Part shown: positions 1 through 47,250 of the stretch, in pieces
Layout: the number at the start of each line of letters is the position of its first letter
Numbering within the stretch: the stretch's first letter is position 1
Source of the DNA: Candidatus Saccharimonadota bacterium
GTDB taxonomy: Bacteria; Patescibacteriota; Saccharimonadia; Saccharimonadales; JAGPDM01
Assembly (NCBI GenBank): GCA_018057585.1
Contig: JAGPDM010000002.1
Location: 1-47,250, forward strand
DNA length: 47,250 bases
Direction: 5' to 3'
Position numbers and translations under genes: made by a program
The notes under the pieces: generated by a model
The model's input: the letters and a program-made list of their open reading frames with translations, nothing else
What the model was told of the DNA's origin: nothing
The model's database searches: none

Positions 1-1
1 A

Positions 2-427
2 GCGTGCACAGCGCAGCGCATCAAAGCCCACCGAAAGGCTTTCGTTAGCCTCTATAGGCAGACACCAGACTCGATTCTCGCTATCGAGATGGCCATCACC
101 CGCTGGTGGATGATGCTCCGCCAGAATCACGGCGCCCGCCTGGTCGTCTGGAGAAACATCGATGAGTTCAATCAGTTCTGCGGAGAGCTGAGCCGACTGC
201 TGGGTGGCGACGATCAGGCGGTGATGACAATTCGTTACATCCGTTGTGTCGCGAGCCTCATTGCTTGTGATCTATCGTCGGAAATCGACATCACTCCCGA
301 GGTGATAAGTTCTTGGTTCGATGATGCCGCTGAGTATGAGGGAAACCCTCCACACGCTCGGTCCTGGACCATATCCGCCCTGAGAGAGCACATGCTGGGA
401 GGCTACATCCTGTTTCCGTTCAGCTGA
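2..427 (+). CDS. hypothetical protein, 5'-partial (frame open to the left window edge; first in-frame ATG at 89)
   Basis: No stop in this frame from position 2 to the TGA at 425-427. A hand count of the first 120 nt gives 69 G+C (about 57%), far above the rest of the window. No motif recognised. Confidence 0.4.
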   Translation, partial: ACTAQRIKAHRKAFVSLYRQTPDSILAIEMAITRWWMMLRQNHGARLVVWRNIDEFNQFCGELSRLLGGDDQAVMTIRYIRCVASLIACDLSSEIDITPEVISSWFDDAAEYEGNPPHARSWTISALREHMLGGYILFPFS

Positions 428-612
428 AAACAAGATGTCTGGAGAGGAGGTTTTTTATGTGCGTCATCGCATGTTTACACAACCCCTCTCCTCGCGCCCT
501 TGCGCCTCTCGTCTTCCAAAAAGTTCTGTTTGTCTATTTTTACCCCAATTATCGACACCAGAGTAGAACTAAAAATCTACACCAATCCGCCAGAAGCGGA
601 TTCCTAAACATG

Positions 613-853
613 CCAAATCCTACCAGCGGGGATTTGTTAACTTACTTTCGTCTGGGCATAAAGAGGAGCTTCCTGATAAGCGAATGTCATAATAACAATA
701 GAAGGATTCAACTCCGCCCCTTGTGGGCCGAACGAAGTGAGTTGTTGAATCCATTGTTATTATGACGATGAGATTATAAAGAACGACGATAGCCCAGGAG
801 CTTGAGCTACTTGCCGGTGCAAGTAGCATTAGTTTGTTTCTTTGGAAAGAAAA
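613..853. repeat. structured dyad-symmetric intergenic element, copy 1 (candidate ncRNA / MITE-like; aligned in + orientation)
   Basis: Shares blocks CCAAATCCTACCAGCGG, TCTGGGCATAAAG, AGCCCAGGAGCTTG, hairpin GCTACTTGC-cggt-GCAAGTAGC and terminal TTTCTTTggAAAGAAA with copies at 14031, 32786 and 43143. Long central stem GTCATAATAACAAT/ATTGTTATTATGAC. Ends 1 nt before the pilB stop. Confidence 0.8.
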
Positions 854-854
854 C

Positions 855-2630
855 CTACTCTCTAGTAACCCTCATAATCTCATCGATTGTTGTCATTCCC
901 TGAATCGCTTTGACGAAACCGTCTTGCTGCATAGTGACCATCCCATCCTTGATAGCAATGTCCTGCATATCATTTGAAGTGCCGTTATTTACAATCATCT
1001 TTTCAATTTCGTCTGTGACTTTTAATACCTCGTATATACCAATTCTACCCTTGAAGTGATTCGTACCTGGAGGTGCATCTGCTGGCACTTTACCTCGCCA
1101 AAGCGACAATTTGTTATCGACATGCAATTCTTCTGTCTGCTCGCCGGAGCCCTTAACGTCGGTCGACTGCTGTTCATCTGCCTGTTTCGCCTGGGCAACT
1201 ACATCATCGATCTTAAATAGTCCTTTTATCTCATCAAGCTCGGTTTCTTCCGGAACATAGCTTTCACGCATAGACGGATTTAGCCGTCTAACAAGCCTTT
1301 GGCCAATAACAACTCGAACCGTGCTAGCGATCAGGAATGGCTCAATCCCCATCTCAAGTAGGCGCGGCAAGGCTGTCGCGGCATTGTTGGTATGAAGAGT
1401 GCTAAAGACTAGATGCCCTGTTAGAGCTGCCTGAATTGCAAGATTCGCAGTCTCAGCATCGCGGATCTCTCCAACCATAATAATGTTCGGATCTTGCCGC
1501 AAAAGAGCCCGCAGTCCATTCGCAAAAGACATACCCGCCTTGGGATTAACCTGGGTCTGGTTCGTGCCAGGAATACGGTATTCAACTGGATCCTCGACTG
1601 TAGAAATATTAACTCCAGGGGTGTTGAGAAGATTCAAGACTGAATAAAGTGTAGTGGATTTACCAGAACCAGTTGGCCCAGTTACAAGTATTATTCCGTG
1701 TGGTTGAGTAATCGCATCACGAATCGCCTTCAGGGAATAGCCCCAGTAACCTAACTCCTCAAGTGTTAAAGCTTTGGCTGATTCGTTTAGTATACGCATG
1801 ACCACCTTCTCGCCATCCATAATTGGCAAAGTGCTGACACGCAAGGCGAAAAGCTGACCATTGATATCAATCTTGAAACGCCCATCTTGTGGTGCTCGAT
1901 GTTCGTCGATCTTAAGATTAGATAGAATCTTGATTCTACTAATCAGAGCAGCCGAAATATTACTTGGTAGCTTATTAGCCTCTCTTAAAACACCGTCAAT
2001 TCTATATCGCACCTGAACCATGTTTTCCCTAGGCTCAATGTGGATATCGCTGGCCTTTTGCTTGATTGCATATTCAACTAAAAGATTGACCGTCTGGGCA
2101 ATTGGACTATCCTCGGCGATGTCCTCCTCTCTAACTTCTTGAACTTCCGGCTTTGCTTCATTATGAGTCTCGGTCACTTTGCTGATTTCGCTGCCTATCT
2201 CACCCTTGTAGTCGTCAAGTGCGACCTGGATGTCATGACCACTAGCGATCGAAATCTCCATGTCCATACCAAGCTGCTTTTGCAAAAAGTCTATTGCTTG
2301 AAGATCGTCTGGATCTTCCATGGCTAATCGAGGGATCTGGTTTTCATAATCATAGAGGATTACTCGATATTTACGAGCAATTCTTTCAGGTATTTTGTTT
2401 AGGGTCTCTTTTTTTATTTTCCGACCAGCTAATTCAACATAAGGCGTGTTGGTCTCAGTGGCGTAGAGTTTGGTCAGATCCTTTTCGCTAAGAATCTGTT
2501 TCTTAAGAGCTAGAGACTGCAGCGATATTTTATCCTTCTGGCCCTCGGCTTTAAATTCTTCAACTGCTCCATCTTCGAGCTTGCCAGAGTCAACAAGCAG
2601 ATCAACAATCATCGAATCTGGTATTCGCAT
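855..2630 (-). CDS. pilB: type IV pilus assembly ATPase PilB (GspE family)
   Basis: 591 aa. Walker A GPTGSGKSTT, T2SSE N-terminal region, typical GspE/PilB core (RQDPNIIMVGEIRD). Confidence 0.95.
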   Translation of the reverse strand: MRIPDSMIVDLLVDSGKLEDGAVEEFKAEGQKDKISLQSLALKKQILSEKDLTKLYATETNTPYVELAGRKIKKETLNKIPERIARKYRVILYDYENQIPRLAMEDPDDLQAIDFLQKQLGMDMEISIASGHDIQVALDDYKGEIGSEISKVTETHNEAKPEVQEVREEDIAEDSPIAQTVNLLVEYAIKQKASDIHIEPRENMVQVRYRIDGVLREANKLPSNISAALISRIKILSNLKIDEHRAPQDGRFKIDINGQLFALRVSTLPIMDGEKVVMRILNESAKALTLEELGYWGYSLKAIRDAITQPHGIILVTGPTGSGKSTTLYSVLNLLNTPGVNISTVEDPVEYRIPGTNQTQVNPKAGMSFANGLRALLRQDPNIIMVGEIRDAETANLAIQAALTGHLVFSTLHTNNAATALPRLLEMGIEPFLIASTVRVVIGQRLVRRLNPSMRESYVPEETELDEIKGLFKIDDVVAQAKQADEQQSTDVKGSGEQTEELHVDNKLSLWRGKVPADAPPGTNHFKGRIGIYEVLKVTDEIEKMIVNNGTSNDMQDIAIKDGMVTMQQDGFVKAIQGMTTIDEIMRVTRE

Positions 2631-2748
2631 CTAGACTAACTCACCAAGCTTTTTGTGTTTTTTCATTTGTCTAATTATACCATAAGCTGTTTGTGCAAAC
2701 CTCTTATGGTGAGTATGCTAAATATGCAGCAATAAACGAGAACACCAA

Positions 2749-3960
2749 GTGACAAAATTTAAATATGTAGCGTTGGGTGGTGATGGTCTAAAACGCAAGG
2801 GCACAGTGACCGCTAACGATAAGATGGCCGCAAAAGAACTGCTCGTTAAGCAGGGCTTTAAACCTATTAGCCTAACCGGTGCTAGTAAATTCAGCCTAAA
2901 CACACAAATTGGTGAGCCGAAAGTTAAGAGCAAGGATAAAGTAATCTTTACTCGCCAGCTGGCAACAATGATCAATGCTGGAGTATCTCTTACTAGAGCC
3001 TTGTCTACCCTAGAGAAGCAGTCAGAATCCAAGGCCCTAAAAATTATCCTGCCTGGTGTGATTAAAGATGTTGAGAGTGGCAAGACCTTAACTGAATCAG
3101 TCGCTAAGTATCCGAAAACTTTTGACAGTATTTATGTAAACATGATCAAAGCAGGCGAAGCAGGCGGAATCCTCGATGATATTTTGGAACGATTAGCTGT
3201 ACAGCAGGAGAAAGATGCGGAGATCAAAGGTAAATTAAAAAGTGCTCTCACCTATCCGATGGTAATTTTAAGCATAACCTTTGTAGCTTTTATTTTCTTA
3301 ATGACCAGTGTCGTACCGAAGATTGGTGACATCGTAACTGATCTTGGGGGTGAAGATTACAACCCGCCGTTATACACCGATATACTGCTCGGGATTAGTA
3401 AGATTCTGGTTAATTATGGTATTTTCGTAGGTGTCTTTGGTGGCCTAGGCGGCTTCTTGCTTTGGCGATACTTCCACAGTGATAAAGGTCGACCAATTTA
3501 CCACAAAATGCTTCTAAATACACCGGTTCTAGGTAAGGTTATAGCCAAGGTCGCTATTGCCCGTTTTGCCAGAATCTTTAGTGCCCTTAACGTTGCAGGT
3601 GTCAATGTTCTAGAATCATTACGCGTCACTGGTGAAGCCCTGGGCAATGAAGTCTTAAAGCAAGTCCTAGTTGATGCCGCAATTGAGATACAAGAAGGAG
3701 CTCCGTTGAGTGTTCCCTTAAGCAGATCAAAGTATTTTCCACCAGTCCTAAGCCAGATGATGGCAGTTGGTGAGGAAACCGGAGATATTGAAACTGTTTT
3801 AATCAAACTGGCCAATTTCTACGATCGAGAGGTTGACGAGGTTACCGAATCGCTAACCTCAATACTAGAGCCGATTATGATCGTTGTGCTTGGTAGTATT
3901 ATCGGCGTTATAGCTTTGAGTGTTTATGGACCGATCACACAGTTAACTAAAACCATCTAG
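2749..3960 (+). CDS. pilC: type IV pilus platform protein PilC (GspF family)
   Basis: 403 aa. Two GspF-type repeats (FTRQLATMINAGVSL and FARIFSALNVAGVNV) and three TM segments. GTG start, divergent from pilB. Confidence 0.92.
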   Translation: MTKFKYVALGGDGLKRKGTVTANDKMAAKELLVKQGFKPISLTGASKFSLNTQIGEPKVKSKDKVIFTRQLATMINAGVSLTRALSTLEKQSESKALKIILPGVIKDVESGKTLTESVAKYPKTFDSIYVNMIKAGEAGGILDDILERLAVQQEKDAEIKGKLKSALTYPMVILSITFVAFIFLMTSVVPKIGDIVTDLGGEDYNPPLYTDILLGISKILVNYGIFVGVFGGLGGFLLWRYFHSDKGRPIYHKMLLNTPVLGKVIAKVAIARFARIFSALNVAGVNVLESLRVTGEALGNEVLKQVLVDAAIEIQEGAPLSVPLSRSKYFPPVLSQMMAVGEETGDIETVLIKLANFYDREVDEVTESLTSILEPIMIVVLGSIIGVIALSVYGPITQLTKTI

Positions 3961-4109
3961 ATACTGATCTGGCTAAGCAAGAATTGTATTGCCTATGACC
4001 TGAGCTATAAGAATCCAAGTTTGCACACAAAACAGATCTGGCAGACATGTTTTGTCGTAAGAGTTAAGATGATTACCACAGACATAAAGACGCACGACCA
4101 AGATTGCTA

Positions 4110-4137
4110 TTGACAGTAATATGCTAGTGGTTATAAC
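4110..4137 (+). promoter_or_regulatory. candidate sigma70-type promoter for the pilin gene (TTGACA-16-TATAAC)
   Basis: TTGACA at 4110-4115, 16-nt spacer, TATAAC at 4132-4137. Strong SD AGGGAGGG lies upstream of the ATG at 4200. Confidence 0.45.
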
Positions 4138-4199
4138 CTCATAGCAGTACATGATTTTATCTTGTATCACATATTAATAAAAAGGGAGGGTAGACTAAT

Positions 4200-4616
4200 A
4201 TGAAAAGTCTGCGTAATAGATCAGAAGGCTTCACAATAATTGAGCTGTTGATCGTAATAGTTGTAATCGGTATTCTTGCCGGATTAGTATTAAATTCGTT
4301 CGGCAACATCCAAGAGCGTGCTCGGGATACAGAACGCCAGAATGACATAAATAGCATTCACACGGCATTAGAGCTTTTCTACACAGATAACAGTGGTTAT
4401 CCTAATGTAGCGGCTGCAGCAGACCTCGATGGTTTTCCAAAAATGGAGCTAAATCCTGAAGCAACAGTTGCACCAAATGCAAGTGAAACTTATACCTACA
4501 CACCAACTTGCCCAGGTGCAAGTGTTGTAGGAACAGGTGCTGACTGTACTACCTATGTGTTGAACGCAACACTAGAGGCAGACGGTTCTACCTTCTCTCG
4601 AAACGCTTTGAACTAG
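4200..4616 (+). CDS. pilA: type IV pilin (prepilin-type N-terminal cleavage/methylation domain)
   Basis: N-terminus MKSLRNRSEGFTIIELLIVIVVIGILA is the class III signal peptide G/FTxxE motif. 138 aa. Confidence 0.9.
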   Translation: MKSLRNRSEGFTIIELLIVIVVIGILAGLVLNSFGNIQERARDTERQNDINSIHTALELFYTDNSGYPNVAAAADLDGFPKMELNPEATVAPNASETYTYTPTCPGASVVGTGADCTTYVLNATLEADGSTFSRNALN

Positions 4617-4644
4617 TATTTAGTCAAAGTTCTACAAGAGCTCT

Positions 4645-4670
4645 TAAATCCCTCCAATTGGAGGGATTTA
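4645..4670. terminator. hairpin terminator after pilA (AAATCCCTCC-aatt-GGAGGGATTT)
   Basis: Perfect 10-bp stem 29 nt after the pilA stop, followed by a T-rich stretch aagtttcgtt. Confidence 0.65.
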
Positions 4671-5035
4671 AGTTTCGTTGAAAATTATCAAGCCACCCAT
4701 GATCTTCAGTCCTTGTCTGAATAATCCTTCCTTTTCCTAAGAAACAAATGCAATCGCATCTTGCTGATGCACTACTAAAGCTCATGGCAGCAGCTGATCG
4801 GTTGCGAATGAATAGCCTAGCTGTCCATCAAAACTATGTCTATCCGTCCCAGATTGCATGGCAAGCAACTCCAAGTCGACCTTAACTGATTAAGCTAGGG
4901 CTCGCTTAATCTATGCCGATAAAATAAGCTGAGACTGGACATCTAGGTGAATGGGCAAATGCAACTAGTTATTCTATCTCTGCATAAAATAAAGTCTAGT
5001 TTCAATACGCTAAATATGAACGCTAGTTGTGGAAG

Positions 5036-6787
5036 TCAACAGATCTTACTAGCGATCGTGATGTCATAAATCAAACCTAGATAATTCTCGACCTGCTGAG
5101 TTTCTGCACAGACTAAAGCTCGATCATAAAGAATAACCTCTGCAACATCCATTGAGCTCAAATCAGAAGCTGATGCGACTGAACGCCGGCCGCCTAAGTA
5201 TAGCTGATTCACATTATAGTTCATGCTCGTAATTTGATCTGAGTAGTTATCATTACCGTTCTTAAGCATCCGCTCGACATAAAGGCTCGTGATCCGTGAA
5301 GAGTATATATTCCAGCTACTATCTAAGGCATTATTCAGAGTCTGACCGGTTTTACCATTATAGTATTGAGACATACTGCTTGAAGTTGATTGTCTTTGCA
5401 TCAAAACCACCCCGTTAGTCGTGTTATAGTCGTTGCTTTGTGAGCTGTTCATCAGACTCATGAATCTTCCACCAGAGTCAGTGTTGGCAGAACTCGGCTT
5501 CATGACCACAAATGCTGTCGTGCCATTATTGTTCATAGCCGGACTAAGATTCGATAGGAAGACACTAGCTTTCGGAACCTGTACCGCTGGTAAACCGTTG
5601 ATCTGATTGGTTTTATAGACAGCGTCACTGCCGTAAGCAATGTTAGCGTCGTTACCGTTTCCAGACTTATCTAGCCATTTGCCAACACTATCACCCTCAT
5701 TCTGCGCAAGGCCGTCTCCAGTCGCACCAGAGCCATACTGAACAACCAGTTGAGGGCTATCGCCGTTCTGTCCCTTTTCAGCAGTTCGGACTCCGCTACC
5801 CTTAACCCAGGAAATCGAAAAGGCGATTGCGTTATTGGCACTCCATCCAGTACGGTTAACAATCTCTTGAACAATTCCAGTTACATCAATCCGCTCATTC
5901 TCCCCTTTTGCACCAACCTGATTCCAATTTGGCGGCTTCCAAGTAACCGCCTGGCTTGTTTTGGCTGGATTAGTCACGGCATTATTGCCATTCCATGCGG
6001 GCGCATTGTCCTTATTTATTCCCTCAACCTTAAGCTCAACACTGCCGGCTGTTTTAGTCTCATCAGCCGTAAACTGAACATAGGCACTGTCAATGGTTTG
6101 ATTTTTAGGTACATTCACACCTCTGAAACGTAATCCTGTAATCTGATTACCCTTATTATTACCATCCCAAGCCATTTCTAGATCATCATTGCCAAAATCT
6201 AGTTGACCCTTATTTTTCTTAGCATCTGCGCCGTACTCCTCGACCACGTCCGCATCACTAGATCCGTAGAGGCTATTTATATTCAGTAAGTTTGCTCCTG
6301 AACCGGTACTTGCATAGAGCGAATTAGGTTGATTTGCTGCCAGCCATACTACTGGCTCATAGTCCGCAGGATTTCCAGCTACAGAGCCGTTGCGGATAAT
6401 GCTTGATTGAATTTCACGAGTAAAATCAGCTGCCGCTGACTGCTCAGGTATGTATACTCTGCCATAAGCTTTAATTCTCTTCGATGAAGTGGTTTCATCA
6501 CGTATAACCTCAACCTGTATAGTCGTTCTGTATTTTGAGGTAATTACTAAATTCTGCTCAGCCGTACCTGTGTAGCTAGCATTCAGTTCATACTGCTCTT
6601 CGGCATAGTCTATAGCTGCCTTAGCTGTGACATGTGCCAACTGATTATAAGAAAAATGGACAGCAGTGTTAAACGACTGTCCAGATTGCAGAATCAGGCC
6701 CAAGCCGACGCTACTAATCACAGAAAGCAGCACGATAATCAGCGGCAAAATAGCACCATCACTATTGAGTCTTTCAAGCTTAAACAT
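5036..6787 (-). CDS. large pilus-associated protein: PilX-like N-terminal anchor plus C-terminal LamG/concanavalin-A-like domain
   Basis: 583 aa. Hydrophobic N-terminus (ILPLIIVLLSVISSVGLGLIL). C-terminal DKSGNGNDA ... LYLGGRRS ... DVAEVILYDRAL is typical of LamG_3 domains. Last gene of the minor-pilin operon. Confidence 0.6.
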   Translation of the reverse strand: MFKLERLNSDGAILPLIIVLLSVISSVGLGLILQSGQSFNTAVHFSYNQLAHVTAKAAIDYAEEQYELNASYTGTAEQNLVITSKYRTTIQVEVIRDETTSSKRIKAYGRVYIPEQSAAADFTREIQSSIIRNGSVAGNPADYEPVVWLAANQPNSLYASTGSGANLLNINSLYGSSDADVVEEYGADAKKNKGQLDFGNDDLEMAWDGNNKGNQITGLRFRGVNVPKNQTIDSAYVQFTADETKTAGSVELKVEGINKDNAPAWNGNNAVTNPAKTSQAVTWKPPNWNQVGAKGENERIDVTGIVQEIVNRTGWSANNAIAFSISWVKGSGVRTAEKGQNGDSPQLVVQYGSGATGDGLAQNEGDSVGKWLDKSGNGNDANIAYGSDAVYKTNQINGLPAVQVPKASVFLSNLSPAMNNNGTTAFVVMKPSSANTDSGGRFMSLMNSSQSNDYNTTNGVVLMQRQSTSSSMSQYYNGKTGQTLNNALDSSWNIYSSRITSLYVERMLKNGNDNYSDQITSMNYNVNQLYLGGRRSVASASDLSSMDVAEVILYDRALVCAETQQVENYLGLIYDITIASKIC

Positions 6788-7542
6788 TAGTTTATCTTCC
6801 TCATACTTATGGTCGAGGTGGCATCGACAGTCTTGCCAAGTATCCTATTACCTAGCTTGAGCTTTATGGTTAATTTTTCAGCAGAAAGTGGCGAACCGCC
6901 GTTGCTTAGATCTATCTGATTATTGTTCTCGTCGAAATAATTTACCTCGAAATCAATCACATGATCGGAAAGCACTGTATCAACCTTCTGACATCCGCCG
7001 GTACCAAAATTAGCAGTACTGGGGCAGGTTTGCGGACGATAATTCGTGCCACAAGTTGCATATTGTGGTGTCAGAATCCGACGACGCAAAGTGTAGTAAT
7101 CGTTATCGGTATTAGGCTTCATAAAATAGATGATATTATCCGTTGCGATTGGATTATAAGGACTGTAATAGCTACCGCAAGCGTAGTCTCTTTTGTAAAC
7201 AAAATCACGGTCTGGATCACGCCTCGGCTTATCTAATGTGGTTTCGTAAACTATCAGCGTCTGTGGATCAGAATCATGACGCCAACCACCAGTTGGAGCA
7301 AATGGATCGGCCAGAGTACTCGATATAGTATCAGCATAGTCAGTTGCGAATAATAGTTCATCCTGCAACGGGAATAGTATAGTTTGAGCCTCTAGATTAA
7401 GGTTAGTTTCAGCGTTATTGGCTAGTATCGTGTAGTAGCTTCTCTGAGCTAAAACGACGAGAACGGTGATTATGAAAGAGACGACTGGTAACATCACTAG
7501 AATCTCAATCAAAGTAAAGCCTGACTGATTTTTTTTGATCAT
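6787..7542 (-). CDS. minor pilin / pseudopilin (prepilin-type N-terminal domain)
   Basis: N-terminus MIKKNQSGFTLIEILVMLPV. The start overlaps the upstream gene's stop by 4 nt (7539-7542), and the stop codon shares one base (6787) with the start of the next gene. Confidence 0.75.
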   Translation of the reverse strand: MIKKNQSGFTLIEILVMLPVVSFIITVLVVLAQRSYYTILANNAETNLNLEAQTILFPLQDELLFATDYADTISSTLADPFAPTGGWRHDSDPQTLIVYETTLDKPRRDPDRDFVYKRDYACGSYYSPYNPIATDNIIYFMKPNTDNDYYTLRRRILTPQYATCGTNYRPQTCPSTANFGTGGCQKVDTVLSDHVIDFEVNYFDENNNQIDLSNGGSPLSAEKLTIKLKLGNRILGKTVDATSTISMRKIN

Positions 7543-8021
7543 CTACCAACCCCGCCCATCTGAATATAGGTTGCGTATTCAATTTCTCTAGCTTCGTTGA
7601 GATGGGAATACACCACTAAGACTACTATTTTCTTGAGCGAACCTGAGATTGGCTGTGACCTGACCTTAGCACTGGCTGAGGTGTATTCAACCTCATCATT
7701 CGCCAGTACTTCAGACGAAAAGTCTTCTATCTCATAGTTGTTTGCACTGTTGCCATTATCAATATCGCCGAAGTCTTTAAGCTCGTACTCTTGGATTTTT
7801 GAAAATGCCAAGGAATTAGCTTCGCTATACGCTCGAGTCCTGGCATTGATTTGATTACTCAGCAGGACAATACCAAGTGATATACTGATTAAAATAGTAA
7901 TAATAAAGAGTGAGATAATAACCTCTATAGTGGTAAAGCCAGACCTATCGATCATCCCCTGTTTTTTAAGCGTATGCATCTTATCTAAGATTTTATCAGC
8001 TACGGTCATCTTATGAAACAA
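7539..8021 (-). CDS. minor pilin / pseudopilin (prepilin-type N-terminal domain)
   Basis: RSGFTTIEVIISLFIITILI motif. The true start may be an internal Met. Confidence 0.7.
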   Translation of the reverse strand: MFHKMTVADKILDKMHTLKKQGMIDRSGFTTIEVIISLFIITILISISLGIVLLSNQINARTRAYSEANSLAFSKIQEYELKDFGDIDNGNSANNYEIEDFSSEVLANDEVEYTSASAKVRSQPISGSLKKIVVLVVYSHLNEAREIEYATYIQMGGVGR

Positions 8022-8104
8022 ACCCGACCAAACTCAGCATAAGCAGATTGCAAGTTGGGGTGGCAAAGTCTATAATTCCAGTAGTCATTTCGGGCTGGGA
8101 AAAA

Positions 8105-9190
8105 ATGAAAATACCGTTATTTTATAAACAGAAACCTACTTTTGGCATCGATATTGGTCGAGGCAGTATCAAGATGGTTCAGCTTCTAGAAATTAACAAC
8201 ACACCAACGCTTATCGGCTATGGCTTTACATCTTTCGATCCATCTGTCATGGATGATAGAGGCATGATAACTGACGTTGAGGCAGTCGCCAAAGCTGCCA
8301 AACAACTTGCTGACGAACAATTGATTGGTGGGCTAGTTTCAAATAGTGTTGTAGCAACGGTGCCTAGTGCCTTCAGCTACACTCGTACCCTTCAGCTACC
8401 GAAGATGGAAAAGAAAGAGCTTGATGGAGCTGTACGTCTCGAGGCCGAACAATACATACCGGTTGCGATCGACGAGCTATATATAGATTACGAAGTCGAA
8501 GCGGCAACTAGTGATGATTCGCAAAGTCAAGACGTATTCATGGTGGCAATACCAAATTACATCGTAGACTCATATCTTGAAGTTTTTGCTGCATTAGGAT
8601 TGGAAGTTAGCGCAATTGAGCCAAGCTTATCAGCGATAGTTCGCTCCGTCTCGCAATCTCTGGAGCTTAAAGATACTGTTATGGTTATTGATCTAGGTTC
8701 AAGATCGAGTGACCTTAGCGTTTATGACGGTAAAACAATTAGAGTGACCGGCACCACAAAAAAGGGTGGAGAAGATATCACTGATACTCTTATTGAGAAC
8801 CTAAACATTACTAAACGCCAAGCTTTCCATGGCAAAGCAAGATATGGAATTAACCCAGACAGCAAACAAGGTCGTGAAATATTAAAACACAGCCAACCAA
8901 TCTTAGACGATCTAATTCTAGAAATTAAGAAAATGCAGCGTTATTATCAAGGCAGAAATAATTCTAACGATAAAATTGGAGAAATAATTATTCTCGGTGG
9001 CGGAGCTAATATGCCTGGCCTTAACGAGTTTATTCAAAAACAAACAGACTTAAAGGTCACTTCGTTTGACCCTTGGCGCCATATTGACATGGGGAATCTG
9101 CAGGCGCCCAACAAACTAGAAACCACTTTGTTTACTAACGTTATTGGCAACGCCTTAGTAGGCAAGACCAGTGGAGCAGTTAAAAAATGA
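8105..9190 (+). CDS. pilM: type IV pilus assembly protein PilM (actin-like ATPase fold)
   Basis: Start FGIDIGRGSIKMVQL, and later DLGSRSSDLSV and ILGGGANMPGL, typical of PilM/FtsA-like proteins. ATG at 8105 preferred over TTG at 8048. Confidence 0.85.
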   Translation: MKIPLFYKQKPTFGIDIGRGSIKMVQLLEINNTPTLIGYGFTSFDPSVMDDRGMITDVEAVAKAAKQLADEQLIGGLVSNSVVATVPSAFSYTRTLQLPKMEKKELDGAVRLEAEQYIPVAIDELYIDYEVEAATSDDSQSQDVFMVAIPNYIVDSYLEVFAALGLEVSAIEPSLSAIVRSVSQSLELKDTVMVIDLGSRSSDLSVYDGKTIRVTGTTKKGGEDITDTLIENLNITKRQAFHGKARYGINPDSKQGREILKHSQPILDDLILEIKKMQRYYQGRNNSNDKIGEIIILGGGANMPGLNEFIQKQTDLKVTSFDPWRHIDMGNLQAPNKLETTLFTNVIGNALVGKTSGAVKK

Positions 9191-9804
9191 TTAACTTACT
9201 ACCCGATGAACTGAAAAGACAATATGCCTACTCTAGACGCAATACTATTTTGCGCTGGACTATAATAGCAATAATCATAATCGGAGCCTCTTCGATCTTG
9301 CTTATGCTGGCTGGAAACTTCTATGTCAGCAGTCTTGCTAAAGCTGCTCAATCAGATCTAGGTGTAAAGCAAGCAGAAATATCTAAATATAAAGCCGTTG
9401 AAAAAAAGGCAAAGGATTTAAATTCTAAGGTAGAAGCCATAACTGAAGCAAACTCGAAAACTACTAAATTTTCGAGTTTAATATATGACCTTAGCAACGT
9501 TCTGCCAAAAGGTAGCAATGTTAAAACGATTTCGCTTGATGGTAAGCCTGATTCACCATTACAACTTGAAGTTACAGCCAAAGATAAGGCCACCGCACTA
9601 AAAGTGCATGATTCATTAGCTGACACTAAACGGTTCGCTTTTGTTGACATCCTTCAGTTTAAGCAAGATCCTGAGAAAGCCGGTCAATACATAGTAGCTA
9701 TTAACCTTAGTTATAAAACACCGGAAGCTGCCTATGGCCCAGTAACTAATAGCTCTAAATCGGCTATTCCTGCCAAAGGTGCTGTCAAAGGACCGATTAA
9801 ATGA
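9187..9804 (+). CDS. pilN: PilN-like pilus assembly protein
   Basis: MINLLP start, a single TM and a coiled coil, coupled to pilM by an ATGA overlap. Confidence 0.7.
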   Translation: MINLLPDELKRQYAYSRRNTILRWTIIAIIIIGASSILLMLAGNFYVSSLAKAAQSDLGVKQAEISKYKAVEKKAKDLNSKVEAITEANSKTTKFSSLIYDLSNVLPKGSNVKTISLDGKPDSPLQLEVTAKDKATALKVHDSLADTKRFAFVDILQFKQDPEKAGQYIVAINLSYKTPEAAYGPVTNSSKSAIPAKGAVKGPIK

Positions 9805-10484
9805 AACCAAAAATGACGTTTTTTATCTTGCTAATCCTGTTACTGCTCACTATGGCTGGTTCAATCGGAGGTCTGTATTTATCTAACCAAAAATTAGCAA
9901 AAAATGGCCAGGATTTGTCTAGTAAAGAAAGCCTTGTAAAAGCGGCTGACAATAGGCTTTTCCATCTAAAGGGCCTAGCAATCAAGACGAAAAAGGCCGA
10001 GTCGGCCCTGGGTGATATAGATGCTGTTTTCCCTGAAGATAAATTGCAATCAGAATTTATTGATCAAATTTCAAAACTTGCCAAAGACAAGAAAGTTAAT
10101 ATCGGCTCCGACATAAGCTTTCCTGGTGGCAGCGAAGCTCCGTCACGATCTACTCAAACTACACCATCTGGCATCGTACCTGTGCTGATTGGTATGAAGG
10201 TGACCCTGCCCGTCAGCGGTAGCTATAGTGACGTAATGTCATTCATCAAATCATTAGAGAACTTCAACCGACTTACTAACATCGAAGGACTATCACTAAA
10301 CAGCCAGGATCAGGGTAAGAATGTTGATGGCACTATCGATATACTCGTGCTCGTAAACCAAAAGTCTGCTGTTCCAGCCGCGGGTGCTGCCGGCGCTAAA
10401 GACTCAAAGTCATCGCCAAAATCTAGTACTAGCAATAGCAAACCTCAATCTTCTAGCCAATCTAACGGAAAGACCGCTCAATGA
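9801..10484 (+). CDS. PilO-like pilus assembly protein with Ser/Pro/Gln-rich tail
   Basis: N-terminal TM, position after pilN, ATGA overlap, low-complexity C-terminus. Confidence 0.5.
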   Translation: MKPKMTFFILLILLLLTMAGSIGGLYLSNQKLAKNGQDLSSKESLVKAADNRLFHLKGLAIKTKKAESALGDIDAVFPEDKLQSEFIDQISKLAKDKKVNIGSDISFPGGSEAPSRSTQTTPSGIVPVLIGMKVTLPVSGSYSDVMSFIKSLENFNRLTNIEGLSLNSQDQGKNVDGTIDILVLVNQKSAVPAAGAAGAKDSKSSPKSSTSNSKPQSSSQSNGKTAQ

Positions 10485-10780
10485 ACGATTTAAAACACAA
10501 GCTATCGGGAGTGCCTCAGTTCTTTATAAAACGCAGAGTAGCTATTGTTGCCATCGTAATGCTAATATTACTCGGCTTCAGTTTATTACAAATTAACTCA
10601 GCTATATCTTCTGAATCAGACACATTAAGCAATGATGCTAATCTGGAAAATGCCGTATTGGGTAAAAAAGTAGAGTTTAAGGCTGATAGCTTAGAGAAAA
10701 TAGTAAACCTATCTGGTGACAAACCTGATATCGGAAAAGTTTCTGGATCGCACTCTAAAAATCCTTTTGAATCTAATTAA
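10481..10780 (+). CDS. small single-TM protein, last gene of the pilMNO operon
   Basis: 99 aa, one TM, ATGA overlap with the upstream gene. Confidence 0.4.
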   Translation: MNDLKHKLSGVPQFFIKRRVAIVAIVMLILLGFSLLQINSAISSESDTLSNDANLENAVLGKKVEFKADSLEKIVNLSGDKPDIGKVSGSHSKNPFESN

Positions 10781-10783
10781 TCT

Positions 10784-11323
10784 CTAGCTACCATTTGGAT
10801 GAGTTTTAATATACTCCTCAGAAGCATTGCCTATTATTGAGGCGATTTCATTTGGTTTGCCAACAGTTCGGAAAATAAAGTTCTGTGACTCTCCTGCAGT
10901 CTCAACCCTGACTGTTCCGTAGTCAAAAGCATGAGCTAAAATTCCATTTTGGTTAACGGTTACGTCTTCCAGCTTTGAAAGATTAGTGCGCGATATCTTG
11001 TTAGAGAACGGACTGGCTTGTAGGACCTGTATCAAATTTTCATTCGTTATTAATAAATCATCAGATCTATAGACTCCGGCGACAATATAGGTCAAAAGTA
11101 TAGCTAAAAATATTGTTGCTCCTAAGGTGATATAAACAAAATTGATTGGCAGTATGTCCTTTGTTACTCCAGGGTTAGAGGCGGCGGCATAAATAAGTAA
11201 CAATAGTACCAGTATGGCCGAACCACCGAGTAGAAATATCGGCACTAGCCCAATTGGATGGCGTCGGACTTCCTTCACGATGAATTCGTCGGCATCTAAA
11301 CTAATGTCAATATTGTGCGACAA
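10784..11323 (-). CDS. membrane protein with bacterial PH (YdbS/YdbT-like) domain
   Basis: 179 aa. KEVRRHPIGL followed by two TM helices, then a soluble beta-rich domain. Confidence 0.5.
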   Translation of the reverse strand: MSHNIDISLDADEFIVKEVRRHPIGLVPIFLLGGSAILVLLLLIYAAASNPGVTKDILPINFVYITLGATIFLAILLTYIVAGVYRSDDLLITNENLIQVLQASPFSNKISRTNLSKLEDVTVNQNGILAHAFDYGTVRVETAGESQNFIFRTVGKPNEIASIIGNASEEYIKTHPNGS

Positions 11324-11382
11324 CCTAGCTCCTTTATTATTACTTTTAATTATACCATCAGGTAATGGTTTACATAGATTGG

Positions 11383-12417
11383 TTAAAGCAAGCTAGATTG
11401 ACCTGCGTCTCTTGGTGGTTGAATGTCCATGTGTCTGTAAGCTTTCGGAGTCACCCTTCTTCCTCTTGGCGTCCTCTCAATAAAACCAAGCTGCATCAGA
11501 TATGGTTCATGGAAATCCTCAATCGTAGTCTCCTCCTCGGCAGTCAGTGCTGCTAGCGTACCTAAGCCAACTGGGCCACCGCTGTAACTTTCGATAATTG
11601 CAGTTAATATACGCCTATCAGCATGATCAAGTCCTAAGTGGTCAATCTCAAGTAGCTTTAGCGCTGCTAGAGCCAGCTCACTGCTTACTTTACCCTCAGC
11701 TTCAACCTGGACATAATCTCTAACTCGCTTAAGTAACCGGTTGGCAATCCTCGGTGTTAGCCTCGCCCGCTTAGCAATCTCACTGGCAGCGGCATCAAGC
11801 AGTTCAACCTCTAGTATACCCGCAGCTCTCTCGATGATTTGCACCATTTCCGCAATCTCGTAAAACTCTAAGCGATGGATTAAGCCAAAACGATCCCGCA
11901 ACGGTGCGCTTAGTGCACCGGCTCTAGTCGTGGCACCGATAACTGTAAACTTCGGGATATCTAATTTTATGGATTTCGCCGATGGACCTTTACCAAGCAT
12001 AATATCAATCTGGTAATCCTCCATCGCCGAATACAAAACCTCCTCAACATTGCGGTTCAATCTGTGGATTTCGTCGATAAATAAAATGTCGTCTTCTTGC
12101 AGATTAGTCAGTATCGAAGCCAAATCGCCAGCTCTTTCTATTGCCGGCCCACTCGTAGCCTTTATCCCAACACCCATTTCGTTAGCGATAACCCAAGCCA
12201 TAGTCGTCTTACCAAGACCCGGCGGGCCGTATAGTAAAACATGATCCAGCGCATCGCCACGTTGCTTAGCTGCCTTTATTGCTAGCTGCAAGTTCTGTTT
12301 GAGTCGTTTCTGGCCAATGTAGCTTGCAAAATCGCGCGGACGCAACGTGTTTTCAATCTTTACTTCTTCTTCGTCATTGTCGTCGACAATGGGCTGGGTG
12401 ATTCTATCTATAGACAT
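11383..12417 (-). CDS. ruvB: Holliday junction branch migration helicase RuvB
   Basis: [12 protein letters not shown] Walker [11 protein letters not shown] Walker B, full-length collinear RuvB. Confidence 0.97.
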
Positions 12418-12987
12418 CTAGTTGCCTTTCCGTAGAGCTTGTTTGATCTTTTCTTCTGTCGTTTCGGCTTCAATACCGCGTAGCATCTGCATTGCCTGAT
12501 CTTTGTTATAACCAAGTGAGATAAGGGCTTCTAAAGCTTCGTCGCCAACTGGTAGCTGTTGTCCAGAAGCTTGGCTAATCAGGCTTAATTCACCCATTTT
12601 ATCTTGTAAGTCAACGATGATCCGCTCACCGGCTTTTTTGCCAACACCAGAGGCCAGGACTAAAAAGGCGGTGTTGCCAGCGGCGATTTCTGTGCGTAAC
12701 TTATCAGCAGGGCCAAGATCAAATACCGCCAGCGCAGCCTTCGGGCCAACACCGTTAACGCTCAAAAGCTGCTCGAACAAACTCTGGTCGGTTTTTGACC
12801 TAAAACCATATAACGTATGTTCTTGTTCCCTAATGTGTTCGTAGATATACATAGTAGTTTCGCTAGAAATATCTATCGAGCCGGAAAGCTCACTAGATAC
12901 CACCACGCCATATCCAACACCGTTAACATCAAGCACGATATTACGCTCGTCAAATTCAATTACGGTTCCGACTAATCTAACAATCAT
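12418..12987 (-). CDS. ruvA: Holliday junction DNA-binding protein RuvA
   Basis: 189 aa. HhH motifs (LLSVNGVGPKAALAV, LASGVGKKAGERI). Immediately upstream of ruvB. Confidence 0.93.
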   Translation of the reverse strand: MIVRLVGTVIEFDERNIVLDVNGVGYGVVVSSELSGSIDISSETTMYIYEHIREQEHTLYGFRSKTDQSLFEQLLSVNGVGPKAALAVFDLGPADKLRTEIAAGNTAFLVLASGVGKKAGERIIVDLQDKMGELSLISQASGQQLPVGDEALEALISLGYNKDQAMQMLRGIEAETTEEKIKQALRKGN

Positions 12988-13034
12988 GGTTTAAGTATAA
13001 CAGGCGATGGCTCAAAGCTGGACCGGACTACAAA

Positions 13035-13763
13035 TTATTGTTCTCGGCAAGGTCGCAGCACGCCGTCTTTGTCGAAGCAGACTTTTCTGTCAGCAAAACC
13101 AGCCTGTGTCAGGCCATCAATTCGGACATTACCAGTCACATGTAACTTCTGTTGCGGAGTGACGGTTCCAAGCCCTAGGAAGCCTCGGTCGTCGATAAAG
13201 AATGATCCGTTTGGTGCTCCACTACCAATGAAGAACGGGTTGGTATTAGATGTTTTGTTATAAATACCAAAACGGTTCTTGTTAGCACCCTCGACTGTCA
13301 GCACCCAAGACTGTTTATTGTCGTTGCTCTCGAGCTGTAGATCTGGGTCACCACCATTAGCCTTAGCTCCTCTTATGTGTAGCTCTGAGGCTGGGTTTCT
13401 GGTGTTGATACCAATCACACTTTGCAGCTTTTCCTTGCCAAGTAGCAATCTCTCGTCAGCAAATTCACCTGGCTCAGATTCAACAGTGATTGATTCTTTG
13501 ACGTTCTTTAGTGCTTCATCGTTTTGAACAACCGAGATTGTTCCATCACTGATATCTTTCTGAATACCAGATAGTTGATTTTTCAGATCAATTCTTGAAT
13601 TGACCAGCCAACCAATAACACCCAACATCAGAACAGTTAAAACCAAAGTTAAAATACTAGTGACCTTAATCCATGTCGGAGTGCCGTATGACGGCGATTG
13701 CTGCATAGGTGCTTGGACATTAGGCGATCCATAGCCCGGTTGAAAATTACTTTGTGGTTCCAT
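13035..13763 (-). CDS. membrane-anchored hypothetical protein with tail-fibre-like repeats
   Basis: 242 aa, N-terminal TM. Repeated motif IGINTRNPASELHIRG / LGLGTVTPQQKLHVTG is reminiscent of phage tail-fibre-type proteins. Confidence 0.5.
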   Translation of the reverse strand: MEPQSNFQPGYGSPNVQAPMQQSPSYGTPTWIKVTSILTLVLTVLMLGVIGWLVNSRIDLKNQLSGIQKDISDGTISVVQNDEALKNVKESITVESEPGEFADERLLLGKEKLQSVIGINTRNPASELHIRGAKANGGDPDLQLESNDNKQSWVLTVEGANKNRFGIYNKTSNTNPFFIGSGAPNGSFFIDDRGFLGLGTVTPQQKLHVTGNVRIDGLTQAGFADRKVCFDKDGVLRPCREQ

Positions 13764-13792
13764 ATAAGACTCCCTATTGTTTACTGATGTTA

Positions 13793-13822
13793 ATAATACC
13801 GCTTAAGCCTAGTTCAAGTCAA
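13793..13822 (-). promoter_or_regulatory. candidate promoter (TTGACT-18-TATTAT) for the 13763 gene
   Basis: On the minus strand: TTGACT (13822-13817), 18-nt spacer, TATTAT (13798-13793). SD GGGAG lies 8 nt before the ATG. Confidence 0.5.
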
Positions 13823-14030
13823 AAATGACTTAAGAAAATTATAATTGTACTTGATGGCGATGACGAATCGTATAAATAGATCCAGATAAAGTCGCTAGAG
13901 CCAGCACAATTACCAGCGCACATTCCTTCCGACATAAGGCTACAGATTTGATTATAGCTTTAATGCCTAGTTAGTGGAAACCTATAATTTAAGCTCACAA
14001 ATTACTCTCAGAATGACGAAGATACCTGAT

Positions 14031-14270
14031 CCAAATCCTACCAGCGGGAATTTGTTAACTTCCTTTGTCTGGGCATAAAGGATTGAGTCCTGATATGTGA
14101 ATGTTATTTAAACAATAATACATTTTATCTTGCCCTTCGGGCCGACTGAAAGGAGTTGTTAAAATGATTGTTTCAATAACGATGAACATCTCAAGATGAA
14201 GGATCAGCCCAGGAGCTTGCGATACTTGTCGGTACAAGTATCATTCAATTTGTTACTTTGCAAAAGAAAA
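14031..14270. repeat. structured dyad-symmetric intergenic element, copy 2
   Basis: Same block order as copy 1. Hairpin GATACTTGT-cggt-ACAAGTATC. Central stems GTTATT/AATAAC, AAACAAT/ATTGTTT, CATTTTA/TAAAATG. Apical GCCC-ttc-GGGC. Ends 20 nt from the ruvC stop. Confidence 0.8.
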
Positions 14271-14289
14271 GATTGTTCAGAAGAACATT

Positions 14290-14757
14290 CTATCTCTGAT
14301 GGCTATGACAAAGCGCGGCAGCTAGCGCATCAGCCGCATCGTCAGGGGTTGGTTTAACTTTCAGTTCAAGTAGCACTCTGACCATTTCTTGTACTTGAGC
14401 TTTGGTCGCCTTGCCGTAGCCCGTAACAGACTGCTTAATCTGCAGAGGCGTGTATTCAAATATCTCTAGCCCCGCCACTTCACCGGCCAGCAAAACTACT
14501 CCGCGGGCATGGGAAACAGCGATCGCTGTTGTGACATTCTGTGCGAAGAATAACTTTTCGACCGACATAACTTCTGGTTCAAATTCGCGAATCAGGCCAA
14601 CTAAGTCTGTATGAATAATCTTTAGTCTCTCGGGCAGAGGCGTATGTGGTATAGTTCGGATTACGCCACCAGCCACCATCGATGGCTTGCCTCTTTTAAT
14701 ATCAATCACTCCGAACCCGGTTATGCCAGTGCCCGGATCGATGCCAAGAATCCTCAT
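14290..14757 (-). CDS. ruvC: crossover junction endodeoxyribonuclease RuvC
   Basis: MRILGIDPG start, 155 aa, typical RuvC. Confidence 0.93.
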   Translation of the reverse strand: MRILGIDPGTGITGFGVIDIKRGKPSMVAGGVIRTIPHTPLPERLKIIHTDLVGLIREFEPEVMSVEKLFFAQNVTTAIAVSHARGVVLLAGEVAGLEIFEYTPLQIKQSVTGYGKATKAQVQEMVRVLLELKVKPTPDDAADALAAALCHSHQR

Positions 14758-15527
14758 GACTTTTTAAAGTAGTTGACTACTTGTTCGTGTAATTTGCCGT
14801 TGCTGATAATTGCACCATTTATTTCTTTGTCATATCGCTGGTCATTACCGTCCACATTAGTGACTTTGCCGCCAGCACCCTCGATAATTGGCTTTAATCC
14901 TGCAATATCATAAGGATGGCTGTGTGGATATGTCGCAATTTCTATTTTGCCCTCGGCAACCAGCATCGCTTCAGCTACAACAGACATTAGAGATAACGAG
15001 CTACGGGTTTCGTTGGCCATATTTGCTACGGAACTGAACGACTGTTTATATTTGCCGCTATTGTGGAAACAAGCAGTGAACACTGCATCGTTTAATAATG
15101 CAGTTTGATTCACTCGAATTATTTCATCGTTTTTTGTAGCGGCCTCTCCATCACCAAAATACATAGTGTTATCGAATGGGCGATGACAAACACCAAACTG
15201 AACCCTGCCGTCGATTACAAATCCAAGTGAAAAGAAGCTAATCGGTAGGCCGTAAGTGTAAGGTATTGTGCCATCGATCGGATCAATCACCCACATCCTT
15301 GATTGATTATTGTGCGCATTACCCTCCTCTGCTAAAACTCCATCATCTGGGAATTCTTGGCTTATACGGTCAATCACAAGCTTGTTAATCGTCTCATCGG
15401 CAATTGTTACTGGAGTTCTATCGATCTTGAATTCGACATCATGATTATTGAAATATTTCAGCATAATTTCGCCCGCTTCCCGAGCTAATATCTTAGCAAA
15501 CTGAATCTCTTTATTATATTCACTCAT
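14754..15527 (-). CDS. inositol monophosphatase family protein
   Basis: WVIDPIDGT motif and family-typical length (257 aa). Confidence 0.85.
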   Translation of the reverse strand: MSEYNKEIQFAKILAREAGEIMLKYFNNHDVEFKIDRTPVTIADETINKLVIDRISQEFPDDGVLAEEGNAHNNQSRMWVIDPIDGTIPYTYGLPISFFSLGFVIDGRVQFGVCHRPFDNTMYFGDGEAATKNDEIIRVNQTALLNDAVFTACFHNSGKYKQSFSSVANMANETRSSLSLMSVVAEAMLVAEGKIEIATYPHSHPYDIAGLKPIIEGAGGKVTNVDGNDQRYDKEINGAIISNGKLHEQVVNYFKKS

Positions 15528-15532
15528 GTCGA

Positions 15533-16252
15533 TTATGCGATGTCGAAATTGGTGTAGGTTTCTACTACGTCATCAAGCTCATCGAGAATATCAAGTAGCC
15601 GCATGACCTTGTTTTGAGTTGACTCATCATCGATTTCCATTGGCTCTTTGGGCACGTAAGCTAGGTGCGCCTGCTTGACTTTGAGTTCAGACGATTCTAG
15701 GCTTTTCTTAACTTGGTGAAGCTGCTTCATGTCCGTATAAACTACCCAGTGGTCTTCGCCATCAATCACATCGTCAGCTCCGGCATCGATTATGCTAAGC
15801 TCATCTGCTTCATCATCGCCAGATTTAACCAGTTCAATCACGCCCTTATGTTCAAACTGAAAGGACACCGCGCCAGTTTCAGCAATATTGCCGCCATGCT
15901 TAGAAAATGCTGTCCTGACATCGGCATAAGTTCGATTACGGTTATCGCTCGCACATTCAACAATTATCGCCACACCACCTGGACCATAGCCTTCGTAGGT
16001 CATCTCCTCAATAACCGCGCCACCGAGTTCACCAGTTCCTCGCTTAATTGAACGGTCGATATTAGCATTGGGCATATTGGCTTCTTTGGCCTTCTGTACG
16101 GCCAGCGCAAGGGTTGGATTCATGTTAGGGTCGCCACCAGTTTTGGCCGCTAGGGCAATTGCATTTCCGAGTTTAGTAAATATTGCACCACGCTTGGCGT
16201 CTTCGGATTCTTTGCCTCGTTTAATTTTGGCCCATTTACTGTGTCCTGACAT
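15533..16252 (-). CDS. yebC: YebC/PmpR family DNA-binding transcriptional regulator
   Basis: MSGHSKWAKIKRGK N-terminus, 239 aa. Confidence 0.93.
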   Translation of the reverse strand: MSGHSKWAKIKRGKESEDAKRGAIFTKLGNAIALAAKTGGDPNMNPTLALAVQKAKEANMPNANIDRSIKRGTGELGGAVIEEMTYEGYGPGGVAIIVECASDNRNRTYADVRTAFSKHGGNIAETGAVSFQFEHKGVIELVKSGDDEADELSIIDAGADDVIDGEDHWVVYTDMKQLHQVKKSLESSELKVKQAHLAYVPKEPMEIDDESTQNKVMRLLDILDELDDVVETYTNFDIA

Positions 16253-16280
16253 ACTAAAATCCTATCACAATAGCAACCAC

Positions 16281-17765
16281 TTAATCCAGATGGTTGACAA
16301 GTGTTAGTTCGGTTTTTTGGCTCTCTGACAAGTTCTTGCGTATAAGAAGATAGATTATTAGTAGTGCCAAATACCAAGCAATTACAGTGCTCCAGCCAAC
16401 CTCAACCTCAATCAGAGCCCACGGTATCGCTGCTAATAACCCAATTACAGTTGTCATACCAACTAGCATTACTTTTGCAGGTAGTGCCATGAATCCAGCT
16501 AGTCCAGGAATAATTGCACCACTCGTACCAGCTATAAAAGTAAAGGCCATAGCAATTGGTATAAAAGGAATAATCAGCATATTTGCCACTATAGAAATAA
16601 CTGAAAGCTCGCCAAATATTGCCATAATTATCGGCAGGGCCATAATCTGGGCAGACGTGGTTTCAATGGCAATCTGTACTGGCATTGGCAACTCAGCTCC
16701 ATCCTTCTTAAAAACACGCTGGGTAAAGGTTGGCGCTAAAACAAGCACTCCGAAGAAAGCCGTGAAACTCAGCCACCAACCAATATCAAACCAAATGAAA
16801 AATGGGTTAAGCCCAGCCGTAACCGCACCCGATACACTTAGTAACATCATAGGTCGAATCGGTCGCCCATAATACCAAGCGGCGAGTGCCAAGCCACTTA
16901 CAATACTGGCTCTAAATATCGATGGTGCTAATCCTGTAATAGCGAGAAAGAAAAACATCAATCCTAATGATATTGCTGTAGCAGAGAACTTGCTGATCCA
17001 CATGAAATTTCGACGAGCAAACCGAACTAAAACTGTTAAGTTATAGCCACTGACCGCCACTATATGGGTAAGCCCGGTCCGTGAAAGCTGAGTCAGCAGG
17101 TCTTCCGGCAATAGAGCCCTCAATCCAACTAGGAATCCTAGACCAAGGCTAGATTGTGGCTCGGGCAGTGCCGTGTAAACTCCGGCGAAGAATCTAGCTC
17201 TCATGCTTGTCAACAAATCATCCTGTCGACTAATTACTTTTATGCTACCGAAACTCACCGATGCTTGATAGCTGCCAAAACCGTCACGCAGCTTGCCAGA
17301 AACCCTGACTTGGTCGCCTCTTTTAACGCCGTAAGGGCTAGTAAAGCCACTAATCCGCATCTTGCCTGGCAGTTTTTTGCCATTAATTTTAAGTTTACTG
17401 ATGTAGAAATCAGTCTGTCCGTTGTCTGAATAGCTAGAATCGGTCGTCACTACGCCTACAGCGCTCACCTGCTCACCAACAAAATTGTTATACCGATTGA
17501 AATCTTGCCAAAAAATCTGGCCACGAATTAATCCGAGGCTAACACTAGCTATTGCCACAATTAAAACTGCCCACTTTCGGCGACTAAAGCTAAGTGGCAA
17601 TAGTATAATAGGTAGAAGTAAAATCCGAAAAGAGATATTTAGGTCGTAACGGGCAATCCAAAGCCCAACCATAAAGCTTAGTAGTGTGACTATTATTATC
17701 GTCGTTCTTCTAACTTTAAGATTTTTCTCGAATGGCAACTTATCAAATAGTCGACTCTTGCTCAT
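16281..17765 (-). CDS. comEC: ComEC/Rec2 family competence channel protein (short form)
   Basis: 494 aa polytopic. N-terminal OB-like DUF4131 region, then the Competence domain (THIVAVSGYNLTVL). Too short for a C-terminal metallo-beta-lactamase domain. Confidence 0.8.
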   Translation of the reverse strand: MSKSRLFDKLPFEKNLKVRRTTIIIVTLLSFMVGLWIARYDLNISFRILLLPIILLPLSFSRRKWAVLIVAIASVSLGLIRGQIFWQDFNRYNNFVGEQVSAVGVVTTDSSYSDNGQTDFYISKLKINGKKLPGKMRISGFTSPYGVKRGDQVRVSGKLRDGFGSYQASVSFGSIKVISRQDDLLTSMRARFFAGVYTALPEPQSSLGLGFLVGLRALLPEDLLTQLSRTGLTHIVAVSGYNLTVLVRFARRNFMWISKFSATAISLGLMFFFLAITGLAPSIFRASIVSGLALAAWYYGRPIRPMMLLSVSGAVTAGLNPFFIWFDIGWWLSFTAFFGVLVLAPTFTQRVFKKDGAELPMPVQIAIETTSAQIMALPIIMAIFGELSVISIVANMLIIPFIPIAMAFTFIAGTSGAIIPGLAGFMALPAKVMLVGMTTVIGLLAAIPWALIEVEVGWSTVIAWYLALLIIYLLIRKNLSESQKTELTLVNHLD

Positions 17766-17843
17766 GCATTTATTTATAACAAAATTGACGTATCAGGTAT
17801 AGTTCATGCATAATTATTATTAACATAAGCAAAAATCAAAATT

Positions 17844-19511
17844 ATGAACCTATTCGTTGAACTCAGCATTATACTTGTCATCGCCGCCGTTGTTGCTGGT
17901 ATTGCCAAGCTACTTAAACAACCCTTAATTATGAGCTACATTTTGACGGGATTAATTGTTGGTGGTAGCGGGTTGCACCTCTTAGAGAATCCAGAAACCC
18001 TAGGTCTTTTCGCCGAATTCGGAATTGCTCTCTTGCTGTTCATTATTGGTCTTGGGCTCAACCCGAAAGTCATAAAGGAAGTTGGTAAAGTTGCCGCTAT
18101 CAGTGGTCTTGGTCAGGTAGTAATCACTTTTATCTTTGGCTTTGGTATAAGCCAACTCCTAGGCTTTGATGGGCAGAGTAGTTTTTACATCTCGGCCGCC
18201 CTAACACTAAGTAGCACTATTATTATCCTGAAGATCATTAGCGACAAGAGCGAGGCGCATAGGTTATATGCCAAGATTGCTACAGGGATATTGCTAGTCC
18301 AGGACCTCGTTGCGACTGGCTTACTAATTTACGTAGCTGCTGCTGGTGGTGGCCAAGTATCTATTGCTAGTCTTTCTGGCATGATAGGCTGGAGTGCTGT
18401 CCTGGCTGCTTCGCTTGCTCTAAGTGCAATCTATATACTTCCAAAGTTCACTAAGTTCATCGCTAGTAGTCAGGAATTTCTATTCTTATTCACGATTGCA
18501 TTTGCGATCGGTGTAGCCAGTCTGTTCGAGGTTGCTGGGCTGTCGATCGAAGTCGGTGCACTTTTCGCCGGTGTAGCTCTTGCTAACCAAACCTACGCAC
18601 AAGAAGTCGCTAGCAGATTGCGGCCATTAAGAGATTTCTTTATCGTTATATTTTTCGTTCTACTCGGTGCCACACTACAGCTAGACAGTGTTGGAGGCGT
18701 AATAATTCCTGTAATTCTACTTAGCCTGTTTGTGATGATCGGCAATCCGCTTATTGTCATGACCATCACTGGACTTCTTGGCTACACAAAACGAACTAGC
18801 TTTAAAGCCGGCATTGCTATGGCTCAGATCAGTGAGTTTAGCTTGGTCTTTATCGTGCTAGCAAACGAGCTTAAACAAGTGAATTCTGAGGTTGTGGCCC
18901 TGGTAACTTTAGTTGGGATAATCACAATTGCTGGCTCGACCTACCTGATGCAATACGATGAAAAGCTCTATGAACTGTTCGAAAAGTACCTAAGTTTATT
19001 TGAACGACGCGAAATCCGTTATGTTCAGAAGCCAGATGTTAAAACTGACATCTTGCTGTTTGGCTATGCCAAGGGTGGCCAGGAGTTCGTTAAAACTTTC
19101 AAAAAATTAGGCAAGAGCTACACGGTTGTAGATTACGACCCAGAAGCAGCCGATCACTTAATCGACAATAAAATACCTTTCGTTTATGGCGACATGACCG
19201 ATGTTGAGTTCCTCGGCGAGCTAGGACTTGATAGTGCCAAGGTGGTTGTATCTACTGTCACTAATCCTGCCAGTAATTTATTCATTACTCGTTATGTTAG
19301 ATCTAAAAATAACCGAGCAGTTATAATTGTCCACTCCGAAAGTCCGAAAGATGCAGTTAGATTATACGAAGAGGGCGCAACCTACGTCATGATGCCTCAT
19401 TATATTGGTAGTGAAAGAGTTGGACACATGCTTCGCAAAAATGGATTAAAGAAATCTGATTTCACTCCTGCTCGAGAACGCCACATGCGCTATGTCGAAA
19501 AGCACCTGTAG
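17844..19511 (+). CDS. cation:proton antiporter (CPA2/Kef type) with C-terminal RCK/TrkA-N domain
   Basis: About 12 TM helices, then ILLFGYAKGGQEFVKTF, a Rossmann-like segment. Confidence 0.85.
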   Translation: MNLFVELSIILVIAAVVAGIAKLLKQPLIMSYILTGLIVGGSGLHLLENPETLGLFAEFGIALLLFIIGLGLNPKVIKEVGKVAAISGLGQVVITFIFGFGISQLLGFDGQSSFYISAALTLSSTIIILKIISDKSEAHRLYAKIATGILLVQDLVATGLLIYVAAAGGGQVSIASLSGMIGWSAVLAASLALSAIYILPKFTKFIASSQEFLFLFTIAFAIGVASLFEVAGLSIEVGALFAGVALANQTYAQEVASRLRPLRDFFIVIFFVLLGATLQLDSVGGVIIPVILLSLFVMIGNPLIVMTITGLLGYTKRTSFKAGIAMAQISEFSLVFIVLANELKQVNSEVVALVTLVGIITIAGSTYLMQYDEKLYELFEKYLSLFERREIRYVQKPDVKTDILLFGYAKGGQEFVKTFKKLGKSYTVVDYDPEAADHLIDNKIPFVYGDMTDVEFLGELGLDSAKVVVSTVTNPASNLFITRYVRSKNNRAVIIVHSESPKDAVRLYEEGATYVMMPHYIGSERVGHMLRKNGLKKSDFTPARERHMRYVEKHL

Positions 19512-19512
19512 C

Positions 19513-19908
19513 CTAGTCGCTGGCACCAGATTTCTTATTACCTTCTGTATCGACAAAATCTAGTGAATTAGAGTTTACACAGAATCTCTCTCCAGTTGTT
19601 TCCTTTGGGCCGTCATTAAAGACGTGTCCAAGATGCCCTCCACATTTAGCGCAGACAACTTCAGTTCGCTTCATACCTAACGATGAATCTGTTATTTCTT
19701 TAGTTGATCCAGGTATTGATTTGTCGAAACTCGGCCAGCCAGATCCAGAATCAAATTTTGATGATGACTCAAATAATTGATTTCCGCATGCCGCACACTG
19801 GAATTTACCTTCGGATTTTTCGTTTAGCAATTTACCCGTAAATGGTGCTTCCGTAGCTGAATCCTGCAATACTTGCTTCTGTTTAGTGGTTAAATGATCA
19901 TCTGTCAT
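19513..19908 (-). CDS. msrB: peptide-methionine (R)-S-oxide reductase MsrB
   Basis: CAACGNQLF ... GWPSF ... CAKCGGHLGHVF motifs. Confidence 0.95.
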   Translation of the reverse strand: MTDDHLTTKQKQVLQDSATEAPFTGKLLNEKSEGKFQCAACGNQLFESSSKFDSGSGWPSFDKSIPGSTKEITDSSLGMKRTEVVCAKCGGHLGHVFNDGPKETTGERFCVNSNSLDFVDTEGNKKSGASD

Positions 19909-19991
19909 CTCGTCTCCTTTAAATCTTTTTACTCGACATCATTTGCTATAAGAGCCTACAATGTATGTACTAATTATACAGGAGTCCACAA

Positions 19992-20498
19992 ATGAGTGAT
20001 CGGACAATTTATCTAGCCGGTGGTTGCTTCTGGGGGTTAGAAGAATTATTCAGACAGCAAAAAGGTGTTACTAATACCGAGGTAGGCTACACGGGCGGAA
20101 GTAACGATAGCCCTAGCTACGAAAATCACGACAGCCATGCTGAAACACTAGCAGTCAGCTTTAATGATAATAAAACCAGCTACAAACAGTTACTAGATTT
20201 TTTCTTTCGGGTGCATGATCCAACAACAAAGGACCGCCAGGGTAACGACATCGGCAAGTCTTACCGTTCAGCAATCTTCTATCAGAGCGAAGAGGAAAGG
20301 AGCCAGGCACTTGAGGTTATTGCCGAAGTAGATAAATCAGGCTTATATCCAAACGCAGTAGTTACTACTTTAGAAAAATACGACAAATTCTGGTCAGCCG
20401 AAGACTACCACCAAGATTATTTGCAGAAAAACCCTGGCGGCTATACATGCCACTATATCCGTTCAGAAACTCCGATACTGAGGCTAGCCTCTAAATAA
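19992..20498 (+). CDS. msrA: peptide-methionine (S)-S-oxide reductase MsrA
   Basis: GGCFWGLEE active-site motif, 168 aa. Confidence 0.95.
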   Translation: MSDRTIYLAGGCFWGLEELFRQQKGVTNTEVGYTGGSNDSPSYENHDSHAETLAVSFNDNKTSYKQLLDFFFRVHDPTTKDRQGNDIGKSYRSAIFYQSEEERSQALEVIAEVDKSGLYPNAVVTTLEKYDKFWSAEDYHQDYLQKNPGGYTCHYIRSETPILRLASK

Positions 20499-20529
20499 GT
20501 TTGGGTGCAACATATTATTATGCTTATCA

Positions 20530-21384
20530 TTAGTCTAATTTGATGCTAGTTTTTCCTATTATTTTCTGTACAGAGAAGTATAGTCCGCAGATCACGAGGG
20601 TTGTCATTAGAGTCGTAAAAAGATTTAGTGTCGCCGATGTTTCATTTACAGAATTTACGGTTTCAAATAAATATAACTGTTCGAAACCAAACCTAAACGA
20701 TTCATCGAAACCAAAAGCACTCACCAAAACTGAACCGAATAATTGCAGTATTAAAATCACCAGGAAAACTCTCACAAAAACTGAATATACTCTGTGCGAT
20801 TTTCTCTTCTTTGTCTGTGCTTTTTCTGCCAATTTAATAGCTTTTTCATGATCTGAATATACATTCATACCCTCTGGACTGTCGACAACATAAGCATTTC
20901 TAAATGGCAGATACTTCCATAACTTAGAGGATAGCCACAAATCACCGACCGCACCAGCAAAGTTGCCCACGAAACCAATCAGAAACAATGCTTGATATTG
21001 CGGGAATATTCTTACAGCCATTATGAAAAATGCCGATAACACGAGCAGGGGCATATAGGAGGTTAAAAGAGCCTGCCTGATTGATATTCTGTCTTTCGAT
21101 GTAGCATATGCAACTGGCATTATACCCAAAATTGCTGCTCCAAACTTCGGTTTTGCACCGGCAATTGCAAAGCCGACGCCGTGTAGTAATTCATGTGAGA
21201 TTATCGTCAAAACATAGACAGCCAAACTTGGCCAACCTAGTGAGCCGTGATCCTGAGAAGCATTTCCTACGTAACTAAATATCGCTCCACCTAAGAAAAA
21301 CATAAACACCATCTGAACAGTCAGTGCTATCGATTGTGATTTATCTATTGTAATAGTTTCAATTTTTTTCATGTTATTCCTCAC
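20530..21384 (-). CDS. membrane protein, putative zincin-like metallopeptidase (DUF3267-like)
   Basis: HELLHG motif within a polytopic membrane protein. Confidence 0.45.
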   Translation of the reverse strand: MRNNMKKIETITIDKSQSIALTVQMVFMFFLGGAIFSYVGNASQDHGSLGWPSLAVYVLTIISHELLHGVGFAIAGAKPKFGAAILGIMPVAYATSKDRISIRQALLTSYMPLLVLSAFFIMAVRIFPQYQALFLIGFVGNFAGAVGDLWLSSKLWKYLPFRNAYVVDSPEGMNVYSDHEKAIKLAEKAQTKKRKSHRVYSVFVRVFLVILILQLFGSVLVSAFGFDESFRFGFEQLYLFETVNSVNETSATLNLFTTLMTTLVICGLYFSVQKIIGKTSIKLD

Positions 21385-21446
21385 TATAATTGTTTATTTA
21401 TGTTACTTTTGTCTAGGTAGATTATGATGAGTTATTTATTTCTATT

Positions 21447-21650
21447 TTAATTTTTGCGTGAGCCATCTAAGTATGTAAAAAGTGCACTGACTGCAAACAT
21501 AATGGCGGCAAGATAATTCCATTTAGATTGCGTAAGCCCAAGAGCAGTATTTATGCCAGCTGCAATAAAAAGCATAATAAATGTTATTTTCTTCATAGCA
21601 CAATTTATACGCGAGTACGGTAGCCTTGGATAGAGCCAAATTATCCACAC
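21447..21650 (-). CDS. small membrane protein (hypothetical)
   Basis: 67 aa ORF with two hydrophobic helices; a shorter start is possible. Confidence 0.3.
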   Translation of the reverse strand: MWIIWLYPRLPYSRINCAMKKITFIMLFIAAGINTALGLTQSKWNYLAAIMFAVSALFTYLDGSRKN

Positions 21651-21677
21651 TTATCAGACGATAGTAATTATCTCAAA

Positions 21678-22082
21678 CTACTTAGAAGACTTAGGAATTT
21701 TGTTTTTTCTATTCTTATTAATGTATATAATTACTAATGTTGCAGTAAAGCTACTAACAAACGTAGCCGTACGATTATATTTGAGAGGTTTTGTATCTCG
21801 CATATTGGCGTCGTCTCCAAAATACTGCTTAAATCCGAATGGGAACGTTTTCTGAGCGTAATAGTTATTCTGCACGCAGCCTGTCATCTCTTTGCTGTTT
21901 GGAATTTCATCTCCACACTCGCTGTCCGAAGACCTAGTGTCGCTGCATCCATAAGTAGAAATCCCGATGCCTTTTTCTACCAGTCCGCACGGCGGCAACT
22001 TAGAACTGCTCAGATTAAATGTTAGTCCTGTAAGAACGAGCCCAACCAGTGTTGCAACGAACAGATTACGCAGATGTATCAT
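21678..22082 (-). CDS. hypothetical protein with N- and C-terminal hydrophobic segments and a Cys-rich central region
   Basis: 134 aa. N-terminal hydrophobic segment, C-terminal TM plus a basic tail. Confidence 0.4.
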   Translation of the reverse strand: MIHLRNLFVATLVGLVLTGLTFNLSSSKLPPCGLVEKGIGISTYGCSDTRSSDSECGDEIPNSKEMTGCVQNNYYAQKTFPFGFKQYFGDDANMRDTKPLKYNRTATFVSSFTATLVIIYINKNRKNKIPKSSK

Positions 22083-22235
22083 TTTTAAACTATATCAGAA
22101 CCCATCTACAAGGAGTAGTCGCTAATCAATTATCCTGGAACCGTATCTTATCTTTAATAAAACAGAGCTAGCACCAAACTAGGTTATGATATAATTGCAA
22201 TAACTGAAAATTAGTATTTTATTGAGGACTAACCA

Positions 22236-22778
22236 ATCGATAACAACTTTAAGCAACTAATCGAATCTATTGCCGAAGATCCAAATAGAGAAGGTCTACA
22301 GCAAACACCACAGCGGGCGGCCAAGTCATTTGCGTACCTGACAAAAGGCTACGAAGAAGATGTAACAGACATTATTAACGGAGCTATTTTTGAATCAAAT
22401 AGTGACGAAATGATAATAGTAAAAGATATCGAACTGTATTCACTGTGCGAACACCACTTACTGCCGTTCTTTGGATCTTGCCATGTTGGCTATATTCCAA
22501 ATGGAAAAATCATCGGTTTATCTAAAATCGCCAGGATCGTCGACGTCTTTGCACGCAGGCTACAGGTCCAAGAAAACCTAACTCAGCAAATTGCTGAAAC
22601 ATTGCTAGATCACACTGGAGCTAAGGGTGTTGGCGTGGTGGTTGAAGCTCAGCATCTTTGTATGATGATGCGCGGTGTCGAAAAGCAGAGCTCGTCAATG
22701 AAAACCTCTTGTATGCTTGGCAACTTCAGGAAAAACGATTCTACTCGTTCAGAATTTATTAATCTTATTAATAACTAA
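22236..22778 (+). CDS. folE: GTP cyclohydrolase I FolE (apparent non-canonical ATC start)
   Basis: [17 protein letters not shown] and CEHHLLPF motifs. The conserved N-terminal 58 codons lie upstream of the first ATG (22410). In-frame TAA at 22230-22232. GAGG at 22224-22227 lies 8 nt before the ATC at 22236. Confidence 0.8.
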
Positions 22779-22785
22779 GCCTTAT

Positions 22786-23142
22786 ATGAATACTACAGTT
22801 CGAATTAATAATTTGCGCATATCAACCATTATCGGCGTCAATCCCTGGGAACGAGAAAACGAACAAGAGATAATAATTAATGTCTCCTTCAAATATGATG
22901 CTCAGCAAGCAGTTATAAACGACGATATAAAAGCAGCAATCGATTATTCCGTTCTGCAAAAAAAAATAACCGAGAAGCTAAAATCGTCGAATTTTCAACT
23001 GATCGAAGCTTTAGCTGAAATGATATTAAAATTTATTTTAGAAGATAAACTAATTGATGAGGCACAAGTTAGAATCGATAAACCAAATGGCATCAAATCA
23101 GCAGACTCAGTTTCTGTCGAACTTAAAGGAAGTAACGCATAA
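22786..23142 (+). CDS. folB: dihydroneopterin aldolase FolB
   Basis: 118 aa. IGVNPWERENEQEIIINV is typical of FolB. Follows folE. Confidence 0.75.
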   Translation: MNTTVRINNLRISTIIGVNPWERENEQEIIINVSFKYDAQQAVINDDIKAAIDYSVLQKKITEKLKSSNFQLIEALAEMILKFILEDKLIDEAQVRIDKPNGIKSADSVSVELKGSNA

Positions 23143-23156
23143 AGTCTGTGGAATAA

Positions 23157-23540
23157 TTATAAATTCGATTCAAGAAAAGCCTTTAGACCAAGAAGGTCTT
23201 TTTCGATTGGATTGTAATGATATGTTTTAATCCCAGCTGTCTCCGCACTTTTAACAGCTTCTGGATTGTGCTCAAACAAGACTACTTGGCTACTTTTCAA
23301 ATTATAATTATCTAGCATTAGCTCAAAATATCTTGGATTGAATTTTTCTGGATCATGCTTTAAGGTAAATATCTCATATGGCACCTTATGTAGGTTGAAT
23401 TTCTTGAATTGTTCATCGTTTGCACCAGTAAGTACGATCTTTCTATTGGGAAAAGACTCAAGCATTTCGAACATTTCTTGAAATAAAGTACCATCTTTCA
23501 ATACTATTCCATCGATTGCATCTACTAGTATTGTTTTCAT
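23157..23540 (-). CDS. small HAD-like hydrolase family protein
   Basis: MKTILVDAIDGIV N-terminus and a C-terminal VLFEHNPEAVKSAETAGIKT segment. Start moved to Met25 of the ORF. Confidence 0.5.
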   Translation of the reverse strand: MKTILVDAIDGIVLKDGTLFQEMFEMLESFPNRKIVLTGANDEQFKKFNLHKVPYEIFTLKHDPEKFNPRYFELMLDNYNLKSSQVVLFEHNPEAVKSAETAGIKTYHYNPIEKDLLGLKAFLESNL

Positions 23541-23635
23541 AGCCTTATTGTAACAAATATTAAAAGTAGCCGCACAAGCACCTAACTTTTTTATACATAG
23601 CTTTATATTCACTAATTAACTCAGAAATAACTGGT

Positions 23636-23758
23636 TTACCCGCAGCTCCAGAATAAGCTTCGAAACAAAAGCTTGTCATGTACTTTGTGATATTTGTCGG
23701 CATACACAGTCAGCGTACCGCCCATATCAAACCAGAGATCTTTTATATCATTTTTCAT
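23636..23758 (-). pseudogene. possible remnant of a HAD-type hydrolase N-terminus
   Basis: 40-codon ORF MKNDIKDLWFDMGGTLTVY..., a motif-I-like sequence truncated by TAA. Lies directly upstream of the HAD-like ORF. Confidence 0.3.
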
Positions 23759-23811
23759 ATAGTGATTATAACAAAAGCAATAGCAGATAGCTTAATAATC
23801 TAAAGCTTGAT

Positions 23812-24351
23812 TTATTTTATTCGTGCTTCTAGTGTTCGCTTTATGTACAGAAAGTAGGCGACTGCGATTCTGTCCGCTGCCCACATCTCTTTTGCTTTGG
23901 GCTGCCATTTGAAGGGCAGCTCTCCGTAGCCTCTCTCAATGAACGACTTGCCGAAGAATATCCCCCACCTGCCATCGTTCACCAACGCTAAGGCTTTCGA
24001 GTCTCTTGGAAATATATATAAAGTTCCTGGATCCGGTGACTGCACATTTCTTATCTGATCTAACGGCAGTTCGTGTATCTTCCCATCCTTATTAGTTATA
24101 ATCTTAATTGCATTATCGACAACAACAATAGTCGCAGATTCATCTAAGCCTGGACCACTAAAGCCAACGTTAAATTTACATTCCTCCGGGATAGATACTA
24201 TCTGATCAACTTCATAATTGTCGATTTTGTGGAACTTATTTTGACGATATTTAGCTGAAACGTCCATAAGCTTCCGCGCTGAAAGTTTTATATAAACTGG
24301 AATTAAGATTGCAATAATTATGACCAGTGAAACAATTTGCAAATTAATCAT
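23812..24351 (-). CDS. membrane-anchored hypothetical protein
   Basis: 179 aa, N-terminal TM, no motif recognised. Confidence 0.45.
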   Translation of the reverse strand: MINLQIVSLVIIIAILIPVYIKLSARKLMDVSAKYRQNKFHKIDNYEVDQIVSIPEECKFNVGFSGPGLDESATIVVVDNAIKIITNKDGKIHELPLDQIRNVQSPDPGTLYIFPRDSKALALVNDGRWGIFFGKSFIERGYGELPFKWQPKAKEMWAADRIAVAYFLYIKRTLEARIK

Positions 24352-24406
24352 AACTAGATAATAGCAAACCTCTCAATCTGCGCATATACAGACTGTCAAA
24401 AATCAA

Positions 24407-24655
24407 TCATATCCGGCCGCAGGCAAGACCTAGCCAGACAGATAAGAATAATAAAATCGAAGTAAATATTGCTAATATTATGAGCAATATACTTATACTT
24501 ATTTTAAATTTACCACTTTTATTTAGCGTTCTTATTTTGCGTAAAATATAAGCAACGACAAGCCATCCCGTAATAAAGAAGAGGAAAGCTAGAAACTGTT
24601 TAAGGCTTTTGTTTGGGTCGCATTGACCTGTTCCGAAAAAAGCAAAGTAATCCAT
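24407..24655 (-). CDS. small membrane protein (hypothetical)
   Basis: 82 aa, two TM helices. Confidence 0.35.
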   Translation of the reverse strand: MDYFAFFGTGQCDPNKSLKQFLAFLFFITGWLVVAYILRKIRTLNKSGKFKISISILLIILAIFTSILLFLSVWLGLACGRI

Positions 24656-24699
24656 GAGTTAGATTATATCAAACAGAATCGCATACACTGCACTGATAA

Positions 24700-25093
24700 T
24701 TACTGGAATGAAGGCCCAATCTTGAACTCAGAAACTTCCACTTCTGCCCAGACATTTTCGATCACGTATGGCTCCATCTCTAGGAGCGGCAAAACACTGC
24801 CAGACGCAATTATTGAGATGATACCGTTACTTCGCAGATAGTCGAACAGTTCATAAGCTCCATCACGTAGATAGTCGGACTTTTCGACTAGTTCTTCCAG
24901 GTCTTGTTTCGTTATGCCTTTTAAGAAATTTATACGTTGAACTAGCCCAGATAGACCGGTGAGGTTTCCCTCCCAAATTGCCTATTTAGCTCCATGCTTT
25001 CGACCTGCTTACCAACAGTTTTTGCAAGCAAGTCTGACATATCTTCTGTCGTTATCGTCCCATCAAAATCAATGACTACTGCTTTTGCCTTCA
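24700..25093 (-). pseudogene. HAD-IB (phosphoserine phosphatase-like) pseudogene: frameshifted and C-terminally truncated
   Basis: Frame 1: MKAKAVVIDFDGTITTEDMSDLLAKTVGKQVESMELNRQF... stops at 24942-24944. The adjacent frame continues GNLTGLSGLVQRINFLKGITKQDLEEL...IISIIASGSVLP and stops at 24700. The later HAD motifs are absent. Confidence 0.65.
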
Positions 25094-25155
25094 TAGTTAT
25101 GCACTATATCAAATCAAAGTAATTATCATGTCCACATAATTAAAAGAGGACTCTG

Positions 25156-25174
25156 TTGGAGGGCCAGGAGGGAC
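25156..25174. repeat. 19-nt direct duplicate of the tRNA-Lys 3' end (TTGGAGGGCCAGGAGGGAC)
   Basis: Identical to 25333-25351. Confidence 0.9.
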
Positions 25175-25302
25175 GACGCAGCGGAGCTGCTATTCCGTCG
25201 CTGCGAGTCTTACGAGTGAACTCGACGAGTCTCGCTCCTTACGAACCCTTTTTGCTAAAGCAAAATACGGGTTCGAAGTTCACTGCGTGAACTTGCCAAT
25301 TC

Positions 25303-25326
25303 AAAAAGTCCCCCGCTAAGGGACTT
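25303..25326 (-). terminator. intrinsic terminator after tRNA-Lys
   Basis: Minus strand: GTCCC-ttagcg-GGGGAC followed by TTTTT. Confidence 0.75.
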
Positions 25327-25333
25327 CATGAAT

Positions 25334-25410
25334 TGGAGGGCCAGGAGGGACTCGAACCCTCGACACCGGGCTTAAAAGGCCCGTGCTCTAACCAGCTGAG
25401 CTACTGGCCC
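25334..25410 (-). tRNA. tRNA-Lys (anticodon UUU), CCA encoded
   Basis: Cloverleaf by hand: GGGCCAG/CTGGCCC acceptor, GCTC/GAGC D stem, CGGGC-CTTTTAA-GCCCG anticodon arm, GAGGG-TTCGAGT-CCCTC T arm. Confidence 0.93.
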
Positions 25411-25524
25411 ACTTCTTAATTGTACTTTGCTCACTCATTTTACACCAAGTTGCTTTTACCAGAGTTGAGGGTTAGAGCACAGAGTGCTTATTGATCCTAC
25501 TCGGCGTCAAGCACCTCGGACAGG

Positions 25525-25542
25525 CAGCTGAGCTACTGGCCC
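25525..25542. repeat. 18-nt direct duplicate of the tRNA-Lys 5' end (CAGCTGAGCTACTGGCCC)
   Basis: Identical to 25393-25410. Confidence 0.9.
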
Positions 25543-25622
25543 TAGTCGAAACTTGTTAAATTTTACCGCACAACCTCTGTTGTTGCAACATTTTCTAACA
25601 GACATGCACGTCGCAATATCTA

Positions 25623-25961
25623 TTAATTCGTCAAAATATGAACATCGACAAACCAAGTTGTCGCAAATGCCGAGTGCAAGTGGCCAAACAAAGCCTGGTC
25701 ACCTTCCCTGCCTAGTGTCACGTGAATATGAACATTGCCACTATCAACACTGCCAGTTCCAGACAACTCTAACGGTTCGTCATACTCATTAAGCACATCT
25801 TTAGTAGCATCTTCTTTCCGCATGCTGGAGATTGTAATCTGATCAACTCCGCCGATCACCGAGACTATCGAAGCCTCTGTGATTCCATCCTCTTTAAGTT
25901 TAGCGGTTAGTGAAGCAACTACTTCATCGACGCCGGAGAACCTATATTTTACTAGCTTCAT
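25623..25961 (-). CDS. PPC (DUF296) domain protein
   Basis: 112 aa. The pattern IVSVIGGVDQITI ... HIHVTLG ... FGHLH is typical of PPC/DUF296. Confidence 0.65.
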   Translation of the reverse strand: MKLVKYRFSGVDEVVASLTAKLKEDGITEASIVSVIGGVDQITISSMRKEDATKDVLNEYDEPLELSGTGSVDSGNVHIHVTLGREGDQALFGHLHSAFATTWFVDVHILTN

Positions 25962-26347
25962 TAAACTATTGGAGGTTGGTTGCTCGGTGGAATTGGTACT
26001 GATTCAGGACCAACTGGGTTAACGTTGATACCAGAATCGTCAGCAATTTGGTTGTAAGCACTCTGACATAACGCCATCGGAATAATTGGTGTTACGAATA
26101 TGCTTAAAAGAAAGTTTAGTATCGCACTGGACTGGTTGTTTGTTACTTGCTGAGCTCCCTCAAAATACTTCCATTGCCAGTAGAGACCACCTACAAATGG
26201 GATCAACATCAGCCAGGCTGTAGGAATTTGGGCTCCACGCCTATTCAATTCGCCCTTTGTCTTAACAAACCAAACAAGTGCATAGATCCCAAATGTTACA
26301 AATGGCAATAATATAACTGCTGCTAAACTTCTTTTCTTCATATTCAC
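25961..26347 (-). CDS. DUF4234-like membrane protein
   Basis: RSLAAVILLPFVTFGIYALVWFVKTKGELN resembles the DUF4234 signature. 128 aa. Confidence 0.55.
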   Translation of the reverse strand: MNMKKRSLAAVILLPFVTFGIYALVWFVKTKGELNRRGAQIPTAWLMLIPFVGGLYWQWKYFEGAQQVTNNQSSAILNFLLSIFVTPIIPMALCQSAYNQIADDSGINVNPVGPESVPIPPSNQPPIV

Positions 26348-26400
26348 CCCTTATTTATTACTGTTTAAAGTTTAACCCTATCGCTGAGCACATGTCTAGC

Positions 26401-26958
26401 TTATCGATGCTTTTTAGGACGACCGCGCTTGGGCCGTGTCCTTTCGCTCATGAAACTAAATAGAGCAACGAGAACTGCCGCAAGAACTAGAATGTTTAAA
26501 TATTCTTGGCTTAGTGCAATGAGCTTTGACTGGCTAGTTAGCTGCGATTGCATACTAACAGTTAAGAATCTGATGGTTAATGAGGTTACAAATACCGACC
26601 AAAAGAGTGCCGGTAAGATCTGGTTCAGAATCCGGCCAGATTGCGTTGCACGAAAGTGATGTCCAATCAAAAGGGGTGGGATTATTAACAGTCCTATAGC
26701 GACGGTGGACTTAGCCAAGTCGCTCTCAGCACTTGGTAAGACAGAAACTAACCCATCATAAATCACTGAGCCCCAAAGCGTACTGAGCAAAAATCCAGCA
26801 CAAGTGACCATTATCATTAGTGAGACATGCGTCCGCAGAGCCAATACTGTGATGACCAAGATCATGGTTATAACAAATACAGCTAATTCAAAATTACTAA
26901 CGCCAGTAGGTAAATTAGTTGGGATTTTCGTTGTTAGGTTTGTTATATAATCCATCAT
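26401..26958 (-). CDS. polytopic membrane protein (hypothetical)
   Basis: 185 aa, about 5 TM helices, basic C-terminus. Confidence 0.45.
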   Translation of the reverse strand: MMDYITNLTTKIPTNLPTGVSNFELAVFVITMILVITVLALRTHVSLMIMVTCAGFLLSTLWGSVIYDGLVSVLPSAESDLAKSTVAIGLLIIPPLLIGHHFRATQSGRILNQILPALFWSVFVTSLTIRFLTVSMQSQLTSQSKLIALSQEYLNILVLAAVLVALFSFMSERTRPKRGRPKKHR

Positions 26959-26999
26959 GCTTTAGCTTATCATAAAACTACTTGTTTACTGATGTCGGG

Positions 27000-35716: not shown

Positions 35717-37654
35717 TTATTTTTTCTTCTTGGCAGATTTCTTTGGTTTGCTATCTTTGCCTTCGTCTACGACTTCGCCTTTGACTGGCTCGTCGGAATC
35801 TGAAGGTTTAACCTCAGCGTCTTTAGCGTTATCGCCTTCTTCGGATTTTTCGGCGTTAGCAGCTTCATACATCTTGGCTCCAATTGGCTGGAGTTTTTCT
35901 AGCATTGCATTCGCAGCTTTTTCTAGCTCGTTCTTATCGTCTGAGTCCTCAGCCTTTTCCGCCTCCTTGATGGCATCGTCAATTACTTGCACGTCTTCCT
36001 CGGAAAGCTTTTCTTTGTGCTCTTTCTTCATTTTCTCGCCAGTATAGATTGCATTAGCTAGTTGGTTCTTGGCTTCAACTGCTTCACGTTTTTTAGCATC
36101 TTCGTCAGCGTGTGCCTCAGCTTCTTTCTGAGCCTTTTCGATATCGTCTTTACTAAGATTGCCACTGTCTTTAATGGTAATACTCTGCTCTTTACCAGAA
36201 CCTTTGTCTTTAGCAGTGACATTTAGAATGCCGTTACTATCGATTGCAAAAGTAACTTCAACTTGAGGTACGCCTCTTGGTGCGGGTGGTAGCCCATCTA
36301 AGATGAACCTTCCGAGAGATTTGTTATCTGAACTCATTTCACGCTCGCCCTGTAGCACGTGGACCTCAACACTTGGCTGGCTATCAGCTGCAGTGGAGAA
36401 TACTTCGCTCTTACTAGATGGGATTGCCGTATTTCGTTCGATTAGCTTAGTCGTGACACCGCCTAGAGTTTCGACACCCAAGCTTAATGGTGTTACATCA
36501 ACTAAGACGATATCTTGCTTAACATCACCGGCTAGGACGCCACCTTGGACCGAAGCACCCAGTGCTACAACCTCGTCCGGATTCACGCCTTTAAGAGGAG
36601 TTTTGCCAAAGATTTCTTTAACTTTAGCCTGAACAGCAGGCATTCTTGTCATACCACCAACTAGCACTACTTCATCAATATCGCTTGGTTTTAGGCCAGC
36701 ATCTTTTAGAGCATCTTTACACGGCTTGGCTGTTTGATCGATCAGATCATTAACTAGTTTTTCAAGCTCTGCACGCTTCATTGTGTACTCAAAGTTCAAT
36801 GGACCTTCAGCCAAGAATGGTAAGTTGATTTCGCTAGCTTGAGCACTGGAAAGTTCAATCTTAGCTTTTTCGGCAGCTTCTTTTAGACGTTGCATTGCCT
36901 GCGGGTCATCCGATACGTCACGGTCGTGCTCTTTCTTGATAATGTCCATAAGGTGATTAACGATCAAGAGATCGAAATCTTCACCACCAAGGTGAGTGTC
37001 ACCATTAGTTGATTTGACTTCAAAGACGCCATCGCCAAGTTCGAGAATGGTTACATCGAAAGTACCACCACCTAGATCGTAAACAACAATCTTTTCGTCT
37101 TTATTCTTGTCTAGACCATAGGCCAGTGCCGCAGCAGTTGGTTCGTTAATAATTCTTTTAACTTCTAAACCTGCAATCTTACCTGCATCTTTCGTAGCCT
37201 GGCGTTGTGAATCGTCAAAGTAGGCCGGAACGGTTATAACTGCCTCTTTAACTTCTTCACCTAAGTAGCTTTCAGCATCAGCTTTAAGCTTGCTTAGGAT
37301 CATAGCGCTGACTTCTTCCGGGCTGTAATCTTTGCCGTTCATTTTGACCTTGGCATTGCCACCCTTGCCGTCAACAATATCAAAAGGCATCAGATGAATA
37401 TCTTTCTGAACCTGCTTGTCTTTGAACCTGCGACCAATTAGACGCTTAACTGCGTAGATAGTGTCCTTCGGATTAGTTACTCTCTGACGGTAAGCAATCT
37501 TACCAACTAGACGATTATCGTCCTTACCGATTGCAACCACACTAGGCGTTGTACGGTCACCTTCGCTATTGGCAATAATTGCTGGCTGACCAGCCTCGAC
37601 TACAGCGATTGCACTGTTAGTTGTTCCTAGATCTATTCCTATAATTTTTCCCAT
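35717..37654 (-). CDS. dnaK: molecular chaperone DnaK
   Basis: [17 protein letters not shown], full-length Hsp70. Confidence 0.98.
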
Positions 37655-37677
37655 ATTATTTGTTCCTCCCTAAATAA

Positions 37678-37704
37678 TTAGCACTCGATATTGGATACTG
37701 CTAA
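37678..37704. promoter_or_regulatory. degenerate CIRCE-like inverted repeat (TTAGCACTC-N9-TACTGCTAA)
   Basis: The left arm matches the CIRCE consensus perfectly. The right arm has 2 mismatches. Confidence 0.4.
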
Positions 37705-37715
37705 GTATATCAAAC

Positions 37716-37742
37716 TTGGCACTCTCAATGCAAGAGTGCTAG
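37716..37742. promoter_or_regulatory. CIRCE operator (TTGGCACTC-N9-GAGTGCTAG) upstream of dnaK, overlapping the grpE stop
   Basis: Matches the TTAGCACTC-N9-GAGTGCTAA consensus at 16 of 18 arm positions. Confidence 0.75.
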
Positions 37743-38194
37743 CTTCTTTTAATTTTAACCATTGCGTGACGTATATTTTGCTCGGCTAGGTCGTAGCCGG
37801 CTTGAAGTTCTTCTGTGACTACCTCTTTATCACCTTCGCCCTCTACGACGACGGCTTCCATCGTTTCTGGATTATATGGCTCACCTAGAGTCTTTATCTT
37901 TGTGACGCCCATATCGCTAAGGGTCGAGATTAGGTGCTTCTGTACGCTAACTAACCCTTTAACGTATTCTGATTTAAGTAAATCTTCTGGCGTGCTTTTT
38001 ATTGCTCGATCTAGGTTGTCGATAACCGGCAATAGCTTCGTAACTACATCTCTTTTAGCAAAAGTGCCAATTGTGATTTTATCCTGCTCACTACGTCTTC
38101 TGATGTTGACAGCATCAGCCTGTGCCCGCTTTAAGTCCTCTTCAATCTCTAATATTCTCTCTGTTAATTCCTTCACCGTTGGTTTCTTACTCAT
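37739..38194 (-). CDS. grpE: nucleotide exchange factor GrpE
   Basis: 151 aa. Coiled-coil N-terminus, position between hrcA and dnaK, GrpE-like C-terminus. Confidence 0.9.
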   Translation of the reverse strand: MSKKPTVKELTERILEIEEDLKRAQADAVNIRRRSEQDKITIGTFAKRDVVTKLLPVIDNLDRAIKSTPEDLLKSEYVKGLVSVQKHLISTLSDMGVTKIKTLGEPYNPETMEAVVVEGEGDKEVVTEELQAGYDLAEQNIRHAMVKIKRS

Positions 38195-38907
38195 GCCATT
38201 GCCTCCTCTAAGCTTTCAGCTGTATGTCTTACTAAATTCATTACTTGCCTGTAGCTTTGCCTGGTCGGACCAAGCACGCCAATATAACTGCTGTCAGAAT
38301 ATGGGCTACGGAAGCGACTAATAATCAAACTGCATTGGCTGGATTTACCGATCGGATTCTCGGCACCAATGTAAACTGTTAGTGGTTCGGTTGGTGCGGC
38401 CTCACGAAGCCAGTGATCGAGGTTGTCTAGAAGATAGCCAACAGCCCGCATTCCGGTACCATCGATGAATTCTGGCTGGGTGAATAATTGTTCTAATCCA
38501 CGAGTGTAAATTGTCGGTCCCATCGTTGCTAGGCCAACGTTCTTGGTCATTTCTGAGAGAGTATTTACTGCACTTCGTATGGCTTGCTCTGGCTTGTCAG
38601 CATGCACCACTCGACGGTCAATGACTTTGCCGGCTCTAAGCGACGTCGGCTGTTTAATTACTGGATTTTCCTCGGTGATTCCATTTACATAAAATCTATA
38701 GCCACGATCTGTTGGGATACGACCTGCGCTTGTATGTGGCTGTTCGATATAACCAAGTATCTCTAGCTTAACCATTTCTGATCTGATGGTGGCTGGACTG
38801 ACGCCAAAGAGCTTCGCGAGCACGACACTACCAACTGGCGATGCTACTTCGGCATACTGCTCTACTATGGCCGCCAATATTTGTTGCTGTCGTTTCGATA
38901 TGTCCAT
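38191..38907 (-). CDS. hrcA: heat-inducible transcription repressor HrcA (short, 238 aa)
   Basis: N-terminal wHTH (ILAAIVEQYAEVASPVGS), first gene of the operon, CIRCE upstream. Confidence 0.85.
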   Translation of the reverse strand: MDISKRQQQILAAIVEQYAEVASPVGSVVLAKLFGVSPATIRSEMVKLEILGYIEQPHTSAGRIPTDRGYRFYVNGITEENPVIKQPTSLRAGKVIDRRVVHADKPEQAIRSAVNTLSEMTKNVGLATMGPTIYTRGLEQLFTQPEFIDGTGMRAVGYLLDNLDHWLREAAPTEPLTVYIGAENPIGKSSQCSLIISRFRSPYSDSSYIGVLGPTRQSYRQVMNLVRHTAESLEEAMA

Positions 38908-38959
38908 AATTTTTTTGAATCTGTACTCATAAGTACAAAACGGTTACATGCTTATTATT

Positions 38960-38986
38960 CTAGCACTTAGAGGCTTAGAGTGCCAA
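38960..38986. promoter_or_regulatory. CIRCE operator (CTAGCACTT-N9-GAGTGCCAA) upstream of hrcA
   Basis: Inverted repeat 53 nt upstream of the hrcA start, close to the CIRCE consensus. Confidence 0.7.
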
Positions 38987-38987
38987 C

Positions 38988-39692
38988 TTATTTATCTAAA
39001 CGCTCAAGCAAGTGTTCCGCAACAGATCTTCCAGATCTGTCATCTTCGCCACTAGCGATGATATTTTTGGCGACCTCGACCGATCTGGCTAGTCCGTCAT
39101 TAACTAAAAAATGGAAGTAATCTGCCCGAAGAGCGGTCTTTAACTCCAGCTTGGCAGTTTCTAGCCTTTGCTTCTGGTCCTCGTCTGAAACCTTACCCCT
39201 GCTATCTAGACGACTCATCCATATGTCATAGCTTGGTGGCAGTATAAATATAGCCTTAGCATCTGGTTTCGCATTCATAATCTCTTCCACGCCCTGGACT
39301 TCTATCTCCAGAAGTGGCGTTTTACCACTTGCTTGGGCTTTAGACAGCTCGTCAATACTGGTTCCATAAACATAAGATTCGTGGACCCATTTTGCTTCAA
39401 TGAACTCGCCTGCATCTAGCTTGGTGGACATCTCTTGCTCGTCCATGAACCAGTAATTAATACCATTTTTCTCAAGTTGACCATTATTGATCCTTGGTTT
39501 TCTAGTCGTGTGGCTAACTACGTAATGGAACTTACCAGTTTTGAGTAGCTCCTCGATGATTGTATTTTTACCACCACCAGATATGCTGACCATCATGACT
39601 ATATCCGTGTTATTCAGTATTTCCTGACTGGAAGTACTCATCTGGTAATCATCAATTTTAATTTTAAGCGAGCTCATAATCACATTATACAA
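38988..39692 (-). CDS. guanylate kinase-like P-loop protein
   Basis: SISGGGKNT P-loop and SHTTRKPR...G..YWF motif. The start may be an internal Met. Confidence 0.65.
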   Translation of the reverse strand: MYNVIMSSLKIKIDDYQMSTSSQEILNNTDIVMMVSISGGGKNTIIEELLKTGKFHYVVSHTTRKPRINNGQLEKNGINYWFMDEQEMSTKLDAGEFIEAKWVHESYVYGTSIDELSKAQASGKTPLLEIEVQGVEEIMNAKPDAKAIFILPPSYDIWMSRLDSRGKVSDEDQKQRLETAKLELKTALRADYFHFLVNDGLARSVEVAKNIIASGEDDRSGRSVAEHLLERLDK

Positions 39693-41474
39693 TCAATCTC
39701 TACGGAGTAGTGCGCTAAAGGCTTCTGGTGGTATTTCGACTTTACCGAATTTTTTCATTCGTTGCTTACCCTTTTTCTGTTTAGCCCAGAGCTTTTTCTT
39801 GCGAGATACATCGCCACCATAGAGATGGCCGGTGACATTCTTACCCATAGCTTTTATATCTTCACGAGCAATAATCTTTCCACCTATTGCCGCCTGAACT
39901 GCGATCTCGAACAGCTGTCTAGGTATAACATCTTTCATTTTAGAAACATATTCTCGTCCTCGACTTTGAGCCTCGCTCCGATGCACCATCTGACTTAGAG
40001 AATCCACAACCTCACCAGCTACAAGCAGATCTAACTTAACTAAGTCTTCAGCCTTATAACCTGATAGCTCGTAATTAAAACTACCATAACCACTGGTCGA
40101 GCTTTTAAGATTGTCGTAAAAATCAGTCAACATATTGGCGAGCGGAGCTTGGAAGGTTATAAGGGCAATTGCGTCATCAAGATAGCTAATATTATCCTGC
40201 AATCCTCGAGCTCCAACGATTAGCTCTAGAACCTTACCGAGATACTCTTTAGGTACTACAATCTCACCTTTTATCCATGGTTCTCGGATTTCACTAATCT
40301 GAGTCGGATCTGGTAAATCTCCAGCACTCTTAAGCTGTAAATCCTCACCAGAGGTCAGTTCAATCTCATAGTCTGTACTTGGGTTGGTGATGATTAGCTC
40401 GATATTATTATCACGCTCTAACCGTTCCTTAACAATCTCCATGTGGAGCAATCCCAAAAAGCCGACTCGAAAGCCGTTGCCAAGAACAGCACTGCTCTCG
40501 TTTTCCCAGACTAAAGCAGCATCGCTTAGTTTTAACTTGGACAATGCATCTTTAAGTTGCGGATATTCATCAGCGCTTGACGGGTAAAGACCAGCATAAA
40601 CAAATGGTTTTACCTCTTGATAGCCAGCAAGTGGCTCAGTTGCAGCATCCTTTTCCAGAGTTAGAGTATCGCCAACCCGAGCTTCTGCGACCGACTTGAG
40701 ATTTGTCACTACATAGCCGATTTGGCCTCGCTCTAAGCTATCTAGTTTATTTTCTTTCGGTATTAATGCCCCGACCTCTAGCGCTTCGCCAGCAACATCC
40801 GTAGCCATCATCCTGATATTTGAACGGCTTGGCAGTTCCCCGTCAAAGACTCGCAAATAAAGTACAACCCCCCTGTACTCATCATAAAAACTATCAAACA
40901 CTAAAGCTCTTGTTTGGGTGGTTTGAGTCAATTTTGGCTCAGGAATTTGCTCGATAATTGCATCTAATATTTGATCGACATTTTTGCCAGTTTTGGCACT
41001 GACTTCGATAATCTCGCTACGCTCACAGCCAAGCAGGTTCATAACCTCGGAGGCAACTCGATCTGGATCGGCTGCTGGCAAATCAATTTTATTAAGCACT
41101 GGAATTATCTTCAGATCATGCTCCATTGCGAGATAAACATTAGCAAGCGTTTGTGCCTGAATGCCTTGGCTAGCATCTACGACCAATAACGCACCTTCGA
41201 CAGCCGCCAGACTACGGCTAACCTCGTAACTGAAGTCCACATGCCCCGGAGTGTCGATTAGGTTTAAAGTGTAGCCTTTGTATCGCATCCTAACAGGAGT
41301 TAGCTTGATAGTTATGCCCTTTTCGCGCTCCAAATCCATACCATCAAGCATTTGGGCACGCATGTCTCGCTTCTGCACAGTACCTGTCATCTCTAACAGA
41401 CGGTCAGCCAGCGTAGATTTGCCGTGATCTATATGGGCAATAATGCATAGATTTCTAATGTCACTAGTCTTCAT
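39693..41474 (-). CDS. lepA: elongation factor 4 (LepA)
   Basis: AHIDHGKST, DTPGHVDF, NKID, and the LepA-specific C-terminus. Confidence 0.97.
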   Translation of the reverse strand: MKTSDIRNLCIIAHIDHGKSTLADRLLEMTGTVQKRDMRAQMLDGMDLEREKGITIKLTPVRMRYKGYTLNLIDTPGHVDFSYEVSRSLAAVEGALLVVDASQGIQAQTLANVYLAMEHDLKIIPVLNKIDLPAADPDRVASEVMNLLGCERSEIIEVSAKTGKNVDQILDAIIEQIPEPKLTQTTQTRALVFDSFYDEYRGVVLYLRVFDGELPSRSNIRMMATDVAGEALEVGALIPKENKLDSLERGQIGYVVTNLKSVAEARVGDTLTLEKDAATEPLAGYQEVKPFVYAGLYPSSADEYPQLKDALSKLKLSDAALVWENESSAVLGNGFRVGFLGLLHMEIVKERLERDNNIELIITNPSTDYEIELTSGEDLQLKSAGDLPDPTQISEIREPWIKGEIVVPKEYLGKVLELIVGARGLQDNISYLDDAIALITFQAPLANMLTDFYDNLKSSTSGYGSFNYELSGYKAEDLVKLDLLVAGEVVDSLSQMVHRSEAQSRGREYVSKMKDVIPRQLFEIAVQAAIGGKIIAREDIKAMGKNVTGHLYGGDVSRKKKLWAKQKKGKQRMKKFGKVEIPPEAFSALLRRD

Positions 41475-41514
41475 AACTATCTATTCTAACAGAGGCGAGG
41501 CCGTGACCGTAATA

Positions 41515-43119
41515 TTACTTAAAATCTGATATGTTTAGTGGTTTAAATATCTTTGTTTTTACTAGATCAATAAATAGATTAGCCTGCTTTAGTTTCAGAA
41601 CAACACCCGCTGCTACATAAGTAACACCGCTTGCCATAAGAATTGCCATAAATTGAGGCGCTAAAACGAAAAAGCCAACATTATCTACTCTTAGTGGGAA
41701 TACGAAACGCACCATCAAATAAGTTACGATTGCCATTGCAAATGTAGCAAGTCCGATCCGCATAACTGCATTTATAAACTTAGCAGTGATTATATGACCC
41801 AATCGCTTATGTAGTATATAGGTCAGGATGACTGCCTCAACGACGGCTACGACCGACTGAGCCAGTGCCAGTCCGCTTATGCTGTTACGGAAAAGATCAG
41901 CAAACAAAAAGGCAAGCACTATATTAAGTCCAATGGCTATAAACGAGACGTTCAGTGGTGTCTTAGTGTCCTTCTGTGCATAGAAGGCTCTAGTTAGAGA
42001 ATGGAACAGTGCCCTAAAGACGATCGCCACAGAGAACCAACCTAAAGCACTAGCAACAACGGCATTACCCTGCCCGATATATAGTCGCACCAGATAGCCA
42101 CGCATAATGAAGGCGATTACGGCCGCCGGCAAAGCAAACCACAAAATACTGCCTAGGACGTCCTTGATCGAATCGGCGAATTTCGCCTTACTGTCATTGG
42201 CAGCACTGGCTGAGATTGACGGGAAAGACGCAGTCGCAATCGCTACGCCAATCAGTATTATTGGTTGGCTCTGCAAGTTGAATGCATATGAATAAGTAGT
42301 TATAGATCCAGCGATAAAGAAGCTAGCAATAAATCTCTCCACCATCGCGTTTATAGCATCGAGTCCTTGATCTAAGCTTCTCGGTAGTAGCATTTTTAGG
42401 ACTTGCTTGAAGCCTATGTTCCTCCAGAATATTTTTGGTTTGTAATCAAAACCTAGACCAATCATGCCAATTACGTGGATTAATAGCTGTACAATTGAGC
42501 CCATGGCTAGTCCCAGTGCTACGCCGATTATCCCTAAGTGTGGGGCTAAGGTTATGATCCCAATTATTGTTCCAAAATTATAAAAGACCGGTGCAGTAGC
42601 AAAGAAGAAGAACCGACCACTCGCCTGTTGCATTGATCCAAGCACAGTACTAATCGCAAAAACAAATGGATTAATAGCTATTATCCTCATAACAGCAACT
42701 GCTAAATCATGTCTTGGTCCATCACCAAATCCCTTTGCGATCACATGAATCAACGGTCCAGCAAATATAAATATGATTATACTGCTTGCCAAAGTCACTA
42801 ATGCCATCAAGTTGATGACACTGGATGATAATTCCCAAGCAGATTTTTTGTTCCCGCTCTGCATTCTCTCAACAAAAACTGGTATGAAAGTCACACTCAA
42901 GGCTCCGGTAACTAAGAAGTAGTAGAGGAGATCAGGTAATGAAAAAGCAGCGATATAGGCCTCAAGCGATGGACTATTGATGCCAAACCTAGCGACAAGC
43001 AATCTATCACGAAGCAAGCCAAGAATAGCACTGGCAAGGTATGAACCACTGATTATTGCGGCGGCCATGCCGACAGATATTTTCGAGTTGATTTTTGTAA
43101 AGAAGCTCATCGTTAACAC
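41515..43119 (-). CDS. murJ: lipid II flippase MurJ (MviN family)
   Basis: 534 aa, 14-TM MOP-type protein. N-terminal GLLRDRLLVARFG is typical of MurJ. Confidence 0.88.
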   Translation of the reverse strand: MLTMSFFTKINSKISVGMAAAIISGSYLASAILGLLRDRLLVARFGINSPSLEAYIAAFSLPDLLYYFLVTGALSVTFIPVFVERMQSGNKKSAWELSSSVINLMALVTLASSIIIFIFAGPLIHVIAKGFGDGPRHDLAVAVMRIIAINPFVFAISTVLGSMQQASGRFFFFATAPVFYNFGTIIGIITLAPHLGIIGVALGLAMGSIVQLLIHVIGMIGLGFDYKPKIFWRNIGFKQVLKMLLPRSLDQGLDAINAMVERFIASFFIAGSITTYSYAFNLQSQPIILIGVAIATASFPSISASAANDSKAKFADSIKDVLGSILWFALPAAVIAFIMRGYLVRLYIGQGNAVVASALGWFSVAIVFRALFHSLTRAFYAQKDTKTPLNVSFIAIGLNIVLAFLFADLFRNSISGLALAQSVVAVVEAVILTYILHKRLGHIITAKFINAVMRIGLATFAMAIVTYLMVRFVFPLRVDNVGFFVLAPQFMAILMASGVTYVAAGVVLKLKQANLFIDLVKTKIFKPLNISDFK

Positions 43120-43142
43120 TAATTTTAACAGATTTGTGTGTC

Positions 43143-43330
43143 ATATTTTGTAAATATCTATTAATGATACTTGCGTCGACAAGTACCTCAATCTCGTGGG
43201 CTGGTCATAACTCTTGAGATGTTCATTGTGATAGCGACAATGACTGGAACAGAATATGTGACTAGCCCAGTGTTTAGCGACACTTAACTGCACAGGTGTC
43301 GTTAGATTTGTTTCCTTTCTAAAGAAAGGA
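43143..43330. repeat. structured dyad-symmetric intergenic element, copy 4 (shorter, palindromised variant)
   Basis: The right arm (43262-43330) is collinear with the 3' module of copies 1-3. The left arm (43163-43225) matches the reverse complement of that same module (about 36 of 45 positions against copy 2). A/T hairpins at both ends. Confidence 0.7.
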
Positions 43331-43335
43331 TAGCT

Positions 43336-45171
43336 CTATTCAGCTAGTGCAACTGTTTTTGGGACAATGCTGCCTGCAAATATTTTTAGAACATCGTCTG
43401 CGTCGACTGTCTCTTTTTCTAATAGAATGTCTGCTAGTTTCTTTAAGTATGGCTTGTTGGCGTTTATAACGTCTTCAGCACGTCTTGCAGCCTCTTGAAT
43501 CAGACCTTCAACTTCTGTATCAATCACTTTAGCAGTGTCTTCTGAGTACGGCTTATCATGAACCATACGGTCAAACATCAAGCCGCTATTTTGGTCTGTA
43601 TTAAACACGATGTCGCGTAGTTTCTCGCCCATCCCCTGCTCAACTATCATTTCTCTTGCTAACTCAGATGCTTTTTTAAGATCAGATCCAGCACCGGTAG
43701 TAACGCTATTAACACCGTAAATAACTTTCTCGGCGATTCTACCGCCTAAGATACGAGCTAATACATCTTTGTAGTCATTAATAGAATGGTAGCTTTTATC
43801 TTCTGGTGGGATTGCCCAGGTCACGCCACCAGTACCACCGCGTGGGATAATGGTCACTTTGTGGATTGGATCGCTTAACGGTAATACGTGTCCAACAAGT
43901 GCATGACCAGCTTCATGATAAGCGGTCATTTCCTTTTCTTTTTCGTTCATTATCTTGTTCTTGCGTTCTGGACCGATAGCTACCTTTTCAAAAGCTTCGG
44001 TAACATCAAGATTGTCGATCATTTTTTTATCACGGCTGGCGGCAATAATGGCAGATTCATTAGCCATGTTAGCGAGATCAGCACCACTGCTACCAGCAGT
44101 TTTAGCGGCAAGTGAGCCAAGGTCAACATCGTCGGCCACTGGCTTGCCTTTGAAATGAACTCGCAAGATTGCTTCACGATCCTTACGATCAGGCAAAGTT
44201 ATATTAACTCGACGGTCAAAACGGCCAGGACGCAATAAGGCTGGATCGAGTACGTCAGCTCGGTTAGTTGCTGCCAACACGATCACATTTGAATCACCTT
44301 CGAAGCCATCCATTTCAGTTAAAATCTGATTGAGAGTCTGCTCACGTTCATCATGGCCGCCACCCATTCCAGAACCTCTACGACGGCCAACGGCATCGAT
44401 TTCGTCGATAAATATAATACATGGTGAATTCTTCTTAGCCTTGCTAAACATGTCACGGACACGACTAGCACCAACACCTACAAACATCTCAACGAACTCT
44501 GAACCACTAATGCTAAAGAACGGAACACCAGCCTCACCGGCAACGGCCCGTGCAAGTAGCGTTTTGCCAGTACCAGGAGAACCAACTAACAGCACACCTT
44601 TTGGTATTTTGGCACCCATTTTTTGAAACTTCTTAGGATATTTCAAAAACTGCACAACTTCCGCAAGATCGTCTTTTGCCTCGTCGTTACCTGCTATCTC
44701 GGTGAAATCTACCTTCTTTTTATCTGTTCCGTAGACTCGTGCCTTAGATTTACCGAAACTCATTGCCTGATTGCCCTGGCCTTGAGCATTCTTCATCATG
44801 AAGTAGAAGAATCCAATTATGATAAACACGCTAATGAAGGGTGCGGCTAAGCTGACGCCGGTAGCAAAGCTAGTGCTCTCTGGCTTGACGCTATAATTGA
44901 ACTTGCTAGTATCAACGCCAAGCTCTTTGAGCGAAACATTTGGCTCTTTACGGCTCTTTAGAGTTGGTTTGTCTTTTCCTTCAGTCGTGATCTCTAATAC
45001 GTCACCACGCTGCGTAACTGTAGCAATTTCGCCGTCTTTGGCTCTGCTTGATAGCTCGCTGATGCTTATATCTTTAAGATCAGGGCTTTGTTGCCCGACT
45101 AAATAGACAAGCCCAATCAGTATTAAGGTTGCTATTAAAAACCCGGTTGCTCTTGATGATTTATTTTTCAT
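43336..45171 (-). CDS. ftsH: ATP-dependent zinc metalloprotease FtsH
   Basis: GSPGTGKT Walker A, the AAA second region of homology, HEAGH zinc motif. Confidence 0.97.
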
Positions 45172-45236
45172 GTTCTTCTATATTACCAGAGCTGTGATTA
45201 TTTAACAGACTAAAATTTATAAAAAAAGCTAATTTA

Positions 45237-46148
45237 TTAATCTGATATAAATAATTCTAGGTGAGTTTTAGTAAGTTTAGCTTTTATATTCTTACTTATA
45301 TCATGCAATTTATTTGAATCATTCCTTTGTGCGAACTCCACAAGCAGGTCTATCGTATGTTTTTGAATCTTCTGCTTCTTGTGTACTACTCCAAGAGAAT
45401 CAAGACTTTTGCGTAAAACTTCCCCAAGGACTTTCTCGTCTAGATATCTAATCTTAGAACGATCAAAAATAAGTCTGTCTGACTGTTGGCTCACTAGACG
45501 CTCGTAAGCTACCGATAAATCTAGGTCTATTTGTTTATTAATAGCATCAACAGAACTCAGTAATTCATGGAGTTGTTGATTCCTATTGAGTCTTGGAATA
45601 TGGGAGTTTCTTACTCGATTGCGCAGATATTTCATGCTGTGATTCGTACTGTCCTCGACGAATTCTAGATTATTTTCAGCAGCATATTCGTATATGTTTT
45701 GTTTCGTACGGTTGATTAATGGTCTCTTAAACAGATCTGTTTGTTTTAACACACTTAATCCCCGCCTGCCGCTACCTCGTAACAAGTTTATAATCTGGGT
45801 TTCAAGGATGTCATCAAGATGATGCCCTGTCGCCACGGCAGCATCATGTTGCTTCTGAAGATCCTTCAGAAAGTTCCAACGTGCCGTGCGAGCATCTGCC
45901 TCATTGACGTCTTTGCCTAGATTGGCAATACCTAGTTCGAACTTAAGGCCGTAGTTTCCAGCCAATTCAGCCACAAACCTAGCATCAGCCATGCTATCGT
46001 CACGGATTCCATGCTCAAAATGTGCCACAATTAGCTCTGAGCTGTCAGCTTCAGCAAACCCATCCGCAGCAGCCAAAGAGTGTAACATTACAACCGAATC
46101 AATCCCACCGCTAACAGCTAAAATCAATCTCAAAATATTCCTTTCCAC
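45237..46148 (-). CDS. tilS: tRNA(Ile)-lysidine synthase TilS (short form)
   Basis: SGGIDS PP-loop, 303 aa, conserved position upstream of ftsH. Confidence 0.88.
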   Translation of the reverse strand: MERNILRLILAVSGGIDSVVMLHSLAAADGFAEADSSELIVAHFEHGIRDDSMADARFVAELAGNYGLKFELGIANLGKDVNEADARTARWNFLKDLQKQHDAAVATGHHLDDILETQIINLLRGSGRRGLSVLKQTDLFKRPLINRTKQNIYEYAAENNLEFVEDSTNHSMKYLRNRVRNSHIPRLNRNQQLHELLSSVDAINKQIDLDLSVAYERLVSQQSDRLIFDRSKIRYLDEKVLGEVLRKSLDSLGVVHKKQKIQKHTIDLLVEFAQRNDSNKLHDISKNIKAKLTKTHLELFISD

Positions 46149-46335
46149 TACCAGAGGTAGCTAATATTTGCTATAGTAGTCTACACTCATTAATCTATTT
46201 ATTGAGTGTATCAAAATAACTAATCCAACGAAGTGATTGGTTATTTTAGAGGAGAAACTGCGTAATATCGTAGCAACCAAAGCAGAGCGAAGCTGGTGTT
46301 TGGTTGCGGGGGTGTGAAGCAGATTTCGACGACGT

Positions 46336-46412
46336 GGCGGCGTAGCTCAGTTGGTTAGAGCGCAGGACTCATAAGCCTGAGGTCGGAGGTTCGAGCCCTC
46401 TCGCCGCTACCA
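46336..46412 (+). tRNA. tRNA with anticodon CAU (elongator Met or Ile2; not initiator-like), CCA encoded
   Basis: GGCGGCG/CGCCGCT acceptor (G1-U72), CAGGA-CTCATAA-GCCTG anticodon arm, GGAGG-TTCGAGC-CCTCT T arm. Lacks the three G-C pairs of an initiator anticodon stem. Confidence 0.9.
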
Positions 46413-46419
46413 TGAATAG

Positions 46420-46444
46420 ATCCAGCCTTGTGCTGGATTTTTTC
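46420..46444 (+). terminator. intrinsic terminator after tRNA(CAU)
   Basis: ATCCAGC-cttgt-GCTGGAT followed by TTTTT. Confidence 0.8.
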
Positions 46445-46534
46445 ATGGTTAACGATGAGCATTTCCTAAGAGAACTTTCTGATGCGAGCTATGCTTGCAA
46501 TAATTAAATTCTGAGCCTGCAGAATTTAGGCAGT

Positions 46535-46550
46535 CCTCTCGCTGCTACCA
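46535..46550. repeat. 16-nt near-duplicate of the tRNA(CAU) 3' end (CCTCTCGCTGCTACCA; 1 mismatch)
   Basis: Compare 46397-46412, CCTCTCGCCGCTACCA. Confidence 0.8.
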
Positions 46551-46559
46551 AATTAATAT

Positions 46560-46582
46560 GTCTACTTTATGTGGACTTTTTT
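46560..46582 (+). terminator. second terminator-like hairpin after the tRNA-end duplicate
   Basis: GTCTAC-tttat-GTGGAC followed by TTTTTT. Confidence 0.6.
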
Positions 46583-46662
46583 AATGCTGGCTTCTATCGA
46601 AAAGAATGAATATTTTAAAATAAAGTATTGACTATTTAACAAGCTTATGTTATATTTATTTC

Positions 46663-47148
46663 ATGAACCAATTACAACAACCACAACCCGAACAAGAACA
46701 GACTGAAGCAGATCAAACAGCTAAGGTCGGAGCAACAGAACTAACATCCGAAAGTAATACGTGGGAATTAGCCGAATCAGCACTAATGCGAAGAATACAA
46801 GAAGCTGAAGAATTGCTGGCTAATCTTGATACCGATGATCTTGAAACAATCAAAAAAATTAACGAAATTGGAGAAGCTGAGGCGGGCAGACTCAGAGATG
46901 CAGAAGCAACTGAAACCGACAGATTAGATATGGAGCAAATCCTAGCAGAAATAGCCGCAGATAAGGCGGAAGATGATGAGCGATGGCCAGATGATGAATA
47001 TGATTTTGACCCTCGCGAAGATGACTACGAAGATGAAGAAACTGAAGATCCGCTAGCCGGTGACGTTGATGCCTGGGTTAACCCTAATGAAACTCGCACA
47101 AAAGAACAAGAAGCATACGACGCCCGACACATGCCAAATCCTCACTAA
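46663..47148 (+). CDS. highly acidic hypothetical protein
   Basis: 161 aa, Glu/Asp-rich, no motif recognised. Confidence 0.45.
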   Translation: MNQLQQPQPEQEQTEADQTAKVGATELTSESNTWELAESALMRRIQEAEELLANLDTDDLETIKKINEIGEAEAGRLRDAEATETDRLDMEQILAEIAADKAEDDERWPDDEYDFDPREDDYEDEETEDPLAGDVDAWVNPNETRTKEQEAYDARHMPNPH

Positions 47149-47250
47149 GTTGGTTTCAGGGATACGATAACTCCATCAGCTTTTCTGTATAGCTAACCAC
47201 GTATTGTTAATGATATTTAATTAACAATACGGATTTTGCTGAAGTTTTTT

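Follow-up and report, generated by a model that had tools for sequence, protein, structure and literature searches.

This study provided evidence that an intergenic element of about 240 nt, present in a stretch of 47,250 nucleotides of Candidatus Saccharimonadota DNA (hereafter the window), belongs to a repeat family with a common fold, terminal inverted repeats, sites that are filled in one genome and empty in another, and composite spread. The family occurs only within a narrow clade of environmental Saccharibacteria and was previously undescribed, yet it is of a known general kind. Our favored reading, held with about even confidence, is that the element represents the conserved right arm of a mobile repeat, non-coding and non-autonomous, of the general class of MITE- and REPIN-like elements.

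The preliminary description, made from the letters of the window, had reported three full copies and one rearranged copy of the element, and nhmmer recovered all of them, with E-values of 1e-68 to 1e-76 for copies 1 to 3 (c1-c3). These copies had been judged about two-thirds identical by eye; the measured pairwise identity was slightly higher (74-77%). The ordered blocks they were said to share were found in the copies, and the element is the sole sizeable repeat family in the window. The copies and their parts are as follows:

612-853, plus strand: copy 1 (c1), with an extra hairpin at 584-602
13872-14288, plus strand: whole insertion of copy 2 (c2), about 415 bp, adjoining the ruvC stop codon (14290-14292)
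13872-14029: left-hand part of c2, homologous to the left arm of full-length copies, without terminal hairpins
14030-14270, plus strand: right arm of c2, the conserved part of the insertion
32785-33025, plus strand: copy 3 (c3), a single arm
43141-43330, no strand assigned: copy 4 (c4), an internally deleted two-arm form that fills the ftsH-murJ spacer
43140-43194, minus strand: left end module of c4, inverted
43272-43327, plus strand: right end module of c4
4700-4790, minus strand: probable right-end remnant, hairpin GCATC-agcaa-GATGC and then CATTTGTTTCTTAGGAAAAGGAAGG

An extra outer hairpin, GTTCAGAAGAAC, is found at the right end of c2. Copy c3 starts 9 nt past the stop codon of a plus-strand gene for 124 aa and ends 10 nt short of the stop codon of a minus-strand DUF3147 gene. 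Copy c4 consists of two truncated 3' halves in opposite orientations (minus-strand match 43160-43251, plus-strand match 43223-43328), with leftovers of the 3' strand of helix P4 and of helix P2 between its end modules. With a fifth copy (c5, in locus L036), the family has five loci within the roughly 56 kb covered from the source species; its copies measure 190-570 bp, and it occupies about one-tenth of the intergenic regions in the DNA examined.

Comparison with related loci (given L numbers here) demonstrated that the unit of about 240 nt proposed at first is only one arm, the right one, of a two-arm element of about 560 bp; likewise, the c2 insertion amounts to about 415 bp when set against an empty site. 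Full-length copies of about 555-570 bp are composed of two head-to-head arms and end in terminal inverted repeats of about 55-70 bp, each made of an A/T hairpin and a terminator-like hairpin of 9-11 bp. The left arm is a differentiated, looser version of the right arm, and the single arms (c1 and c3) and the two-arm deletion c4 are derivatives. A model of the end module (R1, consisting of P5 and the terminal A/T hairpin) matched solely at element ends, in both orientations, in the loci scanned (about 190 kb, each locus counted once); the idea that the end module is a generic genome-wide terminator was therefore rejected. Inverted end modules are present at both ends of c4, c5 and the copies in L023, L027 and L032, and only the right end module is present in c1, c3 and the L030 copy; the left end of c2 is truncated. 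A second model, R2, detected inverted copies of the core in the left arms of L032 (38 bits) and L023 (22 bits).

Left arms compared between loci and species agree at 76-77%, versus only 57-61% for left arms and their own right arms, and by this comparison the two-arm composite has spread as a single unit. Two other ideas on the architecture were rejected: a conserved structure of the left arm, of which only the terminal hairpin is kept, and one long hairpin formed by pairing of both arms, each of which folds separately. The assignment of 4700-4790 as a remnant is tentative because R1 and R2 give no match there. The same locus holds a full-length copy in a close relative (L023:19329-19900), and the adjoining stretch of about 300 nt (to 5035) showed no match to the family.

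The right arm folds, in order, into helices P1, P2, P3, P4 and P5, which, together with an optional module (P0) and the terminal hairpin, are located as follows:

584-602, plus strand: P0, GC-rich hairpin AATCCGC-cagaa-GCGGATT, immediately 5' of c1
614-636, plus strand: P1 of c1 (CAAATCC/GGATTTG), with the conserved loop TACCAG(C/A)GG
652-657 with 792-797, plus strand: P2 of c1 (CTGGGC/GCCCAG), closing the central domain
about 664-675, plus strand: P3 of c1, a small hairpin inside the P2 domain
671-781, plus strand: P4 of c1, a long irregular hairpin inside the P2 domain
806-827, plus strand: P5 of c1, GCTACTTGC-cggt-GCAAGTAGC and then a T-rich tail, with covariation
14221-14242, plus strand: P5 in c2
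32977-32998, plus strand: P5 in c3
837-852, plus strand: terminal A/T hairpin of c1, TTTCTTT-gg-AAAGAAA, 2 nt before the pilB stop codon (855-857, TAG, minus strand)

The fold is strongly supported by covariation across the copies. About six related Saccharibacteria contributed 9-10 distinct copies to the alignment, in which 93.6% of cells pair as the fold predicts. The differences between copies had been described as compensatory, and this was borne out: 26 of the 45 pairs changed on both sides, versus 12.1 +/- 2.0 in shuffled alignments, none of 500 shuffles reached the observed count, and a slid-register control yielded only 4-9 double-changed pairs. The three covarying pairs of the 3' hairpin, the central stem rebuilt from other sequence among copies, and the TCTGGGC/GCCCAG helix closing the central domain were likewise present as described. 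The extra 5' hairpin of c1 (P0) also exists, at 584-602 rather than at 583-601 as first given, and has counterparts with altered pairs in the same relative place in L027 (ATCCGCC-ttcg-GGCGGAT) and L023 (ATTCCGC-atcaagt-GCGGAAT). Compensatory versions were also found for the P1 stem (CGCATTC/GAATGCG in L027 and c5) and for P2 (CCCGAAC/GTTCGGG in L034, CAGAC/GTCTG in L035).

The bases of asymmetric loops stay invariant across the copies. In P4, these include a tandem G.A loop (G682 A683 with G770 A771 in c1); a bulged base lies at 767, and TCCTGA (671-676) is invariant. P1 and the following linker are missing from L032, L034 and L035, which keep the remainder, and P3 is missing from L034 and L035.

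These data bear on the alternative that the copies are ordinary gene-end terminators and chance palindromes whose resemblance is coincidental. The copies do stand at gene ends, with hairpins followed by T-rich tails. However, homology extends over 240 nt at an E-value of 1e-68 or better, the end module never occurred alone in the loci scanned with R1, and the copies share ordered blocks and the 26 covarying pairs. The alternative is thus refuted by the nhmmer homology, the R1 distribution and the covariation, and we assign it practically no probability.

Covariation does not by itself demonstrate RNA. Since the pairs are nearly all Watson-Crick (416 Watson-Crick, 10 G-U, 6 A-C and 18 other) and double changes far exceed single ones (for example, 12 versus 0 between c1 and c2), folded DNA or use of both strands fits at least as well. 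G-U pairs exceed A-C pairs by a non-significant margin and account for only 2% of cells. On the other hand, the UUCG and CUUG loops and the purine-rich invariant loops lie on one strand, which hints at RNA and counts against a mobile-repeat reading. The same holds for L034 and L035, which represent one locus in two species: they differ at nine compensated pairs with the fold kept, which suggests selection on the fold at a fixed place and not only in a mobile master copy.

With respect to transcription, P5 and its T-rich tail were flagged as terminator-like in c1-c3 and the L023 copy, and on the plus strand only in c1. The P5 sites rank among the strongest terminator-like sites in the window, where such sites are barely above chance. 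The T-tract after P5 is interrupted (CATTAGTTTGTTTCTTT) and weak, and doubles as half of the next A/T hairpin.

These terminator-like ends agree with a mobile repeat and also enter a second reading, in which the element is a structured RNA useful to the host: transcribed as the 3' untranslated tail of the same-strand gene upstream, it would fold, end transcription at P5 and the U-tract shortly ahead of the convergent neighbor, and protect the message from 3' exonucleases or screen that neighbor against antisense read-through, and it would have spread between loci through recombination or by hitch-hiking on a mobile element. Consistent with this, c1, c3, the L030 copy, L034 and L035 lie downstream of a same-strand gene with P5 and the T-rich tail at their distal end, few terminator-like sites in the window surpass P5, the fold of L034 and L035 was preserved through the nine double changes, the UUCG and CUUG loops and the invariant tandem G.A stand on that strand, and G-U pairs outnumber A-C pairs by 10 to 6. 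However, this excess is not significant, and a functional RNA would usually have more than 2% G-U; c2 is antisense to both neighbors; a close relative dispenses with the element at ruvC, as others do at ftsH; the pilin gene and the L030 gene for 106 aa have canonical terminators and yet adjoin copies; and the U-tract is weak and interrupted. We therefore regard this reading as possible, though rather unlikely.

The preliminary description had also offered an independent sRNA role, by which each copy would be an sRNA gene of about 240 nt with its own promoter and terminator, acting in trans via the P1 loop UACCAGCGG and the U-rich linker. The terminator-like 3' end on the plus strand, the conservation of the loop and linker sequences in 7 of the 8 copies that bear P1, and a promoter-like site (TTAATG-17-TATAAT, found by eye 35 nt upstream of c2 and absent from the list of the promoter scan) would agree with such a role. 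An sRNA gene is nevertheless disfavored because no promoter-like site recurs upstream of the copies (c1, c3, L023, L027 and L032) and conservation does not extend upstream of P1; moreover, L032, L034 and L035 lack P1 and the linker entirely, and there is no significant excess of G-U. We consider this role very improbable.

As for coding capacity, no open reading frame is conserved between copies. The minus-strand frames starting with M-x-RQV-x-QAPGL encode 20, 60 and 35 aa, with frame shifts and an early stop in c3, and a short toxin or micro-ORF, as in type I toxin-antitoxin systems, was rejected since the frames are conserved in neither frame nor length.

The gain and loss of copies among relatives supports a mobile repeat. 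The spacer downstream of ruvC measures 526 bp in the species of the window versus 149 bp in a close relative (L023-L026); in this relative, whose RuvC is 97% identical, the site is empty, compared with the element of about 415 bp in the window's species. This same relative has its own copy elsewhere, adjoining the pilin gene, and a relative with 88% identical RuvC has another sub-type downstream of ruvC. The ftsH-murJ spacer, filled by c4 in the window, is without the element in three relatives (38 nt in L035, 100 nt in L040 and 75 nt in L039). For full-length c5, no empty site was found; the gene for 200 aa beside it has no homologues beyond its own cluster. No record was found for the protein encoded at 89-427.

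Sub-types are common to several species at different loci: c2 is 83.7% identical to the L023 copy, and c1 is 82.4% identical to the L030 copy. Therefore, the family spread while its fold was kept, and the preliminary contrast of fold selection with recent amplification was a false choice. The copies are 23-30% diverged, so that no recent burst of transposition is visible; this divergence is among the observations that count against a mobile-repeat reading. Taken together, the filled and empty sites and the sub-types shared across species represent the behavior of a non-autonomous mobile repeat of the MITE/REPIN-like kind, and the MITE-like alternative mentioned in the preliminary description fits best, given the filled and empty sites between close relatives and the terminal inverted repeats of full-length copies.

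Short direct repeats surround the single-arm copies (CCTA for c1, CTAAT for c3 and TACTA for the L030 copy), and their left member falls in a stretch that is internal to full-length copies. The flanks of full-length copies have no common direct repeat, and no clean target-site duplication could be defined; in the single close filled/empty pair, the junction sequence has diverged. That none could be defined counts against a mobile-repeat reading, as does the finding of no enzyme partner in the source and related loci examined.

The position of the copies follows a pattern at gene ends. The preliminary description placed every copy next to a stop codon, which holds for the copies in the window (c1, c2, c3 and c4 at 1-2, about 19, 10 and 5 nt, respectively) and fails as a general rule: the orthologous L034 and L035 lie upstream of a gene in sense orientation, and c5 lies between divergent ORFs. 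The adjacency is partly a by-product because six loci sit between convergent genes, where it is automatic; this setting applies to 6 of the 10 element loci versus 7 of the 47 gene junctions in the window. TAG is the stop codon in all six cases in which one lies within 20 nt of a right end (base rate, 27%), at a variable distance of 1 to 12 nt from the end of the element. Both the convergent setting and this TAG bias favor a mobile-repeat reading. Neighboring genes include pilB, ruvC, ftsH and dnaJ. Three other explanations of the setting were rejected: orientation tied to the direction of replication (the copy in L023 points the other way from those in the window), orientation set by the adjoining stop codon (violated by L034, L035 and c5), and flanking hypothetical proteins as related partners of the element (they have no similarity to each other).

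A further reading, which we think quite improbable, makes the right arm a structured RNA of about 200-240 nt that belongs to a new class, with a junction closed by P2 and a long irregular hairpin bearing the invariant tandem G.A loop. It would serve the element at the RNA level, for instance as the scaffold or guide of a recombinase or reverse transcriptase acting in trans. The constancy of the 3' end, the variable loss of 5' or left parts and the bias toward TAG-adjacent sites would thereby be accounted for. If this reading is true, an ultra-small episymbiotic bacterium would carry a mobile element that depends on RNA. A guide of the bridge-RNA or omega-RNA type was rejected, as the flanks of the copies have no common motif that could pair with the constant loops.

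Database searches were in agreement with an unclassified family, as the element was called at the outset. At gathering thresholds, Rfam 15 returned only two tRNAs for the whole window, and at E-values up to 10 (c1, c2 and the whole of L027) only scattered matches to eukaryotic snoRNAs and miRNAs of 13-20 bits, the family differing each time. There was no match among the plasmid, phage, viral-contig or metagenome sequences searched, and in a pattern scan of the genome collection, with a loose pattern, all 12 matches were attributed to chance by nhmmer and model R2 and came from unrelated phyla. No intergenic repeat family or clade-specific structured element from Saccharibacteria or other CPR bacteria was found in the literature searched. 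By Pfam, neither the window nor the surroundings of c5 encode a transposase, integrase or reverse transcriptase; about 56 kb of the source genome and about 300 kb of related loci yielded no transposase or recombinase partner, and no RAYT (Y1 HUH transposase) gene was seen in the source and related loci examined.

Returning to the mobile repeat, the fold may be maintained since the element's copying machinery would recognize a folded single strand. Helix geometry and a few invariant unpaired bases would then be read instead of sequence, as for REP/RAYT, IS200/IS605 ends and attC, by a mobilizing enzyme that presumably works in trans from a gene elsewhere in the genome. Transcription entering from the neighboring gene may be stopped by the hairpin and T-tract at the far end, by which the element would become a long structured 3' tail and terminator of that gene; insertions between convergent genes would be tolerable because the element serves the neighbor in this way.

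The genomes of Saccharibacteria and other CPR bacteria are very small and are believed to contain little selfish or repeated DNA. The family differs between near-identical genomes, and at one locus it interrupts short-read assemblies. It may help to trace strain history, probably supplies terminators where canonical ones barely exceed chance, and offers a handle on the enzyme that moves it. If the fold acts as RNA, it would define a new class of large structured RNAs whose covariation support is unusually clean.

Several known systems can be compared with the element. Intrinsic terminators resemble P5, a hairpin of 9-11 bp with a T-rich tail on a single strand at the outer end of each arm; unlike in these, the T-tract is interrupted and the hairpin is merely the last tenth of a larger conserved unit. 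The MITE-type repeats include Correia/NEMIS in Neisseria, ERIC/IRU in enterobacteria, RUP and BOX in Streptococcus pneumoniae, and bcr1 in Bacillus cereus; they are often co-transcribed with their neighbors, fold, and affect termination or message stability. Like MITEs, the element is non-coding, measures a few hundred bp, has terminal inverted repeats and many diverged intergenic copies, and varies in presence between close relatives. Unlike MITEs, it has no definable target-site duplication, its arms are differentiated and not mirror images, and one arm forms a conserved, heavily covarying fold of several helices over about 200 nt, in which the asymmetric loops are invariant. To our knowledge, such an arm has not been described for bacterial MITE-type families, and we know of no parent insertion sequence with ends matching this element.

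Folded single-strand sites comprise integron attC sites, the subterminal hairpins of IS200/IS605 elements (IS608, ISDra2), and PATEs as their non-autonomous derivatives. The element shares with them a structure that is kept while the sequence drifts, near-pure Watson-Crick stems, a few invariant unpaired or extrahelical bases and an orientation fixed relative to the end of the neighboring gene; attC sites directly follow a stop codon. However, attC sites are 55-150 nt long with RYYYAAC/GTTRRRY cores at the hairpin base, whereas the arms here measure about 240 nt without such cores: the sole pair of this kind (ATTCAAC/GTTGAAT in c1) sits in the middle of P4 and is not kept in c2 or L023. The neighbors here are core housekeeping genes and not cassettes, and no integrase was seen. 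IS200/IS605 elements and PATEs have no terminal inverted repeats, in contrast to the inverted terminal modules here, and IS200/IS605 insertion occurs at a fixed distance 3' of a fixed 4-5-nt motif, in contrast to the variable TAG distance. The arms are far longer and more elaborate than any known folded-DNA recombination site, which also counts against a mobile-repeat reading.

REPINs are inverted doublets of REP sequences mobilized by RAYT, an HUH tyrosine transposase related to the TnpA of IS200/IS605; the enzyme is single-copy and acts in trans, and the system shows long-term persistence and slow spread. REP units are about 20-40 nt long and pair as a doublet, unlike the present arms, which are about 240 nt long, only 57-61% alike and fold independently. 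As in REPINs, the inverted doublet is the apparent mobile unit and single units are derivatives, the copies are intergenic and often lie between convergent genes, and the hairpins are kept by compensatory change.

Our analysis reproduced the structured sequence that the preliminary description had placed at 583-853 of the window, together with its recurrence on the same strand at 14030-14270 and 32785-33025. These three copies (copies 1-3) are 74-77% identical in pairwise comparison, and a profile built from them recovered each at E-values of 1e-73 to 1e-76. In a repeat search of the 47-kb window, this family, with copy 4 (43141-43330), was the only sizeable one. Copy 4 is rearranged, as had been proposed; however, it is not a shuffled full copy but two truncated 3' halves placed face to face, matched by the profile as follows.

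43160-43251, minus strand, one half of copy 4
43223-43328, plus strand, the other half of copy 4

The 102-aa ORF at 457-765 that crosses copy 1 is almost certainly spurious, and the public collection has no called gene for the 112-aa ORF at 89-427. In the window's species, four assemblies made independently have contigs (L018, L019, L021 and L022) that stop within copy 2, the breaks falling at model positions 59, 118, 162 and 162, and the majority of contigs with the window-type RuvC are shorter than 5 kb; this may stem from near-identical copies located elsewhere or from hairpins hindering assembly.

The genes around the copies mark the source as a Candidatus Saccharibacteria bacterium. Relatives were reached through RuvC and DnaK homologues, whose contigs are syntenic and represent about six related species (RuvC 97% and 88% identical, or DnaK 94-88% identical), which are given L numbers here. 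The following copies were found on them.

L023:19329-19900, further copy
L027:1001-1437, further copy
L030:6511-6752, further copy
L032:14446-14900, further copy
L034:12236-12483, further copy
L035:17425-17640, further copy
L036:13640-14197, a fifth copy belonging to the window's species, located about 7 kb past the window's right edge

No copy was present in 11-14 kb each of the more distant relatives L028, L039 and L040. A pattern scan of a genome collection, for which the pattern was too loose, returned only chance matches in unrelated phyla, all of which failed nhmmer and the covariance model. Metagenome and viral pattern scans gave no match, plasmid and phage records held nothing similar, and no Rfam 15 family matched any part of the element even at E = 10.

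RNAalifold predicted an identical architecture from 3, 5 and 9 sequences, with the following parts from 5' to 3'.

P1, a hairpin
P2 (CTGGGC/GCCCAG), a helix that closes a domain containing the small hairpin P3 and the long irregular hairpin P4
P5, a 9-11-bp hairpin, and its T-rich tail
A terminal A/T hairpin

Covariation was measured over 45 pairs in nine distinct sequences, with shuffles and slid registers as controls. Standard pairs occupied 93.6% of the cells, compared with 78.7% in the shuffles and 35-50% in the slid registers, and 26 of the 45 pairs had changed on both sides, against 12.1 ± 2.0 and 4-9, respectively; none of 500 shuffles reached 26. P2, invariant in most copies, is replaced by CCCGAAC/GTTCGGG in L034 and by CAGAC/GTCTG in L035. 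The constant unpaired features are TCCTGA, a bulged purine two pairs from the loop, and a tandem G.A loop formed by the GA of GAATGT facing the second GA of CGATGA. The extra hairpin at 584-602, 5' of copy 1, is not a local oddity: L027 and L023 both have counterparts of it with altered pairs, which makes it an optional module of the family. At 14049, in P1 of copy 2, the window has A and one strain (L017) has G, which restores a C-G pair; therefore, the A-C mismatch there is a strain-level polymorphism.

Whether the plus strand acts as RNA bears on the main rival explanation, a host-useful 3'-tail or terminator RNA. In favour of RNA, P5 with its T-rich tail is terminator-like on the plus strand only (copies 1-3 and the L023 copy), the same strand has UUCG and CUUG loops, and the invariant loops are purine-rich. 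L034 and L035, which represent one locus in two species, are separated by nine compensated pairs, which count against a purely selfish element. Against a one-strand RNA, the model-based alignment of ten copies contains 416 Watson-Crick, 10 G-U, 6 A-C and 18 other pairs, so that G-U pairs are rare and their excess over A-C is not significant. Double changes between copies far exceed single ones (12 double changes against no single ones between copies 1 and 2, with 1 broken pair). The sequence upstream of the copies is unconserved and has no recurrent promoter, and no ORF is conserved between copies. We consider the host-useful RNA rather unlikely on balance; an independent family of sRNA genes is ranked lower still, as quite improbable.

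The element is larger than the preliminary description had indicated. In L023, L027, L032 and L036, the arms are preceded upstream by an inverted end module (A/T hairpin and P5), and a covariance model of this module placed one at each end of these copies as well as of copy 4. The same model found no end module elsewhere in the loci scanned with it (about 190 kb, each locus counted once); since its matches are confined to element ends, the end module is ruled out as a general terminator of these genomes. The covariance model of the core scored the left halves as inverted, diverged cores (38 bits in L032 and 22 bits in L023). The full element is therefore about 555-570 bp long and consists of two head-to-head arms. 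Left arms from different loci and species are 76-77% alike, with common blocks including TTCATCAGTTAAAGCCGATGTGG, compared with 57-61% between left arms and their own right arms, indicating that the two-arm composite, not the single arm, was copied between places. The left arm has no conserved structure except its end hairpin, and pairing of the arms on each other is ruled out, as each arm folds separately. In the window, copies 1 and 3 each consist of one arm, copy 2 is a right arm with part of a left arm whose end is missing, and copy 4 is an internal deletion of the two-arm element.

Comparison between relatives revealed gain and loss. The spacer downstream of ruvC measures 526 bp in the window's species, of which the element occupies about 415 bp, 149 bp without the element in the relative with 97% identical RuvC, and 58 bp in a relative with 71% identical RuvC. 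The 97% relative has a full-length copy beside a pilin gene (L023) instead. At the same site, the window has 419 bp of spacer (4617-5035) separating the pilin gene from a 583-aa gene; about 300 nt of it match none of the sequences compared, and it terminates in a P5-like hairpin and an A/T hairpin alignable with the right end of the relative's copy, so that this end looks like a decayed right end. The pilin gene also has a strong canonical two-way terminator hairpin of 13 pairs at 4643-4672 (CTTAAATCCCTCC-aatt-GGAGGGATTTAAG), and the relative has kept it, at L023:19938-19966. Of the window's classical terminators this is the clearest, terminator-like sites there being otherwise barely above chance.

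The relative with 88% identical RuvC has a copy downstream of ruvC whose sub-type is nearest copy 1, not copy 2. Three relatives lack the element between ftsH and murJ, where their spacers measure 38-100 nt. The dnaJ-GH130 region has a copy in five species, in varied positions and orientations amid changing accessory genes. With these filled and empty sites, the element behaves as one that is mobile or, at the least, often transferred; as the copies are 23-30% diverged, there is no sign of a recent burst.

Gene content from dnaJ to GH130 differs in each species (window 32402-33854, L030:6510-7299, L032:11930-13272), and in each the boundary carries an element copy. In the window, the region encodes a DUF3147 membrane protein and also a 124-aa protein that contains a DGMHR motif, looks ParB-like by eye and has no Pfam match; L030 has an unrelated 106-aa protein there, and L032 a duplicated NYN-domain gene. 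The T8, C8 and T9 runs in the spacer beside the element at L030:6850-6925 come from an NCBI metagenome-assembled genome and may be artefacts of sequencing or assembly. Around the fifth copy, L036:10555-14879 (about 3.4-7.7 kb past the window's right edge) is a run of six ORFs without Pfam matches; for one of them, a 200-aa protein, a collection of 5.8 billion proteins contains no homologue beyond its own cluster. The run is possibly a variable island.

A minus-strand stop codon does lie near each window copy: copy 1 ends 2 nt before that of pilB, and copies 2-4 end 5-19 nt from those of ruvC, the DUF3147 membrane protein gene and ftsH. The earlier generalization to every copy held for the convergent loci, 6 of 10 (the window's 47 gene junctions include only 7 convergent ones). 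The other loci depart from it: copy 2 lies antisense between two tandem genes, L034 and L035 are in sense orientation upstream of a GH130 gene, and L036 is between divergent orphan ORFs. As any insert at a convergent site faces a stop codon, the rule is largely a consequence of where a compact genome tolerates inserts. The stop codons that lie at most 20 nt from a right end are TAG in six of six cases, against 13 of 48 window genes (about 4e-4, counted after the fact).

855-857, TAG stop, window
14290-14292, TAG stop, window
33036-33038, TAG stop, window
43336-43338, TAG stop, window
L030:6507-6509, TAG stop, relative
L032:14907-14909, TAG stop, relative

Since ftsH and dnaJ also end in TAG in relatives with empty sites, the stop codon was not brought by the element, and the bias points to target choice; no fixed motif or distance was found at the right ends, and no clean target-site duplication in the flanks. 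The ruvC stop is TGA in the empty-site relative, and the RuvC C-terminus diverges after HSHQ in all three lineages.

In descriptive terms, the element probably represents a new Saccharibacteria family of mobile repeats that are non-autonomous and rich in hairpins. The conserved fold would most likely be what the copying machinery recognises, and terminator activity may be a side effect making inserts between convergent genes tolerable; we regard the chances of this overall account, mobility through fold recognition, as about even. Folded single-strand DNA recombination sites, such as REP, IS200/IS605 ends and attC, have almost pure Watson-Crick stems and few invariant unpaired bases. Those sites are much shorter, and the element departs from them in every defining family feature tested; nevertheless, its near-pure Watson-Crick stems and few invariant unpaired bases resemble theirs.

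Follow-up and report, generated by a model that had tools for sequence, protein, structure and literature searches.

The ERIC/IRU sequences of enterobacteria are imperfect palindromes of about 127 bp located in transcribed intergenic regions, and we know of no transposase for them. The BOX elements of Streptococcus pneumoniae and the BIMEs of E. coli are modular mosaics of hairpin units, and the Correia elements (CREEs) of Neisseria are abundant in a naturally competent host, lie at gene ends, can serve as terminators, and give rise to hairpin RNA. The attC sites of integrons are imperfect palindromes with R''/L''-L'/R' boxes and form arrays beside the intI gene. IS200/IS605-derived elements (PATEs) have subterminal hairpins on one strand and a target of 4-5 nt at the left flank, with TnpA (Y1) encoded in the genome. 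Saccharibacteria (TM7) and other bacteria of the candidate phyla radiation (CPR) have very small genomes.

The DNA analyzed here, referred to as the window, is a 47,250-nt stretch of contig JAGPDM010000002.1 from a Candidatus Saccharimonadota genome (GCA_018057585.1). It contains a conserved structured element between ruvC (14290-14757, minus strand; Pfam RuvC), the final gene of the comEC-yebC-suhB-ruvC run, and the next minus-strand gene (13035-13763), which encodes a 242-aa protein assigned to no family. We conclude that this element, hereafter the rod element, is an undescribed modular interspersed structured repeat and not a control element of the ruvC operon. The best explanation for the copy at ruvC (copy 2, c2), in our judgment an even call, is that it belongs to a lineage-specific, modular, hairpin-rich family of interspersed repeats in Saccharibacteria. 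The literature search yielded no paper describing such an element, nor any on comparable dispersed repeats or non-coding RNAs in Saccharibacteria or other CPR bacteria. The rod element resembles ERIC/IRU in being dispersed between genes as non-coding imperfect palindromes of 100-150 nt at strain-variable sites, which would form long hairpins if transcribed. Unlike ERIC/IRU, to which it has no sequence relation, it carries three additional modules (a 5' hairpin whose loop is conserved, a 3' hairpin, and an A/T hairpin), is strand-biased, and occurs in a CPR lineage with a reduced genome.

The preliminary description, made from the nucleotide sequence alone, had placed a conserved structured element at this site, and its presence was confirmed at 14027-14273 on the plus strand. 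This conserved block corresponds to an element of about 245-260 nt, and the whole family-A unit, defined by nhmmer and covariance model matches and by alignment with the other copies, has a tail that reaches 14289 (14027-14289). The aligned copies have the module order 5' hairpin, rod of about 147 nt, 3' hairpin of 9-11 bp, and short A/T hairpin. In c2, the 5' hairpin (14032-14054) pairs CAAATCC with G(G)AATTTG around the conserved loop TACCAGCGG. The rod (14068-14214), delineated by RNAalifold and pair counts, is an imperfect long hairpin of 147 nt with a conserved unpaired CATAAAG, and its closing stem is TCTGGGC/GCCCAGGA (14068-14074 and 14207-14214). The motifs TCCTGA and GTGAATGT on the 5' arm (14088-14104) and CGATGA and TCAAGA on the 3' arm (14180-14196) are invariant over 10 diverged rods; G14099-A14100 on the 5' arm lies opposite G14184-A14185 on the 3' arm, so that the two form an internal loop of tandem G-A. 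At the apex, the hairpin GCCCTTCGGGC (14132-14142) varies in sequence between copies. The 3' hairpin, GATACTTGT-CGGT-ACAAGTATC (14221-14242; 9 bp, dG -8.7 kcal/mol), is followed by the T-rich tail ATTCAATTTGTTACTTT (14243-14259), with four T in the first 8 nt and seven in the first 12, and was recognized as terminator-like on the plus strand only. The outermost small hairpin, TGTTC-AGAA-GAACA (14274-14287), ends 2 nt from the ruvC stop codon; the distance of about 20 nt reported earlier is right for the conserved block. This hairpin is the same module as GTTCTTC-N5-GAAGAAC, which ends c8, c9, and family B.

The closing stem, purine-rich segment, and apical hairpin were all present as previously described. 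The T-G wobble that closes this stem at its base, read earlier as an indication of the plus strand, is replaced by U-C in two copies. Nor is the "UUCG-like" apex conserved: the sequence of the apical hairpin differs wholly between copies, reading GTC-TTTA-GAC, GCC-TTTA-GGC, ACTC-ATTT-GAGT, and others elsewhere.

The spacer between ruvC and the 242-aa gene is 526 nt long in the window. Beyond c2 it includes about 200 nt of strain-specific sequence (13826-14026), for which we found no repeat elsewhere, no partner or second family, and no homology to the 95-nt spacer of a close relative. Within it, a supposed degenerate extra fragment of the element at 13910-13939 amounted to the exact 8-mer TACCAGCG alone; its local alignment score of 16 is at chance level, compared with 15.2 +/- 2.5 for shuffled sequences, and was reached in 376 of 1000 shuffles. 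The minus-strand promoter-like site TTGACT-18-TATTAT of the 242-aa gene (13822-13793), noted earlier, was recovered by the promoter scan; it lies outside the element and is conserved in the relative (L057).

The consensus of the family comprises the 5' hairpin CAAATCC/GGATTTG with the conserved loop UACCAGNGG, the rod with closing stem UCUGGGC/GCCCAGG and unpaired CAUAAAG, the 3' hairpin with a tetraloop, and the terminal A/T hairpin, which is either UUUCUUUGGAAAGAAA or GUUCUUC-N5-GAAGAAC. UCCUGA and GNGAAUG on the 5' arm of the rod and ACGAUGA and UMAAG on its 3' arm are invariant, and the two GA dinucleotides face each other in a 2x2 tandem G-A loop. RNAalifold gave 67 pairs, 24 of them compensatory. 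When seven copies were compared, 31 of 66 pairs showed compensatory changes (both sides changed) and 93.2% of cells were paired, versus 39-48% with partners slid by 1-3 columns; none of 500 shuffles reached the observed pairing values. For ten rods including distant ones, 25 of 37 consensus pairs were compensatory. The stem of the 5' hairpin is wholly rewritten in c9 (GCATTC/GAATGC) with the loop retained, the closing stem reads CGAAC/GTTCG or CAGGC/GCCTG in distant copies, and the G-A loop of c8 is converted to Watson-Crick pairs. A 3' hairpin occurs at this position in all 16 copies (16/16), with dG of -5 to -13 kcal/mol and covariation. The structure is far beyond chance, and every helix is backed by compensatory changes.

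The 47-kb window contains three direct full copies and one inverted match. Copy 1 (c1; 610-860, plus strand) is convergent with pilB (855-2630, minus strand) and has orthologous copies after pilB at L076, L079, and L081. Copy 3 (c3; 32782-33031, plus strand) starts 6 nt past an ORF of 124 aa and converges on the gene that ends the dnaK-dnaJ cluster. The earlier count of three copies holds for the full ones; a chimeric fourth locus between ftsH and murJ (43140-43336; z = -4.2) had been missed. This copy 4 is a short rod between two outward-facing 3' hairpin modules, c4a (plus strand, 43216-43331) and c4b (minus strand, 43251-43154). Membership in a dispersed family with strain-variable copies had likewise not been seen in the preliminary description. 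Copies are spaced 13-19 kb apart among housekeeping genes, and the 3' modules of the four window copies end 2-12 nt from stop codons. The density is about one copy per 11-14 kb in the approximately 57 kb of contiguous sequence examined.

More copies (c5-c9 and those at L076, L079, and L081) lie on other contigs of the same MAG and of relatives. Two further families were also recognized. Family C (4630-5035, minus strand; z = -3.1) has a different rod and ends in the family-A tail module; at its site, the relative L057 has families B and A instead. The rod of family B differs from that of family A, its 3' modules are the same, and it stands head-to-head with an A copy at three loci; families B and C thus have the tail module in common with A. 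Head-to-head pairs are the usual arrangement (B/c5, B/c7, mini-B/c9, c1/c8, the L079 pair, and c4), with spacers as short as 57-70 nt. The rod is missing from c7, and L079 has tandem 3' hairpin modules. Hence deletion derivatives and head-to-head chimeric derivatives of the element exist. Like BOX elements and BIMEs, the rod element is modular, with modules that are missing (c7), repeated (L079), or recombined (c2/c6). It differs from them in module size and sequence, and neither a REP-like unit of 20-40 nt nor a RAYT gene was seen.

In total, about 200 kb of this lineage was examined. The covariance model of the rod recovered all known copies, did not unite families B and C with A, and found none in L061, L072, and L083. 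Searching protein databases with ORFs called on the element gave only two proteins as a route to further copies; through one such spurious-ORF match we reached contig L063, the site of c6, c7, and family B. Scanning DNA for an exact pattern of the 3' block proved too strict, as the pattern required GAG where c5 has CAG; the 15 matches in 185,579 species genomes and 31 in a metagenome contig collection were all chance matches by the nhmmer profile. Two scans of viral contigs found no copies.

Comparison with relatives revealed that occupancy of the ruvC site is strain-specific. The window and MAG GCA_017993655.1 have identical RuvC proteins, and the closest homologue with a name is from "Candidatus Saccharibacteria bacterium". 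In a relative with 97% identical RuvC (L057-L060), c2 is absent and the spacer between ruvC and the 242-aa gene is 149 nt; a relative with 71% identical RuvC has a spacer of 58 nt after ruvC and also no element. In the alignment with the 97% relative, homology on the ruvC side ends at ...CA(T/C)CAG, directly before the stop codon, and resumes about 5 nt before the -35 hexamer of the 242-aa gene, so that 466 nt in the window stand against 95 unrelated nt in the relative. The window RuvC has 155 aa versus 157-158 aa in relatives, and the last codons differ. These data show that c2 is a strain-specific family member and that it overwrote the end of ruvC. In an 88% relative, ruvC is also followed by a copy (c9), which is closer to c1 than to c2.

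The position of c2 between ruvC and a gene with its own promoter had led to the proposal of an operon-end terminator or insulator, that is, an element evolved in place for the ruvC operon that shields the promoter of the next gene. Directly past the ruvC stop codon, the minus strand does have a weak hairpin, UGUUC-UUCU-GAACA, followed by AUCUUUUCUUUU. However, the only terminator-like site between 13700 and 14400 is the 3' hairpin at 14221-14242 on the plus strand, so that the module faces against ruvC, which is on the minus strand. The element is missing from the 97% and 71% relatives, which keep the promoter; in the former the promoter of the 242-aa gene is intact and no terminator-like site follows ruvC. 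The same element also occurs in unrelated contexts. Evolution in place for this operon is thus very unlikely, and c2 is not the ruvC operon's own terminator.

A second difference between strains was found at the pilin locus, where the 97% relative has the full copy c5, which is absent from the window, and the window has family C; homology resumes exactly at the common tail module. In both comparisons of occupied and unoccupied sites, segments were replaced, with no simple insertion and no duplication visible. The failure to recover a clean insertion junction at either "empty site" counts against our preferred explanation, and no empty sites were recovered beyond the ruvC and pilin loci. One apparent short variant at the c3 site was a contig end and was discarded as strain variation. 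Copies c2 and c6 are 100% identical over about 165 nt of the rod, yet their 5' hairpins show four differences and the sequences of their 3' hairpins are unrelated; c6 lies on another contig of the same MAG and was confirmed in two other assemblies. Many independent assemblies break within c1 or c2, as expected of a repeat. Taken together, the family is multi-copy, its site occupancy differs between close strains, and its copies are mosaic.

The main route by which copies spread and reshuffle is probably recombination or gene conversion among them, or else the exchange of entire intergenic segments. This is suggested by the mosaic copies, by the segment replacement at two sites, and by the lack of inverted termini and target duplications, and also because the organism is equipped to take up and recombine DNA (ComEC, type IV pili, and RecA). 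Movement by a cut-and-paste transposase is the less likely route, since we saw neither terminal inverted repeats nor a target duplication, and no empty site that was clean. The 5' end, TCCAAATCC..., is not an inverted repeat of the 3' end, ...GAAGAACA or ...GGAAAGAAA, as would be expected of a MITE derived from a DDE transposon; in the more general features of MITEs and interspersed repeats, namely multiple copies, a non-coding nature, and occupancy that differs between strains, the element agrees. It can be likened to CREEs in its abundance in a competent bacterium, location at gene ends, possible terminator role, and hairpin RNA, and differs from them in that their 26-bp terminal inverted repeats and TA target duplication were not found.

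Which strand carries the structure was evaluated by folding the copies on both strands. The sense strand, which is the plus strand of the window for c1-c3, is moderately favored. Folding energy was lower in sense for 9 of 10 rods, the average difference being about 4.7 kcal/mol, and the sense strand was also more stable in both family-B sequences (family B, -75.3 vs -52.5 kcal/mol for antisense). The compensatory changes themselves do not tell the strands apart because Watson-Crick changes are strand-neutral. On shared pairs, G-U outnumbered A-C by 14:4, a count that leans toward sense since the structure was derived from that strand. The conserved tandem G-A loop reads U-C/C-U on the antisense strand, and the hairpin with a T-rich tail of c1, c2, c3, and c4a occurs on the sense strand and not on the other. 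The 5' hairpin of c3 pairs better in antisense, and an invariant C-A mismatch of the sense strand is a G-U pair in antisense. All of this evidence comes from copies related by descent, representing perhaps 4-5 independent lineages. Mutational bias as a source of the asymmetry was considered by reasoning only and set aside: deamination of the leading or non-transcribed strand predicts the opposite bias. The plus polarity proposed earlier is thus favored by stability, G-U pairs, the tandem G-A loop, and the T-rich tail.

The independent plus-strand transcription proposed along with it was not supported. It would make the family one of small RNA genes, each with its own promoter and a plus-strand RNA of about 230-280 nt that ends at the 3' hairpin and acts in trans or as antisense to the convergent gene. 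The sense bias in stability and G-U pairs, the conserved internal loops and hairpin loop, and the long retention of the copy after pilB are consistent with such genes, as are the hairpins with a T-rich tail that the terminator scan detected on the sense strand of c1, c2, c3, c4a, and c5. However, a sigma-70-like site was found within 150 nt upstream in the sense direction in none of 13 copies (0/13; by the scan criteria, which leave non-canonical promoters possible), and the neighboring genes of this genome do have canonical promoters. The plus-strand promoter-like site TTAATG-17-TATAAT noted earlier exists, within the strain-specific spacer, but its -35 hexamer matches at 3 of 6 bases, it falls below the scan threshold, and it is unique to c2. 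Upstream of c8 there is a candidate -10 that the ortholog of this copy does not share, and the spacers of 57-70 nt within head-to-head pairs also speak against a promoter for each copy. The U-tract is lacking in c8, c9, family B, and the L079 and L081 copies. On balance, small RNA genes are an unlikely explanation.

The number of T in the 8 nt past the 3' hairpin ranges from 1 to 5 across the family and is lowest in the oldest copies. The element resembles intrinsic terminators in the five copies that combine hairpin and T-rich tail and differs from them in that half of the family lacks a T-rich tail and that, at ruvC, the hairpin faces against the gene. Since the hairpin is universal and the T-rich tail is not, the conserved feature is the hairpin and not a canonical terminator. 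Rfam 15 gave only two tRNAs in the window, with no copy matched at the gathering threshold, and one tRNA in six related loci; relaxed searches returned nothing relevant around c2 (E<=10) or around c1 and the B/c5 pair (E<=5). In particular, there was no Rfam match to 6S RNA (RF00013), a single-copy rod of about 180 nt with a large central bubble, whereas the rod element is multi-copy and strain-variable.

A small protein gene was also considered, either the 60-aa minus-strand ORF at 14055-14237 or an 11-aa plus-strand ORF in c2, whose ATG is preceded at 8 nt by AAGGAG. Both ORFs exist in c2. As the preliminary description had argued for the 60-aa ORF, which is broken in other copies, they are not coding: every ORF frame on the element is broken in some copy, and the ATG is absent from c1, c8, and c9. 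A profile search with the translated ORFs against 5.8 billion proteins gave only two matches, one identical to the c1 ORF and one on c6, both called on copies of the element. A protein-coding role is exceedingly improbable.

With respect to pilB, ruvC, and the other genes next to the copies, the favored strand is the antisense one. This orientation, together with the lack of a promoter, leaves the origin of a "sense" RNA unexplained and leaves room for a role as single-stranded DNA. The hairpins would then be recognized by a structure-specific recombinase or HUH endonuclease that moves or recombines the unit, as modeled by integron attC sites, IS200/IS605 ends and their non-autonomous derivatives, and REP/RAYT. 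The rod element is similar to attC sites and IS200/IS605 derivatives in keeping structure over sequence, in strand-specific folding, in conserved unpaired bases, and in lying directly past stop codons with its hairpins on the same strand. Consistent with this possibility, hairpins on one strand stand at both ends without terminal inverted repeats or target duplication, the strand bias exists without a promoter, the 3' modules of the four window copies abut stop codons, and accessory genes (a ParE toxin, a transposase remnant, and an orphan high-GC ORF) adjoin rod elements. The element differs from these systems in having no adjacent integrase or TnpA, array, or core sites, and the rod is longer than a typical attC. 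The window has no transposase or integrase gene, no candidate enzyme was found in it or beside any copy, and the sole transposase remnant nearby is of the DDE type (rve_3). The copies are dispersed and not arrayed, and the rod ends, GTCTGGGC ... GCCCAGGAG, lack the attC core (GTTRRRY/RYYYAAC). The left flanks TAAAT, TTAAT, CTGAT, ACATG, and TAGTG are not one motif, as opposed to a conserved 4-5-nt target. In family B, about 10 of 54 pairs are G-U(T), which are easier to tolerate in RNA than in DNA. Overall, a single-stranded DNA element is a minor but real possibility.

Under the preferred reading of an interspersed repeat, the structure would be selected on one strand, the plus strand of the window for copies 1-3. 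Where that strand is transcribed from outside, the 3' hairpin and rod may end or stabilize the transcript. At ruvC, c2 is probably a recent passenger, whose arrival would have replaced the last ruvC codons. Its effects there may be incidental: it could act only as a one-way barrier to antisense transcription into comEC-yebC-suhB-ruvC and, in any RNA that reads through from ruvC, as a large structured extension of the 3' end. More generally, the rod element may influence how transcription proceeds at the ends of genes. Short-read assemblies of these genomes break at it, and a hairpin repeat at such density would mark recent genome change.

The family is old in the lineage, as shown by a diverged rod kept downstream of pilB to 68% PilB identity. 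A family-A rod lies downstream of, and convergent with, pilB in the window (c1) and at L076 (PilB 84% identical), L079 (74%), and L081 (68%), and the first three of these loci have a second copy facing recA. A 64% relative with a different gene order has no rod after pilB. The long retention at pilB and the conserved loops (tandem G-A, CCUGA/UMAAG, and CAUAAAG) fit a dedicated function better than a passenger. The rod element might even represent a new class of functional, structured nucleic acids conserved across Saccharibacteria genera, either an RNA or single-stranded DNA substrate or guide for a recombinase or nuclease that also spreads it, or a rod-shaped regulatory RNA linked to the pilus, competence, and recombination genes beside it; we regard this as improbable. 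If it is true, the loops named above and the hairpin loop UACCAGNGG would be protein-binding sites. Persistence beside pilB with compensatory evolution, if functional, would add a novel structured motif, of RNA or DNA, for a lineage now open to genetic manipulation.

At L079, about 110 nt separate the two pilB-side copies. Between c1 and c8 in the window lineage lies an orphan ORF of 158 aa with 56% GC (genome, 42.6%). It was considered as a mobilizing enzyme and rejected, with no Pfam, PHROG, NCBIfam, PADLOC, or PDB match. Its sole whole-length match in 1.8 billion representatives was one 90% identical protein, and the other four matches were weak and to repeats in large proteins. The genes found beside rod elements include pilB, recA, ruvC, and those of pilins.

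Family B has a rod that differs from that of family A, the modular repeat composed of a 5′ hairpin, an approximately 147-nt rod hairpin, a 3′ hairpin, and a small A/T hairpin, and its sense strand contains about 10 G-U pairs; its 3′ hairpin and GTTCTTCGTTTAGAAGAAC modules are the same as those of family A. Family B was found on the minus strand of three related contigs (L057, 19325–19560; L064, 1645–1880; and L076, 205–439) and, as a mini form, on the plus strand of L075 (1290–1440), in every case paired head-to-head with a copy of family A. Family C, a third element of the rod type, lies in minus sense at window 4630–5035 (fold z = −3.1). It has a rod of about 130 nt, CCTAG.TGTCCA ... TGGACAGCTAGG, the hairpin GCATC-AGCAA-GATGC, and the tail ATTGCATTTGTTTCTTAGGAAAAGGAAGG, which is common to families C and A. 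The counterpart of this site in L057 is occupied by family B plus the family-A copy c5. At window 4643–4672, between convergent genes, is a perfect 15+15 palindrome, CTTAAATCCCTCCAA/TTGGAGGGATTTAAG, flanked on either side by A and T tracts. By sequence it is a canonical bidirectional terminator, an indication that ordinary intrinsic terminators operate in this genome.

The interval separating ftsH from murJ (window 43140–43336) contains a short rod flanked by two 3′ hairpin modules that face outward, a chimera of two element tails that have one central hairpin in common. A promoter-like TTGAGG-16-TATCAT overlaps its murJ-facing hairpin, and the murJ start is 45 nt further. In L079, the 74% relative, several tandem 3′-type hairpin modules, CAACTTTGAATCGCAAAGTTG, CACTTTGAATCGCAAAGTG, TTACTTTGCAAAGTAA, and CCACCTTTTGGTGG, each accompanied by an A/T hairpin, follow pilB at 11797–11990; evidently, such modules can multiply independently. 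Within family A, the 5′ hairpin (14032–14054 in c2, the window copy after ruvC) has a loop and 3′ arm, UACCAGNGGGGA, that in certain copies resemble the purine-rich strand close to the apex of the rod (at 14143–14156 in c2), which reads GACCAGAGGGAG in c5, GACCAUAGGGAG in c8, and GACCGACGGGAG in L081. This likeness, weak in the window copies c1, c2, and c3, may represent a repeated binding motif.

The spacer between ruvC and the next gene contains a 112-aa ORF between direct repeats of about 38 nt (ACAGTAAAATAGTAACGCTTATA...GCATCGTCAAAG; 10472–10960) in L072, whose RuvC is 66% identical, and a ParE-like toxin gene in L075; this spacer is a putative insertion hot spot. The mutually inverted copies c1 and c8 enclose a 158-aa ORF (plus strand, window 2–427; full ORF on the minus strand of L066, 12204–12680), which is present in L076 and absent from L079. 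Its GC content is 56%, versus 42.6% for the genome. It had no family or structure match, and among 1.8 billion representatives its sole full-length match was one protein with 90% identity; the remaining hits were weak and fell on repeats within large proteins. Copy c3 begins 6 nt after a plus-strand 124-aa ORF (window 32402–32776) that matched phage family phrog_17560 (E = 1e-12), and their junction is the convergence point with the hrcA-grpE-dnaK-NYN-dnaJ-DUF3147 cluster. On L063, copy c6 lies 227 nt downstream of a frameshifted minus-strand transposase remnant (1712–2561; 206-aa HTH and 102-aa rve_3 parts), and the 100 nt adjoining c6 are a duplicate of the 3′ end of an acetyltransferase gene located elsewhere on L063.

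Follow-up and report, generated by a model that had tools for sequence, protein, structure and literature searches.

Why is a tRNA gene bordered on each side by an exact copy of its own nearest end, and what are the inserts that lie between gene and copy? This question is raised by a tRNA-Lys(UUU) gene in the stretch of 47,250 nt from a Candidatus Saccharimonadota genome that was analyzed here (the window). The initial annotation noticed both copies and considered three sources for them: what is left of an integrative element after its excision or deletion, collapsed tandem tRNA copies, or a small structured RNA riding on an attachment site. Saccharibacteria have tiny genomes with few recognized mobile elements. 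We report that the 3′ insert belongs to a hitherto undescribed family, which we call S, of short non-coding elements that are rich in hairpins and located 3′ of many Saccharibacteria tRNA genes. The genome containing the window, designated G000, is 68.5% complete, with 67 contigs that add up to 834 kb; other genomes are designated in the same manner.

Results

Both ends of the tRNA-Lys gene are duplicated

The tRNA-Lys(UUU) gene lies at 25334–25410 on the (−) strand, and its 77 nt include an encoded CCA and the T-loop TTCGAGT (ARAGORN; Rfam tRNA, 72.4 bits). The two repeats first noticed at this locus are real. On the 3′ side, the 19-mer at 25333–25351 recurs exactly at 25156–25174 (−) with a spacing of 177. 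This copy, referred to as the tail, consists of the last 18 nt of the tRNA (canonical positions 59–76 including CCA; GTCCCTCCTGGCCCTCCA) and one matching flanking base. Two matches to the 19-mer with at most 2 mismatches were observed in the window against 0.00 expected from 100 shuffles, and the whole genome contains it at its two sites only. On the 5′ side, the first 18 nt (25393–25410) recur exactly at 25525–25542 (−) with a spacing of 132, again with 0 expected by chance. A tRNA-Lys(CUU) gene elsewhere in the same genome, on another contig, begins with this 18-mer as well.

The 3′ insert was examined part by part in the orientation of the tRNA, with all parts on the (−) strand. The gene is followed by a terminator-like hairpin with a T run (T1, 25296–25333), the stem extension of which pairs the tRNA CCA with TGG. 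Next come a variable hairpin P0 (AAGTTCAC/GTGAACTT, 25276–25295), the hairpin P1 (CGAACCC...GGGTTCG, 25242–25275) and a 67-nt core (25175–25241). The core contains TAAGGA, several hairpins and the motif GACGGAATAG, and it ends in GCGTC; one hairpin is GCGAG...CTCGC with an inner CGAG-TTCA-CTCG, and a last small hairpin follows GACGGAATAG. The hairpins that had been named earlier are at the positions given for them. The region is also richer in GC than its surroundings, as had been claimed, with 0.49–0.52 over 25100–25550 versus 0.425 for the genome. The 159-nt insert folds better than shuffled sequences on the tRNA-sense strand (z −3.0) and on the opposite strand (z −3.8), which bears out its description as hairpin-dense. 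We found no ORF in this insert and no inverted repeat pair within 24500–26200.

The neighboring genes were inspected as well. Directly downstream of the tail, a HAD-like gene is split over two frames (24945–25094 and 24703–24981, both (−)), in agreement with the frameshift reported before; each piece gives only a sub-threshold HAD match, and the two match successive parts of the profile. In contigs of run X5, which is probably DNA, the sequence does not differ at this point, and the frameshift is thus no peculiarity of the assembly that contains the window. Upstream of the locus, genes for a PCC-domain protein and a DUF4234 protein occupy 25623–26347 (−). Contigs from two true metatranscriptome runs cover only the ORF at 25700–25898, which is part of the PCC gene, and are uninformative for the element. 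The locus itself is nearly unchanged in 17 wastewater or activated-sludge runs among the 12 studies listed.

The 5′ repeat marks a separate insertion

The duplicate of the tRNA 5′ end had been singled out as unusual, and it proved to have a history of its own. Between the outer copy and the gene lies a 114-nt leader (25411–25524, (−)), which folds no better than shuffled sequences (z −0.1 and −0.3). It does contain the D-arm-like GGTTAGAGCAC in opposite orientation that had been described; the inverted match to tRNA nt 18–28 is positioned at 25470–25480 rather than at 25472–25482. Farther out, a promoter-like site TTGCAA-17-TAAAAT (25560–25588, (−)) occupies the position of the native tRNA promoter and is conserved in G003 and G002. 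The genome G003, which represents a sister genus, has the same 5′ arrangement with a head copy at −131 that carries 2 mismatches and tracks its tRNA's own change at position 7, and its leader is about 80% identical to that of G000 over the first ~60 nt. In one tRNA-Lys(UUU) copy of G002, a close relative, the same promoter region directly abuts the tRNA, which thus starts where the outer copy lies in G000. The filled site in G003 and this empty site in G002 indicate a 132-bp 5′ insertion that duplicated nt 1–18 and is separate from the 3′ element. We suggest that it would be independent of and older than the latter, and that it may have pushed the native promoter upstream.

No other copy of the 114-nt insert was found in 60 relatives except for one weak 23-nt match. 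A similar head copy is present in G000 at tRNA-Ala(GGC) (contig C55, 8085–8278), where 17/19 nt of positions 1–19 recur at −117, again just after a TAAAAT-like box; the head copy is absent from G002 and G003.

The 3′ insert belongs to a family of elements at tRNA genes

Iterated nhmmer searches of G000 recovered 18 copies of S, 6 of type A (including the one at tRNA-Lys) and 12 of type B. Sixteen of these are immediately preceded by a tRNA gene in the same orientation, and a contig end truncates the tRNA in two cases. The elements follow one order: intact tRNA, terminator hairpin T1 pairing the CCA, P0, P1, conserved core and a copy of tRNA nt 59–76. Both types share P1 (CGAACC.../...GGTTCG), the motif GGAATAG and the ending GCGT(T)C that abuts the tail; the core measures ~80 nt in type B versus the 67 nt of type A at tRNA-Lys. 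Viewed from the tRNAs, 6 of the 27 in G000 have an exact copy of their own last 18–19 nt at a distance of 149–168 nt downstream. A seventh, tRNA-Met in the window, has a 16/18 copy, for a total of 7/27 at up to 2 mismatches. This second instance in the window spans 46336–46550 (+) and comprises tRNA-Met(CAU) (46336–46412), a terminator hairpin, a scaffold of ~83 nt, the tail (46533–46550) and a second terminator hairpin. The scaffold matches neither the type A nor the type B model and looks like a third element type.

S-carrying tRNA loci number 11/27, 6/33 and 13/31 in three genomes of the family, or roughly 20–40%. The encoded CCA is missing in one of 91 tRNA loci examined, and that locus has no S. 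At all tRNA loci of G000, we observed a hairpin extension that pairs the encoded CCA and the next bases with ...TGG beyond the T run; this pairing occurs after real tRNAs and after many tail copies. Only tRNA passed the gathering score in the Rfam 15 search, proposed earlier for the inserts, when it was run on the window region and 13 element loci. In the literature searched, no description of such elements was found.

The core is structured and its flanks copy the cognate tRNA

We explored whether the cores have a conserved structure. Compensatory changes occur at 14 of the 22 base pairs predicted for type B, and two subterminal hairpins, P2 at the left end and P3 ending 8 nt before the right end, are both supported by covariation. 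One pair is G-U in 11/12 copies, which favors the tRNA-sense strand as the one that folds. The P3 loop of several type B copies reads GCGAAGC. As DNA, this sequence is known to form a mini-hairpin of exceptional stability, which hints that single-stranded DNA could be what folds. For type A, RNAalifold gave no consensus structure from nine gappy copies. The fold of the tRNA-Lys copy stays 80% paired across copies versus 34–48% when the partners are slid. Covariation is weak, with 4 pairs changed on both sides and no better than shuffles.

The flanks of the core are specific to the host tRNA. In hosts of the TTCGA type, the tail runs from canonical nt 59 to CCA; in tRNA-Met(e) hosts, where the T-loop has TTCAA, it begins at nt 53–55, and at one locus an exact repeat of 63 bp includes the terminator. 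On the left side, the 5-mer that precedes TTC(A)GA in type B makes up the P1 3′ strand and borders the core. These were compared with positions 49–51 of the T-stem over 29 rows, a few regex false hits among them. The match was 1.62/3 for cognate pairs versus 0.89 for non-cognate pairs, and 0/10000 permutations scored as high. In copies with exact or near-exact tails, all five bases match, and additional matches of this kind are seen among the further loci of the order. At tRNA-Lys as well, the P1 3′ strand resembles the T-stem 5′ strand followed by TTCG (AAGGG here, GAGGG in the tRNA). Since the P1 3′ strand copies the 5′ strand of the cognate T-stem, the core lies within the T-loop of a second, partial tRNA copy (nt 49–76). 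The real gene stays intact upstream with its own terminator hairpin. The T-loop of the host reads TTCGA in 29/29 S-bearing tRNAs versus 40/59 non-bearing ones in three genomes, where the 29 loci include orthologues and are thus not independent. Most type B left junctions read TTCAGA and not TTCGA, so nt 57–58 are not simply derived from the target.

The partial second copy gives some substance to the earlier suggestion of collapsed tandem tRNA copies; with collapsed or decayed copies, no mobile element would be needed. Segments of a second copy (nt 49–56 and 59–76) do flank the core, and the 5′ leader holds direct nt 1–18 and inverted nt 18–28 copies. No second cloverleaf is present, with no remnant of one detected at E values up to 10, and the core is one conserved family common to unrelated tRNAs, which largely refutes this origin. 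We regard it as highly improbable.

The structure also raises the possibility that S with its tail is a functional RNA, i.e. a transcribed non-coding RNA whose match to its tRNA is maintained. One form of this would be a guide-like RNA, made of a scaffold and an 18-nt 3′ guide with TTCGA as TAM; another would be a mimic of the T-arm and acceptor 3′ strand that acts on tRNA genes or tRNA-handling enzymes. The multi-hairpin, covarying scaffold with G-U pairs on the tRNA-sense strand is consistent with such a role. So are the identity of the tail with nt 59–76, often followed by its own terminator hairpin, the match of both T-stem strands to the cognate tRNA, the TTCGA that precedes the target in 29/29 cases, and the position of S downstream of the tRNA promoter in the same orientation. 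By eye, the element contains no complement to the acceptor strand that would let S and its tail fold like a tRNA.

S elements turn over among relatives

The occurrence of S was examined in other genomes. The type B model matches 7/61 relatives and 17/151 Saccharimonadales genomes, a patchy distribution, and the highest counts of 6–12 per genome are those of G000 and two of its three family relatives. The layout is well kept: it is found in 13 of 14 loci of relatives, where the one exception runs into a contig end with no tRNA reached; in 6/7 GTDB loci with the type B motif, the exception (L104) having no tRNA; and in 3/4 metagenome loci, with L120 truncated by the end of its contig. Another 17 loci from the order show it in 15 cases, with tRNA ends 53–81 nt upstream and 6 exact tails.

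Orthologous tRNAs differ in what they carry. The gene for tRNA-Lys(UUU), with T1 orthologous in G002, G003 and G054, is followed by type A in G000 versus type B in these three genomes, and the tRNAs for Asp and Arg(UCU) likewise differ in S type between genomes. At the Met-i locus, G002 and G003 have T1 and the flank in common and different cores, one with an exact tail and the other with a degenerate one. Several tRNAs are filled in one species and empty in the other species of the same genus. Units also occur in tandem; their distal tails are more degenerate and are older.

G002 contains tRNA-Lys(UUU) twice, at C10:15001–15074 and on C31 (loci L027 and L076). One copy has the native promoter, and the DNA beyond its 3′ end is foreign. 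Behind the other lie ~400 nt that include an unannotated ORF of 132 aa, then a 9-nt tRNA end, T1, type B and a tail. These arrangements are nested insertions at this tRNA.

The tails, the P1 matches and the cores decay together, which is the behavior of a selfish element rather than of an indispensable RNA. This joint degradation in older copies counts against the functional RNA introduced above, as do the roughly half of tRNAs that have no S and the differences between close relatives. We therefore consider a functional RNA rather unlikely. Of the three sources first proposed for the locus, a small structured RNA on an attachment site comes closest, in that the insert is conserved, structured, multi-copy and always followed by a tRNA 3′-end copy.

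Orphan copies lie in another repeat family

Another intergenic repeat family of ~300 nt has at least six copies, two of which host a type B core. It is present in the window at ~13950–14320 (−) and 32925–32942, and on the G000 contigs C24, C29, C60, C65 and C67; it is marked by acttgtaccgacaagt, caagctcctgggctg, GTTCATCGTTATTGAAAC, ttgtttaaataaca and atgcccagacaaagga, and no match was found in Rfam. The two orphan type B copies within it allowed a filled site to be compared by eye with an empty one. The comparison suggests an insertion of ~80 nt after TTCTTGA with no target duplication.

Recombinases, reverse transcriptases and nucleases are not linked to S

The repeated tRNA 3′ end had been read as the scar of an integrase, and such a direct repeat is a textbook mark of integration (PMC9897764). 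The segment could accordingly be an almost wholly deleted integrative element between attL and attR, or a minimal attP circle moved in trans, and the tail-X-tail arrangement does fit a Campbell-type layout. An Xer-like tyrosine recombinase is encoded in 4/4 family genomes, being the only recombinase in G000, and large serine recombinases are found in 3/4. Neither kind shows a link to S elements. The bounded segments measure 149–168 nt and have no ORF. No larger, kb-sized island bounded by the tail repeat was found. In G002, where a serine-recombinase island adjoins tRNA-Glu, the tail is not repeated within 19 kb, and scans of viral contigs with the S motif for an autonomous version gave 0 matches. 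Moreover, the tail and T-stem that accompany the same core change with the host tRNA, a pattern that a fixed attP cannot produce. Because the same core recurs with uniform size at many tRNAs, with neither integrase nor island, the first of the three proposed sources, an integrative element since excised or deleted, is not supported for the 3′ side, and a classic integrase scar in any form appears very unlikely. The ORFs near the atypical loci L076 and L104 belong to no Pfam family.

We also examined retroposition, in which S RNA would be copied by a reverse transcriptase in the manner of a SINE. The tRNA or its gene would then be where priming or a template switch takes place, and this would give rise to the tail and the T-stem copy. 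Several features agree with it: the duplications are anchored at the mature ends of the tRNA and at its two elbow loops (nt 59–76 and nt 1–18/19), their length of 18 nt is that of a retroviral primer-binding site, repeat lengths vary (18, 22–24 and 63 nt), and the conserved structure is on the sense strand. Reverse transcriptases are present in 4/7 S-bearing versus 8/54 S-free genomes. This association was not retained, since the enzymes are mutually unrelated and one lies on a contig of eukaryotic type. They include a group II intron enzyme (G001), a group-II-like protein of 323 aa (G003) and a retron-like one (G054). G042 has two matches, on contigs C45 and C14; the former (L038, 1.5 kb) encodes a set of domains of the kind found in eukaryotic LTR retrotransposons (reverse transcriptase, RNase H and integrase zinc finger) and is probably contamination of that MAG. 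No reverse transcriptase was found in G000, G002 or G057 and none adjoins S, so that the hosts of S have heterogeneous enzymes or none rather than a shared source. An m1A58 modification stop was likewise dropped as an idea: TrmI/GCD14 was not found in four genomes, which makes such a stop unlikely and speaks against retroposition. Overall, we judge retroposition to be quite doubtful.

The remaining families searched were nucleases and transposases. TnpB (PF07282) was found in 0/1 and 0/5 genomes and Y1 TnpA (PF01797) in 0/4, with genomes that are 68–99% complete. Cas1 (PF01867) and DDE_Tnp_1 were each found in 0/4 family genomes, which are 68–90% complete. The lack of TnpB and Cas families weighs against a functional RNA. 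A natural guide RNA would combine the scaffold with an 18-nt guide equal to tRNA nt 59–76, and its target is preceded by the TAM-like TTCGA. A point against it is that such a guide, matching the intact gene next to it, would be directed at a tRNA gene of its own host cell. The effector would have to lie outside the tested families, or homing would be RNA-templated with no dedicated nuclease. We find this an unlikely reading.

Discussion

Our preferred reading is that S is a new family of tRNA-targeting selfish elements. More specifically, we lean, at roughly even confidence, toward a family of small, non-coding and non-autonomous selfish elements of Saccharibacteria that reside at the 3′ ends of tRNA genes. 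Building on the observed anatomy, cognate flanks, T-loop association and turnover, we infer a route with two parts, entry mobilized in trans and recombination between tails. The core would be a discrete unit, with the insertion activity supplied in trans. Its entry, on the 3′ side of TTC..GA in the T-loop, may proceed by way of a folded single strand, either DNA or RNA, with no target duplication, much as in IS200/IS605-type elements. Only insertions that leave an intact copy of the tRNA would persist. Once placed between two tails, the unit of T1, P0, P1 and core could be lost, regained, stacked and exchanged between strains by recombination across the 18-nt tails, and the copies would then decay. 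This route leaves the origin of the partial second tRNA copy, of P0 and of the P1 5′ strand unaccounted for, which limits the selfish reading. Further points against it are the failure to link any enzyme to S in the four family genomes, the TTCAGA at most type B left junctions, the tails from nt 53–55 in tRNA-Met(e) lineages, the 63-bp repeat at one locus, and the weak covariation of type A, the type present at tRNA-Lys.

The flanks of S copy both T-stem strands and the acceptor 3′ strand, an indication that the T-loop of tRNA genes is read during insertion or homing. We know of no enzyme for such a process, and there is possibly a new targeting mechanism to be discovered. If the guide RNA reading were true, S would represent an RNA-guided system of a new kind, for which the ends of tRNA genes serve as safe harbors in ultra-small bacteria. 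Genome annotation needs to take account of S, which brings with it partial copies of tRNAs, additional terminators and breaks in assemblies at its repeats. S may also be used to track strain turnover in wastewater Saccharibacteria.

Among known systems, the integrative elements of tRNA genes, including cis-mobilizable ones with att sites only, are similar to S in that they insert at the 3′ part of the tRNA and keep the gene intact, have a partial 3′ copy from T-loop to CCA at the far end, and accrete in tandem. According to PMC9897764, mobile-element integration commonly leaves partial tRNA copies, and the elements there measure 9–23 kb, one with 44-bp repeats. S shares the direct repeat of the tRNA 3′ end; it differs in its size of ~150 nt, in having no gene, no linked integrase and no fixed attP core, in carrying its own tRNA's tail and T-stem in each copy, and in a T-loop that is split by a structured core.

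IS1634-like elements produce long target duplications. Casposons are reported to favor the 3′ end of tRNA genes and to give unusually long direct repeats (PMC5137440). S resembles both groups in its long direct repeats at this site. It differs in that neither Cas1 nor a DDE transposase nor terminal inverted repeats were found with it, and its repeat is interrupted, the left part (nt 49–56) lying apart from the tail. Nor does S look like a DDE-type MITE, as it has no inverted repeats, its ends are dissimilar, and no DDE_Tnp_1 was detected in the four genomes.

The primer-binding site of retroviruses is 18 nt long. Like that site, tRF-3 and eukaryotic SINEs, S is small, non-coding and linked to tRNA, and its 18-nt unit equals nt 59–76. 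SINEs differ from it in that S has a bacterial host, no consistent reverse transcriptase and no poly-A or LINE-type tail. Type V-K CRISPR-associated transposons home with a short guide that matches a tRNA. S differs from these in having no Tn7-like genes, Cas12k or CRISPR repeat and in a unit below 200 nt; its guide-like copy of 17–18 nt from the tRNA 3′ end, shortly downstream of the tRNA, is reminiscent of them.

The PATEs and TnpB omega-RNAs of the IS200/IS605 group are small, have hairpin ends and insert at short motifs with no duplication, with a flank of 16–20 nt serving as guide. S differs in that neither Y1 TnpA nor TnpB was found in the four genomes, Rfam gave no match, and the site of TTCGA plus target is intact in the upstream gene. 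S resembles them in being small, with subterminal hairpins at both ends, and it may also enter 3′ of TTC..GA with no duplication, as the orphan site suggests. The observations on a specific insertion motif are mixed: the orphans lie after TTCTTGA as judged by eye, all 29 hosts have TTCGA, and most left junctions read TTCAGA. As in the omega-RNAs, the right end is structured and is followed by a flank that would be the guide of 16–20 nt.

Follow-up and report, generated by a model that had tools for sequence, protein, structure and literature searches.

The window, by which we mean the whole 47,250-nt stretch of DNA analysed here, derives from an uncultured member of the Saccharibacteria (TM7) and carries the gene order tilS-ftsH-murJ-lepA. 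Both ftsH (43336-45171, stop codon at 43336-43338) and murJ (41515-43110, ATG at 43110) lie on the minus strand, separated by a spacer of 225 nt. Among GTDB species genomes, MurJ matches only Saccharibacteria relatives, at 51% identity or less; an identical MurJ was found on 23 contigs of the assembly collection, one of them labelled as a wastewater metagenome. Together with extensions of 5.9 kb and 9.1 kb, the window gave ~62 kb of sequence from this species. Directly before the murJ ATG, positions 43111-43150 (minus strand) read AAAATATGAC..AAATCTGTTAAAATTAGTGTTAACG, and ~45 nt before murJ are common to the window and to the 100-nt spacer of the closest relative (contig L091; MurJ 83% identical), which lacks the element described below. 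Because 43111-43150 is also present in this element-free relative, we regard it as native murJ leader and place the start of the inserted material at ~43151, so that it spans roughly 43151-43335. A preliminary description of this DNA had assigned to the element an A/T hairpin at 43143-43157; its stem (ATATTT/AAATAT) exists, but half of it is native leader.

The inserted material is the fourth representative in the window (copy 4) of a family of ~245-nt repeats. Three full copies are found on the plus strand: copy 1 (610-856; R1, 271.9 bits), with its 3' end flush with the opposite-strand pilB stop; copy 2 (14028-14273; R1, 261.2 bits), with its 3' end 17 nt from the opposite-strand ruvC stop; and copy 3 (32783-33027; R1, 266.5 bits), which occupies the entire gap available to it, with a co-oriented 124-aa gene on one side and a convergent DUF3147 gene on the other. 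Two further full copies lie on flanking contigs of the same species (L082:2553-2804 and L100:12973-13218), giving five full copies plus the composite copy 4, or six loci, in the ~62 kb. The family fold begins with a 5' hairpin and an invariant closing helix, UCUGGGC/GCCCAGG (P3), and continues with a long interrupted central hairpin, a 3' hairpin, a T-tract and a small A/T hairpin. Across six distinct family sequences, 93% of cells were paired in this fold versus 38-45% in slid controls, and compensatory double changes were seen at 24 of 63 pairs, a level reached by none of 500 shuffles. The numbers of G-U and A-C combinations, compared to ask which strand folds, were 15 to 10, a ratio compatible with folding of either strand. 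An extra small hairpin, absent from the first consensus fold, was observed in the apical region (14130-14145 in copy 2, and equivalents), with UUCG, UUGU or UUUA loops and compensatory changes.

In all eleven modules the 3' (terminator) end points toward a gene, meeting a stop codon at a distance of 0-43 nt in six and a start codon at ~50-130 nt in the other five, and all six stop-adjacent modules carry the T-tract on the strand opposite that gene. P7 was called by a terminator scan in copy 2, in copy 3 and in the copy 4 plus arm, and P7 energies ranged from -10 to -16 kcal/mol. At the other end, a short GC hairpin of the AATCYGC..GCRGATT type sits 10-14 nt 5' of the modelled start in four of the six full copies (copy 1, ~585-603; L082:~2533-2543; L100:~12950-12966; and L109:~1986-2004, a metagenome contig discussed below), so the element may begin somewhat earlier than the covariance model has it.

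The family appears to be non-coding, as no reading frame is conserved among its copies. A 102-aa open reading frame on the plus strand (457-765) overlaps copy 1 and is a called gene in at least one public assembly (L101:11866-12174). We considered a conserved small protein and rejected it: the frame that is open across copy 1 is closed by a 1-nt gap in copy 2, and since it is not kept in copies 2 and 3, the called gene is probably a spurious product of the repeat. Several contigs of the same species also stop inside copy 1 (L102-L105, 50-150 nt past the pilB stop) or copy 3 (L084:13355-13462). Such breaks are expected of a multi-copy repeat and are an indirect sign of many near-identical copies genome-wide.

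Copy 4 consists of two 3' modules inverted around a short core, the architecture that the preliminary description had recognized. The sense arm (43151-43245, minus strand, the strand of ftsH and murJ) corresponds to the 3' half of a family copy that has lost its T-rich tail, and contains the P5 3' strand, the joiner ATCTCAAGAG, AGCCCA and a P7 hairpin. This hairpin (43166-43187, GGUACUUGU-cgac-GCAAGUAUC, -10 kcal/mol) is followed by a weak U-tract, AUUAAUAGAUAUUU, and was not called by the terminator scan. The sole spacer polymorphism among ten contigs of the same species falls within it, at window position 43168 (sense position 168; A in three, G in seven), and either base keeps the pair (U-A or U-G). 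The plus arm (43223-43335), which runs antisense to ftsH and murJ, comprises an entire 3' module, with a P5 3'-strand homolog, AGCCCAG, P7, T-tract and tail hairpin, and it ends 5 nt from the ftsH stop, as described before. Both the terminator scan and the fold identify its P7 region (43272-43318, plus strand) as similar to an intrinsic terminator pointing into the 3' end of ftsH: the stem at 43272-43307 has 14 pairs (-16.1 kcal/mol) and leads into the T-run TTGTTTCCTT. The A/T tail hairpin TCCTTTC-taaa-GAAAGGA (43313-43330, plus strand) is the homolog of the family tail TTTCTTTGGAAAGAAA.

Between the arms, TGGGCTGGTC (43197-43206) pairs with GACTAGCCCA (43260-43269), which contains the AGCCCA core of the plus arm. 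This pairing was recovered in the minimum-free-energy folds of both strands and in the stem list, and it mimics the invariant P3 helix of the family. The junction itself is a central hairpin, TCATTGT-cgctatc-ACAATGA (43223-43243), which the preliminary description had not singled out; it emerged from the overlap of the profile matches to the two arms and from the stem list. On either strand the hairpin is homologous to the P5 3' strand (ATTGTTTCAATAACGATGA), and AGCCCA follows it at 18 nt on one side and 19 nt on the other. Overall, the features first described were present at, or within a few bases of, the positions given for them, including the TGGGCT/AGCCCA stem (43197-43202 with 43264-43269) and the TCCTTTC/GAAAGGA tail.

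Membership of both arms in the family was established with several methods. An HMM of the 3' module that used sequence only and left copy 4 out of its construction matched the minus strand from 43245 to 43160 (model positions 4-88, E=1e-15) and the plus strand from 43223 to 43335 (positions 6-116, E=4.1e-9), with no other significant match either in the ~62 kb of the species or in loci of relatives totalling ~75 kb. With a covariance model derived from copies 1-3 only, the spacer was detected on one strand at 26.7 bits (E=1e-6) and on the other at 22 bits (E=2.4e-5), and a repeat finder reported an inverted match of 89 nt between copy 2 (14157-14245) and 43163-43251 with 76% complementarity. 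In Smith-Waterman comparisons, the reverse complement of the left arm aligned to copy 2 over 97 nt (score 77, z=25), with an exact ATGAACATCTCAAGA inside the alignment, and the right arm aligned to copy 3 over 69 nt (score 50, z=14.7); neither score was reached in 500 mononucleotide shuffles. The claim that both arms match the 3' module is therefore upheld, and the left-arm similarity in particular stands above the background of AT-rich sequence.

We reached orthologous spacers through MurJ homologs at graded identity. Seven related species have short spacers devoid of family sequence: 100 nt at 83% MurJ identity (P0001, contig L091), 75 nt at 72% (P0004), 51 nt at 70% (P0003), 52 nt at 69% (P0005), 49 nt at 67% (P0007), 67 nt at 62% (P0009) and 46 nt at 55% (P0010). 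These element-free spacers of 46-100 nt, compared with 225 nt in the window, indicate that DNA was inserted here, and this presence/absence difference, which extends to the sister with 83% MurJ identity, bears out the DNA-level history first proposed for copy 4. An eighth species (P0008; contig L095, GCA_017991755.1; MurJ 64%) has a spacer of 531 nt with family sequence at 9500-9704 (minus strand) and 9706-9919 (plus strand): a near-full copy antisense to ftsH, its 3' end adjoining the ftsH stop (131 bits), and a weak remnant on the sense strand (apical-loop match with z=6.1; full-model alignment of 7 bits, E=0.008). In a neighbour-joining tree of MurJ, both element-bearing species (225 and 531 nt) have empty-spacer sisters (100 and 67 nt, respectively), and the outgroup spacer is 46 nt. 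Two independent gains are thus more parsimonious than one gain followed by at least three losses, and the eighth species seems to have acquired its element in this spacer independently.

Head-to-head arrangement of family members is not peculiar to this spacer. A contig from another metagenome (L109; WPCK01063868.1) carries two full copies head-to-head, running from 1929 to 1703 (65 bits) and from 2006 to 2245 (157 bits), between two co-oriented genes, a glmS-like gene with two SIS domains and an S10/spc-like ribosomal-protein operon. Its antisense copy ends 35 nt from the stop of the upstream gene, and its sense copy ends ~100 nt before the downstream gene. Copy 4 and this pair are the two clear cases of head-to-head pairs between co-oriented genes, and the eighth species would supply a third if its weak sense-strand remnant is real.

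On balance, we favour the interpretation that copy 4 is an eroded remnant of two different ~245-nt family members that stood head-to-head in the ftsH-murJ spacer. One indication comes from comparing the arms with each other and with the rest of the family. The arms share 59% identity over 83 aligned columns, and their direct alignment recovers only TGAC[T/C]AGCCCA (11 nt, z=1.3), which is background; by comparison, identity is 77% between the sense arm and copy 2, and 71% between the plus arm and L109a, one copy of the metagenomic pair. Since both arms have nearer relatives among the other copies than in one another, a recent duplication in place is unlikely. In the proposed sequence of events, one copy would have entered the spacer in antisense orientation to ftsH, its terminator end abutting the ftsH stop, which is the commonest placement of the family, and a second, sense-oriented copy would have settled upstream of murJ, after which both 5' halves and the long central hairpin would have been deleted. 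Because P5 is helical, the reverse complement of the P5 3' strand of one copy is a direct quasi-repeat of the P5 5' strand of its partner, and slippage between these quasi-repeats could have joined the two copies as a single long palindrome. The centre of a long palindrome is commonly lost, and such a central collapse would produce a pair of 3' modules that face outward and meet at a short hairpin. Against this reading, the arms meet exactly at one shared hairpin, 18 nt from AGCCCA on one side and 19 nt on the other, as would sooner be expected of one hairpin-mediated event than of two deletions unrelated to each other. No close relative yielded an intermediate, for example an intact head-to-head pair in its ftsH-murJ spacer, and the databases hold no relative between 83% and 100% MurJ identity.

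The same junction can be read differently. The preliminary description had proposed an inverted duplication of a single module, and a local version of this would start from one antisense copy beside ftsH: a fold-back or template switch at the P5 hairpin during replication would have copied the 3' module in reverse, the arms having diverged since. The overlap of the arms on a palindromic hairpin and its near-symmetric distances to AGCCCA are what such an event would produce, and structures like the long hairpin of the family provoke strand switching. However, arms that align to each other at background and have closer relatives elsewhere speak against a recent local event, and full-length head-to-head pairs exist, which makes a special duplication step unnecessary. 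Gene conversion among copies could cause the arms of an old local duplication to resemble other copies, and we treat local duplication as unlikely while still giving it some weight. The wider claim that copy 4 exposes a symmetry of the family resembling terminal inverted repeats did not hold up: in the six full copies, alignment of the first 80 nt to the reverse-complemented last 80 nt stayed at background (z from -1.4 to 2.2), so that terminal inverted repeats are lacking. What gives copy 4 its symmetry is instead the head-to-head position of two copies, as in the metagenomic pair, together with the long hairpin internal to each family member.

As an eroded pair, copy 4 is most likely a relic rather than a special working form, with at most incidental insulating or attenuating effects. 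With P1, P4, P6 and the 5' strands of both P3 and P5 missing, the spacer would be unable to make the family's own RNA. The hairpin and T-tract of the plus arm are predicted to stop antisense transcription before it enters ftsH. On the sense strand the hairpin is kept and the U-tract lost, which makes read-through from ftsH to murJ plausible, across a highly structured 225-nt spacer. The folding of this spacer is strong (-60.1 kcal/mol and z=-4.5 against shuffles for the sense strand, z=-3.7 for the other), but this follows from the inversion of the arms and is by itself no evidence of function.

A more active role would be that of a working, miniaturized cis-element of ftsH-murJ that attenuates or processes the transcript or supplies a promoter for murJ. 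Under this explanation, the sense transcript would re-create the core of the family (a P3-like helix, a short P5 and P7), and a new promoter would replace the old -35 displaced by the insertion; the preliminary description had likewise allowed that the element might carry or shield the murJ promoter. The stability of the sense-strand fold is compatible with such a role, and the covariance model aligns the sense strand end to end as a deleted copy (26.7-29.8 bits). The only promoter-like match on the sense strand, TTGAGG-16-TATCAT (9 of 12 positions), is directed at murJ, and the closest relative has TTGACT where the window now carries element sequence. Against this, the P3-like helix is an automatic consequence of two inverted arms, and promoter-like matches are no more frequent than in shuffled sequence (2 found versus a shuffle mean of 1.6). 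The -10 hexamer of the match is TGTCAT in seven of the ten same-species contigs, owing to the polymorphism at 43168, a single change that preserves the hairpin pairing. Moreover, seven related species manage without any such element, and the search with the 3'-module HMM found no second miniature form. We therefore consider a working cis-element improbable. Chance likeness of AT-rich hairpins or generic terminators has a negligible probability, since, although the region is AT-rich and has many short stems, a model that excluded copy 4 detected the arms at E=1e-15 and 4e-9 with no other significant match, and the alignments exceed shuffles by z=25 and z=14.7, with an exact 15-nt match within 97 nt.

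We next consider what kind of element the parent family represents. At the gathering threshold, Rfam 15 identified only two tRNAs in the whole window, and searches at E≤10 with copy 2, copy 4 and the metagenomic pair returned only noise and no family. The window also contains a region of ~1 kb beside tRNA-Lys (24352-25333) that has no open reading frame of at least 100 aa, only frames of 42-82 aa, and no Rfam match. Elsewhere in the window, a folE-like frame of 122 aa (22410-22778, plus strand) aligns with the GTP cyclohydrolase I profile, which has 179 positions, over positions 59-178 only, and is preceded by a 327-nt gap without a frame of at least 100 aa; this gene may be truncated, frameshifted or mis-started.

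Sequence searches place the family in a narrow lineage. With copy 2 as the query, blastn gave no match in phage and plasmid collections, and two pattern scans of viral contigs gave none either. A pattern for the 3' module had no match among metagenome contigs, although the same pattern does match the copies in a JGI contig of the source species, from a sample that the collection evidently lacks, and a pattern for the 5' core matched four metagenomic loci, of which only the head-to-head pair on L109 is real. Neither model detected a family member in 80 other Saccharibacteria loci (1.26 Mb), a single hit of 17 bits (L011, E=0.08) being taken as noise. Six related species (~65 kb) likewise yielded no copy, where ~6 would be expected at the density of the source species (Poisson probability ~0.002). 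The family is confined to a small clade of wastewater Saccharibacteria, and as no description of it was found in the literature searched, it appears to be undescribed so far.

Inspection of the flanks revealed no consistent target duplication and no conserved tetranucleotide; the short flanking matches CTGAT and CTAAT occur at copies 2 and 3 and not at the other copies. In the window and among the neighbours of the other copies there is no transposase, TnpB, IscB, reverse transcriptase or homing endonuclease, and annotation of neighbouring genes with Pfam and NCBIfam returned only housekeeping and pilus genes. Two other candidate features were discarded: a hammerhead-like CUGANGA, which occurs in copy 3 and L109a and is not conserved, and a common upstream promoter, in place of which the copies have only idiosyncratic AT-rich motifs resembling a -10 element. 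The family shares several traits with classical MITEs, being small (~245 nt), non-coding, multi-copy, intergenic and variably present; terminal inverted repeats are lacking.

The compensatory changes indicate that the fold matters, either for the spread of the element or for the function of an RNA, and the hairpin and T-tract at a fixed end suggest that each copy is transcribed as its own RNA. By a modest margin of confidence, we interpret the family as a selfish interspersed element that spreads in a fold-dependent manner and is transcribed as its own terminator-ended RNA, in keeping with its patchy, lineage-specific distribution, with insertions that differ between species and with assemblies that break at the repeat. 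A set of trans-acting small-RNA genes is a possible but less likely identity. More speculatively, and in our judgement with a rather low probability, the family could be a new type of self-propagating structured element of ultrasmall (CPR) bacteria whose head-to-head dimer is the transposition-competent form, with the 3' modules acting as its inverted ends. The terminator end would then dock at gene boundaries, copy 4 would be a minimal mobilizable or insulating unit, and independent insertions would have struck the ftsH-murJ spacer twice owing to a preference of the element for the ftsH 3' end as its target; we hold these corollaries at the same low level.

Several known repeats resemble the family in part. 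SPRITE, like the family, is a small interspersed intergenic repeat with a hairpin followed by a U-rich tract, and it is strongly enriched close to gene 3' ends (PMC3049150). It is also confined to one species and its nearest relatives, with partial and reverse-complement pieces turning up in searches, and BOX and RUP are further close analogues (PMC3049150). The family differs from SPRITE in that the terminator makes up no more than the final ~60 nt of a multi-helix fold of ~245 nt, in that the T-tract at gene 3' ends lies on the strand opposite the neighbouring gene, and in its host phylum; no sequence relation was seen, and none would be expected. In Correia repeat-enclosed elements (CREE), terminal inverted repeats of 26 bp are accompanied by a TA target duplication, whereas the family has neither terminal inverted repeats nor a consistent duplication and carries extra 5' and 3' hairpins outside its long stem. 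Still, CREE/NEMIS of Neisseria and ERIC of enterobacteria are comparable as abundant intergenic repeats of 100-250 nt (PMC2649163, PMC10969869). Transcripts of CREE and ERIC form a long imperfect hairpin, and these repeats may create promoters or terminators, alter the expression of neighbours and differ in presence among related genomes (PMC2649163, PMC10969869).

REP/BIME and palindrome elements of the IS200/IS605 type share with the family a structure conserved by compensatory changes and the absence of terminal inverted repeats. REP/BIME also resemble it in that inverted-orientation pairs are common, BIMEs being built from inverted REP pairs. However, REPs are ~35 nt long and spread via a Y1 transposase (RAYT or TnpA), none of which is found in the window, and the family shows no conserved flanking tetranucleotide. 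Omega RNA and HEARO, the scaffolds of IscB, IsrB and TnpB, are likewise structured RNAs of 150-300 nt linked to mobile elements, and IscB-type scaffolds end in terminator hairpins. Unlike them, the family has no nuclease gene beside its copies and no variable guide-like segment at a fixed end.

Given its clear covariation and the lack of both an Rfam family and any mention in the literature searched, the repeat is a candidate for a new structured RNA or mobile element, in a phylum in which, to our knowledge, almost no non-coding RNA biology has been described. Saccharibacteria genomes are ~1 Mb in size and have very little spare DNA, and the source lineage carries roughly one folded 245-nt copy per 10-12 kb. 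For annotation, such repeats break assemblies and generate spurious genes. Copy 4 shows that the family enters spacers as DNA and that head-to-head pairing recurs, and it suggests that head-to-head pairs decay to palindromic stubs that retain their terminator hairpins, here inside the essential gene pair ftsH-murJ.
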